Virus record (IMG/VR): IMGVR_UViG_3300017780_003812
Span: 1 to 49,523 of that record
Source of the DNA: a virus
Lineage: Duplodnaviria > Caudoviricetes
Direction: 5' to 3' (one strand)
DNA: 49,523 nucleotides
Position numbers and translations under genes: made by a program. The notes below the pieces were generated by a model that did not search any database, was not told the origin of the DNA, and saw nothing but the letters and a program-made list of their open reading frames with translations. Below are positions 1 through 49,523 of this stretch, one piece after another; the stretch's first letter is position 1; every line of letters starts with the position of its first letter.

Positions 1-2
1 AC

Positions 3-1205
3 TTAAGACGTAAGAGTAAGAGACTATCCAACTCAATGCTTATTGATGTGGCGAGTATATCGGCAAATAACGATAGGGAGATAGGGAAGATTATAGCTGA
101 GGTGTACAAAGATGTGGGTAAGACCGGGATTGTTACAGTTGAGAAGAGTCAGACTGATGAAACTTATGCTGAGACCACGTTAGGATTGAAATTCGACAGA
201 GGTTACTTGAGTCCTATGTTCATAAATGATTCCAAGAAGGATGAATGTGTCTTTGAAGACACTATGGTCTTGGTTGCTGATATGGAGATTACTAATATTC
301 TTCAGATTGAGAACATATTGAAACCAATTGTTTCCGAAGGAAAAAAACTGTTAATCATTTCTCCTTGTGGTCAGAACTTAATCAATAGTTTGGCGGCAAA
401 TGTTGTCAAAGGAAACATAAAAGTGTGTGCAGTTCCTCCTCCGGGATTCGGATACAAGCAACACGAGTTGATGTATGACATCGCAATCAGTGTTGGAGCT
501 ACCTATTTCAGTGAAAAGACCGGGGATGACCTAAGTATTATCAATTACGGAGACCTTGGGCACGCTGCTAAGGTAATTGTGAGCAAGGATAAGACCGTTA
601 TCATCAAGTCAGACCTGAAATTAGACCAATCTGCTGTTGAGGAAAGGGTAAATCAGCTATGGGATGCCCATAAAAACGCCATAAAGAAGCACGATAAGGA
701 CTTTATTTTGGAAAGAATAGCTTCATTAACGGGTGGAATTGGGGTAATTTTTGTTGGTGGACAGACAGATTTGGAGCAAAAAGAGTTATTTGATAGAGTC
801 GATGATGCTGTTTGTGCAGTGCGTTCTGCACTCGAAGAAGGGATTCTTCCGGGTGCAGGAAAGGCTCTTCTTGAAGAGAGTGCTGCTCTATGTATAGATG
901 AGGACAAAAGTGATGAGTATAATGCGGCTGTGATGATTTTGAAGGGGGCACTTATGACTCCGTTCTTGCAGATACTTGAGAATGCAGGACTGAAGGCTTC
1001 TGAAATCTACAAAGATGGAGTTGCTGAAGGGCACGGTTACAACTTGAAGACAAGAGAGTTTGGAGACCTGATTAAGATGGGAGTAATTGACCCGCTTAAA
1101 GTAACACGTTCAGCATTGCAGAATGCAGTGAGTGTAGCTGTAACAATCTTGAGCACTAACGCCATAATTACGTTAGCTCGTTCTTATGTGCAGGCTGAAG
1201 ACTAA
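3..1205 (+). CDS. groEL: Phage-encoded chaperonin GroEL (5'-truncated by window edge)
   Basis: GroEL motifs 'GLKFDRGYLSP', 'ERIASLTGG', 'RVDDAVCAVRSALEEGILPGAG', 'GVIDPLKVTRSALQNAVSVA'; frame is open back to position 3, so the gene starts upstream of the window; no GGM tail. Confidence 0.95.
   Translation, partial: LRRKSKRLSNSMLIDVASISANNDREIGKIIAEVYKDVGKTGIVTVEKSQTDETYAETTLGLKFDRGYLSPMFINDSKKDECVFEDTMVLVADMEITNILQIENILKPIVSEGKKLLIISPCGQNLINSLAANVVKGNIKVCAVPPPGFGYKQHELMYDIAISVGATYFSEKTGDDLSIINYGDLGHAAKVIVSKDKTVIIKSDLKLDQSAVEERVNQLWDAHKNAIKKHDKDFILERIASLTGGIGVIFVGGQTDLEQKELFDRVDDAVCAVRSALEEGILPGAGKALLEESAALCIDEDKSDEYNAAVMILKGALMTPFLQILENAGLKASEIYKDGVAEGHGYNLKTREFGDLIKMGVIDPLKVTRSALQNAVSVAVTILSTNAIITLARSYVQAED
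247..263 (-). repeat. Dispersed 17-bp palindromic element, copy 1 (reverse orientation, inside groEL)
   Basis: gtgtctttgaagacact is the exact reverse complement of AGTGTCTTCAAAGACAC. Confidence 0.9.
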
Positions 1206-1407
1206 AAGGTTCATAAGATTTACTGTGATATGGGTGGCGTGTAACCTATCAATACCATTTTGGATGGTAGGGCACGTACACCTAACGGTAAATCTCTACG
1301 AGGACCTCATCGAGATAGTAGCATCAATGGGAATGAATATAATAGTTGCCATTGGTTTTTGGTTAAATTGGAAAGACGAATCGAAAAATTATGATAAGAG
1401 GGATTGA
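1186..1407 (+). CDS. Small membrane protein (two hydrophobic segments)
   Basis: ATG start overlapping the groEL end; hydrophobic 'FTVIWVACNLSIPFWMV' and 'IVASMGMNIIVAIGFWL'. Confidence 0.65.
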   Translation: MCRLKTKRFIRFTVIWVACNLSIPFWMVGHVHLTVNLYEDLIEIVASMGMNIIVAIGFWLNWKDESKNYDKRD

Positions 1408-1621
1408 TTATATTACGATAGAAGTTTATGGATTAGTAGAATCCGGGAATGCGAGTTTATACGAATGTCAAGTAGCATTAGATAATAATCCAAGATTTGA
1501 TAAGTTCGTAGCCGAAGCATTGAATCATAGAAGGGGAACCGGATATGTAGATGTAGCATTGTACCCTAAGGATGGGGATAAAAGAAAGTTTATACAAGAC
1601 ATAAAAGAGATGGGGCTATGA
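1391..1621 (+). CDS. Hypothetical protein
   Basis: Overlap-coupled ORF in the groEL-groES operon. Confidence 0.6.
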   Translation: MIRGIDYITIEVYGLVESGNASLYECQVALDNNPRFDKFVAEALNHRRGTGYVDVALYPKDGDKRKFIQDIKEMGL

Positions 1622-1860
1622 ACATACTAAGTAAAATATTAGATGAATACCCTGATGAAGGGTTATTAAAAATTGATGGATTTAATGATGCTATTATCGG
1701 AGTCTCCTCTGACATTAGGATTGTATATTCTATTGATAAGATTATTGATATTCTAAAAGAAGATATGAGTGAGTATGAAGCTATTGAATTTTTTGAGTTC
1801 AATATTGAATCTGCACATATTGGAGATAAAACACCTATTTACGTAAAAATAATAAATTAA
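1618..1860 (+). CDS. Conserved phage hypothetical protein
   Basis: 'DGFNDAIIG...VYS...EAIEFFEFNI...GDKTP' pattern, recognised as common in aquatic phages; ATGA coupling. Confidence 0.8.
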   Translation: MNILSKILDEYPDEGLLKIDGFNDAIIGVSSDIRIVYSIDKIIDILKEDMSEYEAIEFFEFNIESAHIGDKTPIYVKIIN

Positions 1861-1865
1861 ATCAA

Positions 1866-2123
1866 ATGAAACCAATTGGAAAATACATTGTCATCAAGAC
1901 CATTGATGAAGAGTTAAAAACAGAATCAGGATTGTTTCTCTCAGGAGAAGATATGAATCAGATGCGTTACAAACGTGGATTAGTAATTGAGGCAGGAACA
2001 GATGTGCCTCATATCAAAAAAGATGATGACATCTACTACGATAAGGCACACGGATTTACAATGATAATTGATGACAAGCAGTACACGATTATTACCGAGA
2101 GGGATGTCGTTGTTGTTTTATAA
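1866..2123 (+). CDS. groES: Co-chaperonin GroES
   Basis: 'MKPIGKYIVIK...KTESGLFL...GLVIEAG...IITERDVV' matches the Cpn10 pattern; lies near groEL. Confidence 0.9.
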   Translation: MKPIGKYIVIKTIDEELKTESGLFLSGEDMNQMRYKRGLVIEAGTDVPHIKKDDDIYYDKAHGFTMIIDDKQYTIITERDVVVVL

Positions 2124-2538
2124 TCTTATTCATTTCAATAATCATATTTTTATAGACTTTGTCTGAGTAAGACAGTTGTCGTTGAAACATTTTATTGTAA
2201 GATTCACTAACGGGGATTTCTTCCCCGCTTAGTTTTCTATAAATTGACTGAATCATCGCATTAGATTTTATTGATAATTGATACATAGCTTTTCTACCCC
2301 CGGGTGTCATAGGACTTCTAAAGACCTGAATCCACCCTTCTTTTCTTAGCCTTTCAAATCTGTGTTTATCCCATCCAAGCAAGGTATCAAACTCTATAAA
2401 TTTATCTCTATCGAAATATTTTTCAGAGTAAAGGAACAATAACATATCTAAGTCAGCCTGAGTTAGTTCGTATTTTATCTTTACGAATTGGCGAATGACT
2501 CTCCAATATTTTAGGTAGTCGTGTTGATTTGATTTCAT
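2092..2538 (-). CDS. Putative winged-helix (MarR-like) DNA-binding protein
   Basis: 'YELTQADLDMLLFLY...FERLRKEGWI...KAMYQLSIK' resembles a wHTH; only antisense gene in the + strand block; A-rich start context. Confidence 0.65.
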   Translation of the reverse strand: MKSNQHDYLKYWRVIRQFVKIKYELTQADLDMLLFLYSEKYFDRDKFIEFDTLLGWDKHRFERLRKEGWIQVFRSPMTPGGRKAMYQLSIKSNAMIQSIYRKLSGEEIPVSESYNKMFQRQLSYSDKVYKNMIIEMNKIIKQQRHPSR

Positions 2539-2553
2539 TTAATTTTTTTTTAT

Positions 2554-2561
2554 TACATTTG
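2554..2561 (+). promoter_or_regulatory. Bacteroidota -7 promoter element (TAnnTTTG)
   Basis: TACATTTG(TA), intergenic, about 40 bp upstream of the small-protein cluster. Confidence 0.6.
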
Positions 2562-2601
2562 TACAAAGTTATTGATTATTAATTTATAAAAATTAGAAAT
2601 T

Positions 2602-2874
2602 ATGCCTGATTTAAGAAAAGGACAATACAAAAGACTTGGCAGGATAGCTGAAACTAATCCTGAAAGAGCAGAAAAAGTCGCTAACAGAATGGAAAAAAGA
2701 GCATCTCGTGAAGAGAGAGGAAAAGAACTTACAAGAGGAACAGGAACAGCAATAGCAAGAAGGTTGTCAAGAGACGAGGAAAGTCCTAATGCAAAAACAA
2801 AAGCTGTTAGAGATATGACAAGAAGACCTGATACTCCATTAGCTCCAAGTCCTGAACCATTATTTAGAAACTAA
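2602..2874 (+). CDS. Small basic protein with C-terminal RRPDTPLAPSPEP motif
   Basis: ORF with start context tagaaattATG; motif shared with three other ORFs. Confidence 0.75.
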   Translation: MPDLRKGQYKRLGRIAETNPERAEKVANRMEKRASREERGKELTRGTGTAIARRLSRDEESPNAKTKAVRDMTRRPDTPLAPSPEPLFRN

Positions 2875-2890
2875 TTAAAACATAGAAATT

Positions 2891-3130
2891 ATGCCAAATC
2901 CAACAAAAAAGAAACAAGAAGAAAAACCAAGTTTTAAAGGAAGTACTGATGCAGGTTCAAGAGAAGCTAACACTGATGGATTAAAAGTAATAAAATACTA
3001 CGGTGGTAAAGCAATTGATGCGGTTAAAGAAGCGGTTACAGATTTTGTAAAACCAAAAAAAACAAAGGGTAGAGATTATCCATTATCTCCTACTCCTGAA
3101 CCACGGTACCCACGAGGACCAAAAATTTAG
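2891..3130 (+). CDS. Small basic protein with C-terminal RDYPLSPTPEP motif
   Basis: Same tagaaattATGCC start context; shared motif. Confidence 0.75.
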   Translation: MPNPTKKKQEEKPSFKGSTDAGSREANTDGLKVIKYYGGKAIDAVKEAVTDFVKPKKTKGRDYPLSPTPEPRYPRGPKI

Positions 3131-3133
3131 TAT

Positions 3134-3373
3134 ATGGCAATGCAAAGACCCGATACCCCGTTAGCATCCACACCGGAGCCGCAACCTGTTAGTTCAGGAT
3201 TGCAAGCAGCTCCGCAAATGGCAGGAAAAGCACCTCAGCAAAGAGCTGCGACTAAGTATGAGCAAACTGCAAATAATGCTATACAGCAAATTAATGCAAT
3301 GTCTCAAATGAAGAAGGCTCAAGCAGCCCCACCGCCTGAAGCAGCACAACCTAAGGGTCCACCTCAACAATAA
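3134..3373 (+). CDS. Small Q/P/A-rich protein with N-terminal RPDTPLASTPEP motif
   Basis: Tightly packed ORF; shared motif. Confidence 0.75.
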   Translation: MAMQRPDTPLASTPEPQPVSSGLQAAPQMAGKAPQQRAATKYEQTANNAIQQINAMSQMKKAQAAPPPEAAQPKGPPQQ

Positions 3374-3378
3374 TAGTT

Positions 3379-3675
3379 ATGAAAAAAGAAGAAAAAAGCA
3401 AATCAGCAGAGGAAATTTCTAAGCTGACTAAAAACAAATCATCAGAAGATGTTTCTAAAGTTACTGATATAGGAACTGCATTAGCTGATATTCAAAAAAG
3501 GTCAGATGCGAGAAACAAATTAGTTGCAGCAGGTCAAAAAAAACTTAATGATGCTCGAAGAGTTTCAAAAGAAAGCGGACCTACGCAAACCGGTTCAGGG
3601 AAACTTCAAGGATTAGCAAGTTTGAAAAATACCTTGGGAACTCAGTATTTAAAAGAAAAAGAAACATTAACATAA
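3379..3675 (+). CDS. Small basic protein
   Basis: Packed ORF; internal duplication KSKSAEEISKLT/KNKSSEDVSKVT. Confidence 0.7.
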   Translation: MKKEEKSKSAEEISKLTKNKSSEDVSKVTDIGTALADIQKRSDARNKLVAAGQKKLNDARRVSKESGPTQTGSGKLQGLASLKNTLGTQYLKEKETLT

Positions 3676-3688
3676 ACACTAAATTAAA

Positions 3689-3835
3689 ATGGCAAAAGCA
3701 ACACCAAACTTACCTGCATCATCAAGAATGAAGATGCCAATGGCAGCAAACAAGCCTGCTATAAAAAATGCACTTAAAGGACCTTCCAAAGCGGCAGGAG
3801 TGAAATCAGTGAAAACTGCAATCAAAAAGAAATAA
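3689..3835 (+). CDS. 48-aa basic protein (not in ORF track): MAKATPNLPASSRMKMPMAANKPAIKNALKGPSKAAGVKSVKTAIKKK
   Basis: ATG after aaattaaa; TAATG coupling to the next gene; shares TPNLPxSSRMxMP with the next ORF. Confidence 0.75.
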   Translation: MAKATPNLPASSRMKMPMAANKPAIKNALKGPSKAAGVKSVKTAIKKK

Positions 3836-4026
3836 TGGCTAAAGAAAAAGACACTCCGAATTTACCGGGTTCATCTCGTATGCAGATGCCAAGCACCGGT
3901 GGAAATGGTACTAACGGGTTAATTCAAGAACACGGTGGTATGGCAAACAGCAGCAAAGGCGTAACTAAAAGAATTTTAACCGCTGCAAAAGGAACGGGAA
4001 TGAAAGGAAAAAATCCTTATTGTTAA
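3835..4026 (+). CDS. Small basic protein with TPNLPGSSRMQMP motif
   Basis: TAATG coupling; paralogous N-terminus with the preceding ORF. Confidence 0.75.
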   Translation: MAKEKDTPNLPGSSRMQMPSTGGNGTNGLIQEHGGMANSSKGVTKRILTAAKGTGMKGKNPYC

Positions 4027-4045
4027 TCATTAAATTTAAAAAAAA

Positions 4046-4249
4046 ATGGGAAGACCTAAAAAAATATCTGATGCTGAGGCAGAAGTAATTAAAGATGCAA
4101 TCATTGATGCATTAGAGAATAACGATGAGGTAGCAACTGAAGAAGTAGCAACTGAAGAAGTAGCAACTGAAGTTCCACTAAATCCTGAAACACAACCTGT
4201 TCCTGATGTAACTCCTACAGGACATCATAGTAGAGATTTTTCTGCATAA
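4046..4249 (+). CDS. Small acidic protein with GRPKK (AT-hook-like) N-terminus
   Basis: ORF after poly-A start context; EVATE x3. Confidence 0.7.
   Translation: MGRPKKISDAEAEVIKDAIIDALENNDEVATEEVATEEVATEVPLNPETQPVPDVTPTGHHSRDFSA
4127..4171 (+). repeat. 15-bp tandem repeat x3 (encodes EVATE)
   Basis: gaggtagcaactgaa gaagtagcaactgaa gaagtagcaactgaa. Confidence 0.9.
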
Positions 4250-4258
4250 AAGTTTAAC

Positions 4259-4299
4259 AATCCCATTACTTCCAATAAATTAGTGGTAATGGGATTTTT
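4259..4299 (+). terminator. Putative intrinsic terminator
   Basis: Stem aatcccattac / gtaatgggatt followed by a T-run, intergenic. Confidence 0.65.
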
Positions 4300-4312
4300 A
4301 ATAAATATAATT

Positions 4313-4459
4313 ATGAAAAAAGTAATTGAAAAAGCAAAGCAGTACGAGTCTAAGAAATCATTAGATGGAAAGATGAAATTCTTGAAAGGTAATGTGGGTG
4401 CTACTCATACGATGCCTAATGGTAAAGTTATGAAAGGTAGCTCTCATAAAAAGAAATAA
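4313..4459 (+). CDS. 48-aa basic protein (not in ORF track) with HTMPNGKVMKG motif
   Basis: MKKVIEKAKQYESKKSLDGKMKFLKGNVGATHTMPNGKVMKGSSHKKK; fills the gap and ends 1 nt before the next ATG. Confidence 0.7.
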   Translation: MKKVIEKAKQYESKKSLDGKMKFLKGNVGATHTMPNGKVMKGSSHKKK

Positions 4460-4460
4460 G

Positions 4461-4799
4461 ATGCCAAAAGATGCTTGTTATAAAAAAGTAAAAGCTCAGT
4501 ACGATGTTTTTCCATCGGCAAGAGCTTCCCAAGCTATTGCTAAATGCAGAAAAGGTTCGGGAGTTGTTAGAAAAACTGAAGCCGGTGCATCTTTAAAAAG
4601 ATGGGATAAAGAAAAGTGGACTGATACTAAAACAGGTAAGGCTTGTGGTGCGGGTGGTAAAAATGAATACTGCCGACCAAAAGTAAAAGTGTCTTCAAAG
4701 ACACCAAAGACTATATCTGAAATAAGCAGTTCTAAATTGGCTTCTAAGAAAGCAGAGAAGTCAAGAGTTGGTATGGGAAATAGAGTTTCAAAAGTTTAA
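4461..4799 (+). CDS. Conserved basic phage protein (DUF5872-like)
   Basis: 'KDACYKKVKAQYDVFPSARASQAIAKCRK', 'LKRWDKEKW', 'CRP' pattern typical of aquatic phages. Confidence 0.8.
   Translation: MPKDACYKKVKAQYDVFPSARASQAIAKCRKGSGVVRKTEAGASLKRWDKEKWTDTKTGKACGAGGKNEYCRPKVKVSSKTPKTISEISSSKLASKKAEKSRVGMGNRVSKV
4688..4704 (+). repeat. Dispersed 17-bp palindromic element, copy 2
   Basis: agtgtcttcaaagacac, exact. Confidence 0.9.
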
Positions 4800-4821
4800 A
4801 AAAATTTAATACCTTTACAAA

Positions 4822-4995
4822 ATGAAATCACAAGGATTAGGAGATACAATAGAAAAAATTACTACAGCTACAGGAATTAAAAAGGTGGTTGAAAAAGTTG
4901 CAGAGGCTACAGGAAAAGAATGTGGTTGTAACAAAAGAAAAGAAATTCTTAACAATCCTAATTCATTAATTAACAAAACATTTTATAAAATATAG
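4822..4995 (+). CDS. 57-aa conserved phage protein (not in ORF track)
   Basis: MKSQGLGDTIEKITTATGIKKVVEKVAEATGKECGCNKRKEILN...; GLGDT...CGC..R pattern common in aquatic phages. Confidence 0.8.
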   Translation: MKSQGLGDTIEKITTATGIKKVVEKVAEATGKECGCNKRKEILNNPNSLINKTFYKI

Positions 4996-5000
4996 AAATT

Positions 5001-5516
5001 ATGCCAACACCAAAATTACAACCATCGAGAGCATTAGAAGTAATACCTTCTCAGAATGCAAATGTTCCAACTCCAAATTTACTAATAGAAGGTACTGCTA
5101 CAATTTCGGGAAATCAATTAATTGACGCAACTGCAAATTTTATTATAACTACTCCAACAGGTGTTCAATACAAAGTAAACCCGGGAGATGTAGTATATGT
5201 AACAAGCATAGCTGCCGCTGCTACTATTGTTGAAGTTGTTAATGCTACTACTTTATTATTAAATGTAGCTGTTGGGGGTACTACTGAGAATTATAAAATA
5301 TATCAAGAAGGTGCTCAAACAGGATTGTTTAATCAAGGATGCGTACTTTATGTTGGTACAGGAGCTCCTACTACGGGAGGATTTTTAGCAGTTAGAACAA
5401 GTGGTAATGATTTCGTTACGTTTGTTAATGTTCAATCAGGCACGTTTATCCCTGTAAATGTTACAAAAGTACTTTCATCAGGAACTGATTGTACTAATAT
5501 TATAGCACTTTGGTAA
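5001..5516 (+). CDS. Putative virion structural protein (beta-rich)
   Basis: C-terminal 'CVLYVG...VTF.NV..GTFIPV.V.KV...GT...IIALW' pattern; N-terminal beta module similar to an insert in 22455..23390. Confidence 0.7.
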   Translation: MPTPKLQPSRALEVIPSQNANVPTPNLLIEGTATISGNQLIDATANFIITTPTGVQYKVNPGDVVYVTSIAAAATIVEVVNATTLLLNVAVGGTTENYKIYQEGAQTGLFNQGCVLYVGTGAPTTGGFLAVRTSGNDFVTFVNVQSGTFIPVNVTKVLSSGTDCTNIIALW

Positions 5517-5517
5517 T

Positions 5518-6456
5518 ATGTATATAGCTATAGCAAATAGTATTGGCTCAAGTAGCAATAGCGGAGGTACGCCTGTGCCACCGCCTGTTGTATATGTTTT
5601 TTATTTACAATATTCTAATGTTAGTGTAGCGTATTTGTGTGATAATTTAATTTTAGAAACAGAAATATATAGTCTTAGTAGTACTTTAAATGTTGGTAGT
5701 CAGATATTTTATGATATAGAACTTACAAGCACAGCAAATGAAGGATTCTATAAAAATGGTAATGAGGTGTATTACTTAAATGAAGGAGGTGGCTATATTG
5801 CTGAACTTTTTTATTGTAGTGAAAGATATTATGTAAATGATTGCTCTTCGCAATACGGTACATTTATTTCAGTCGCTTATCCAACAGGTACATTTATTTA
5901 TGGCGATATGGTTACTTTTGAAACAGGTCAAGGGGCAGGTTTTGGGTTTATAACTGATTTTACGTATAATGAGGGAGACGAAATTGAAATAACTGCTATA
6001 GGAGTTAATCAAGGAGGTAATTGTTTTACATCTAATATTGCTTTTAACCCTATTCTTATTGCAGATTCACAAAATATTTTACTTCGCTTACAAGGAGGTA
6101 ATTCCGGACCTGAAAACCTTGCATCAATGGGTCTTAATGCATTAAATTATACATATAATATTCAAATTTATTATGAATCAGATAATAGTTCAGGAAATCT
6201 ATATGTTAGTGGAGATATTCCAATATCCACTTATAATTTAGCGGCTGAAGACACTTTTAATTTAGGAGATTTTGTTATTTATAATGACCCTGAAGATAGT
6301 TTTAATTATGTAGTAATAGAAAACATAATATCATCTATTACTTTTAACAACACTATTGCTTATAGTAATAATGATGGTTGTAGTTTTCCTTTCTTTCTTA
6401 GAGAAGCTCCTGAAGTAAAAACTTATTATTGTTACACACAAAATGATGACTGCTAA
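5518..6456 (+). CDS. Putative virion appendage / adhesin-like protein
   Basis: Y/N/S/T-rich beta composition; 'GSQIFYD.ELT...GFY' module also seen in tail proteins. Confidence 0.6.
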   Translation: MYIAIANSIGSSSNSGGTPVPPPVVYVFYLQYSNVSVAYLCDNLILETEIYSLSSTLNVGSQIFYDIELTSTANEGFYKNGNEVYYLNEGGGYIAELFYCSERYYVNDCSSQYGTFISVAYPTGTFIYGDMVTFETGQGAGFGFITDFTYNEGDEIEITAIGVNQGGNCFTSNIAFNPILIADSQNILLRLQGGNSGPENLASMGLNALNYTYNIQIYYESDNSSGNLYVSGDIPISTYNLAAEDTFNLGDFVIYNDPEDSFNYVVIENIISSITFNNTIAYSNNDGCSFPFFLREAPEVKTYYCYTQNDDC

Positions 6457-6590
6457 TGGCTAAAGTTAAACAACAAGAGAGTGCTTATCAAGCAAAACCA
6501 AAGAAGTCAGGAGTGGCTGCTAAGACAAAAACGAGCACATTAAAATCGAGTAAAAATTACGTTAAGTCGTACAAAGGACAAGGAAGATAA
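6456..6590 (+). CDS. 44-aa basic protein ending KSYKGQGR (not in ORF track)
   Basis: TAATG-coupled on both sides; C-terminal K.Y[RK]GQG pattern common in aquatic phages. Confidence 0.8.
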   Translation: MAKVKQQESAYQAKPKKSGVAAKTKTSTLKSSKNYVKSYKGQGR

Positions 6591-7024
6591 TGAAATATTT
6601 AAACTACATAGTGTCATCGTTAATATTATTATTCGTTCCTATACAAGGGCTTTTAATAGCTGTAGCTGCTGCAATAGCACTTGACACATTCACAGGGATT
6701 TTTAAAAGCGTAAAGTTAAAAGGTTGGTGCAGTATTCGGAGCCGAGTTCTATCAAACATAATTTCTAAGATGGCATTATACGAGATATGTATTTTATTCT
6801 TATTTGTTATAGATAAGTTTTTATTAAATGAGTTTATTTTTAAGTGGTTTGGCTTCACATATATGTTTACTAAAATATGTGCAATACTTTTAATTTTTAT
6901 AGAGTTAGTTTCAATTAAAGAGAACATAGAGGCTACATTTAATGTTGATATTTGGAAATTACTTAAAAAAGCATTTCTAAGAGCAAAAGAATTAAAAACT
7001 GATATAGAAGATATAAAAGAATAA
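6590..7024 (+). CDS. Holin (phage holin 4-like)
   Basis: Three or four hydrophobic segments, 'LDTFTGI', 'IELVSIKENI'; directly upstream of the endolysin. Confidence 0.85.
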   Translation: MKYLNYIVSSLILLFVPIQGLLIAVAAAIALDTFTGIFKSVKLKGWCSIRSRVLSNIISKMALYEICILFLFVIDKFLLNEFIFKWFGFTYMFTKICAILLIFIELVSIKENIEATFNVDIWKLLKKAFLRAKELKTDIEDIKE

Positions 7025-7527
7025 TGGAAGACAAGATAACAATCGACAGAATCAAAGAAGCACATCCAAAACTTAGGGATAAAATGCTTAAAGATTATAG
7101 AGAAGCTAATAATCTTTTAGGAAAAGGGGCTCGTTTGAGATTTGCTTATGTATTTAGAAGCAATGCTCTTCAGGACAAGCTCTATAATCAAAGACCAAAG
7201 ATTACTAATGCAAAAGGAGGTCAGTCAATTCATAATTACGGATTGGCATTTGATATTGTATTGCTTTATGATAATGATGGGAATGGAACCTTTGAAGAGG
7301 CGAGTTATTCTCAAATCAGAGACTTTGATAAAGATACTATTGCTGATTGGAAAGAGGTAACTGATTTTTTTAAATCAAAAGGTTGGGAATGCGGAGCAGA
7401 TTGGAAAACTTTCAAAGATGCACCACATTTTCAGCACGATTACGGTTTCGATTGGAAAACTCTAAAAGCAAGAGTTGACAAAGGAATTATCATTACTGAT
7501 AATGGAATTACATATCCAAAAATATAA
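7024..7527 (+). CDS. Endolysin, peptidase M15 (L-Ala-D-Glu peptidase-like)
   Basis: 'R...Q..LY', 'TNAKGGQSIHNYGLAFD' (SxHxxGxAxD), 'DAPHFQ'. Confidence 0.92.
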   Translation: MEDKITIDRIKEAHPKLRDKMLKDYREANNLLGKGARLRFAYVFRSNALQDKLYNQRPKITNAKGGQSIHNYGLAFDIVLLYDNDGNGTFEEASYSQIRDFDKDTIADWKEVTDFFKSKGWECGADWKTFKDAPHFQHDYGFDWKTLKARVDKGIIITDNGITYPKI

Positions 7528-7532
7528 TTAAG

Positions 7533-7805
7533 ATGGCAAAGACAGCAGCTTGGACAAGAAAAGAAGGAAAGTCCGAATCAGGAGGTTTGAACGCTAAAGG
7601 AGTGGCAAGTTATAGAGCTGCTAATCCGGGAAGTAAATTAAAGATGGCTGTAACAACAAAGCCATCTAAGTTAAAGGCAGGAAGCAAAGATGCTAATAGA
7701 CGAAAGTCTTTCTGTGCTCGTATGGGAGGAATGGAAGGTGCTATGAAGAAACCAAATGGAGAACCAACAAGAAAAGCGTTAGCCTTAAAAAAATGGAACT
7801 GTTAA
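7533..7805 (+). CDS. Conserved basic phage protein (DUF6321-like)
   Basis: 'AWTRKEGKSESGGLNAKG...RRKSFCARM...ALKKWNC'. Confidence 0.85.
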   Translation: MAKTAAWTRKEGKSESGGLNAKGVASYRAANPGSKLKMAVTTKPSKLKAGSKDANRRKSFCARMGGMEGAMKKPNGEPTRKALALKKWNC

Positions 7806-7816
7806 AAAACAATAAT

Positions 7817-7981
7817 ATGAACACTATCCCCGACCCGATTAAGAAGGCATTAGATGCATCTGCACAAAAGTATTCAGAAAGTCCATCAACAACTAACGCA
7901 GGATTTGTGTTAAGATTGTTTTGCAAATTTATTAAGCCGAGCACCATTATTAAGATGTTTGCTCATAAACTAAGCAAGTAA
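7817..7981 (+). CDS. Hypothetical protein
   Basis: Fills the gap; ATG at 7817 has better A-rich context than 7793. Confidence 0.6.
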   Translation: MNTIPDPIKKALDASAQKYSESPSTTNAGFVLRLFCKFIKPSTIIKMFAHKLSK

Positions 7982-7983
7982 TT

Positions 7984-8349
7984 ATGGCAATTAGAAGACC
8001 CGATACACCATTAGCACCAACTCCTGAGCCTATTAGTGGTACTGCTAAAAGCAAATCTACATCTAATGAAAAACAAAAAGATGGTAAGTATTCTGCTTCT
8101 CATACTTCGTATTCAAGTTTCACTAAAGAAGATGGTTCTTCTATGAATACTTTTGCCAAACAAAAGGAAAAAGAAAATGGTAAGATTAAATACAAATCTT
8201 ATGATGTAGCTACTGATGAAAGTGGAAAGCCTACGATGTTACAAATAACTCGTAAAACTAATACCGGAAACGATAGAACAAGGGTTATAACTAACCCTAA
8301 AAAAATAGAACGTAAAATGGAAAGAGTTGCAAAACGAAATGAACAGTAA
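7984..8349 (+). CDS. Basic protein with N-terminal RRPDTPLAPTPEP motif
   Basis: Packed ORF; fourth copy of the shared motif. Confidence 0.75.
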   Translation: MAIRRPDTPLAPTPEPISGTAKSKSTSNEKQKDGKYSASHTSYSSFTKEDGSSMNTFAKQKEKENGKIKYKSYDVATDESGKPTMLQITRKTNTGNDRTRVITNPKKIERKMERVAKRNEQ

Positions 8350-8357
8350 TTTTTTCA

Positions 8358-8365
8358 TATCTTTG
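8358..8365 (+). promoter_or_regulatory. Bacteroidota -7 promoter element
   Basis: TATCTTTG(TA), intergenic, upstream of the tail fibre genes. Confidence 0.65.
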
Positions 8366-8397
8366 TATAATTAATAATCAAATAAAATTAAATTAAA

Positions 8398-8634
8398 ATG
8401 GCAAACGAACAAGTAACACAGGAAGAATTAACAAAAATTCAAGAATTAAACTCAGAGTTTAATAAAGCAAAAATGGCTATTGGAGATGTTGAATTACAAA
8501 AACAACAAATCATAAGCCACATCGAAGGGTTAAAGATTCAGTTTTCAGCACACGAAAAAGAATTAATTGAAAAGTACGGTGCAGATGCAGTCATTAATAT
8601 TCAAACAGGAGAAGTAACGCATAAAACAGACTAA
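8398..8634 (+). CDS. Small coiled-coil protein (possible fibre chaperone)
   Basis: Heptad pattern ending 'EKYG...INIQTGE'; upstream of the tail fibres. Confidence 0.7.
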   Translation: MANEQVTQEELTKIQELNSEFNKAKMAIGDVELQKQQIISHIEGLKIQFSAHEKELIEKYGADAVINIQTGEVTHKTD

Positions 8635-8639
8635 AAAAA

Positions 8640-10364
8640 ATGGCAAAGATTAGTACATACCCGCAACCAACTCCTCCGCAATTAGGAGATTATGTTATTG
8701 GAACAGACATTAGTGATTTGTTAATGACAAAGAATTATCTTTTATCAGACATAATTACTCTTGCTACTACTACTAATCAATTTGTAACAATTGTTGGAGC
8801 ACAGACAATAACCGGTTCAAAGACATTTGACTACGGAACTACGGTAGGTGTTGCGGCTCCTGTAATAATCAACGTGCCGGCTCAAACTCAGGCTATTTCT
8901 CCTGATGGATTACAAATTTACATTAATGGTCAAGTACCAACAACTACTCCCGGACAAATTGCAGGAATAAATATTCAAGCAAGCCTTCTTGATAATATAT
9001 GTTATTTCGGAACTTTATACGGAAATGCAGGAGCTTCAAAAGGTATTGTAATAGAAAGTTTAGATGCTCATAGCGGAAACTTTTTAGAATTTCTAAAAGG
9101 AGTATCATCGGTTTTTACTACTAAATTTAGTGTGGCAAATAATGGAGATACAACTGCAACTTCATTTATAAAATCGGGAGGTCTCTCAACTGAATATTTA
9201 ATGGCAGATGGTTCAATATCTACTTTAACTAATCCAATTTCAGGAACGGGAACAACTAACTATTTACCAAAGTTTACGGGAGCTACTGCTCTTGGAGATA
9301 GTTCAATATTTAATGACAACAATCAAGTCTTAATTGGTACAACTGAGATAGGCACTCCTACTTTTGGTGTTACGCCAAAAATAGTAGTTGCAGATGTTAC
9401 AGGCGGTGTTATAGAGTTAAGAAATCTTGATACAAACATAGCACCCGGTTCTGTATTTGGTAGATTGCAATTTTCAGGAAAAGATGATACAACGGTTGCT
9501 TATGCTACCGCAGCTATCGAAGCTGTAGCACAAACTTTTGCAAGTACAGGTAATGGAGGTGGTGGAATATTAAAGTTTATGACTGCTCCGCAGCAAACCG
9601 GTGGCACTCCTACTGAACGTATGCGAATTAACCAAGATGGTAAAGTAGGTATAGGAACAACTGTTCCAACATCACAGTTGCACTCTGTTGCATCTTTATA
9701 TGGTCCGCTTTCTTACGATGCTCGTTGTGCTATTTTTGGATATAACACAAGTACAGATACTATTTTTAATAATCAAATAGGTGTAGCAGGAAGAGTTGAA
9801 ACATCCGGTGGAAAAGCTATATATGGAGATGCTTCATTTGGTTCAGGATGGGGTGGTTATTTTGATGGTAAAGGATATTTTTCAGGTATTGTAGGAATGG
9901 GAACTACTAATTTTGTTGCTCCCGGTTTTGGAGGAGTCATTCCTGATTTAGCAGTAGCTGATATTACAGGTGCTACTTTACAATTAGCTAATAGTGCAGC
10001 TCCTACATTAACAGGTCAAACATTAGGGGCAATAGAATTTGTTTCTCAAGACTTTGGGGCTAAGTATCTTGCCGGTAGAATAAAAGCTATCTCTGCAAAT
10101 GGAGCATCAGCAGCAGCTTCGGGTGGGTCTAATATTATTTTTGAAACAGGTAATGGAGGAACAGCTTCTACTATTGATGAAAAAATGCGTATTGCTGCTT
10201 CAGGTAATGTAGGTATCGGAACAATTGCTCCGACATCGAAACTTCAAGTTGTTGGATTGGTAAATTATGCAAATAATGCAGCAGCACTTGCAGGAGGTTT
10301 AACATTAGGTGCTTTTTATTATACAAATGTAGGAGGAGATGGAATTTTAAAAGTAGTAATATAA
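8640..10364 (+). CDS. Tail fibre / receptor-binding protein 1
   Basis: G/T-rich; 'ERMRI...GKVGIGTT.P' repeats; 'GTGTTNYLPKFTG...GDS'; MAKISTYP N-terminal module. Confidence 0.85.
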   Translation: MAKISTYPQPTPPQLGDYVIGTDISDLLMTKNYLLSDIITLATTTNQFVTIVGAQTITGSKTFDYGTTVGVAAPVIINVPAQTQAISPDGLQIYINGQVPTTTPGQIAGINIQASLLDNICYFGTLYGNAGASKGIVIESLDAHSGNFLEFLKGVSSVFTTKFSVANNGDTTATSFIKSGGLSTEYLMADGSISTLTNPISGTGTTNYLPKFTGATALGDSSIFNDNNQVLIGTTEIGTPTFGVTPKIVVADVTGGVIELRNLDTNIAPGSVFGRLQFSGKDDTTVAYATAAIEAVAQTFASTGNGGGGILKFMTAPQQTGGTPTERMRINQDGKVGIGTTVPTSQLHSVASLYGPLSYDARCAIFGYNTSTDTIFNNQIGVAGRVETSGGKAIYGDASFGSGWGGYFDGKGYFSGIVGMGTTNFVAPGFGGVIPDLAVADITGATLQLANSAAPTLTGQTLGAIEFVSQDFGAKYLAGRIKAISANGASAAASGGSNIIFETGNGGTASTIDEKMRIAASGNVGIGTIAPTSKLQVVGLVNYANNAAALAGGLTLGAFYYTNVGGDGILKVVI

Positions 10365-10379
10365 TTAAGATAAAATGAA

Positions 10380-12617
10380 ATGGCAAAAATATCTACTTAC
10401 CCATCAGCGGATAACCCCTTATTATTAAGTGATAGGCTGATAGGTACAGAAGCTATTAGACCTGTACCTTCTCCGACTCCGCTTGCGACTAAAAACTTTT
10501 CGTTAGCGGATTTGTTGCAATTATTCTCAGCTAACTTTCCTGCTGCATCACTTCAAGCTGTACTTAACACAGGTAATACTGCTACTCAGAATATTACACT
10601 TACAGGAACTATTACTACCACATTAATCAAGCCTATAAATATTGAGGACACAAGTGGAAGTCAAGGATTAACTTTTCAAGTCCTTAGCAAAGGAACCTCA
10701 AGTATTAATTGGGTAAATATTCCCGTTGATACTCTTCAGGCTGTATTAAACGCAGGAAACACTGCAACTCAAAACATTACTCTTATTGGGGATATTACCT
10801 CAACAAAAATAATTCCCGGTAACATACAAGATGAATTAGGATTTATTGGAATTGCAGGTCAATTACTTTCTAAAACAGCAACCGGAATAAAGTGGATTGT
10901 AAATCCAACTACTTTGACACCCGGTTTAGGAGATGTATTATCTGTTAGTAATACAGCTACTAATAATATTACTTTAATAGGAAATATAACAGCTACTTCT
11001 ATTATAAAATCAGGAGGAACTAACCTTCAATACTTAATGGCTGATGGTTCAGTTACTACCGGAGGTGGAGGTGTTACGTCTGTTACAGGAACTTCTCCAA
11101 TAATTTCAAGTGGAGGAACTACACCTGCAATTAGTATTCCTTTAGGAACATCATTAGTTGATGGTTATTTATCTGCTATTGATAGAACAAATTTTCAAAA
11201 TGCTTATACAAATAGAATAACAAGTTTAACAACTATAGGTTCAGGAGCAGCTACATTAGTTTCTAATGTATTAAATATACCAACGACTTCTTTAACAGGA
11301 TTTGTTCCATATACAGGGGCAACTCAGGCAGTAAACTTAGGTGCTTTCAATTTAACAGTAAATAGTATATCGGTTGGCAAAGGAGCCGGAACAGGACCAT
11401 CTAACACTGTAATTGGGGCATCTGCTTTATCTTCTAATACAACCGGAGGGTATAATACAGCTATTGGATTTGAAGCTTTGCGTACTAATACAATAGGTGC
11501 TGAGAACGTGGCTGTTGGTTATTTAGCTTTGTATTCAAATACAACTTCACAAACAAATGTTGCGGTTGGTAATAGAGCTTTGCAAAATAATGTAGGAGGT
11601 AGTGGAAATGTTGCTGTAGGACACGCTGCTTTACAATTAAATACATCAGGAACTTTTAATCTTGCTGTAGGACCTTATTGTCTGTCTGTAAATACCATAG
11701 GAAATAGTAATACAGCTATTGGATACAATTCTTTAAATGGCAACACAACAGGAAGCAATAACGTAAGTTTAGGACTTCAAGCATCGCTTGCTAATACAAT
11801 AGGTGCTTCAAATACAGTTATTGGAGTTCAAGCTCTTCTAAATAATATTATTGGTAATAATAATACTGCACTTGGTAGAGATGCAGCTCGTTATAGTTCT
11901 GCAGCAAATTTAAACACTTCAACAGAAAGTGTATTTTTAGGATTTAATACAAGAGCATTAAATACCTCATCAACTAATGAGATTGTTATTGGGGCAAATG
12001 CAATTGGCTCAGGAGATAACACCGTTACTTTAGGTCATACATCAATAACAACAACGAGGTTAAGAGGAGCAGTACAAGGTGGTTCATTTGTAAAAGACGG
12101 CGGAACATCTTCTGAGTATTTATTAGCAGATGGTTCTGTTACAACATCAGGACCATCGGGATATAAATATAATTTTTCAGGAAGCGTAACTTTAACAGGT
12201 ACTTTAATAACCACTAACTTATTAACTATAATAATACCGGCAAATTCCTTAAGTGATTATTTGAATCTTAGAAGTTTAATGGTTCAACAATCAGGACCTG
12301 TTTTAGCCGGTTTTCAAATAAGGGTTTGGCATAATAGTGTTAATAATTTTAATACAGCCACAAGAATAGCTAATTTTGCTTTTGGAGGAGGAGGAGCTGA
12401 TTTATTTGCTCAAATGACAAGAAAATTTTCAATACAATCAGGATTATTATTTGGATTTTCATCAACTCCTTCAAATGCTACAGGGGAAGGTTCAAATTCT
12501 AATGCGGCATTATCAATACCTTTCAACACTGCGATAGTAAATTATTTATTTGTCTCTATACAATTAAATAACGTAACAGATACCGCAATATTAAGAAATG
12601 TAAACATAACAAATTAA
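10380..12617 (+). CDS. Tail fibre / receptor-binding protein 2 with YadA-like 'NTAIG..AL..NT' repeats
   Basis: About 10-12 14-residue NxAxGxxAL repeats; 'LQAVLNxGNTATQNITL' repeats; MAKISTYP N-terminus. Confidence 0.85.
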   Translation: MAKISTYPSADNPLLLSDRLIGTEAIRPVPSPTPLATKNFSLADLLQLFSANFPAASLQAVLNTGNTATQNITLTGTITTTLIKPINIEDTSGSQGLTFQVLSKGTSSINWVNIPVDTLQAVLNAGNTATQNITLIGDITSTKIIPGNIQDELGFIGIAGQLLSKTATGIKWIVNPTTLTPGLGDVLSVSNTATNNITLIGNITATSIIKSGGTNLQYLMADGSVTTGGGGVTSVTGTSPIISSGGTTPAISIPLGTSLVDGYLSAIDRTNFQNAYTNRITSLTTIGSGAATLVSNVLNIPTTSLTGFVPYTGATQAVNLGAFNLTVNSISVGKGAGTGPSNTVIGASALSSNTTGGYNTAIGFEALRTNTIGAENVAVGYLALYSNTTSQTNVAVGNRALQNNVGGSGNVAVGHAALQLNTSGTFNLAVGPYCLSVNTIGNSNTAIGYNSLNGNTTGSNNVSLGLQASLANTIGASNTVIGVQALLNNIIGNNNTALGRDAARYSSAANLNTSTESVFLGFNTRALNTSSTNEIVIGANAIGSGDNTVTLGHTSITTTRLRGAVQGGSFVKDGGTSSEYLLADGSVTTSGPSGYKYNFSGSVTLTGTLITTNLLTIIIPANSLSDYLNLRSLMVQQSGPVLAGFQIRVWHNSVNNFNTATRIANFAFGGGGADLFAQMTRKFSIQSGLLFGFSSTPSNATGEGSNSNAALSIPFNTAIVNYLFVSIQLNNVTDTAILRNVNITN

Positions 12618-12628
12618 AATCAAATCAA

Positions 12629-12856
12629 ATGGATATTAGAAAAATATCAATCGGACCTGACTATAAAAGTGGTGCAATGCATTACATAATAGGTCAAAAA
12701 ATTCTTGGAGATTCAAACGAGATTCATCATATTAAACGACAAGCGGAAACGGGAAACGTATTAATTTATATTATTAATAAAAAAGAAGAGATAGTTCTAT
12801 GGAAAGAGTTTACCTTTGCTATTCCAATTTCAATCGAATTTAATATAGACTTTTAA
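12629..12856 (+). CDS. Conserved phage hypothetical protein
   Basis: 'IRKISIG.DYK..AMHY..GQ'; start context aaatcaaatcaaATG. Confidence 0.8.
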   Translation: MDIRKISIGPDYKSGAMHYIIGQKILGDSNEIHHIKRQAETGNVLIYIINKKEEIVLWKEFTFAIPISIEFNIDF

Positions 12857-13419
12857 TGAAATCTCCATTCTACTTCATAGTAAAACCTATGAATGGAAAG
12901 CGTTATGATAATACAAAAGACATAGGAGTAACTGATTTTATAGTTAGTACTTCAGAAGAAGACCATAAGTTTTCTAATAGATATGCAGATGTTATCGAGC
13001 TTCCCATAGGTTATAGTGGTCCTATCACAATAGGAGACACTCTTCTTGTACACCACAACGCATTCAAGTATTACAATGATATGAGAGGTCGTCAAAAAAG
13101 TGGCAAGAGTTTCTTTAAAGATGACTTATTCTTTATAGATACAGACCAATTCTTTATGTATAAAAAAGGTTCTACTTGGAATGCTTATGATAAGTATTGC
13201 TTTGTTAGACCTATTTCTGCTACAGAATACTATATAGAGAAATTTTGTGCCGAAGAACCTTTAATAGGGCAAATGGTATATCCAAACGAATACCTTTTAG
13301 GTAAAGGAATTAAAGAAGGAGATTATGTCTGCTTCTCTCCCGACAGCGAATATGAGTTCACTGTTGATGGAGAAAAACTATATCGTATGTATGACCACCA
13401 AATAACAGTAAAGCTATGA
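12856..13419 (+). CDS. GroES-like (tandem Cpn10-fold) protein
   Basis: Two GroES-like halves: 'FIVKP...IGDTLLVHH' and 'CFVRP...GIKEGDYV.F...EYEF.VDGEKLYRM'. Confidence 0.6.
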   Translation: MKSPFYFIVKPMNGKRYDNTKDIGVTDFIVSTSEEDHKFSNRYADVIELPIGYSGPITIGDTLLVHHNAFKYYNDMRGRQKSGKSFFKDDLFFIDTDQFFMYKKGSTWNAYDKYCFVRPISATEYYIEKFCAEEPLIGQMVYPNEYLLGKGIKEGDYVCFSPDSEYEFTVDGEKLYRMYDHQITVKL

Positions 13420-13982
13420 TAAATATTATAGACAATTTTTTGGAAGAAGATATTTATAACTCTATTTATAATGGATTAGCAAGTAATCAATTTCAAGAGG
13501 TTGAAGTTGGAGACAAAAAGTTTTGGGTTCAATATAGCAGTAAAGAATTTGATAATTTTATTATTGAAAAATTAAGTGATATAGACAAAACTAAAAGAGA
13601 ATGCTTGTTAGGTTTCTTTAGAGTAGCAACCGAAGAGTTCGATACTGATTGGAGAATCCACGCAGACTCAAAAGTAGGCGATATTAGACCCGAAAGAGCA
13701 CTTGTGCTATATATATCTCCATCTACAAAAGAAGGGCTCCACGGAACTGCTTTTTGGAGACATAAGGATGTAGGATACGAGATGCCTTTAGATGTATCTA
13801 ACGAAGAGGCTGATAGGTTTCTTTCAGACGAAGCAAACAACTTAGATAATTGGGATTTACATTCTGTAGTAGGGTACAGACCCAATCGTGCTCTTATGTA
13901 TCCTTCTAATTACTTTCATAGTAAATACCCAAACACGGGTTGGAAAGAAGGCAGAATGGTGTATGTAATGTTTTATAGATAA
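13416..13982 (+). CDS. 2OG-Fe(II) oxygenase (DUF6445-like)
   Basis: 'IIDNFL', HxD 'IHAD', 'GTAFW', 'NRALMYPSNYFHS', C-terminal R. Confidence 0.85.
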   Translation: MINIIDNFLEEDIYNSIYNGLASNQFQEVEVGDKKFWVQYSSKEFDNFIIEKLSDIDKTKRECLLGFFRVATEEFDTDWRIHADSKVGDIRPERALVLYISPSTKEGLHGTAFWRHKDVGYEMPLDVSNEEADRFLSDEANNLDNWDLHSVVGYRPNRALMYPSNYFHSKYPNTGWKEGRMVYVMFYR

Positions 13983-13986
13983 TCGT

Positions 13987-14271
13987 ATGACAGCTAAAGA
14001 AACAAAATTAAAAATTATTGCTGCCGGACATAAGGCAGTATTGGAACTTATTAAAGTTGCAGAAGAGTCTATCTTAAATCCTGATATGGAAGGAGATGAC
14101 TTGGCTGCGGATAAGTTAAAAAACGCAGCAGCTACAAAAAAGTTAGCTATATTTGATGCTTTTGAGATTCTCAATAGAATAGAAGCTGAAAAAGAAAGCA
14201 TTGAAATGGCAGAAAAAGGAGGAAGTAAAACTGATACAAAACAAGGGTTTGCAGAAAGAAGGTCTAAATAG
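13987..14271 (+). CDS. Putative terminase small subunit
   Basis: Helical protein immediately upstream of and overlapping terL. Confidence 0.5.
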   Translation: MTAKETKLKIIAAGHKAVLELIKVAEESILNPDMEGDDLAADKLKNAAATKKLAIFDAFEILNRIEAEKESIEMAEKGGSKTDTKQGFAERRSK

Positions 14272-16495
14272 TTTATATACCGTAGTCAAGGATTACATAC
14301 CTTCCCATTCTATTACTAAAAAGAATGGCAATAAGTCTTGGCTATATGGCTACAATGACCAATATGATGTAACAATAATTTCTAAAACAGGACAAATAGG
14401 AGATATTGTAAATATTGCAGGTCTTTACATTGCATTACCTCCTGCTCCAAAAAAGTGTCTTCAAAGACACAATTCAAGCCCTGAACAGTATTGGGAAAGA
14501 GAGCCGCTACCAAGACAACTTGCAAGAATACAATCAATATTTCAATGGAATGAAATGCCATCTGATTTTAAAAACAGATGGGTTGATTACATTGAAAACG
14601 AATTTGATTGCAGAGAGAATGGTATATGGTTTATGAACAATGGAGTTCCTACATACATAACAGGTTCTCACTATATGTATCTTCAATGGGCAAGTATTGA
14701 TATTGGTTATCCCGACTTTCGTGAGGCGAATAGAATCTATTGGATTTTTTGGGAAGCCTGCCGGGCAGACTCAAGAAGTTTTGGAATGATATACTTAAAA
14801 ATCAGGCGTTCAGGATTCTCTTTTATGTCTTCATCTGAATGTGTGAATGTCGGCACTCTTGCTCGTGATGCAAGGATTGGAATCTTATCAAAAACAGGAG
14901 CCGATGCTAAAAAAATGTTTACTGATAAAGTAGTTCCAATAAATAGCAGACTTCCATTTTTCTTCAAACCTATTATGGATGGTATGGATAAGCCAAAAAC
15001 AGAATTGGCTTTCCGTGTACCGGCATCTAAGATTACAAAGAAAAATATGTATGAAACCGAAAATGAAATAATAGAGGGATTAGATACATCAATAGATTGG
15101 AAAAACACAGACGACAACTCCTATGATGGGGAAAAGTTATTGTTTTTAGCTCACGATGAGTCAGGTAAATGGACTAAGCCTTTTAATATAAAGGAGAATT
15201 GGCGAGTAACCAAAACGTGTCTTCGATTGGGTTCTAAAGTCATTGGTAAGTGTATGATGGGGTCAACATCAAATGCATTATCTAAAGGGGGTCAGAATTA
15301 CAAAGATATGTTTGAGGATTCAGATGTAAAGCATCGAAATGCTAATGGTCAAACAAAAAGTGGATTATATTCCTTGTTTATTCCTATGGAATGGAATATG
15401 GAAGGTTTTATTGATAGATACGGTATGCCTGTTTTTCACAAACCTGATGAACCTGTTATGGGAGTTGATGGTATGATGATAAAAAATGGAGCTATAAACT
15501 ATTGGGAAAACGAAGTTGAATCACTTAAAAATGATGCTGATGCATTGAATGAATTTTATCGTCAGTTTCCAAGAACAGAATCACACGCATTTAGAGACGA
15601 AAGCAAACAATCTCTATTTAGTCTTACTAAAATATACCAACAAATAGACTACAACGATACTCTTATAAAAGAACACTTTACAACACGTGGTTCTTTTCAT
15701 TGGAAAGATGGTATAAATGACAGTCAAGTCATATTTACTCCTGATTCAAGAGGAAGATTTTTAGTTAGTTGGACACCTGCAAAACATTTGCAAAATAATG
15801 TGCAAACAAGAAGCGGAGTTAAATATCCCGGGAATGAACATATTGGGTCTTTTGGATGCGATAGTTATGATATATCAGCAGTAGTTGGAGGCAGAGGGTC
15901 TAATGGTTCTTTGCACGGTCTTACTAAATTTAATATGGATGATGCTCCTTCAAATGAATTTTTCTTAGAATACATAGCAAGACCTCAGACTGCTGAGATA
16001 TTCTTTGAGGAAGTTCTTATGGCTTGTGTTTTTTACGGTATGCCAATTCTAATCGAGAACAATAAACCTCGACTGCTTTATCATTTTAAAAATAGAGGGT
16101 ATAGACACTACAGTCTAAATAGACCCGATAAGCAATATAATAAACTAACAAAAACTGAACGTGAACTTGGAGGAATCCCTAACTCATCTGAAGATGTAAA
16201 ACAGTCTCACGCATCTGCAATTGAATCCTACATAGAGAAATATGTTGGAATAGATTTTACAGGAGATTATAGAGATGGAGGAGATATGGGTACTATGCCA
16301 TTTACACGAACATTAGAAGATTGGGCGAAATTTGACATAAATGATAGAACTAAATTTGATGCATCCATAAGCTCGGGATTAGCCATAATGGCTAACCAAA
16401 AGCATTTGTATGTGCCGGAGAAAAAAGATTCAAAAATAAGTATTAACTTCGCAAGGTATTCTAATGATGGTTCAACAAGTCAATTAATCAAATGA
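14249..16495 (+). CDS. terL: Terminase large subunit (start uncertain: TTG at 14201 or 14249)
   Basis: 'YLKIRRSGFS' Walker A-like, 'LAHDESGKW' Walker B, 'GSTSN', nuclease 'FGCDSYD', 'ILIENN', 'FDASISSGLA'. Confidence 0.92.
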   Translation: MQKEGLNSLYTVVKDYIPSHSITKKNGNKSWLYGYNDQYDVTIISKTGQIGDIVNIAGLYIALPPAPKKCLQRHNSSPEQYWEREPLPRQLARIQSIFQWNEMPSDFKNRWVDYIENEFDCRENGIWFMNNGVPTYITGSHYMYLQWASIDIGYPDFREANRIYWIFWEACRADSRSFGMIYLKIRRSGFSFMSSSECVNVGTLARDARIGILSKTGADAKKMFTDKVVPINSRLPFFFKPIMDGMDKPKTELAFRVPASKITKKNMYETENEIIEGLDTSIDWKNTDDNSYDGEKLLFLAHDESGKWTKPFNIKENWRVTKTCLRLGSKVIGKCMMGSTSNALSKGGQNYKDMFEDSDVKHRNANGQTKSGLYSLFIPMEWNMEGFIDRYGMPVFHKPDEPVMGVDGMMIKNGAINYWENEVESLKNDADALNEFYRQFPRTESHAFRDESKQSLFSLTKIYQQIDYNDTLIKEHFTTRGSFHWKDGINDSQVIFTPDSRGRFLVSWTPAKHLQNNVQTRSGVKYPGNEHIGSFGCDSYDISAVVGGRGSNGSLHGLTKFNMDDAPSNEFFLEYIARPQTAEIFFEEVLMACVFYGMPILIENNKPRLLYHFKNRGYRHYSLNRPDKQYNKLTKTERELGGIPNSSEDVKQSHASAIESYIEKYVGIDFTGDYRDGGDMGTMPFTRTLEDWAKFDINDRTKFDASISSGLAIMANQKHLYVPEKKDSKISINFARYSNDGSTSQLIK
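14454..14470 (+). repeat. Dispersed 17-bp palindromic element, copy 3 (inside terL)
   Basis: agtgtcttcaaagacac, exact. Confidence 0.9.
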
Positions 16496-18927
16496 AAAAC
16501 GTAACAATAGATATTACATCGTCAGCCTTTCCAAGTCAGTTAGCTACTGATGCGGAAAAAGCATCCGAACAATTTGGGCTACAAGTTGGTCAAGCTATTC
16601 AATATGAATGGTTCAGAAAGGATGGAAATAATTGCAGATATTATGGTCAATGGAAAGAATTTCATAGGCTGAGATTATATGCAAGAGGAGAACAACCTGT
16701 TGGTAAGTATAAAAATGAGTTATCTATTAATGGAGACTTATCGTACTTGAACTTAGATTGGACTCCTGTTCCTATAATACCTAAGTTTGTTGATATTATA
16801 GTTAATGGTATGGCTGATAGGTTATTTAAACCAAAAGCTTATGCTCAAGATGCAATGTCTCAGTCAAAAAGAAGCAGGTATCAAGATATGATGGAGACTC
16901 AGATGGCAGGGAAAGAGATACTTACTAAAATACAAGATTTATCAGGAGTTGACCCATTTATGATGAATCCTGATGAATTACCAAATGATGATGAAGAATT
17001 ATCATTATATATGCAGATGAACTACAAGCCTGCAATAGAAATAGCAGAAGAGACAGCTATCAATACTGTTTTCGATGAAAATCATTATGATGATTTAAGA
17101 AGAAGACTTGATTATGATGCTACTGTGCTTGGTATTTCTATAGCAAAACACGAGTTTCTTCAAGGCTCAGGAGTTCAAATATCTTATGTTGACCCGGCAA
17201 ATGTAGTGTATAGCTACACGGAAGACCCGTACTTTAAAGATTGTTTTTATTGGGGAGAAATCAAAACTCTTCCAATTAGTGAGTTAATGAAAATTGACCA
17301 AAAGCTAACCAAAGAAGATTTACAAGAAATAACGCAATATAGCCAAGGATGGTATGATTACTATAATGTAGCTCAGTTTTATGAAAATAGTGTATTTTCA
17401 AGAGATACCTGCACATTAATGTATTTCAATTATAAAACTACTAAGAAAGTAGTTTATAAAAAGAAAATGCTTGAAAATGGCGGCTCAAGAATAATTCAAA
17501 AAGATGACACTTTTAATCCTCCTACGGATATGATGGAAGAAGGCAACTTTGAGAAAATAGAAAAAACAATTGATGTTTGGTATGAAGGTATTATGGTTAT
17601 GGGTACTAATATTCTTTTACAATGGAAGTTATCTGAGAATATGGTAAGACCAAAATCAGCATCTCAACACGCTATACCTAATTATGTATCTTGTGCACCA
17701 AGAATGTACAAAGGAGCTATTGAATCTACAGTTCGTAGAATGATACCTTTTGCTGACCTTATACAAATAACTCACTTAAAACTTCAACAAGTAATTAATA
17801 GATTAGTTCCTGATGGAGTTTTTATTGATGCCGATGGTCTTAATGAGGTTGATTTAGGTAATGGTGCAGCATACAATCCTGAAGATGCATTAAGATTATA
17901 CTTCCAAACAGGTTCTGTTGTAGGTAGAAGTTTTACGCAAGATGGAGATTTTAATAATGCTAAAGTTCCAATTACTCAATTAACATCAGGTTCAGGCTCA
18001 GGAAAAACACAGATGCTTATTGGAAACTATAATCATTATATGGATATGATTAGAACAGTAACCGGGTTGAATGAGGCGAGAGATGGCTCTATGCCTGACC
18101 CGGATTCATTAGTTGGGTTACAAAAGTTAGCTGCACTAAACTCAAATACGGCTACAAGACATATTCTTCAAGGAGGTCTTTATATTTATAAGACTTTATC
18201 AGAGGCTATTACTTATAGAATAGCAGATATTTTAGAATACTCTGACTTTAAGGATGATTTTATAAACAAAATTGGAAAGTACAATGTTTCTATTTTAGGA
18301 GACATATCAGAACTTTATATTTATGATTTCGGAATATTTATTGAAGTAGCTCCTGATGAAGAACAAAAAGCTCAACTTGAAGCTAATGTTCAAATGGCAT
18401 TATCTAAAGGAGACATTAATCTTGAAGATGCTATTGACATACGTGAGATTAAAAATATTAAACTTGCCAATCAATTATTGAAGCAAAAAAGAAAACGAAA
18501 AGAAGATAGAGAAGAAAAGATGAAAATGCAGCAGCAAGCAATGCAGGCTCAACAGCAAATGCAGTCTCAGCAAATGGCAGGACAAATGGCTATGCAGAAG
18601 TCTCAATCAGAATTTGATATGAAAATGCAATTAAAACAAATAGAGACCGAATACAATATTAAGACTATGCAAGTAGAGGCTGAGTTAAAATCTCATTTAA
18701 TGGCTGAAGAGTTTAATTACAATTTAGAGTTAAATAATATGGAAATTGGTAAAATATCTCAAAGAGACCAATTGAAAGAAGATGCTAAAGATAAACGTGT
18801 TAGCCTTCAAAACACTCAACAATCTCAACTTTTAAATCAAAGAAAAAACAATTTACCTCCATTGAATTTTGAGTCAAACGAAGATAGCTTAGATGGCTTT
18901 GATTTAGGAGAATTTGACCCACGTTAA
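16492..18927 (+). CDS. Portal protein
   Basis: Follows terL; 811 aa; 'PIIPKFVDIIVNG'; Q-rich C-terminal coiled-coil barrel. Confidence 0.88.
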   Translation: MKNVTIDITSSAFPSQLATDAEKASEQFGLQVGQAIQYEWFRKDGNNCRYYGQWKEFHRLRLYARGEQPVGKYKNELSINGDLSYLNLDWTPVPIIPKFVDIIVNGMADRLFKPKAYAQDAMSQSKRSRYQDMMETQMAGKEILTKIQDLSGVDPFMMNPDELPNDDEELSLYMQMNYKPAIEIAEETAINTVFDENHYDDLRRRLDYDATVLGISIAKHEFLQGSGVQISYVDPANVVYSYTEDPYFKDCFYWGEIKTLPISELMKIDQKLTKEDLQEITQYSQGWYDYYNVAQFYENSVFSRDTCTLMYFNYKTTKKVVYKKKMLENGGSRIIQKDDTFNPPTDMMEEGNFEKIEKTIDVWYEGIMVMGTNILLQWKLSENMVRPKSASQHAIPNYVSCAPRMYKGAIESTVRRMIPFADLIQITHLKLQQVINRLVPDGVFIDADGLNEVDLGNGAAYNPEDALRLYFQTGSVVGRSFTQDGDFNNAKVPITQLTSGSGSGKTQMLIGNYNHYMDMIRTVTGLNEARDGSMPDPDSLVGLQKLAALNSNTATRHILQGGLYIYKTLSEAITYRIADILEYSDFKDDFINKIGKYNVSILGDISELYIYDFGIFIEVAPDEEQKAQLEANVQMALSKGDINLEDAIDIREIKNIKLANQLLKQKRKRKEDREEKMKMQQQAMQAQQQMQSQQMAGQMAMQKSQSEFDMKMQLKQIETEYNIKTMQVEAELKSHLMAEEFNYNLELNNMEIGKISQRDQLKEDAKDKRVSLQNTQQSQLLNQRKNNLPPLNFESNEDSLDGFDLGEFDPR

Positions 18928-18946
18928 AAATGTCAAATATTTTGTA

Positions 18947-18954
18947 TAGCTTTG
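18947..18954 (+). promoter_or_regulatory. Bacteroidota -7 promoter element
   Basis: TAGCTTTG(TA), intergenic, upstream of scaffold and capsid. Confidence 0.6.
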
Positions 18955-18975
18955 TAAAAAATTAAATCAAATCAA

Positions 18976-20082
18976 ATGGAAATGAAAGTAAGATTATTAG
19001 ATGGTACAGAAGAAAAAGGAGTTGCTCAAGTTGAACAAGAATTAATTGAGAAACACGAACAACAATTTTCTGATGTTAAAATTCCCGGGCAAGAAACTAT
19101 TGTAGTAGATATTCCCGTAGTAGATGTTCCTGTAGTAGATACTGACAATGAATTAAGTGAAGAGCAAGTTCTTTCATATATTGGAAAAAGATATAATAAG
19201 CAGATTAATTCATTAGATGAATTAACAGCTCAAAGGGAAGAAGCCGAGGCTTTACCTGAAGATGTTGCTGCTTATATGAAATATAAAAAAGAAACAGGTA
19301 GAGGTTTTGAGGATTTTTTGAGTCTTAAAAAAGATTTTGACTCAATGGACCCTGAAAGTTTACTTAAAAATTATTTATCAGCAACTCAAGAAGGACTTGA
19401 TGCTGATGACATTGATTCTTTAATGGATGATTATCGTTATGACGAAGATGTTGATGACGAATCACACATTAAAAGAGTTAAGCTTACAACAAAAAAGGCA
19501 ATTGTCGAAGCTAAAAAGTTTTTTAATTCTCAAAAAGAAAAATACCAAGTGCCGCTTGAGTCAAGCACTGCATTTGTTTCAGATGAGGAAAAAGAAAATT
19601 ACGAAAGCTATAAGCAATATACCAAGCAATCGAAGACTATTGAAGAAGAGAATGAAAGAAAAAGAAATTGGTTTAACCAAAAATCTGATGAAGTGTTTAG
19701 CGGAGAGTTCAAAGGTTTTGAGTTCAATGTTAATGACAAAAAAATCACTTTCAATCCCGGAAATGCTGCTGACCTTAAAAGAAACCAATCTACTCCTGCA
19801 AACTTTATTAATAAGTTTTTGGATGAGCAAGGTTTGATTAAGGATGCCGCAGGTTATCATAGGTCATTAGCGGTTGCTATGAATCCTGAGAGCTTTGCCC
19901 GGTTCTTTTATGAACAAGGACAAGCTGATGCAACTGAAGGTACTATGAAAGGTATTAAGAACATTAATATGTCTGAACGTAGAGCACCTGAAGTTACAAA
20001 AACAACGGATGGAATGCAGGTAAAAGCGATAAATCCTGATTCAGGTAGAAGTCTAAAAATTCGCAGTATAAAAAGAGTATAA
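18976..20082 (+). CDS. Putative capsid scaffolding protein
   Basis: Acidic, helical, between portal and major capsid. Confidence 0.65.
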   Translation: MEMKVRLLDGTEEKGVAQVEQELIEKHEQQFSDVKIPGQETIVVDIPVVDVPVVDTDNELSEEQVLSYIGKRYNKQINSLDELTAQREEAEALPEDVAAYMKYKKETGRGFEDFLSLKKDFDSMDPESLLKNYLSATQEGLDADDIDSLMDDYRYDEDVDDESHIKRVKLTTKKAIVEAKKFFNSQKEKYQVPLESSTAFVSDEEKENYESYKQYTKQSKTIEEENERKRNWFNQKSDEVFSGEFKGFEFNVNDKKITFNPGNAADLKRNQSTPANFINKFLDEQGLIKDAAGYHRSLAVAMNPESFARFFYEQGQADATEGTMKGIKNINMSERRAPEVTKTTDGMQVKAINPDSGRSLKIRSIKRV

Positions 20083-20100
20083 ATTTTAAATTAAGAAAAA

Positions 20101-21540
20101 ATGGCAAGTGCATTATTAGCAAATCCTACTTATCAACTACAGCCAAGTGCTGAACAAGTAGCATTACAGACCAACTATATTACCAACTTTAACTTTTTGA
20201 ATCAGTATCTTCCTGATACTTACGAAAAAGAGTTTGAGCGTTATGGTAATAGAACCATCGCATCATTCTTGAGAATGGTAGGTGCAGAGATGCCTTCTAA
20301 CTCTGACCAAATCAAATGGGCAGAACAAGGTCGTCTTCACATTAAATACACCAACATCACTTCTGCGGCAGCAATTAACGCTAACACAGCAACTTTTACT
20401 GTAGCTGATGCAGGTGTTACTTACATCGCAATTAGAGTAAATCAAACTGTGATGATTCAAAACAACACTACAGGTGTTTTTAACAAAGCAGTCGTTACTG
20501 CTGTTCCTTCTGCAACTACTTTTACAGTAGCTTACTATGAGGCTACAGGTCAAGCATTTGCTGTATCTACTCAATGTACTGTATTCATTTACGGTTCAGA
20601 GTTCAAAAAAGGAACTCCCGGAATGGTTGGTTCTTTGGAAGCAGAAGATGAAATCTACTCTAACAAGCCTATTATCTTAAAAGATAAGTATTCTGTTAAC
20701 GGGTCTGATATGGCTCAAATTGGATGGGTTGAAGTTACTACTGAGAATGGTGCTACAGGTTACTTGTGGTATTTGAAATCAGAGCACGAAACTCGTTTGC
20801 GTTTTGAAGATTACATCGAGACTGCAATGATTGAAGCAGTTCCTGCTGAAGTAGGTTCAGGAGCAATCGCTGCATTAGGTCAAGCAGGTGTTGCAAATTC
20901 TGCAGGGTCTCAAGGTATCTTCTACGTTGTAAACAACAGAGGAAACGTATGGGGTGGTGGTACACCAACTTCATTACCTGATTGGGATACAATCGTTTCT
21001 CGTTTGGACAAACAAGGAGCTATTGAAGAAAACGTAATATTCGTTAACCGTGGATTGTCTTTTGACATTGACAATATGTTAGCTACATTGAACGGTTATA
21101 ACGGAGCAGCTGTAGGTCAATCAGCATCATTCGGTTTATTCGACAATGACGTTGATATGGCGTTGAACTTAGGTTTCACAGGATTCCGTAGAGGTTACGA
21201 TTTCTACAAATCTGATTGGAAATACCTAAACGACCCAACTATGAGAGGTGGATTGAACAATGCTGCTGCTACAGCAACAGGTACAATCACAGGTCTTTTA
21301 GTTCCTGCCGGTTCTACTTCAGTGTACGACCAAATTATGGGTAAAAACGCTAAGAGACCTTTCTTACACGTTAGATACCGTGCTTCAGAAGCTGAAGACC
21401 GTAGATACAAAACGTGGATTACAGGTTCTGCCGGTGGTGCTCAAACATCTGACTTAGATGCAATGGAGGTTAACTTCTTGTCTGAAAGATGTGTATGTAC
21501 TTTAGGGGCGAACAACTTCGTATTATTCCGTTTCGGATAA
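20101..21540 (+). CDS. Major capsid protein
   Basis: 479 aa after the scaffold; high-expression codon bias; followed by a strong terminator. Confidence 0.88.
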   Translation: MASALLANPTYQLQPSAEQVALQTNYITNFNFLNQYLPDTYEKEFERYGNRTIASFLRMVGAEMPSNSDQIKWAEQGRLHIKYTNITSAAAINANTATFTVADAGVTYIAIRVNQTVMIQNNTTGVFNKAVVTAVPSATTFTVAYYEATGQAFAVSTQCTVFIYGSEFKKGTPGMVGSLEAEDEIYSNKPIILKDKYSVNGSDMAQIGWVEVTTENGATGYLWYLKSEHETRLRFEDYIETAMIEAVPAEVGSGAIAALGQAGVANSAGSQGIFYVVNNRGNVWGGGTPTSLPDWDTIVSRLDKQGAIEENVIFVNRGLSFDIDNMLATLNGYNGAAVGQSASFGLFDNDVDMALNLGFTGFRRGYDFYKSDWKYLNDPTMRGGLNNAAATATGTITGLLVPAGSTSVYDQIMGKNAKRPFLHVRYRASEAEDRRYKTWITGSAGGAQTSDLDAMEVNFLSERCVCTLGANNFVLFRFG

Positions 21541-21553
21541 TATATACTAAATC

Positions 21554-21584
21554 GGGGAGTGTCTTCAAAGACACTCTCCTTTTT
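21554..21584 (+). terminator. Intrinsic terminator whose stem is copy 4 of the 17-bp palindrome (21558..21574)
   Basis: ggggagtgtctt-ca-aagacactctcc followed by ttttt. Confidence 0.85.
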
Positions 21585-21628
21585 ATATTTTAAAAATTAA
21601 ATTAAATTAAATTAAATCATTATTAAAA

Positions 21629-22372
21629 ATGGCAACAATAGTTTCAGTAAACAAAGTTTACAAATTGACAATAGGGAGTCCACTTTCCTATAGTTTAGCA
21701 TCAAGAAATCATCCAAGATTCCCACTAATGTGGTTTGATGAAAAAAAGAATCAAAACAGAGCTTTAAGATATGCAATGAACCAAAAGTCTCCTTTCGAGG
21801 ATGAGCAAGATGGTAATGTAGTTATTGAGCCTATTATGTTTGAAGATGGCTTTTTAAGCGTTCCAAGAACAAACCCTGTATTACAAGAGTTCTTGCACTA
21901 TCATCCTTTAAACGGAAAAATATTCGTTGAAGTAGATGATGAAAAAGATGCTGCTGACGAGGTTGAAGATTTAGATATTGAAATAGATGCATTAGTTGAG
22001 GCGAGAAAACTTTCGATTGAACAAATTGAAACTCTTACAAGAGTTATGTTTGGCAAAGACCCTTCAACAATTTCAACAGCAGAATTAAAGCGAGACATAT
22101 TAGTGTTTGCTAAAAATGACCCAAGAGGATTTTTATCTACATTGAATGACCCTGAGCTACAGTTTCAAGCTAAGATTCGTTTATTCTTTGAAGAAAAATT
22201 ATTAGCATTACGCAATGGAGAAAAAGAGGTTTGGTTTAATACACCAACTAACAAAAAGAAAATGTTATCAGTTCCATTTGGGGAAGACCCTTATGATATG
22301 GTAGCCGGATTCTTATCAAGCGATGAAGGTATTGATTCGCTTAAAATGTTAGAGGCAAACTTACCTCAATAA
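21629..22372 (+). CDS. Conserved phage protein downstream of the major capsid gene
   Basis: 247-aa ORF with start context (aatta)n. Confidence 0.75.
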   Translation: MATIVSVNKVYKLTIGSPLSYSLASRNHPRFPLMWFDEKKNQNRALRYAMNQKSPFEDEQDGNVVIEPIMFEDGFLSVPRTNPVLQEFLHYHPLNGKIFVEVDDEKDAADEVEDLDIEIDALVEARKLSIEQIETLTRVMFGKDPSTISTAELKRDILVFAKNDPRGFLSTLNDPELQFQAKIRLFFEEKLLALRNGEKEVWFNTPTNKKKMLSVPFGEDPYDMVAGFLSSDEGIDSLKMLEANLPQ

Positions 22373-22398
22373 TAAATACAATACATTATTTGAAAATT

Positions 22399-22427
22399 AG
22401 CACAGAATTATTTCTGTGCTTTTTTTT
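22399..22427 (+). terminator. Intrinsic terminator
   Basis: agcacagaa-ttat-ttctgtgct followed by T7. Confidence 0.85.
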
Positions 22428-22430
22428 ATG

Positions 22431-22438
22431 TATATTTG
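22431..22438 (+). promoter_or_regulatory. Bacteroidota -7 promoter element
   Basis: TATATTTG(TA) right after the terminator, upstream of the tail genes. Confidence 0.6.
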
Positions 22439-22454
22439 TAAAAAGATTTAAAAA

Positions 22455-23390
22455 ATGATAAACGAAGTTAGAAATACAGTGCTATCCGTATTGAATAAGA
22501 ACAATTACGGATATATTTCCCCATCAGATTTTAATTTATTTGCTGAAAATGCACAAATGGAGATATTTGAAGATTACTTCAAAAATTATAATAAGGCTAT
22601 AAATGCTGAAAATGCACGCACAGCCGGAAGTGATTATGCTGAAATCGAAGGTCCTATAGCTGAAACTCTCGAAGGCTTTTTAGTTACAAATTATTTAGCA
22701 CATTTGGGCTTTAATAGATACTCAGCACCATCTCTTACTACAACAGGAGATGATGATTACTATATTCTTAAAATGCTTTGTCATACAAGAAAATTGACAT
22801 CAGGATTAACTACAGCAGCAGGTGCAAATACACTTGTAAATTCTACAGCAACATTTTTATCTGATGGTCTAACAGCAGGCGATGTTGTTGTGAATGCAAA
22901 TACAGGAGCTGTATCTACTATAATAAATGTTGTTTCAAATACTTTGATAGCATTAAGCTCAAATATTTTTACAGCAGCAGGTCAGCTTTATAATATTTAT
23001 TCTAAAGCAGTAAAAGAAGCTGACAAAGTAAGTGTTGGAAAAATAACAATGCTTAACGCATCGAGCTTGACAAGTCCAACTGAATTTTATCCATCATATA
23101 CTCTTGAGGAAGAAACAATTAAGTTATTTCCCGACACTATAGATGCTAAAGGAAAAGTTGAATGTGTTTATTTTAGATACCCTAAAGTTCCAAAATGGAC
23201 TTATATTACCTTAGTAAGTGGGGAGCCGGCATTTGACCAATCACAACCCGACTATCAAGACTTTGAACTTCCTTTTTCAGATAATTATGTATTAGTAATG
23301 AAGATACTTCAATATTGTGGAATTTCAATTCGTGAAACTGAAGTTGCTCAATTTGGAATGGTTCAGGAACAACAAATAAATCAACAATAA
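22455..23390 (+). CDS. Tail tubular / ring (adaptor) protein
   Basis: 'LNKNNYGYISPSDFN..A..AQ', 'Y.RYP..P.W.Y', 'DFELP' as in crAss-like ring proteins. Confidence 0.75.
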   Translation: MINEVRNTVLSVLNKNNYGYISPSDFNLFAENAQMEIFEDYFKNYNKAINAENARTAGSDYAEIEGPIAETLEGFLVTNYLAHLGFNRYSAPSLTTTGDDDYYILKMLCHTRKLTSGLTTAAGANTLVNSTATFLSDGLTAGDVVVNANTGAVSTIINVVSNTLIALSSNIFTAAGQLYNIYSKAVKEADKVSVGKITMLNASSLTSPTEFYPSYTLEEETIKLFPDTIDAKGKVECVYFRYPKVPKWTYITLVSGEPAFDQSQPDYQDFELPFSDNYVLVMKILQYCGISIRETEVAQFGMVQEQQINQQ

Positions 23391-23402
23391 AAATAACGAG
23401 AA

Positions 23403-24326
23403 ATGGCATATATATCACAATATGAATATTATGACAATAATGGTAATACACCTCAAGATGCAAATTGGGGTTCGTATCAGTATATTAGTTTAGATGATGT
23501 AGTCAATAATTTTTTATTGATGTACGCAGGCAACCATTCATTAGTAAATAACGAAGAGAGATATAAAATAATCTTTCACGCAAAACGAGCCATACAAGAG
23601 CTTAATTATGATGCGTTCAAGGAAATCAAGATATTAGAGTTAAGCGTGGCAGATTCGCTAAGATACGTGCTTCCATCGGACTATGTGAATTGGGTTCGTA
23701 TTTCTTTATACAAAGATGGTTGGTTAAGACCATTAACTGAAAATATTCAAGCAATATCTTCTAATGCGTATCTTCAAGACCAACAAGGAAATATATTATT
23801 TGACCAAAATGGAAATATTCTTAGACCACAATATTCTGATATTGACTACGATAGATTGATGGGGTTAAAGAAAAGCATTTACTTAAACCAAGGGAATCAA
23901 TTCCACGGTCAAGCAGGATGGTGTATGGATGGGATGTGGTATTTTGATTATAATGTAGGTACGCCTTTTGGATTAAATACTGAGACTGCAAACTTTAATC
24001 CTACTTTTAAAATTGATAAAAAAGCAGGGGTTATAAATTTTGATTCAAGTATGGCAGGAGAACTTTGTATTCTTGAGTATGTATCAGATGGTATGGAAGG
24101 TGGAGACAACTCTTTAATCACAGTTAATAAGTTATTTGAATCCTATATTTATGCTGCAATTGAATATGAACTATTAAGCTCTAAATTCAATGTTCAGGAA
24201 TACGTTATTAATCGTTGTCGTAAAAAAAGAAAGGCTTTATTAGGGAATGCAAAAATAAGAATTAGTAATATCCATCCGGGAAGACTCTTAATGAACTTAC
24301 GAGGTATGGACAAAGTAATCAAGTAA
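23403..24326 (+). CDS. Tail ring protein
   Basis: 'LPSDYVNWVRIS', 'ILEYVSDG'; position between ring and muzzle genes. Confidence 0.7.
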   Translation: MAYISQYEYYDNNGNTPQDANWGSYQYISLDDVVNNFLLMYAGNHSLVNNEERYKIIFHAKRAIQELNYDAFKEIKILELSVADSLRYVLPSDYVNWVRISLYKDGWLRPLTENIQAISSNAYLQDQQGNILFDQNGNILRPQYSDIDYDRLMGLKKSIYLNQGNQFHGQAGWCMDGMWYFDYNVGTPFGLNTETANFNPTFKIDKKAGVINFDSSMAGELCILEYVSDGMEGGDNSLITVNKLFESYIYAAIEYELLSSKFNVQEYVINRCRKKRKALLGNAKIRISNIHPGRLLMNLRGMDKVIK

Positions 24327-24327
24327 T

Positions 24328-27300
24328 ATGGCAGATGTAACAAGAAATTTTTTAGCAGGAAGAATGAATAAAGTCGTTGACCAACGATTGCTTCCTGATG
24401 GCGAATATATTGATGCTATGAATGTTAGGATGGGTTCAACAGAGATGGCTGAAGTAGGGGTTATTACTAATACAAAAGGTAATTTATTTTTAACCTCATT
24501 AGCCTATATTAACGGAACTCCATTAAGTACTCAGGCGAGAACAATTGGGGCTATACAAGACAGTGCTAATGAAACAATCTATTGGTTCGTTCACGACCCT
24601 GCATTTACTGTTGGAGCTACAGGTAAACTTGATTTAATTGTATCTTTCAATGTACTAACCAATATATTGACCTACCACGTTATTAGTATAAATGATGGTG
24701 GAGGTGTAAATACTACGTTGAATTTTAATCCTACTTATCTTATTACAGGAGTAAATTTAATTGAAAATTTAATATTTTTTACAGATGACTATAATGCTCC
24801 AAGATTTATAAATATAAACCCTCCAACAAATCGATACCCTAACCCAATCGCAAATATTGACCAAGTATCAGCAGAGGCTTTACTTGTTATTAAAAAACCA
24901 CCAACGGAGTCTCCAACTGTAACGCCTGTTATAACAAGTGGTCAAGAAAACTTTTTAGAAACAAGATTTATATGTTTTGCTTATAGATATAAATATGTTG
25001 ATGGAGAATATTCTGCTACATCTCAATGGTCAGAACCTGCATTCGTGCCTCAACCTTTTCAGTTTAGCAGTAACAGTATGCTAAATGAAGGTATGGTAAA
25101 TTCTTGTAATACTGCAATAATTGAATATAATTCAGGAGGACCTCTTGTAGTTGAAGTAGATTTGTTGTTTAAAGAATCAAATAAAAATATAATTAAAGTT
25201 ATTGAAAAACTTAATAAGGCAGAGGATTTAGGGGGTGTGAATAATCAAGTTTTACAATATTCATTTAATAATAGTAAAATATTTACAGTATTAAATGAGG
25301 CTGAAATTTTAAGACTTTACGATAGTGTTCCTCGTTATGCTAAGGCTCAAACAATAATGGGCAATAGATTAATGTATGGTAATTATTTAGAAGGATATGA
25401 TTTAATTGATAAAAATGGTCAGCCTACTAAGTTTGAATACACAACACAATTATTATCTGAAGAGATAGGACAGACCACTCTTATTGACTCTACAGGTAAT
25501 GGTGTTTATAATATAGACCCAACATCAACAGGAGAAGTTATTAATTCTTCTATTATGACATTTGATTTAGCAGGAATAACTTTATCAGAAGGTTCTGCTA
25601 TAACTCTAAATATGACAATAGTACATTCGACTTTTACAGGAGGACTTCCTTTTCCTGTTGAAACAACTGATTTTATAGATTTAGATTTTATATTTACTTT
25701 AACAACAAGCTACCCATCTGTATATGCATTGGCTACAAGCAATGAATTTCAACAAGCTATAGGAACAATAGCTAATATAAAACCTGTGTATAGTTCTAAT
25801 CCTTTAACTGAAACTTCTTGTGATGGTACTACGTTTACTGACCAATTAAACTGTTTATTGCCTAATAATTTAGATGCTCTTATAAAATATGGAAGTGGTA
25901 TAAATGCTATATTACAACCAATAAAAATAATTTCAACTCCTGCAAGTACTATAATTGGATTACAACTTATTGCTATGGAGTATGTTAACTCTGTAACAAC
26001 ACCTACTCAAAGAGTTTACGAATATTATAACTTTACATTTGCAAGAGCTATATTTCAAGAAATATCAAACCCTTCAAGTCTGCATAGCAATAGAGGTTAT
26101 GAAGTTGGTATTGTATATATGGATGAATTTAATCGTTCAACTACAGCTTTAGTAAGTCTTAATAATACAGTATTTGTACCTTGTGGATATTCTGCAAGTA
26201 AAAATACAATTCAAATAACTATACCATTTGAACAAAGAGCACCTTCTTGGGCTAAAAGATATAAGTTTGTAATAAAACCTGATGCAGAAAATTACGAAAC
26301 AATATATGCAAATATATTCTTTACTGACCCTGATTCAAATGATGTTTATTTTCTTCTTGAAGGAGATAATATGCGAAAAGTTGAAGATGGAGATAGGCTA
26401 ATTGTTAAGGCAGATACCTCAGGTCCTACTACAAGTTGTACATACGCTACAGTTCTTGAGAAAAATGCTCAAGCAGCTGATTTTATTATTCCAAAAGAAG
26501 GAACGGAAGCACTTGCGGGTCTTTATATGAAAATGAATCCAAATTCTTTTAACCTTGTAGTTGACCCAAATGCAATTATAAACCCGGGGATGCGTTCTGA
26601 TTTCACAGGTATTACAAATAGAACTAATTGTGCAGTAATACAATATCCTATGAATATTGCAGGCACAGACCCTTCTAATCCTTCTTGGACTTTTGTTGAT
26701 TATACTGTTCCTTCCGGTAGTAGAATAAAAATTTACGCAAAAGGAAATCGTTCAGGAGGTAGCGGTGGTTGTGAATGTAATGGAACTTTATGGGAAGTAA
26801 CTTTTACATCGTCAAGAGATTATGATAATATGTATGATTGGTGGAACGGAGATAACGTATCGGCTGTATTAGATAATCCTAATATTTCACAATGTGGAGG
26901 TGCAACTCTTGTATATCAAACAGGATTAGGACAGCCAAGTTGTTCATTTAATACTCAATATTTTAGATTTAATAGAGATGTTACTACTAACAGACTTTGG
27001 CTTAATTATACTGCCGGATGGGCTTGTTCAGGAGTAGGTGCTGATTATAGAAGATACTTTATAGACCTTGAGGTTACAGTATTTAGAGCTTTAAATACTA
27101 TTATATGGGAAACACAACCTCAAGATTCTTTACCTGATGTTTTTTTTGAAAATAATTTATCATTCGCTATTGATGTCGATGGTAATCACGCAGGTAATGT
27201 TCAGAATCAAAACATTGCAACAGGTACTCCCGCTATAATAGATACAGGTTTTTATAATTGCTATGCTTTTGGAAACGGAGCAGAAAGCTATAAAATACGT

Positions 27301-29187
27301 GATTCATTTATTGGTAAATCTTTTAATTTTGGAGAAAGAGTAACCACGGTTGCAGCTCAAGATTACAAAGCTGCCGATAGATTTTCTGATATTACTTATA
27401 GTGGTATTTACAATGGAGAGTCAAATATCAATAAACTAAATGAATTTAATGCAGGTTTGTCTAATTTTAAACATTGTGAGTCTTCTTTTGGACCAATTCA
27501 ATTATTAGATGGTAGAAATACAGATGTTCTTACTTTACAAGAAGATAAAATATCTTACGTTTTAGCTGAGAAAAACTTATTATCGGATGCAAGTGCCGGA
27601 GGTATTATTACAGCCACTCCTGAGGTCTTGGGAACTCAAATAGCCCGTACTGAAAAGTATGGCATTAGTTTTAATCCTGAGAGTTATGTTCAATGGGGAT
27701 TTGATAGATTTTTTGCAGATGCAAAACGTGGAGCTGTTATTCAATTAAAAGGAGGCGATAGTCAAAATGAGCAGTTAGTAGTTATATCAGAGCAAAGTAT
27801 GAGAACTTGGTTTAGAGATAAATTTAATGCTTCATTTAATTTTCAAAAACTTGGAGGCTTTGACCCTTATATGAATGAGTACGTGTTGTCTATGAATGAC
27901 CAAGAGCTACCTACAAACCCTCAATGCTTAGCTTGTGGTACTTCTCAAACATTTACATTCTCTATTGATACAGAAGTCTCAAAAACATTTGAGTATTGCG
28001 TTGACTTAGGTCCTCTTGTGGGTACTTCTGAGATAACTTGGTCTTTTACAACTATATACCCGGGTACAACTTTAAATGTAAGTGTAAACTACAATGGAAC
28101 TGTTGTAAGTTCAGGACCAACAAATGTAGATGGAAGTATTTTCTTCGACAAGAATAATATCTTGGTTGAAACAGCAGATGTAACTCTTACATATACGGGA
28201 GATATGGTTGTAGATGTACTTGCTGACTGTTGTCAAGCTGAACCAATGACTATAATTGAAGTTGTTCTAACAAACAATTCAGAGGCAGGACAAACAATCC
28301 ATACTCAATACAGATATACTGATGGAGCTTTTATAGGACCTCTTCTTTCTAACTTAGTTTTATTTGGAAGCGGAACAGCAAGTCCTCTTGTATCAAGATA
28401 TAACACAACTTCAGGGTTTGTAGGTTCAGGTGCGTTTCCTACTGAGTTTAGTACTATGAGATTGTCAACAAATGCAATATCTCCTGATAGTTTTGTGTTT
28501 AATATAGCTCAAGATAAATTTAGATATTTAAGAAGTGTTGCTTTGTACAACAATACCAATGTTGATATGAACGCTTTATTAGTGGCTTCTACTGTAGCTA
28601 TACCTAATGCAGGTTCAGCTCCATTGTACTATGCAGATTTCATAGTTCCTGCAAGTTCAGTTGGACAGTATCTTTATTTAATTTGGGATTTAAGAGATGC
28701 TATTCCTGCCGAGTTATGCTTTGGAGGAACTCTTAATGATTCTTGCTGTAGTTGTGTTTTGGGTAATTACTATCTAAATGCATCTTTTGATACAGCCACA
28801 GCTATATTTAATGACATTAACTTATCTATACCTGCAACTAATGGGTTCTACTCAACAGGAGGAATTGTTAGAGAGTTACAAGATGGAGTTTTATTACCTG
28901 CTCAACCTTGTAGTTCTTGTGGAGTTGAAGTATCTTTGTGTTTTGGCACAAGTGCTGTAGATGTATGTTGTAATTGTGATTTAACGTGTGATACTCCTTA
29001 CAATTACTATGAAGTAACAAATAATGAGGCTTTTGATACAACACTTTATTTTTATGACCAAGAAGGAATACTAACAAGTTTACCTTTATTAGCTTCGGCA
29101 GTAGGAGTAGTATATTGTTCTATTGGAGAGCCTTATGCTGACACAAGTATAACTATTATAAATGTTCTATGTGATTGCGTAGTATAA
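24328..29187 (+). CDS. Tail stabilisation / muzzle protein (P22 gp10-like) with Cys-rich C-terminal extension
   Basis: 'F..GRMNK..D.RL.P.GEY.DAMN', 'FFTDDYNAPR.IN', 'FAYRYKY.DGEYS', 'NRLMYGNY'. Confidence 0.8.
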   Translation: MADVTRNFLAGRMNKVVDQRLLPDGEYIDAMNVRMGSTEMAEVGVITNTKGNLFLTSLAYINGTPLSTQARTIGAIQDSANETIYWFVHDPAFTVGATGKLDLIVSFNVLTNILTYHVISINDGGGVNTTLNFNPTYLITGVNLIENLIFFTDDYNAPRFININPPTNRYPNPIANIDQVSAEALLVIKKPPTESPTVTPVITSGQENFLETRFICFAYRYKYVDGEYSATSQWSEPAFVPQPFQFSSNSMLNEGMVNSCNTAIIEYNSGGPLVVEVDLLFKESNKNIIKVIEKLNKAEDLGGVNNQVLQYSFNNSKIFTVLNEAEILRLYDSVPRYAKAQTIMGNRLMYGNYLEGYDLIDKNGQPTKFEYTTQLLSEEIGQTTLIDSTGNGVYNIDPTSTGEVINSSIMTFDLAGITLSEGSAITLNMTIVHSTFTGGLPFPVETTDFIDLDFIFTLTTSYPSVYALATSNEFQQAIGTIANIKPVYSSNPLTETSCDGTTFTDQLNCLLPNNLDALIKYGSGINAILQPIKIISTPASTIIGLQLIAMEYVNSVTTPTQRVYEYYNFTFARAIFQEISNPSSLHSNRGYEVGIVYMDEFNRSTTALVSLNNTVFVPCGYSASKNTIQITIPFEQRAPSWAKRYKFVIKPDAENYETIYANIFFTDPDSNDVYFLLEGDNMRKVEDGDRLIVKADTSGPTTSCTYATVLEKNAQAADFIIPKEGTEALAGLYMKMNPNSFNLVVDPNAIINPGMRSDFTGITNRTNCAVIQYPMNIAGTDPSNPSWTFVDYTVPSGSRIKIYAKGNRSGGSGGCECNGTLWEVTFTSSRDYDNMYDWWNGDNVSAVLDNPNISQCGGATLVYQTGLGQPSCSFNTQYFRFNRDVTTNRLWLNYTAGWACSGVGADYRRYFIDLEVTVFRALNTIIWETQPQDSLPDVFFENNLSFAIDVDGNHAGNVQNQNIATGTPAIIDTGFYNCYAFGNGAESYKIRDSFIGKSFNFGERVTTVAAQDYKAADRFSDITYSGIYNGESNINKLNEFNAGLSNFKHCESSFGPIQLLDGRNTDVLTLQEDKISYVLAEKNLLSDASAGGIITATPEVLGTQIARTEKYGISFNPESYVQWGFDRFFADAKRGAVIQLKGGDSQNEQLVVISEQSMRTWFRDKFNASFNFQKLGGFDPYMNEYVLSMNDQELPTNPQCLACGTSQTFTFSIDTEVSKTFEYCVDLGPLVGTSEITWSFTTIYPGTTLNVSVNYNGTVVSSGPTNVDGSIFFDKNNILVETADVTLTYTGDMVVDVLADCCQAEPMTIIEVVLTNNSEAGQTIHTQYRYTDGAFIGPLLSNLVLFGSGTASPLVSRYNTTSGFVGSGAFPTEFSTMRLSTNAISPDSFVFNIAQDKFRYLRSVALYNNTNVDMNALLVASTVAIPNAGSAPLYYADFIVPASSVGQYLYLIWDLRDAIPAELCFGGTLNDSCCSCVLGNYYLNASFDTATAIFNDINLSIPATNGFYSTGGIVRELQDGVLLPAQPCSSCGVEVSLCFGTSAVDVCCNCDLTCDTPYNYYEVTNNEAFDTTLYFYDQEGILTSLPLLASAVGVVYCSIGEPYADTSITIINVLCDCVV

Positions 29188-29204
29188 TTTAATTTAAAAA
29201 AAAT

Positions 29205-30131
29205 ATGGCAATAAATTCTCCTTTTTTCTTAGATGCTGTTGATTTAGCTACAGCTACAGCGGTATATTTAGATTTATCATTAACAAACATAGCTCCTGAT
29301 GGATTCTATGGAGATGGAACTATAACAAGAGAGCAGTCATCAGGAATACTTTTGACTGCTGAGGCTTGTGCTACGTGTGGAACTTCTTGTGGAAGTCCTA
29401 TTTCAGGAAGTGGGGGTCAAGGTATTTATCAAGTAAATTTAGATACAGGAACTATTGATACAGGAGCTATAGTAATTAGATTTGACCCTCAAAGTGTGCC
29501 TGATGGTTTCAGAGCAACTTACGATGGAGTTGTATATAATAAATTATCTTCTCCTGTAGATGGTTTACACGAAAGTACAAATCCCACTCATTTTACAGTA
29601 GTAGGAAATACAGGAAGTGATTGTGGATTGGCAGGAAATACCACAAACTTACCCTCATTAACTGAATATCTTTATAATGGAACTTCATTTGTTGCAACAG
29701 GAAATACTCAATCAGTTACTTTACTTCCCGGAGATATTTCTTTAGGAACCTCTCCCGGTTTTTGTGTTATTGTAATACCAAAACCTACAAGCACTCCTAA
29801 CAATGTGCTTCTCGAAATGCTTGGTCCTTGTTTGGGTACAGCTTGGGATTTAACAGCAGCTTGTCCTGTGGCTTTGCCTTCATTTTCAAGTTCAATAGAA
29901 TATGAATCTTCATCTATATTTTGTAGCGAACCTTTAACTGAGACTTACTATTTCGCAAAAGTTCACACAGCAGCAGATACTTTTGTAGGTTTATATGATT
30001 ATGTTTTTTCAGATGCAAATGGAGAATTTCCTCTTGTTAATGGATTCTATTTAACAAATAATGTAGCGGTTCCAAATCAAGTTTTAACTGTTCAAAACGG
30101 AATTGTAGTAGCAATAACAAACTGTATATAA
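29205..30131 (+). CDS. Cys-rich virion appendage protein
   Basis: Shares the 'TATA.Y.D..L...A.DGFY...RE...G.L...C..C' module with the muzzle C-terminus. Confidence 0.65.
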   Translation: MAINSPFFLDAVDLATATAVYLDLSLTNIAPDGFYGDGTITREQSSGILLTAEACATCGTSCGSPISGSGGQGIYQVNLDTGTIDTGAIVIRFDPQSVPDGFRATYDGVVYNKLSSPVDGLHESTNPTHFTVVGNTGSDCGLAGNTTNLPSLTEYLYNGTSFVATGNTQSVTLLPGDISLGTSPGFCVIVIPKPTSTPNNVLLEMLGPCLGTAWDLTAACPVALPSFSSSIEYESSSIFCSEPLTETYYFAKVHTAADTFVGLYDYVFSDANGEFPLVNGFYLTNNVAVPNQVLTVQNGIVVAITNCI

Positions 30132-30133
30132 TT

Positions 30134-30946
30134 ATGAATTACACATTATCATATAGCGAAGGGGTTGCCGGTTGGGTATCTTTCTATTCTTATTATCCTG
30201 ATTGGATGATTGGAATGAACAACTATTTTTATACTTTTAAAGGTGGGAATCTTTACAAGCACAATGTAAATAATTTAAGAAATACATTCTATCAACCTTG
30301 GTGGACTCAGTATATGCAGCCTGCAAATGCTTTCACACCAACATCTATTCAAACGGTATTTAATACTGCTGCCATTGAAAATAAATTATTTAAAACCATA
30401 AACATAGAAGGAGATGCCCCTTGGGGAGCAACTTTAGAGACTGATTTGCAAGTTTCAGGATTTATAGACCAATCTTGGTTTGAGAAAAAAGAAGCGGCTT
30501 ATTTTGCGTTTGTTAGAAATAACAGTATTGGAGAATTTGCACTTAGAAGTTTAAATGGAATTGGTAGAAGTTTTCAAGTTACAGGAGGTGTTGTAATTAA
30601 GTTCTCAATTAACCCATTAATATCTATAGGAAACATAATTAGTATTGGAGATTTAATTTATTTCTTTCAACCTCCTGCAAATACGCCTTTGCTTGCAGGA
30701 AAGGTAACAGCGGTTACAGTTGATTATCCAAATAACTTAAACCAAATAACAATTACAACCGTAGTTCCGGGAGCTATAGTAACTCCAATAACTACGCAGA
30801 ATGCTTATTTCTTGTACGTTAAAAATTCTGTAGCTGAATCTCACGGTGTTTTAGGACACTATTGTACAACTACATTATCTAATAATTACAATAGTAAAAT
30901 TGAGTTATTTGCAGTTGAAGCTAATGTAATGAAAAGTTTCCCTTAA
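30134..30946 (+). CDS. Tail protein resembling the C-terminal part of the muzzle protein
   Basis: 'TLSYSE...GWVSFYSY.P..M', 'KLFKTI.IEG', 'G..GHY...L.N....ELF'. Confidence 0.7.
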   Translation: MNYTLSYSEGVAGWVSFYSYYPDWMIGMNNYFYTFKGGNLYKHNVNNLRNTFYQPWWTQYMQPANAFTPTSIQTVFNTAAIENKLFKTINIEGDAPWGATLETDLQVSGFIDQSWFEKKEAAYFAFVRNNSIGEFALRSLNGIGRSFQVTGGVVIKFSINPLISIGNIISIGDLIYFFQPPANTPLLAGKVTAVTVDYPNNLNQITITTVVPGAIVTPITTQNAYFLYVKNSVAESHGVLGHYCTTTLSNNYNSKIELFAVEANVMKSFP

Positions 30947-30952
30947 ATTTAA

Positions 30953-30960
30953 TATCTTTG
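30953..30960 (+). promoter_or_regulatory. Bacteroidota -7 promoter element
   Basis: TATCTTTG(TA), intergenic. Confidence 0.5.
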
Positions 30961-30967
30961 TATCAAT

Positions 30968-31378
30968 ATGAAGTTAAATATTAGACCTCTTAATGAAAAT
31001 GATTACGAAGAAATTCTTGTAGAATGGTGGAAACAATGGAATTGGGAACCACCTGCTAAAGATTTTTTACCTGATGATGGCAAAGGTGGTATAATTGTTT
31101 ACGATGGAGATACACCAATTTGTGCAGGTTTTATATACGTTACAAATTCAAAAGTGGCTTGGGTAGATTGGATTATATCTAACAAAGAATATAGAATAAA
31201 AGATAAAAGAAGAGAGGCAATTAAATTACTAATAGAATCTCTTACTAATATTTGTAAAAACACAGGAAGCAAATACGGATATGCATTGATTAAAAATAAA
31301 AGTTTAATCAAAACATATACAGACCAAGGTTGGTCTGAAGGACAAGGATATACAAGTGAAATGATTAAAATACTATAA
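30968..31378 (+). CDS. GNAT-like acetyltransferase / tail assembly protein
   Basis: 'IRPL...D', 'WIIS.KEYR'; position equivalent to the GNAT-like gene preceding internal virion proteins in podoviruses. Confidence 0.6.
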   Translation: MKLNIRPLNENDYEEILVEWWKQWNWEPPAKDFLPDDGKGGIIVYDGDTPICAGFIYVTNSKVAWVDWIISNKEYRIKDKRREAIKLLIESLTNICKNTGSKYGYALIKNKSLIKTYTDQGWSEGQGYTSEMIKIL

Positions 31379-31379
31379 T

Positions 31380-32153
31380 ATGGGAGTAGCAACAGCAGTA
31401 GCGATAGGTGGTTTAGCTATATCAGCAGGAACCACAGCAATGTCCTTTATGGATGCAAGTGCTCAAAAAAAGAAAATGAGAGAAGCCGAGGCAGAATCAG
31501 CGGCTGCAATGGCAGCGGCACGTAAAAAACTTGAAATTAATTACACAGACGAAATGGCTATAAAGAAAGAGCCTTATGAACTTGAAAGGGAAGCTATGCT
31601 TTCCGCAGGAGCTCAAGCTATTCAGGCAGGTGTTGAATCAGAAAGAGGAGGAGTTGCAACAGCAGGTAAGGTTTTAATGGCTCAGAACGAAGCTCAGGCA
31701 GGTATAAGAACTGAAATGGGTAAAGAGCTGACTGACATTGAAAACAAACAAATAGCAGAGCAAAGTCGTTTAAGAGATTTAGGAGTTCAGTTAGATTTGG
31801 GAGAAGTAGAAGGTGCTAATAAGGCAGCAGCGGATGCAGAAAGAGCAGCGGCTCAATCAACATCTGAAGGATTTCAAGGGCTAACATCTACCCTTCAACA
31901 AGGATTAGCTATGGTTCCTTTATTTGCAGGAGGAGGTCTAAAACAAGGCAAATTAGGAAAAGCTCAACTTAGTAATGAACAATTCCAAAAAATTGGAAAT
32001 GTGCAAGGAGGAAGTATGGGAGTTGATGGGGCAACAGGATTTACTAATTTAGATTTGGATGCAGTAAAAAATATGAGTAGAACTCAATTTAAAAAATTCA
32101 AATCAGACTTAACTCCGGCTCAGTCTGACCTATTAATACAATATATGAATTAA
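31380..32153 (+). CDS. Putative internal virion / ejection protein 1
   Basis: Hydrophobic G/A-rich N-terminus, A/Q-rich helical body. Confidence 0.65.
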   Translation: MGVATAVAIGGLAISAGTTAMSFMDASAQKKKMREAEAESAAAMAAARKKLEINYTDEMAIKKEPYELEREAMLSAGAQAIQAGVESERGGVATAGKVLMAQNEAQAGIRTEMGKELTDIENKQIAEQSRLRDLGVQLDLGEVEGANKAAADAERAAAQSTSEGFQGLTSTLQQGLAMVPLFAGGGLKQGKLGKAQLSNEQFQKIGNVQGGSMGVDGATGFTNLDLDAVKNMSRTQFKKFKSDLTPAQSDLLIQYMN

Positions 32154-32166
32154 TACAATATATGAA
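32133..32166 (+). repeat. 17-bp perfect tandem duplication
   Basis: ttaatacaatatatgaa x2 across the stop codon. Confidence 0.85.
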
Positions 32167-32178
32167 ATAATATAAAAA

Positions 32179-33948
32179 ATGGCTACATACTATAAATATG
32201 CAGATAGGGATGCAGATTCCCAAGTAAATTGGGCAGCAGTAGGTAAGGATATGAGTGATATGCTTGCGGAAACTAATCGTGTCCGTGAGGAGAAAAAAGC
32301 CGCAATAGACCAAACTACTCGTGAATCTTTATTACAATTAGCTCAATCTCCTCAAGGAGAAAATGAGAACGCAAGGTCAGAAATATTAAGATATGCGAGT
32401 AATGCTTCTGAAATGGTAAAAATCCAAGACAGATTACTAAAATCAGGAGAGCTTAGCTTAAAAGATTATACCATATTCAGACAAAACTTGAATGATGGCA
32501 CAAACTTGGCTTTCAATGCAAATAAAGCCTATCAAGAGCAGTATGCTCAAGTAATGAATGACGACACTCTTTCTGATTTAGTTAAGCAAAATTTTGCAGA
32601 AGTTGAAGGTTATGGTAATTGGAATCAATCAGGGCTGTACATAAATAAAAATGGTACGGTAATGGCTGCATTGAAAACCAAAAAAACGATTGATGGAAAA
32701 GAGGTTTACACAATGGATGATACACCGGGTAATATGCAAAGCGTTGATGCTATCAATCAAATGATTTATGGTAAAATAAAGAAATTTGACTACGTAACAC
32801 CAACAAAAGAATTTGCTGATAATTTAGGCGTTGAGGAAATGTCTGTTGTGAGTAAAAGTGGATTGTTTAAGCAGGGATATGTATTAAAAACAGATGACAT
32901 AACAAAAAGAACTGACTTAACTGAAGATGAAAAAAGTATTTTATTCAAATTTGCTGATGCTGAGAAACAAGCAATAGAAGCTATGATTGGTACAGATACC
33001 AATTATGCTACTTTGCTTATAGATAGAGTAAATTACAATAAGGACAAGAAGCTTTATGAGACCACATATAGCAAAGAAGAGGCAGATAAAAATCCTAACT
33101 TAATTTTAAAAGTATTCGACCCGAAATCAGGTGGACATAAATATGAAATATCTGATGCACAAAAAGAAGAAGGGCGTGAGTTTATGAGAAATCAAATGAG
33201 AGCTCAGTACGATAAAAAATCTGATGTTAATATGTCTTCTCAATTATCAAGAAACGATAAGCCTGTTGCTAATAAAGATGCAGATGATAAGGATAAAGAA
33301 ATTGTAAACACAGCTCAAATGATTGGCACTCTTTGGGGAGGAGCTAACGGTGCGACTATCGCTAAAGCTACTACAGCATTTAGAGATATTAACCCTAATA
33401 TAGAGAAAGTAGATAGAACCTTAAAAGGTGTAATTGTTACTCTAAAAGGTCCTGATGGAAAACTACAGAAAAGAGAACTTCCTTTCTATGGCACAGATGG
33501 AAAATTAATGACTCAAGAACAATTTATTTTATCGGCAGGTCCATTATTAGGTGGTAATGCAGATTATTTATCAGCAGTTAAAAGAGGTGGATTCATTAAA
33601 GGTGCCAAATTTAATGACAAAGACGAAGAGTTTTCTGAAGTAACACGTGAAGCTGCTCCTGTAAAAGCTAAAACAGTAACAGTAACAGATGACTTATTTA
33701 CAGACTCAGATGAAGACGATTCTGCAACATCAATGCAACAAAAATTAACAACCGCAGGTTTTGATGTCGGAAATGTAGGAGATAAGAACAAATGGACTGT
33801 GGAAAATACAGGAGGATTTGATGATATAGTTACAGTAACTGCACCAAACGGAAATGTTTTTAAATATAGTTCCGATGGAAATGCTGAAAGAAGAGCAGCA
33901 GATAAAGTAGGACTTGCTCAATTTATAAAAGACCAACAAGCACCATAA
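32179..33948 (+). CDS. Putative internal virion / ejection protein 2
   Basis: Position; helical N-terminus; C-terminal TAPNG module. Confidence 0.6.
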   Translation: MATYYKYADRDADSQVNWAAVGKDMSDMLAETNRVREEKKAAIDQTTRESLLQLAQSPQGENENARSEILRYASNASEMVKIQDRLLKSGELSLKDYTIFRQNLNDGTNLAFNANKAYQEQYAQVMNDDTLSDLVKQNFAEVEGYGNWNQSGLYINKNGTVMAALKTKKTIDGKEVYTMDDTPGNMQSVDAINQMIYGKIKKFDYVTPTKEFADNLGVEEMSVVSKSGLFKQGYVLKTDDITKRTDLTEDEKSILFKFADAEKQAIEAMIGTDTNYATLLIDRVNYNKDKKLYETTYSKEEADKNPNLILKVFDPKSGGHKYEISDAQKEEGREFMRNQMRAQYDKKSDVNMSSQLSRNDKPVANKDADDKDKEIVNTAQMIGTLWGGANGATIAKATTAFRDINPNIEKVDRTLKGVIVTLKGPDGKLQKRELPFYGTDGKLMTQEQFILSAGPLLGGNADYLSAVKRGGFIKGAKFNDKDEEFSEVTREAAPVKAKTVTVTDDLFTDSDEDDSATSMQQKLTTAGFDVGNVGDKNKWTVENTGGFDDIVTVTAPNGNVFKYSSDGNAERRAADKVGLAQFIKDQQAP

Positions 33949-33959
33949 AATAAATTAAT

Positions 33960-36900
33960 ATGAACGAGAAATATTTACAAGACTTATATGCTTTGATAAA
34001 ACAAAAAGACTCTTCCTATGAAGGAAGATATTCTTACGAGCAATTCAAAACAAAAATTCAAGATGATGCTTACGCTGAGCAAATGCACAGTTGGCTTTCA
34101 ACGAATGATGAGTCTTTTAAGCAAAAACCTTTAGAGACATTTATCGGAGAAGTAAAAGGTGGTAGAAGACTTGTTACAGCTCAAAAAAAAAAGTTTTCAT
34201 TGGACTCAGAAGTACCTCAGCAGGGAAAAGCAGCTTCTACGGGATTATCCTCGGGAAATGGTTCTTTGGCTACTCAACCTACGAGTAAAAAAGTTTTTGC
34301 GGCAGATAAACGTATATCAAACAGTTTATCTACCATCAACCAAGACCTTATGAACGACACGGAAGAGAATGTCGTTTCCAAATTATCTAAGGACAAAAAC
34401 TTTAAAGAGTTAGGATTTTCTTTTGAAGAGTCAGGTTTTATGGGAGACTATATGACTGTTACTGCTCCTAATGGGCAGAAAAAAGAAATTTCATTAGACA
34501 ATTTTTTAAATAGCAAATCTGCTGCACAATCAGTAGAACTGAAAAATTTCATAAATAAGAATACCACTAAAGAAAAAAAGGCAAATCTCGAAGAGATTGC
34601 TTATATAGAAGATACTAATGCTCAAAAATTACAGTCCGAAAAGAAAAAACTTGGTCAGCAATTTGTTAAAGAAGGTGCTAAACCTATTGACAAAAAAAAT
34701 AGCAAATATCTTAACGACAGATTAAAAACTATTGATGCTAAATTGATTAATCAAAATGAAGAATATATTGTTCCTCAAATGAATTATCAGTTTGGAGATT
34801 TAGGTTTTAAATTTGAAGAGTCAGGTATGACAGGAGACTATATGATTGCCACTGCTCCTAACGGAAAAAAAATGGAGATTTCTTTAGACCCTTTTATGAG
34901 TTCTAAAGCTGTTTCTGAATCTTCAAAACTACAGCAATTTATAAAAGAAAACACTTCCGATAAAGGACTTTATATTGTTGAGAAATCAGCAAACGAAGGC
35001 TACCAAAAAATAGAAAATCAAAAACAAGTCGATACTTCTATTAAAAAAATATCAGATGAAGCCAATTCTTTGAACAATGATTTAAAGGCTTTTCTTTCAA
35101 GAAAAAATGCATTAGATAGTACTTTTCAAAAAGGAAGCGAAGGATATAATAAAATGCAAGCAGAGTTAATTGCAGAAAGAGATGCTTTAATTAAAAAACA
35201 AAATAATCTAAAAACTAAGGAAGTTCTTCTTAAAAAATCAGTTGGAAAATATACTGAGATGAAATCTCAACAAGGTACTTATTTAGCAGGTACTTGGAAT
35301 GCGTTTTTAGATGCGTATGCAAGTGCATCAGCAGGACTTGCTGATTTATCAACTGATATTATGGTTGAACTTACTCCAACTGAAGCACTAATGCTACCTG
35401 AAGATTTGAAAAATGAATCAGTTGGTATTGCTAAAAAATTAGGTATTAAAGGTCCATCTGCTAACCAAACTTTTGCTCAATGGAAAAAAACTTTAACAGA
35501 AGACCAATTGGATGATGTTGAAGATGAGATTGACGATGCTGCAAAAAAATATGCAAAGAAAGATTTAATTCCTGCTATTAGACAAGGTAATAGACAGGTT
35601 TTCGGAAGCTCTACTGCTACTCCTGAATGGGAGCAATTACAATCAGAGGATTTTTGGGCAGGTTCTTACTTTGGTCTTGTAAAAACAATACCTGCACTTG
35701 CAGGTGCGGCAGGACCGGCAGGTTGGACACAGAGAACAGCTACTATGTACTCAATGGTAAGTGATGGTATTAGACAAGAGATGGATAAAAATCCTGAATT
35801 TGCAAAGGTTTCTGAAAATGAAAAACTTGCAGTAGTATTACCTATTGGTATAACAGGAGCTGTATTGGAAGAGTTTGGTTTGAGAAATATAAAAGGAAGT
35901 ACAGGTTTAATAAATAGAATAGCAATGAGTGCTCTTGGTAAATCAGGAACACGAACTACTGCCAAGTCATTTAGAGAACTTGTAGAAAACGAAGTTGAAA
36001 GTAAGTTAGCCAAGGGAGTTCTTACTATTACATCTGCCGGTCTTGCTGAGTTTGAATCAGGTGCAGGTCAAGAACTTACCGAAACAGGAATCAAAGAGAT
36101 ATACAATGTAATAAAAGATAAAGAAATGTTCAATACTCCTGACAGCATAGGAGACTTGATTAACAACGTAGTAAAAGCAGGTGCACAAGAGGCTGTTGGT
36201 GGTTTTGTATTGGGTATGCCTACTGCTGTAAGTGCAGCTTATTCTCAAAAAGGATTTCTAAATATGGATAATCAAACTTTTAGATTATTTGAAGATGCGG
36301 CAAACGATGAAAATATTCAAAAAGCATTTATAACTGATTTAAAAACAAAAATAACTCAGGGAGTTATGACTACAGCTGAGGCTAAGGAGCAGTTAAATGA
36401 CTACCGTAACTCAATTGGTTTATTTAAGTCTTTACCTGAGGGGCTAAATACTCAACAAAAAAAGGAAGCGATGAATCTCTTGAAAGAAAAAAGAGATTTA
36501 GAAAATCAAGTAGATGGCAAAGACCCTTCTTTAGTTGTAAAATTAAAAGAAAGAATTGGTGTTATAGACGCTTCTCTTGTTGGAATATCTGAAACCGCAG
36601 CCAATGACAAAGCAGTAGCTGAATCAAACAGAAAAGAGTTTGAAGACTTACCTGATGCAGAAAAAACAAAGCTAAAAGAAGAGGCAGGGAAGAATATAAT
36701 GGATATGATTGGCGATAGAAACGACCAAGATATTGAATTAGATGATGAAACATTAACTGAGTTTGCTTTTAAAGATTTTGTAAAACAAAAGGAGAACAAT
36801 AATAGAATAGCTGAAATAGAGGCTACGCTATCTCCTGATGCTGAAACACCGGTTGTAGGAAGAGCTAAAAGAAAATTAGAAAAAGAATTAGGAAAACTTA

Positions 36901-39900
36901 AAAACACACAAGATGCCATTCAAGAGCAAAGCACAACAGAGATTCCTGTACAGTCAGAAACCGGAGTTAGCGAAACGATGGAGGGAGGAACATCCGAAAC
37001 AAAACCTGAAATCATTACCGAACAAACTACGCAAGGCGAAGTAACTCAAACTATCATCGAAAACATTAAAAATGATTTTGAAAATAACAATCTAAACAAT
37101 ATTGAATTGACTCCAACAAGAGAAGGTTTTGATGGAGATTTTCTTAATGATTATGAGTTTTTAGCAGAAGGCAGCGAACATACTGTATATAAAAGCAAAG
37201 ATGGTAAAACTGTTATAAAAATAGGAGAGCCTTATAGTAGTAATGATGGGTTTATGCCAAGGGTAGAAGATGCTATATCTATAAATAACTTAATAGGGGA
37301 TAATAGTTTAGAACTAATAGGTTATTATGAATATAATGGAGTTACAAATCCTGTATATCAACAAAATTATATAGATGGTACAACTCTTACTCAAGCAGAA
37401 GCTACTTCTCATTTAGAATCAAAGGGATTTACTAATTTAGGAAATGATAAATTTGCTATAAAAGTAGGAGATAAAATATTTGAAATATCAGATACTTCAG
37501 ATAATTTTATAAGAGATAATAACGGAAACATATCTGCTATAGATGCAGGTATAAGAGAAATAAATGAAAGTGATTTAACCGAAAGTCAAAAACAAGAAGT
37601 GTCTTCAAAGACACAACCAACAGAAACAGTAAATGTTGAAGCACCAAAAACTACATCTGTTAAAGATGTGTCTGTACTTATAACTCCTGCTACAGTGCGT
37701 GGATTCAGTCCACTTACTGAAAGGATTAAGAAGTTGTCATTAAACTATGACAAACTTGTTAAGCAATACGCTAAAAAGAAAGACCCTAAGGTTCTTGCTA
37801 AGATAAAGAAAATTGAATCACAAATAACTGATGTAGCAAAACAAGAGATTATTGATGCAGTAGCAGACATAAAAGGAGTAGAAGTTACATTTAAAGATAC
37901 CAATCGTGGATTATGGGATGGTAAATTTGAGCCATCTTTTAATATGAACTTGTCTATTAGCCCTGATGCAGATACTCAAAAGGTTAGTGATATGCTTTAT
38001 GATTTTTCTGAAAAATACTCTCAAGATGCATTTATATTAGAAACTGAATCTGAATTACACGATGAATGGATTAATGGCAACGTAGATATGCCTCTTACTG
38101 AATTTTATGATAATGATTTAATGCATTATCCAAAAATTATTTATACCTTTGCTGAACCAATAACTGACGAACAAGTAGCAGACTTGTCTGTATCGTTAGA
38201 AAATGAGGGAGTTGATGCATTTAGCATCAATAATAATCAAGTTGAAGTATCAGTAATTACCTTTTTACCTGAAAATAATAATCTAACTAAAGATGAGCAA
38301 TACAATGAAAAATTTAAAGACTTCCAATCAAAATCAAGTGCAACCGCAAATGCAATCGGGCAAACACTCGGAAGTAATGCGTTGGATGGACGCAATGTTA
38401 TTATCAAAAAATCTTCTTACCAAGGAGCAATCAACGAAGGAACCGAAGACCAAACAAGACAATACGATAGAAGTAATGTTCTTGAAGCGTTCCAAGAACC
38501 AACCACAAAAGTAGAAGAAACTACAACTGAAGAATTAGGTACACAAGGATTATCTGAAGCTGAACTACCGGGATATGACCGAATGATGGGGATAGTTGAT
38601 GGTATAACTCAGAAGATACTTAAAGAAAGAGGAGGAACAAATGAAAGAGCATTTCAAGCAGCTCTTGATTATCTTCAACAAGACTCTAAAGTTTATGAGA
38701 ATGCTACAGATGTTCAGAGAGAGGCTTTAGTTCGCCAATTGCGTAAGCAATTTGGTATTAAAGAAAAGAGAGCACCATCAGTAGCAAGAATATTTGGTAA
38801 ATTGAAAGACATTAGAAAGGTAATAATGACTGAAAGAGTTGCACTTAACAAGCAATTTAAAGACCAAATTAGAGGTGGTAAATATGCTGTTAAGGCTGTA
38901 AAAGAAGCTACTCAAGCCTTAATAAAAGAGGTAAGAGAACTAAGAAAGTCAGGTAAAATAAACAAGATTCAAGAGCAAGCCATTCTTAATAGATTAGGAA
39001 ATACAAATGTGCTTAGTGAAAAATCTACAAGAAGATTTATTGAATATGCAACAAAGGTATATAACAATGCTGACTACGCTCAGAAGTTAACTGATGCTCA
39101 AAAACTAAGAAAGAAAATCAGAAGTTTATCTCGTGATAAAACAAAAGATGCTAACCTACGTGATTTAGCTGCTAAATTTGGAAAATTAGACCCTTCAATT
39201 GCAAAAAGCATTGAAGTTTATAATGATGTGGCGGCTAAAATAAAAGAGGCTATAGATGGCTCTAAAATAAGCGGTCAGAATGTAAGGTTTGCAAATACTG
39301 TGAATATTCAAGATGCCACTGAATATATTAATGTAGAAGAGAAATCTCAAGCAGATATAATCCGTGATGAAAGAATTGCTGATTTGCAAGACTTGATGGG
39401 TGTAGATGCTTCTACTTTTACTGAGGCTGAAATGATGGCTCTGTTAGAGGAAGATAAACCAATGACAGATAAAAATGAGGGTATAGTAAGAGACACTATT
39501 AAGACAGCTTTTGAGATTTATTCTGCAATGATACAAAACAGTATAGATACCGGAGTAGATGCGTTCACAGGCGAAGATGTTGAATACACTAAGAGAGAAA
39601 AAGAAATCATCTCTAAGTTTATGGCTATGGACCCGAACAATATGACCACTAAAAATGCCCTTGCAGCAGTTGATGCACTTGCTAATTTTATAGAGAATAA
39701 ATCAACAGCTTCTATGGATGCTGTTACATCTATATACGAAGGAGACCAAAACGCTGAGATTGTTTTAAGAAAAGGAATTAAAGCTATTCAGATTAAAAAA
39801 TATTTTTCTAAGCAACTTGGTAGAACTTTCGCAGAACAAACTACCAACTTAAATATTGTTTTTGAAAAAATGTTTAAAGGGTTTAATCGTGGTGGCGAAG

Positions 39901-42542
39901 TTCAAGATTTAATGGGATTAACAAAATTGATTAATAAAAAAGCATTCGCACAAACGCAATCAAATAATATTATAAATGATTACGTTAAAGCGTTTTACAA
40001 TAAAGATGTACGACCAAATGGGCAGAAGTTTAATACAGCAGAGAACAATACCGAAAGAGGTATGGCTGCGTTTATGCTTAGAAATGTTATTGGAACTGAG
40101 CAAGAAATGCAAATCGAGTTCGGAAGAAGAAAAGGATTAATAGAACAATCTATCGCAGCTTTAAGAAAAGGAAACGAAAAAGAACAAAAGAAAGCAGAGC
40201 TATACCAAAAGGTATATGAAAAGGTAATTGGCAATTCAGCGGATATTCAAGACATAAAAGACAATACTGACCCTAAAAACTTAGAGGCTATTGATTTTTG
40301 GCACAAGCAATGGGATAATCAATTTGATAGATTGTCAGATGTAGCTCTTAATGTTTATAACAAAACTTTAGATAGAGACTTAAATTACTCCCCTGATAAA
40401 TACGTTAGAATGGATAGTGCTCCACAAGATGTTGATTTAACAAATAGTGATTCAGCATTTATATATAATACAAACGGTGTATTGTACAATAAAAAAACAG
40501 GAGTATTAGAAGATACAACAGGTACAAAAAATCTTCCAATGAATGCGAAGAAAGATGTATTGAGTTATATTGACTTATCTTTTGATAAAAACAACTCTAA
40601 CTCTATGTACGATGCACTTATAGATATTGAGACCGCAGCTTCAATTAGACAAGTACAGGCATTCTTAAATTCTAATAGCTTTAGTAAAATAGTTCCAAAT
40701 ACTGAGGATGCAAAGCTACTTACTAACAGAGTTCAATTGTATGTTGCTAACACAAGAAACAAAAACCCTTATTCAAACGATGAGCTTTCTAAGGCAGTTA
40801 GAAGACTAAATAAAATAGCGACACTTGGTGTTGGACAAGCCTTGGGAGGACCTACTCAGGTACTTAAACAATTTGTTCCGGTTGCTATGAACACTTGGGT
40901 AAATGCGGGAACCTTTAGTTTAACAGCATCTTTCAATTCTGATTTTAATAATTGGATTTCTCAGTCAGGATATGCCATTGCCAATAGAGGTATTGAATCT
41001 CAAGCAGAAGTTGAATCAATTAATAAATTAATTGAAGAGGCATCAAACTCTAATGCAAAAAGAGCGATGGAGCTTATTGAAGAGGCAAATAGAAAATGGT
41101 TAAAAACATTCTTAGTTAGACCCGATGTTGCTGTAGCAAGAGCTTCTTTCAAGGCTTACTATGAGAAGTCTTTGAAGCAACAAGGTAAAGACTATAAGGA
41201 TATTGATTACTCTGACCATACACTAAATGAGACAGCAGCAAACTATGCTCAAAGAATGGTAGATAGACAGCAAAACGTATCTGACCACGATTTAGCAGGA
41301 AGTTTATTTTCTTCTAAAGAAACAGGTAAGCAAGTGCTTACTAAGATATTTATGGCTTTTGCAAGTTTTAGAATGAACCAATCATCAAGATTAGGTGCTG
41401 ACCTTTCAACATTAGGATATTGGGGTGTTTCAACTAAAGAAGATAAAGTTATTGCAGCAAGGTCATTAGCGGGTTATGCAGCGGAGATGGCTACGTTTAG
41501 AATGATGTCAGCCGGTATTACTATATTAATAGGATATGCTGCTGCTGCTATAATGGGCAAAGAGGAGACAGAGGAAGAAGAAGATAAAAGAATTGATGGT
41601 GTATTAAAAGGTCAAGCTACATCTGTAGTTACAGATATTTTTTCTCCACTACCTATTCTTGATAAACTTGTTCAGACCGGAGCTGCAAATTTCTTATCAG
41701 AAGTTCAAGATGCTTTAGATATGGATGAAGAAGATAGATTATCTTTGTACTCAGCCAAGCCTGAGGAGTTTATAAAATACCTTGGGATGTATGGTATAGC
41801 TCCTGATAGAGCGATGCAGTTTTTCGGAATGGTAAAATTATGGGCTACGGGAACATATAAAGATGATTTCAATAAAGAACACACAATATCTGAACAAGAT
41901 AGAGAAGCAGTAGGGGTTTTATTAGGTCCTGCTTTCTTGACCAACATTGGAATATTCCCTCCCGAAGTAGCAGGTGCTATTAGAGGTTCTATAAAAATGG
42001 CTAAAAAGAAACAAACATCTTTTGAGGAAAGACAAGCTAAAGAACAAAAGAGAGTTAAGAAGGAAGAGGAAGATGCTAAAGAGCTAAAAATACTTGAGGA
42101 AATAAGTATAGATACTTCTGACCCTGAAAAACTTGATTTAATACAAGACCAAATCCAAAGACTTTCTAATGAAACAGAAGCCGAGGCTGACGAAAGAAAA
42201 GCTAAGAACAAACAAATCAAAGAAGAAAAAGCTAAACTTTTAGGAGATTATGCAAACGAAACGCAGATGAAAAGGTATGACCGACCATTATGGGAGGATA
42301 CTTTTGGAGATAACTCTGAGTGGTATAATACATACAGAGAAGAAAAACTACTTCAAAAAGAAGTAGATGATGCAATGCAAAGAACTGAAGATGAAGAACG
42401 TAATTATACTCCTGTAGGAAAAGAAAAGTATAGTTTTGGACCTCAAAGTAAAAAATCTAAAAGTAAAAAATTTGGATTTGGACCTCAAAGTTTTGATAGC
42501 CAAGAATCAGATAGTGATTATAAATTCGGACCTCAGAAATAA
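33960..42542 (+). CDS. Giant (2860 aa) internal virion / polyvalent protein with kinase-like domain
   Basis: Last gene of the structural block; two TAPNG repeats; kinase-like segment 'LAEGSEHTVY...VIKI...NFIRDNNGNISAID'; no RNAP DxDGD motif seen. Confidence 0.75.
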   Translation: MNEKYLQDLYALIKQKDSSYEGRYSYEQFKTKIQDDAYAEQMHSWLSTNDESFKQKPLETFIGEVKGGRRLVTAQKKKFSLDSEVPQQGKAASTGLSSGNGSLATQPTSKKVFAADKRISNSLSTINQDLMNDTEENVVSKLSKDKNFKELGFSFEESGFMGDYMTVTAPNGQKKEISLDNFLNSKSAAQSVELKNFINKNTTKEKKANLEEIAYIEDTNAQKLQSEKKKLGQQFVKEGAKPIDKKNSKYLNDRLKTIDAKLINQNEEYIVPQMNYQFGDLGFKFEESGMTGDYMIATAPNGKKMEISLDPFMSSKAVSESSKLQQFIKENTSDKGLYIVEKSANEGYQKIENQKQVDTSIKKISDEANSLNNDLKAFLSRKNALDSTFQKGSEGYNKMQAELIAERDALIKKQNNLKTKEVLLKKSVGKYTEMKSQQGTYLAGTWNAFLDAYASASAGLADLSTDIMVELTPTEALMLPEDLKNESVGIAKKLGIKGPSANQTFAQWKKTLTEDQLDDVEDEIDDAAKKYAKKDLIPAIRQGNRQVFGSSTATPEWEQLQSEDFWAGSYFGLVKTIPALAGAAGPAGWTQRTATMYSMVSDGIRQEMDKNPEFAKVSENEKLAVVLPIGITGAVLEEFGLRNIKGSTGLINRIAMSALGKSGTRTTAKSFRELVENEVESKLAKGVLTITSAGLAEFESGAGQELTETGIKEIYNVIKDKEMFNTPDSIGDLINNVVKAGAQEAVGGFVLGMPTAVSAAYSQKGFLNMDNQTFRLFEDAANDENIQKAFITDLKTKITQGVMTTAEAKEQLNDYRNSIGLFKSLPEGLNTQQKKEAMNLLKEKRDLENQVDGKDPSLVVKLKERIGVIDASLVGISETAANDKAVAESNRKEFEDLPDAEKTKLKEEAGKNIMDMIGDRNDQDIELDDETLTEFAFKDFVKQKENNNRIAEIEATLSPDAETPVVGRAKRKLEKELGKLKNTQDAIQEQSTTEIPVQSETGVSETMEGGTSETKPEIITEQTTQGEVTQTIIENIKNDFENNNLNNIELTPTREGFDGDFLNDYEFLAEGSEHTVYKSKDGKTVIKIGEPYSSNDGFMPRVEDAISINNLIGDNSLELIGYYEYNGVTNPVYQQNYIDGTTLTQAEATSHLESKGFTNLGNDKFAIKVGDKIFEISDTSDNFIRDNNGNISAIDAGIREINESDLTESQKQEVSSKTQPTETVNVEAPKTTSVKDVSVLITPATVRGFSPLTERIKKLSLNYDKLVKQYAKKKDPKVLAKIKKIESQITDVAKQEIIDAVADIKGVEVTFKDTNRGLWDGKFEPSFNMNLSISPDADTQKVSDMLYDFSEKYSQDAFILETESELHDEWINGNVDMPLTEFYDNDLMHYPKIIYTFAEPITDEQVADLSVSLENEGVDAFSINNNQVEVSVITFLPENNNLTKDEQYNEKFKDFQSKSSATANAIGQTLGSNALDGRNVIIKKSSYQGAINEGTEDQTRQYDRSNVLEAFQEPTTKVEETTTEELGTQGLSEAELPGYDRMMGIVDGITQKILKERGGTNERAFQAALDYLQQDSKVYENATDVQREALVRQLRKQFGIKEKRAPSVARIFGKLKDIRKVIMTERVALNKQFKDQIRGGKYAVKAVKEATQALIKEVRELRKSGKINKIQEQAILNRLGNTNVLSEKSTRRFIEYATKVYNNADYAQKLTDAQKLRKKIRSLSRDKTKDANLRDLAAKFGKLDPSIAKSIEVYNDVAAKIKEAIDGSKISGQNVRFANTVNIQDATEYINVEEKSQADIIRDERIADLQDLMGVDASTFTEAEMMALLEEDKPMTDKNEGIVRDTIKTAFEIYSAMIQNSIDTGVDAFTGEDVEYTKREKEIISKFMAMDPNNMTTKNALAAVDALANFIENKSTASMDAVTSIYEGDQNAEIVLRKGIKAIQIKKYFSKQLGRTFAEQTTNLNIVFEKMFKGFNRGGEVQDLMGLTKLINKKAFAQTQSNNIINDYVKAFYNKDVRPNGQKFNTAENNTERGMAAFMLRNVIGTEQEMQIEFGRRKGLIEQSIAALRKGNEKEQKKAELYQKVYEKVIGNSADIQDIKDNTDPKNLEAIDFWHKQWDNQFDRLSDVALNVYNKTLDRDLNYSPDKYVRMDSAPQDVDLTNSDSAFIYNTNGVLYNKKTGVLEDTTGTKNLPMNAKKDVLSYIDLSFDKNNSNSMYDALIDIETAASIRQVQAFLNSNSFSKIVPNTEDAKLLTNRVQLYVANTRNKNPYSNDELSKAVRRLNKIATLGVGQALGGPTQVLKQFVPVAMNTWVNAGTFSLTASFNSDFNNWISQSGYAIANRGIESQAEVESINKLIEEASNSNAKRAMELIEEANRKWLKTFLVRPDVAVARASFKAYYEKSLKQQGKDYKDIDYSDHTLNETAANYAQRMVDRQQNVSDHDLAGSLFSSKETGKQVLTKIFMAFASFRMNQSSRLGADLSTLGYWGVSTKEDKVIAARSLAGYAAEMATFRMMSAGITILIGYAAAAIMGKEETEEEEDKRIDGVLKGQATSVVTDIFSPLPILDKLVQTGAANFLSEVQDALDMDEEDRLSLYSAKPEEFIKYLGMYGIAPDRAMQFFGMVKLWATGTYKDDFNKEHTISEQDREAVGVLLGPAFLTNIGIFPPEVAGAIRGSIKMAKKKQTSFEERQAKEQKRVKKEEEDAKELKILEEISIDTSDPEKLDLIQDQIQRLSNETEAEADERKAKNKQIKEEKAKLLGDYANETQMKRYDRPLWEDTFGDNSEWYNTYREEKLLQKEVDDAMQRTEDEERNYTPVGKEKYSFGPQSKKSKSKKFGFGPQSFDSQESDSDYKFGPQK
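36913..37044 (+). CDS. Nested (+1 frame) 43-aa gene MPFKSKAQQRFLYSQKPELAKRWREEHPKQNLKSLPNKLRKAK
   Basis: ATG 36913 to TAA 37042-37044 inside the giant gene; A-rich upstream context; resembles stand-alone MPFKS..Q.R...P..A..W small phage proteins. Confidence 0.7.
   Translation: MPFKSKAQQRFLYSQKPELAKRWREEHPKQNLKSLPNKLRKAK
37598..37614 (+). repeat. Dispersed 17-bp palindromic element, copy 5 (inside the giant gene)
   Basis: agtgtcttcaaagacac, exact. Confidence 0.9.
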
Positions 42543-42956
42543 TCAAACAAACCTAACATACTTTAGAGCTTTTTGTTTATCGTAGTAAATCATTAGCTCA
42601 TCATCATTAGAGGAGTTATCACGTGGGGGTCTTCCACCCCACTTGATTTCTCCTTTTAATTTATCAATCTTCCCGTAGATTATACCATCTTCACACGACC
42701 ATATCATTACGGGATTAAGTCTTTTATCTACTAACTTTACAGCTTTTCTTGCCGCTACCGGTAAAGGGTATGCGTTGTGCATAGTTCTTATTCTACCTTT
42801 TACCTCAGCGTATGCAATTAACTTACCTGCTTTATCGAAGACTTTGTAATCAATGTCGTATGGGTCGAGTTTTTGGAACGAACCTCCAAAAGTATTTACG
42901 AATGTAGTTATTGCTTTGTGTTCTCTTTTTAAATCTTGTTCTGTTTCAAAAGTCAT
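42543..42956 (-). CDS. PD-(D/E)xK-like nuclease-fold protein
   Basis: 'IDY...AYAEVKGR'. Confidence 0.65.
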   Translation of the reverse strand: MTFETEQDLKREHKAITTFVNTFGGSFQKLDPYDIDYKVFDKAGKLIAYAEVKGRIRTMHNAYPLPVAARKAVKLVDKRLNPVMIWSCEDGIIYGKIDKLKGEIKWGGRPPRDNSSNDDELMIYYDKQKALKYVRFV

Positions 42957-43140
42957 CTTCTTCTGTTGATTTTAGTATGCATCTTAATTCCATAATTAGA
43001 AACTGTGCTTCTTTTCTAACTAACTTAAAATCACGGTCAACCAAGCCTTCATAGATACTATCTAATAGCGAATGGTATTCATTTGTTCGATACGCAATTC
43101 GGGAAGCTCTCTCGTCTTCACTATCTTTCTCTTGGTCCAT
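42946..43140 (-). CDS. Hypothetical protein
   Basis: Packed ORF in the - strand operon. Confidence 0.7.
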   Translation of the reverse strand: MDQEKDSEDERASRIAYRTNEYHSLLDSIYEGLVDRDFKLVRKEAQFLIMELRCILKSTEEDDF

Positions 43141-43149
43141 ACATTACTT

Positions 43150-43623
43150 TTACTTGTTAAACAATTGTAGTATGTGATGCTTGCATTCATAAGAATTTGG
43201 CAAACGACCTGTTCTTTCTTCGTAGTCCTGAATATAATTGAAAAACTCATCTAAAAGTTTTTCTTTAATCTCTACAGCTTCTTGAAGCTCGTTTGTCAAT
43301 CTTACTACAGTTACATATATATCTACATCTTTTTTTATTTGTTCTGAAATAGAATTTTTCTTTTTGATGAAAACATTTTTACAAGCAACATATTTATCTC
43401 TTAGAATTTGGTCATAAGATAGTAGGTACTCTATATTCTTTACATAGTGAATTATAGTTGCGTGGTCTTTGTTTATTGTTTCCCCTATTAATTCATAACT
43501 ATATCCACTATCTCTTAGAATTTTAGAGTAAACTTTACGAGCATCAACCACCACTCTTTTACTGCTTTTAGTCTCTATATCAACTAAAAAAACTTCATTT
43601 ATTATTTCTTTTAATTCTTGCAT
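43150..43623 (-). CDS. DnaA C-terminal-like HTH DNA-binding protein
   Basis: 'R.VVDAR...SYELIGETINKDHATIIH' matches the DnaA domain IV signature (IG..F..RDHTTV). Confidence 0.75.
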   Translation of the reverse strand: MQELKEIINEVFLVDIETKSSKRVVVDARKVYSKILRDSGYSYELIGETINKDHATIIHYVKNIEYLLSYDQILRDKYVACKNVFIKKKNSISEQIKKDVDIYVTVVRLTNELQEAVEIKEKLLDEFFNYIQDYEERTGRLPNSYECKHHILQLFNK

Positions 43624-43633
43624 TTAATTTAAT

Positions 43634-43876
43634 TTATAGTGGTTTATAGACCTCTGCTTTAACTCCGTGCTCAGTAAGTTCTTTTAGTCTAAAATCTTGT
43701 AGGGGAGATGTTTTCCCATTTGGGGCTTTAACCTCATAGAACTCAACATCTGAGTTAGGAGGAATAGCTATAAGGTCAGGAATGCCATTCTTGTTGGTCT
43801 TAATCAACTTGATAACATAATACCCCTTAGCCTCAAGCTCCTTAATTTTTTTCGATTGTATTTGGCTTTCCTTCAT
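43634..43876 (-). CDS. VRR-NUC domain nuclease
   Basis: 'ESQIQ', 'GIPDL', 'FYEVK...G..SPLQ'. Confidence 0.88.
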   Translation of the reverse strand: MKESQIQSKKIKELEAKGYYVIKLIKTNKNGIPDLIAIPPNSDVEFYEVKAPNGKTSPLQDFRLKELTEHGVKAEVYKPL

Positions 43877-43885
43877 TTACGTTTT

Positions 43886-44194
43886 TTACGGAATTGATAC
43901 GTTTGTCTCCTTCATCAACTCATTAACTGAAAAAGTAATGTGGTTGCACTCTTGAATAAACTCAATAAGTTTGTCAAGGTCTTCTTGCCTAAACGCAAAT
44001 CGGTTTGCAAGGAACCACGTGTAGGGGGAACAACTATCATCAAGGTCAATCTCGTTGAGCTGAAAGGCTAATTGCTTTTGAGGAAGTACAGTCATACTGA
44101 ATAACAAAGTATATTCTCTACCTTTTTGTAACCATTTCTCATTTGGTATTTGAATTGGTTTGTTATTGTCATTTATGCATAAACACTTTATCAT
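43886..44194 (-). CDS. Hypothetical protein
   Basis: 'KCLCIND...G.EYT...RF' phage pattern. Confidence 0.7.
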   Translation of the reverse strand: MIKCLCINDNNKPIQIPNEKWLQKGREYTLLFSMTVLPQKQLAFQLNEIDLDDSCSPYTWFLANRFAFRQEDLDKLIEFIQECNHITFSVNELMKETNVSIP

Positions 44195-44469
44195 TTCTTA
44201 CTTGATTTTCCGTTCTGACCATTTCTACCTCTGTTGGATTTCATATTCTCCTTGACAATAGTTCCAATTTTAGTATGGCTCATATCCAAGTTATCATTAT
44301 TTCCATAAGTACCGGCATCACGATTGGCTTTATTAAGCTCTACCCTGTAGTTCTTACGTTTTTCAGTAGCTTGATACTTCTTATCATAAGCTAACTTTCT
44401 TTTTCTTTCATCATTAGACATATCTAATTTGTCATAGGAAGGGTGTTTTCCCGCTAATTTGTTTTTCAT
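44191..44469 (-). CDS. Small basic HNH-like protein
   Basis: 'LDMSH...KSNRGRN' degenerate HNH. Confidence 0.55.
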   Translation of the reverse strand: MKNKLAGKHPSYDKLDMSNDERKRKLAYDKKYQATEKRKNYRVELNKANRDAGTYGNNDNLDMSHTKIGTIVKENMKSNRGRNGQNGKSSKK

Positions 44470-44482
44470 CTTGATTGTTTAT

Positions 44483-44599
44483 TTAGTTGTCTCCTTCGTA
44501 TGCTTTAGCACACTCTCTGTTACAAAATTCTCCTTCAGAGTCTTCTCCGCAATATCTGCAAGTGCACTCTTTTTCTTCAGGTGGATAATCCCAATTCAT
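44483..44599 (-). CDS. 38-aa zinc-finger peptide (not in ORF track)
   Basis: MNWDYPPEEKECTCRYCGEDSEGEFCNRECAKAYEGDN; CxxC...FCxxxC. Confidence 0.7.
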   Translation of the reverse strand: MNWDYPPEEKECTCRYCGEDSEGEFCNRECAKAYEGDN

Positions 44600-44605
44600 A
44601 ATTGT

Positions 44606-44689
44606 TTAGTTTAAAATTAATAATAAGCAACCGTACAAGGCGGCAAAAACTGCTACCCAAAATAATTTGTCAATAATTTTATTTATCAT
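44606..44689 (-). CDS. 27-aa single-TM peptide (not in ORF track)
   Basis: MINKIIDKLFWVAVFAALYGCLLLILN; ATGA-coupled to the helicase stop. Confidence 0.55.
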   Translation of the reverse strand: MINKIIDKLFWVAVFAALYGCLLLILN

Positions 44690-46152
44690 AAGTAAAAATC
44701 TTTTTTAAAGTGAGCTAACGTGTAGTCCTTCTTTTTTGTTACTGCTTTGTAAATCTGCTCTTCAATTCCTCCCTTGGAGAAAATCCAAAACACTTCATTC
44801 TTTGGTCTGTCCTTGGTGGTCATTCTGTCTTTGGATTGCCAATAACTCGTAGCACTAAAATCAATATTGTAATACACGAGGTACTCTGCTTTCTTTAGCG
44901 ATATTCCCTCACGCCCTGATACAATCTGCAATGCTATGTTCTTGTAAGTGTCTTCAAAGACACTAAGCTCTGTCGTGAGTTCATCTCCGAATACTTGCTT
45001 CAAAGCCTCAAGCTCTTCTTTAAACTTGTAGAATATACCTATCTGACAACCTTCCCACTGAGCCTTTATAAACTCTGCTTTAGTGGTGTCGATAACCATA
45101 GACTTACCGCTTTCAAACTTCACAGTTCCTGAGTACAGCTGATGCATCTTACTCATTAGCTTTACGGGAGTATCTCCTAAGATAACTTCTTCCTTTCCTT
45201 GGACAATTAAATCCCTGCTCAACTTTTTAATCAACTTGTATGTTGATTCTTTTAGCTCGACCTCAAATACTTCTTCAATAGTCTCGGCTATAAAACCGGC
45301 TTCTGCTTGAGTATAGTTTATCATAAATGGTTCCATTTCTTCAAGTATGGTGTACATACCATTAGAATAGTCGTTCATTGATAATCCATTTATCATTTTG
45401 GTCTTAATAACTACAAATTTACTACAAAATTTATAAAAAGTTTTATACTCTTTGAAAGGATTATTTGGTATCCCATAAACCTGATGGTACATCTGAGAGT
45501 ATGACTCAGGAGTAGGTGTTCCCGACAGCAATATAACATTGGCTTTTGTTTTAGCTATCAAGTCTTTTACCTGAACTGCTCTCTTACTTGGTTTAGCAAA
45601 TGCACCCATCGAGTGAGCCTCATCACATATTATTAAATCCCAAGGAATATCAGGGTCAATCTTATGTAAGCTCTCGTAATTTGTAACACATAAAGAGTAA
45701 GATGGCTTGAATAAATCAAAATCATTAGTAATTGAGCTAATTGCTTTTTTCTTTGTCAAGAACAATACGTTGCTACTATTAATCTTTTCTGCTATCCCAA
45801 GGCTTGTCAGTGTCTTTCCTGTACGAACTTCCATAGCAAGGTAAACAAAGCCATACTTAGTAACTATCTCTGTGCCTTTCCTGATTATGTCGTTTTGGTA
45901 ATCTCTGAATTTGATTTGATTATTTCTTTCCATATCCTTTAGGTGTAATTGTTTATAGTACTCACAGCTATTAACTATTCGCTCTCTAACTTCTTTAGGT
46001 GTGTCGTGCTTAAATGTTTGTAAAACTCTAACCTGCTTACCTCTTCCAACCTTAGTCTCTATGGTCTGAAAAATAACGCTTCGTAGCAACTCACATTGTT
46101 TCCACATCTCCTCGTTGTTGAACCCTGAATTTCTCTCGAGTACATCTACCAT
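44686..46152 (-). CDS. SF2 (SNF2-like) helicase; probable ATG start at 46152
   Basis: 'FRDYQ', 'MEVRTGKT', 'ICDEAH', 'LSGTP', 'SGREGISL', 'QSKDR'. Confidence 0.9.
   Translation of the reverse strand: MVDVLERNSGFNNEEMWKQCELLRSVIFQTIETKVGRGKQVRVLQTFKHDTPKEVRERIVNSCEYYKQLHLKDMERNNQIKFRDYQNDIIRKGTEIVTKYGFVYLAMEVRTGKTLTSLGIAEKINSSNVLFLTKKKAISSITNDFDLFKPSYSLCVTNYESLHKIDPDIPWDLIICDEAHSMGAFAKPSKRAVQVKDLIAKTKANVILLSGTPTPESYSQMYHQVYGIPNNPFKEYKTFYKFCSKFVVIKTKMINGLSMNDYSNGMYTILEEMEPFMINYTQAEAGFIAETIEEVFEVELKESTYKLIKKLSRDLIVQGKEEVILGDTPVKLMSKMHQLYSGTVKFESGKSMVIDTTKAEFIKAQWEGCQIGIFYKFKEELEALKQVFGDELTTELSVFEDTYKNIALQIVSGREGISLKKAEYLVYYNIDFSATSYWQSKDRMTTKDRPKNEVFWIFSKGGIEEQIYKAVTKKKDYTLAHFKKDFYL
44947..44963 (+). 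repeat. Dispersed 17-bp palindromic element, copy 6 (inside the helicase gene)
   Basis: agtgtcttcaaagacac, exact. Confidence 0.9.
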
Positions 46153-46238
46153 ATTAAATAAGCTACTGCTCCAATAAGAATTACTGCACATATCCAAGCA
46201 ACTACTTCTACTATTTTGTCTTCTTGTTTTGGTGTCAT
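46146..46238 (-). CDS. 30-aa single-TM peptide (not in ORF track)
   Basis: MTPKQEDKIVEVVAWICAVILIGAVAYLIW; ATGA-coupled to the upstream gene. Confidence 0.6.
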   Translation of the reverse strand: MTPKQEDKIVEVVAWICAVILIGAVAYLIW

Positions 46239-46453
46239 AATTTCTCTATTTCTTGTTTAACTTCTTGCCAATATTGGTCATTTAAAACATCTTCAAATAA
46301 AATTTTATTATTTTTTAATATTTCATCAACTGCTATTAATGCACATTGTTTAGCAACATCAATATCGTAAAACCACCCTATTCTATCAAGACTTTTTTTT
46401 GTTAACTCAAGATAAATACCTGTTAATTCTATTGCTTTTTCTTTTGGTGTCAT
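46235..46453 (-). CDS. Conserved phage hypothetical protein (MTPKEKA..L family)
   Basis: 'MTPKEKAIEL...AKQCALIAVDEI...YWQEVKQEI'. Confidence 0.8.
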   Translation of the reverse strand: MTPKEKAIELTGIYLELTKKSLDRIGWFYDIDVAKQCALIAVDEILKNNKILFEDVLNDQYWQEVKQEIEKL

Positions 46454-46454
46454 A

Positions 46455-48878
46455 TTAATTTAATTGAATTTGTGTATCGTTATCTGCTCTCTTCTTAATG
46501 ATAATCCATCTACCGATGTGGTCTCTATCTTCCTCAGGCATAATTCCCTCTTTGTAGATAGCGTAAGCTACCAACCATTTGTAGAATTTAGTTCGGCTAA
46601 TGCTCATCCTACCTCTAACTCCATAGTCAGGGTACTCATCAACAAAGTTGTTATACAACTCGTTCTTATAAAGTCTTACGTTTGTAGGTAACACAGTGCT
46701 TCTATCGTTGTTATCAACCAATCCGCACCACTCGATAAATTCGTGGCAACTCTCTGCTGATAGCTGACGAATCTTTAAGTTCACAAATTTAGATTTAACC
46801 AATCCGTTTGCAAGGTAGAATCTCAAGCAACCAATCATATAGTTGTCAAACTCGCACCACTCATCATCGTTCCAATCTCCGAACATCATCTTGCCGAAGT
46901 CATCTCTCGGTGTAAAGTTCATCGTGTAGTACTGATGAAGTTCAAGTTCCCACTTTCTTCTTGCAAATGAATTACCCGCACCCTTGATAGCATAGTTAGT
47001 TGTCAAGGTAACTTTAGGAGACTTGCTGAAAGGAATCTTGATAGCATCCTTGTTTTTCTTCTCCAATGTCAATCCCTCTGTTATCACGCTGAACAATCTC
47101 TCGAAGTCAAAGTGTTTCTTCACATCATCAAAGCAAAGTATCTGAGTATCTGCTGATACTAACTGATAAGGAAATGACTTTTCAAAGTTGAAAGATTTAC
47201 CATCAATCACTACGAGCTTCTTCATATTGCTAAGGGCGTTCATAACCAATCCCTTACCTGTTCCTCCCTCAGGGTTATCACTGATAACCTCATCATTTAG
47301 AATCACTGCGGGGCAAAAAGATAAGTTCTTGTATCCGTGTTGAAGGAATCCTATAGTACTCTCCATAGTCTTAATTCTACTCTCATCTCCTCCGTTGATA
47401 TTACCAATAAACTTTCTAAAATCACAGTCTCCCGTAACCTCGCAAATATTAAAATTTCTATCAATCACGTGGTCTTTCCAAACGTAACCTCCCAAATCCA
47501 CATAGTCAATGGTAAGGATGCTGTCTTTCATAATCTTAACAGCACAATTTTTATAGTATAAGTACGCTGAATCCTTGGTGTCTGCTATGAAGTATATCTC
47601 AATGGTTGAAATCATTGAAAGAAAATCATCTCTAAAGAATCTCGTATTGTCTGCGAAGTAATTATAAACGCTGTAATCATCTAACTCTAACAAGTGAGCA
47701 AGTACAAAGTCTTTAATCTCTTTCTCAGAAGTATGGTCGATGAGGTTGTTAGTAACCTTTACAAACACATAGTTCCTGCTCCCCTCAGGACAGAATTTAT
47801 AGAATCCTGAATCCTCTAAAAAAGTTTTGAATAAGATATGTTCAATCTTGATGACCCCTTTATCGTTCTTAGTCCAAAATGTCATCTTAGAATTTTCATC
47901 CTCGACTTTATTTAAGACTGCATCGATAGTGTCGCTATCCAAATTGGAATCTTGTAATTGGTAGCGAATCTCTTTTTTTGATACGCCTCTTCTTAGCTTT
48001 GCACGAATCTGATTAATACGCTCTTCGTCTTCGTAATACTTGGTTCCGAAGTTTGCTGTATGTCTGTAGGCTGAATCAATCGTTGTTGCTATCTCACTTA
48101 TTGAGAAGTCAGAAGTAGCAAACTGATTTAAGATATAACCCGCAAGGCTTTTGTTAACTCCAAAGTCATTGAATGCCATCGCAAGTATGTAAGCGTTGTG
48201 GTTTCTTTGACCCTCTTGCATCGGGTATTTCTTTTCCCACCACTTAACAAGTATCTCAACAATCTTATTCTCATCTGATATTGGAATAGTAGCTTGGTCT
48301 CTTACTCTGTTTATTTCGGTGTACTCAGGCTCTTCAATCAAATCCCAAATCGATGAGTTCTCATTAACGTGAATTAAAGGGTCGTAAGACTCATAACACA
48401 CTCTACTGATGTTCTTACTCGTTTTATCGAAATAAGGGCTGTTAAAATGCTTTTCTAAGCTATTGAAGTAGTTTGTATGGTTCTCTTCATCTGCGGGAAT
48501 CTTAACCAATACTTTTAATCCATTTCCTGATGGGGAAATAAAGACTGAAAATACATATTTGTTTTTCGATATAGTCTCTTTGTCTTGTAGTAATTCTTTT
48601 TGTTTTTGGTAGCCATCAAAGTCTAAACAAATAAGTCCTGAGTGTTGGTCGAGTGCATTATCTAATCTCTTCTTAAAAGTACCGCTGAAACAAATAGCGG
48701 GAAGTAGTTTCTTAATCTCGTTTCTCTCTGCTTTATTCTTCTCTTGTCTGATACGCTTAACAATGTCTTTGGTAGCCCCTGCTCCATCCTTAATTCTATC
48801 AAGGATAACGTGTACATCACGGAAGAACGGAGTGTCCGTATCACGTATGTTTTGAAAGATTGTTACGTTATGTGTCAT
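46455..48878 (-). CDS. Primase-helicase (VirE-N/BT4734-like N-terminus, PriCT, P-loop domain)
   Basis: 'KKLLP...FSG.F', 'SGLICLDFD', 'FISPSGNGLK', 'GQRN', Walker A 'GGTGKG', 'FDD', 'TTNY'. Confidence 0.88.
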   Translation of the reverse strand: MTHNVTIFQNIRDTDTPFFRDVHVILDRIKDGAGATKDIVKRIRQEKNKAERNEIKKLLPAICFSGTFKKRLDNALDQHSGLICLDFDGYQKQKELLQDKETISKNKYVFSVFISPSGNGLKVLVKIPADEENHTNYFNSLEKHFNSPYFDKTSKNISRVCYESYDPLIHVNENSSIWDLIEEPEYTEINRVRDQATIPISDENKIVEILVKWWEKKYPMQEGQRNHNAYILAMAFNDFGVNKSLAGYILNQFATSDFSISEIATTIDSAYRHTANFGTKYYEDEERINQIRAKLRRGVSKKEIRYQLQDSNLDSDTIDAVLNKVEDENSKMTFWTKNDKGVIKIEHILFKTFLEDSGFYKFCPEGSRNYVFVKVTNNLIDHTSEKEIKDFVLAHLLELDDYSVYNYFADNTRFFRDDFLSMISTIEIYFIADTKDSAYLYYKNCAVKIMKDSILTIDYVDLGGYVWKDHVIDRNFNICEVTGDCDFRKFIGNINGGDESRIKTMESTIGFLQHGYKNLSFCPAVILNDEVISDNPEGGTGKGLVMNALSNMKKLVVIDGKSFNFEKSFPYQLVSADTQILCFDDVKKHFDFERLFSVITEGLTLEKKNKDAIKIPFSKSPKVTLTTNYAIKGAGNSFARRKWELELHQYYTMNFTPRDDFGKMMFGDWNDDEWCEFDNYMIGCLRFYLANGLVKSKFVNLKIRQLSAESCHEFIEWCGLVDNNDRSTVLPTNVRLYKNELYNNFVDEYPDYGVRGRMSISRTKFYKWLVAYAIYKEGIMPEEDRDHIGRWIIIKKRADNDTQIQLN

Positions 48879-48882
48879 TATC

Positions 48883-49003
48883 TGTCGTTTTTATGTCGTT
48901 TTAATGTCGTTTTTAAATATCTAACTAATTGATAATCAATACTACTGTCTTTTATGTCAATTTTTTTACTAAAATATTAAAATAAAAAATAATAATAATA
49001 TAG
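48883..49003. other. Putative replication origin: 11-bp-period TGTCGTTTT repeats plus AT-rich tract
   Basis: tgtcgtttt at 48883, 48894 and 48905; degenerate tgtc copies at about 48946 and 48955; nearly pure A/T tract 48959-49002. Confidence 0.45.
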
Positions 49004-49063
49004 ATTTTACATAGAGTAGTAATAGAAGTGTTGAAAATGGTGTTTCCGACACGCCTTAAAGGT

Positions 49064-49087
49064 AAAAAAAGGGGGAATAAATCCCCC
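49064..49087 (-). terminator. Intrinsic terminator downstream of the SSB gene
   Basis: On - strand ggggga-tttat-tccccc followed by T7. Confidence 0.75.
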
Positions 49088-49108
49088 ATTTTACATAGGC
49101 TTGGTCTC

Positions 49109-49465
49109 TTAGAATGGAAGGTCATCATCCTCTTCTTCTTGAGCTTCGTTGAATTGGTTTGCCATATCTCCGTTCATCTGTGGAACTGATGGAGGTGGCT
49201 TAGCTTTAGCTTCGTACTTGTCAACTGCACTTTCTTTTGGAGAACTATCATTCTTTGCCTCAAACGTGTCGAGGTCAATGTAGAAGTTTCCTGAACGAGC
49301 TGTCTTAACCCCGAGGTTAATCCAACCATTCTTTTCGTGCTGTCTCATAAATGCGATAGCATCTTCAACTTTAATTGATAATCTCCCCACTACGAAGTCA
49401 GGAGCTTTTTCGTTTCTTTTGAATAAGAAACCATCTGCGAAAATCTTTTCTACTTGGTCTGCCAT
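49109..49465 (-). CDS. Putative single-stranded DNA-binding protein
   Basis: Short OB-like beta core, flexible linker, acidic C-terminus 'EEEDDDLPF'. Confidence 0.7.
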   Translation of the reverse strand: MADQVEKIFADGFLFKRNEKAPDFVVGRLSIKVEDAIAFMRQHEKNGWINLGVKTARSGNFYIDLDTFEAKNDSSPKESAVDKYEAKAKPPPSVPQMNGDMANQFNEAQEEEDDDLPF

Positions 49466-49523
49466 TGTAAATAATTTTTTAGTTTGCCTTAGTCTATTTT
49501 ATCGAGTACAACCCCCTAAGGCT

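What the first reader, a model, noticed from the sequence alone, without database searches (positions are those of the whole stretch)
36913..37044. A complete small gene overprinted inside the 2860-aa protein gene
Seen: in the +1 frame, ATG at 36913 (after aaaacttaaaaacacacaag, a Bacteroidota-type A-rich leader) to TAA at 37044 encodes MPFKSKAQQRFLYSQKPELAKRWREEHPKQNLKSLPNKLRKAK. I recognise this as resembling small basic phage proteins of the form MPFKS.[AK]Q.R[FY]...P..A..W that occur as stand-alone genes; this is from memory, not a search. The host frame here is an acidic linker (DAIQEQSTTEIPVQSETGVSETMEGG) with atypical codon use, as expected if it is the by-product of the nested gene. It lies just upstream of the kinase-like domain. 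Inference: a dual-coding locus whose nested product could be a virion protein, or an inhibitor or partner of the adjacent effector domain.
Basis: partly seen in the sequence, partly recalled or inferred. Interest (0 to 1): 0.85.

Follow-up and report, generated by a model that had tools for sequence, protein, structure and literature searches.

The report
Small gene hidden inside giant gene
A 43-codon gene for a very basic little protein lies intact, in a shifted reading frame, inside a 2860-codon phage gene and is conserved there across many related phages; it belongs to a large unnamed phage protein family that likely works inside the virus head, and nested copies like it are left unannotated in the public phage records opened.

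Summary
Confirmed. The ORF at 36913-37044 lies in the +1 frame of the 2860-codon gene. It belongs to a large unnamed phage family (3256 clusters at 50% identity) that also occurs free-standing and as an N-terminal module. Relatives found without using the peptide carry it intact and nested (11 of 14 and 16 of 16 loci). Across the overlap the host gene's wobble position is the most conserved (0.77, against 0.48 in a control block), so selection acts on the small frame; the acidic linker is probably its by-product. Cultured Flavobacterium phage elemoA_7-9A has it, unannotated; other phages nest it in the scaffold-like gene. The neighbouring Kinase-PolyVal domain is real but unlinked (2 of 79 relatives), so the partner/inhibitor idea fails. 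Best guess: a late, basic protein loaded into the prohead. Support is indirect: head-gene neighbours, a distant fused variant found in virions, one particle spectrum for Patience gp10. Translation of this copy is not shown. This scan reported the same kind of nested gene before on other genomes (at least seven notes); my library searches found no paper on it. A second candidate nested ORF lies at 38293-38514.

The parts
36913..37044 (+). Nested gene, 43 aa, +1 frame of the giant gene; basic two-helix protein of the 'MPFKS' family
   Evidence: ORF; family; intact in relatives; selection on this frame; model, mean pLDDT 85, helices 6-15 and 17-26
36893..36912 (+). A-rich leader without Shine-Dalgarno, putative internal translation start
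   Evidence: A at -3 in 86% of 64 distinct nested copies and 27 of 33 host-ascertained copies; rank 5 of 135 out-of-frame ATGs; unstructured (z -0.02). Use is not shown.
36912..37046 (+). Host-frame acidic linker (about residues 985-1029 of the giant protein), read from the same bases
   Evidence: Host amino-acid identity 0.48 against 0.66 for the nested frame in 11 host-ascertained loci; L208 lacks both the nested ORF and the linker
33960..42542 (+). Giant gene, 2860 aa, last + strand gene of the virion module; polyvalent-type cargo protein (inferred)
   Evidence: ORF; terminase, portal and virion-protein families upstream; Kinase-PolyVal; PMC5512222 passages
35640..36569 (+). Conserved host block (residues 561-870) upstream of the nested gene; used as control and as independent query
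   Evidence: Codon-position identity 0.73/0.82/0.48; the nested gene starts 8-12 residues after this block in 34 of the 37 relatives that match it, about 115 residues after it here
37149..37556 (+). Kinase-PolyVal domain (PF18762) of the giant protein; variable cargo, not linked to the small gene
   Evidence: E 3.8e-13, 50.2 bits; present in 2 of 79 relatives
38293..38514 (+). Second candidate nested ORF, 73 aa, +1 frame, different sequence; status open
   Evidence: Open with matching start region and stop in 12 of 12 aligned loci, one identical to the window; P about 0.003-0.005 under synonymous recoding; no Pfam or Atlas hit
18976..20082 (+). Scaffold-like gene between portal and the probable major capsid gene; carries no nested copy here, but its homologues do in other phages
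   Evidence: one family copy in the window; 31% identity over 277 aa to host L116; 14 such hosts; 0 of 80 close homologue loci have a copy. 'Scaffold' rests on position and acidity (phrog_16786, unknown function).

Best explanation
This is a conserved second reading frame under its own purifying selection, and it is likely translated from an internal start on the late mRNA into a small basic protein that is probably loaded into the prohead, where it would bind the acidic assembly core or the packaged DNA. Shown: the ORF; its family; its retention in independently found relatives; selection on its frame; free-standing, fused and nested forms; nesting in two different kinds of host gene; no link to the neighbouring kinase. 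Inferred: translation of this copy (about 0.9); that the small gene is the older frame and was taken into low-constraint acidic stretches of virion genes because its -1 frame reads as a tolerable acidic linker once stops are purged (about 0.8); that it moved between scaffold-like and giant genes more than once (about 0.7); that the protein is an internal head component, its fused forms acting like a capsid-targeting leader (about 0.5).
For: Retention without using the peptide as query: 11 of 14 loci found with an upstream host block, 16 of 16 found with a downstream cargo domain, and one match each in 16 of 32 records chosen by the scaffold gene, all 16 nested, 4 of 4 among records at least 90% complete. 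Selection: identity by host codon position 0.59/0.72/0.77 in the overlap against 0.73/0.82/0.48 in the control block; third minus first position +0.18 against -0.32 to -0.18 in 25 control windows. Both frames kept open: codon 3 is TTC in 30 of 30 nested copies but TTT, which makes a stop in the host frame, in 25 of 46 free ones; 42 of 46 free copies have a stop in that frame. Contigs of other phages match only about 36910-37044, with loose ends at the ATG and the stop. Cultured example: intact 42-codon copy inside elemoA_7-9A gp21, unannotated. Repeated moves: AU test rejects one clade for 14 scaffold-nested against 23 giant-nested copies, p 0.00085. Head role: 20 of 47 free-standing loci have a portal, terminase, capsid, scaffold or other head-and-packaging neighbour, against 3 tail, 7 other named, 17 unnamed (my tally); Indlulamithi gp3 and Patience gp10 lie just after the portal gene; 67 of 70 long relatives carry the module at the N-terminus; a variant begins phAPEC6 gp161c, found in virions with 6 peptides (PMC7247149 Table 1) and CBB_322, annotated structural; phiKZ 165.1 ends shortly after an S-x-E triplet, the phiKZ prohead protease motif (PMC5694885 passages); Patience gp10 is expressed and listed as a virion protein (PMC4324244).
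Against: Patience gp10 has only 1 particle spectrum (4 at 30 min, 2 late), and it is distant (18.7 bits with one profile, 0.4 with another). 201phi2-1 gp383, a clear member (34.8 bits), is not marked as found in virions although its neighbour gp382 is. The virion-detected fusions score only 11-14 bits against the core profiles, no better than the best of 2000 shuffles; the link runs through gp383. phiKZ 165.1 is a single-gene transcription unit on the strand opposite its neighbours, which the authors read as individually acquired (10.1101/2023.10.13.562163, one passage), and Orion gp76 lies far from head genes. The neighbour tally has no baseline and head genes are the best annotated. L208, 79% identical upstream, lacks the gene at this site (record 41% complete). 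The tree rests on 48 columns. In the pooled, more diverged host-ascertained set the frame contrast is weaker (0.64/0.68/0.57 by nested position).
Confidence: 0.55

Rival explanations
1. The gene is real and packaged, but its job is after injection: a small basic effector that binds a conserved host target (nucleic acid, ribosome or polymerase) together with the giant cargo protein.
For: Sits inside a polyvalent-type gene, a class proposed to be packaged and injected (PMC5512222 passages); the family spans phages of very different hosts and capsids, which fits a universal target; Patience gp10 has more spectra at 30 min than in particles.
Against: Free copies cluster by portal, terminase and capsid genes and nest in the scaffold-like gene; the N-terminal fusions join it to many unrelated proteins, as a leader would. 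At a multiplicity of 100 the 30-min sample also holds many virion proteins.
Confidence: 0.2
2. The protein is a late assembly helper that binds the scaffold or portal during prohead building and is cleaved or released, so it is not in mature virions.
For: Same neighbourhood evidence as the best explanation; weak or absent virion signal for Patience gp10 and 201phi2-1 gp383; possible protease motifs just after the module.
Against: K/R-rich 5-8 kDa proteins give few usable tryptic peptides (general knowledge), so low counts say little; fused partners are found in virions.
Confidence: 0.15
3. The nested product is a partner or inhibitor of the adjacent Kinase-PolyVal domain.
For: Adjacency in this genome.
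Against: Kinase in 2 of 79 relatives; 33 clusters of downstream sequence among 75; a cargo domain 94% identical to this window's goes with a different, cysteine-bearing subtype of the peptide (L327); scaffold-nested and free copies have no such neighbour.
Confidence: 0.03
4. The conservation is at DNA or host-protein level (a recombination anchor for cargo swapping, or a linker motif), and the small frame is not translated.
For: The site is a fixed hinge between conserved and variable parts of the giant gene and a DNA similarity island between phages; start context only moderate.
Against: Changes fall on the small frame's wobble position (entropy 0.40/0.22/0.86; changes silent for the small frame 3.2 times expected, a set chosen by the peptide; for the unbiased set); the island ends at ATG and stop; the same protein exists as ordinary genes. 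A side role as recombination anchor is not excluded.
Confidence: 0.05

Closest known systems
Embedded spanin genes (lambda Rz1 inside Rz; PMC6139136, passages read)
   Same: A small gene wholly inside a larger one, same strand, shifted frame, with its own start; the shared DNA encodes a flexible linker of the outer protein; often missed by annotation.
   Different: Rz and Rz1 form one complex; here the small gene shows no fixed partner domain in its host. That survey found no family with both embedded and separated members; this family is embedded in two kinds of host gene, free-standing and fused. No lipoprotein or membrane features in the 43-aa sequence.
phrog_1375 / phrog_5320 (Patience gp10, Orion gp76, Indlulamithi gp3) and phrog_16759 (201phi2-1 gp383, phiKZ 165.1), all of unknown function
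   Same: Shared short basic core; many free relatives match phrog_1375 weakly; gp383 and Indlulamithi gp3 score 29-48 bits on profiles built here.
   Different: The window's peptide itself matches no PHROG at E<=0.01 and no Pfam family above cut-off; the cultured members listed are free-standing.
T4 capsid targeting sequence and internal proteins; propeptides of giant-phage head proteins (PMC5694885, passages read)
   Same: Works-like comparison: a short N-terminal module on many unrelated proteins, with possible protease motifs after it, and small head-internal proteins.
   Different: No sequence or fold similarity found; the module is about 40 residues against 10-20; targeting and cleavage untested.
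Polyvalent proteins (PMC5512222, passages read)
   Same: The host gene is a giant, late-region protein with a Kinase-PolyVal domain and a variable cargo region, as described for Bacteroidetes phages.
   Different: A word search of that paper's main text found no occurrence of 'overlap'; nested genes were not seen in the passages read.
Embedded out-of-frame ORFs of mycobacteriophage Patience (PMC4324244, section read)
   Same: Mass-spectrometric precedent that phage ORFs wholly inside annotated genes are translated.
   Different: Those ORFs were poorly conserved and had no relatives; this one is conserved and has thousands.

Membership tests
Embedded (nested) protein-coding gene | Complete ORF wholly inside another gene, in a different frame | tested here: met
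Embedded (nested) protein-coding gene | Purifying selection on the inner frame | tested here: met
Embedded (nested) protein-coding gene | Outer frame kept open across the overlap | tested here: met
   80 of 80 loci; TTC in 30 of 30 nested copies
Embedded (nested) protein-coding gene | Translation of the inner frame | not testable with these tools
   No raw RNA reads or proteomics for this phage
Overprinted de novo gene (small frame new) | Inner frame has the narrower distribution and no outside homologues | tested here: not met
   3256 clusters, free-standing genes in unrelated cultured phages; criterion from PMC8227390
phrog_1375 / phrog_16759 small basic proteins | Profile match | tested here: inconclusive
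   No direct match of the window peptide; relatives match; members score on profiles built here
DUF3008 (PF11450) | Pfam match | tested here: not met
   No match for 65 aligned members or 30 variants; only an Atlas lead at 0.85, 15% of one cluster
Two-component spanin (o-spanin) | Lipoprotein signal with lipobox cysteine, inside an i-spanin gene of the lysis cassette | tested here: not met
   The 43-aa sequence has no cysteine or hydrophobic stretch; host is a 2860-aa virion-module gene
T4-like capsid targeting sequence / internal head protein | N-terminal on diverse head proteins | tested here: inconclusive
   N-terminal in 67 of 70 long relatives; head location known only for distant variants
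T4-like capsid targeting sequence / internal head protein | Removed by the prohead protease; sufficient to package a passenger | not testable with these tools
   Motif counts only; needs experiments
Polyvalent protein (host gene) | Two or more polyvalent-type domains in one late-region protein | tested here: inconclusive
   One domain, Kinase-PolyVal, above cut-off; the other seven segments had no Pfam match above cut-off

The most novel reading that the evidence does not exclude
A roughly 40-residue basic module is a widespread, unrecognised head-loading device of tailed phages: a leader that carries unrelated cargo into the prohead when fused, and a tiny internal head protein when alone. In this phage group its gene behaves as a portable frame-hidden cassette that has settled more than once inside other virion genes, writing their acidic linkers as a by-product and marking the hinge at which cargo domains are swapped.
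Probability: 0.3. Interest if true: 0.82.

Novelty: new variant of a known kind. Interest (0 to 1): 0.62.

Why it matters
Nested genes in phages are known, but the classic cases pair two fixed partners. Here one old, very widespread protein family occurs free, fused and nested in different host genes, which gives a natural series for studying how overlaps arise by capture of an existing gene and not by invention of a new one. It also means that a recurring acidic 'motif' of giant virion proteins and scaffold-like proteins is probably the shadow of a hidden gene, and that a conserved gene is missing from the annotation of the two nested records opened (elemoA_7-9A and ctfjg026). Cultured carriers (elemo phages for the nested form; Patience, phiKZ and phAPEC6 for free and fused forms) make the function directly testable. 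If the module loads cargo into heads it would be a general counterpart of the T4 targeting sequence.

Tried and rejected
Pfam and PHROGs gave no family for the peptide itself; PDB by sequence gave one chance-level hit; fold searches of solved structures gave nothing usable (best E 6.7; best Z 2.8), which does not show the fold is new; the viral structure library returned uncharacterised proteins, best E 5.5e-3. DUF3008 was considered from the Atlas lead and not confirmed (no paper holds the term). The synonymous-recoding null is uninformative for the main ORF (open in 27%) because the host residues are themselves shaped by the small frame. No internal promoter excess (1 site against 3.1 in shuffles) and no structure at the start. 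Elemo gp21 shows no pairwise BLAST similarity to the window's giant protein at E<1e-3, so its homology is not shown; only a 136-aa neighbour matches. L164 (frame running into a terminase-like ORF), L088 (GC-rich), L117 and L128 were set aside as unclear and not counted as nested or free, except that L117 stayed in the neighbour tally. K-x-A follows the module in 37 of 67 fusions against 81 of 652 background windows, but that stretch is lysine-rich, so the count is not relied on. phiKZ 165.1 was not found in the held supplements of PMC10449902, one file of which is cut. A complex prediction with the probable capsid and scaffold-like proteins was not available, so binding is untested. Supplements of the bioRxiv transcription paper could not be seen and may give timing for phiKZ 165.1.

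Full report
Observation. The window is a 49.5-kb virus record. Its + strand carries terminase, portal and virion-protein genes and ends in a 2860-codon ORF at 33960-42542. Contigs from two other studies span the locus without a difference. A profile search of all six frames finds one family copy in the window.

The family. Twelve called proteins of 42-67 residues match among 13 candidates. A profile of these 13 sequences finds 3256 clusters at 50% identity (E<=1e-3); of 147 newly listed, 70 are 100 residues or longer, and 67 of those carry the module at the N-terminus. The peptide has no Pfam or PHROG match of its own; many relatives match phrog_1375 weakly. Free-standing annotated members include Indlulamithi gp3, FlowerPower gp48 and 201phi2-1 gp383 (29-48 bits), and more distantly Patience gp10 and Orion gp76. 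AlphaFold gives two short helices (6-15, 17-26; mean pLDDT 85); no solved structure matches.

Nesting is conserved. With the peptide alignment as query, 80 of the 80 kept IMG/VR loci (136 found; one identical to the window) have the ORF complete, 41-63 codons, in the +1 frame of a long ORF. Because that set is chosen by the peptide, I used three queries that do not touch it. An upstream host block gave 14 loci besides the window's twin: 11 intact, one cut before the site, one broken near a contig end, and one (L208) lacking both the ORF and the acidic linker. A downstream cargo domain gave 16 of 16 intact. Of 32 records chosen among the 80 scaffold-gene loci for their length, 16 have one match, all nested; the other 16 are 25-66% complete; 4 of 4 records at least 90% complete have it. 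The cultured Flavobacterium phage elemoA_7-9A has an intact 42-codon copy inside gp21, not annotated; 68 elemo records match, one was opened.

Selection is on the small frame. In 11 host-ascertained loci (one the window's twin), identity by host codon position is 0.73/0.82/0.48 in the control block but 0.59/0.72/0.77 across the overlap; third minus first position is +0.18 against -0.32 to -0.18 in 25 control windows; amino-acid identity is 0.66 in the small frame and 0.48 in the host frame. The peptide-chosen set shows the same more sharply; the pooled set of 33 more diverged cores shows it more weakly (0.57 against 0.43). The host frame is also protected from stops: codon 3 is TTC in 30 of 30 nested copies, TTT in 25 of 46 free ones, and 42 of 46 free copies have a stop in that frame. 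Contigs of other phages align only over about 36910-37044. The start context is moderate (rank 5 of 135).

Three architectures. A DNA pattern scan estimated about 1200 matching stretches. Of the first 80 loci with long flanks, 16 are nested in long ORFs, 14 near the N-terminus of a roughly 400-residue protein homologous to the window's scaffold-like gene (31% identity), 46 are free or fused, and 4 were set aside. In a further 36 records no second copy was reported (35 with one match, one missed). Scaffold-nested copies do not form one clade against giant-nested ones (AU p 0.00085, 48 columns), so the gene probably moved more than once. By the distribution criterion (PMC8227390, passages) the small gene is the ancestral frame. 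The linker is then the new sequence; the reverse of 'overprinted'.

The kinase is not the partner. Kinase-PolyVal is confirmed at 37149-37556, a domain described in polyvalent proteins of Bacteroidetes phages (PMC5512222, passages). But it occurs in 2 of 79 relatives, and what follows the small gene falls into 33 clusters among 75 loci. The constant feature is upstream: the gene starts 8-12 residues after a conserved block in 34 of 37 relatives that match the block. It marks the hinge between conserved and variable parts.

Function. Among 47 free-standing loci, 20 have a head-and-packaging neighbour, 3 tail, 7 another named function, 17 none named (my tally, three nearest ORFs of 120 codons or more per locus, no baseline). 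Indlulamithi gp3 and Patience gp10 follow the portal gene. Patience gp10 is listed as a virion protein, on 1 particle spectrum, 4 at 30 min and 2 late (PMC4324244, passages and Table S1). A variant typified by 201phi2-1 gp383 matches the first 56-60 positions of two PHROGs named virion structural protein and begins phAPEC6 gp161c, found in virions with 6 peptides (PMC7247149, Table 1 in part); that link is transitive, the direct scores being at shuffle level. phiKZ 165.1 ends shortly after an S-x-E triplet, the phiKZ protease motif given in PMC5694885 (passages). Against: gp383 is not marked as virion-detected, phiKZ 165.1 is a lone opposite-strand transcription unit (10.1101/2023.10.13.562163, one passage), Orion gp76 lies away from head genes. 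I put a head-internal role at about 0.5, an injected effector at 0.2, a transient assembly helper at 0.15.

Comparison and novelty. It works like other embedded genes, with Rz1 in the Rz linker the closest architecture; that survey found no family both embedded and separated (PMC6139136, passages), whereas this one is nested in two kinds of gene, free and fused. It is not a spanin and not a de novo overprinted gene. Library searches for a description found none (listings and abstract starts only; subscription journals are largely missing). This scan's own notes report the same kind of nested gene on other genomes at least seven times; they are unchecked and are not counted as support. Verdict: real feature, new variant of a known kind, interest 0.62. 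That the host is a Bacteroidota bacterium is inferred from the elemo match, the leader style and the kinase domain's described range; it was not tested.

Noticed in passing
window 38293-38514 (+): Second +1-frame ORF (73 aa) at the end of a cargo domain; open with similar start and the same stop in 12 of 12 aligned loci of 52-100% identity; host third-position identity rises to 0.81-0.83 over 38421-38540 against about 0.65 upstream, with one other 0.85 window at 38121. N/Q-rich +1 ORFs also occur in L209 and L217.
   Followed up: partly
L001 8001-8129; L002; L211; L302-L304; L316-L321; L116, L118, L139, L146: A cysteine-pair subtype of the peptide occurs in both giant and scaffold-like hosts, and goes with cargo domains up to 94% identical to this window's (L327), suggesting exchange at this site.
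   Followed up: partly
window 35625-35762 (+), host residue 556: A 44-56 codon ATG-started ORF in the +2 frame at the matching place in the window, L208, L215 and L217; may be a shadow of a conserved host segment.
   Followed up: no
window 19427-19837 (+): 136-codon, very basic +1-frame ORF inside the scaffold-like gene; no PHROG match; conservation not examined.
   Followed up: no
L164 (- strand, match at 3898-4026): Family member with a Shine-Dalgarno-like leader whose -1 frame runs on into a terminase-like ORF; possible third kind of host gene or a chance open frame.
   Followed up: partly
window 36-1205 and 12856-13419 (+): Phage-encoded GroEL-like (phrog_5725) and GroES-like (phrog_13932) genes.
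   Followed up: no
window 30134-30946 (+): Match to the crassvirus muzzle C-terminal domain PF25729 above cut-off.
   Followed up: no
L307 2882-3945 (Patience genes 111, 10, 11, 12): Patience gp10 sits in a run of small, very K/R-rich proteins after the portal gene; gp111, gp11 and gp12 have 30-33 particle spectra each.
   Followed up: no
L003 5001 and L006 5001; Gordonia phages: Free-standing copies in phage C75C1, S-CBS2 and several Gordonia phages lie in unannotated gaps.
   Followed up: partly
window 37050-37090: The 81 bases around and after the nested stop fold better than shuffles (z -2.9, -8.5 kcal/mol); one of three stretches tested, meaning unknown.
   Followed up: no
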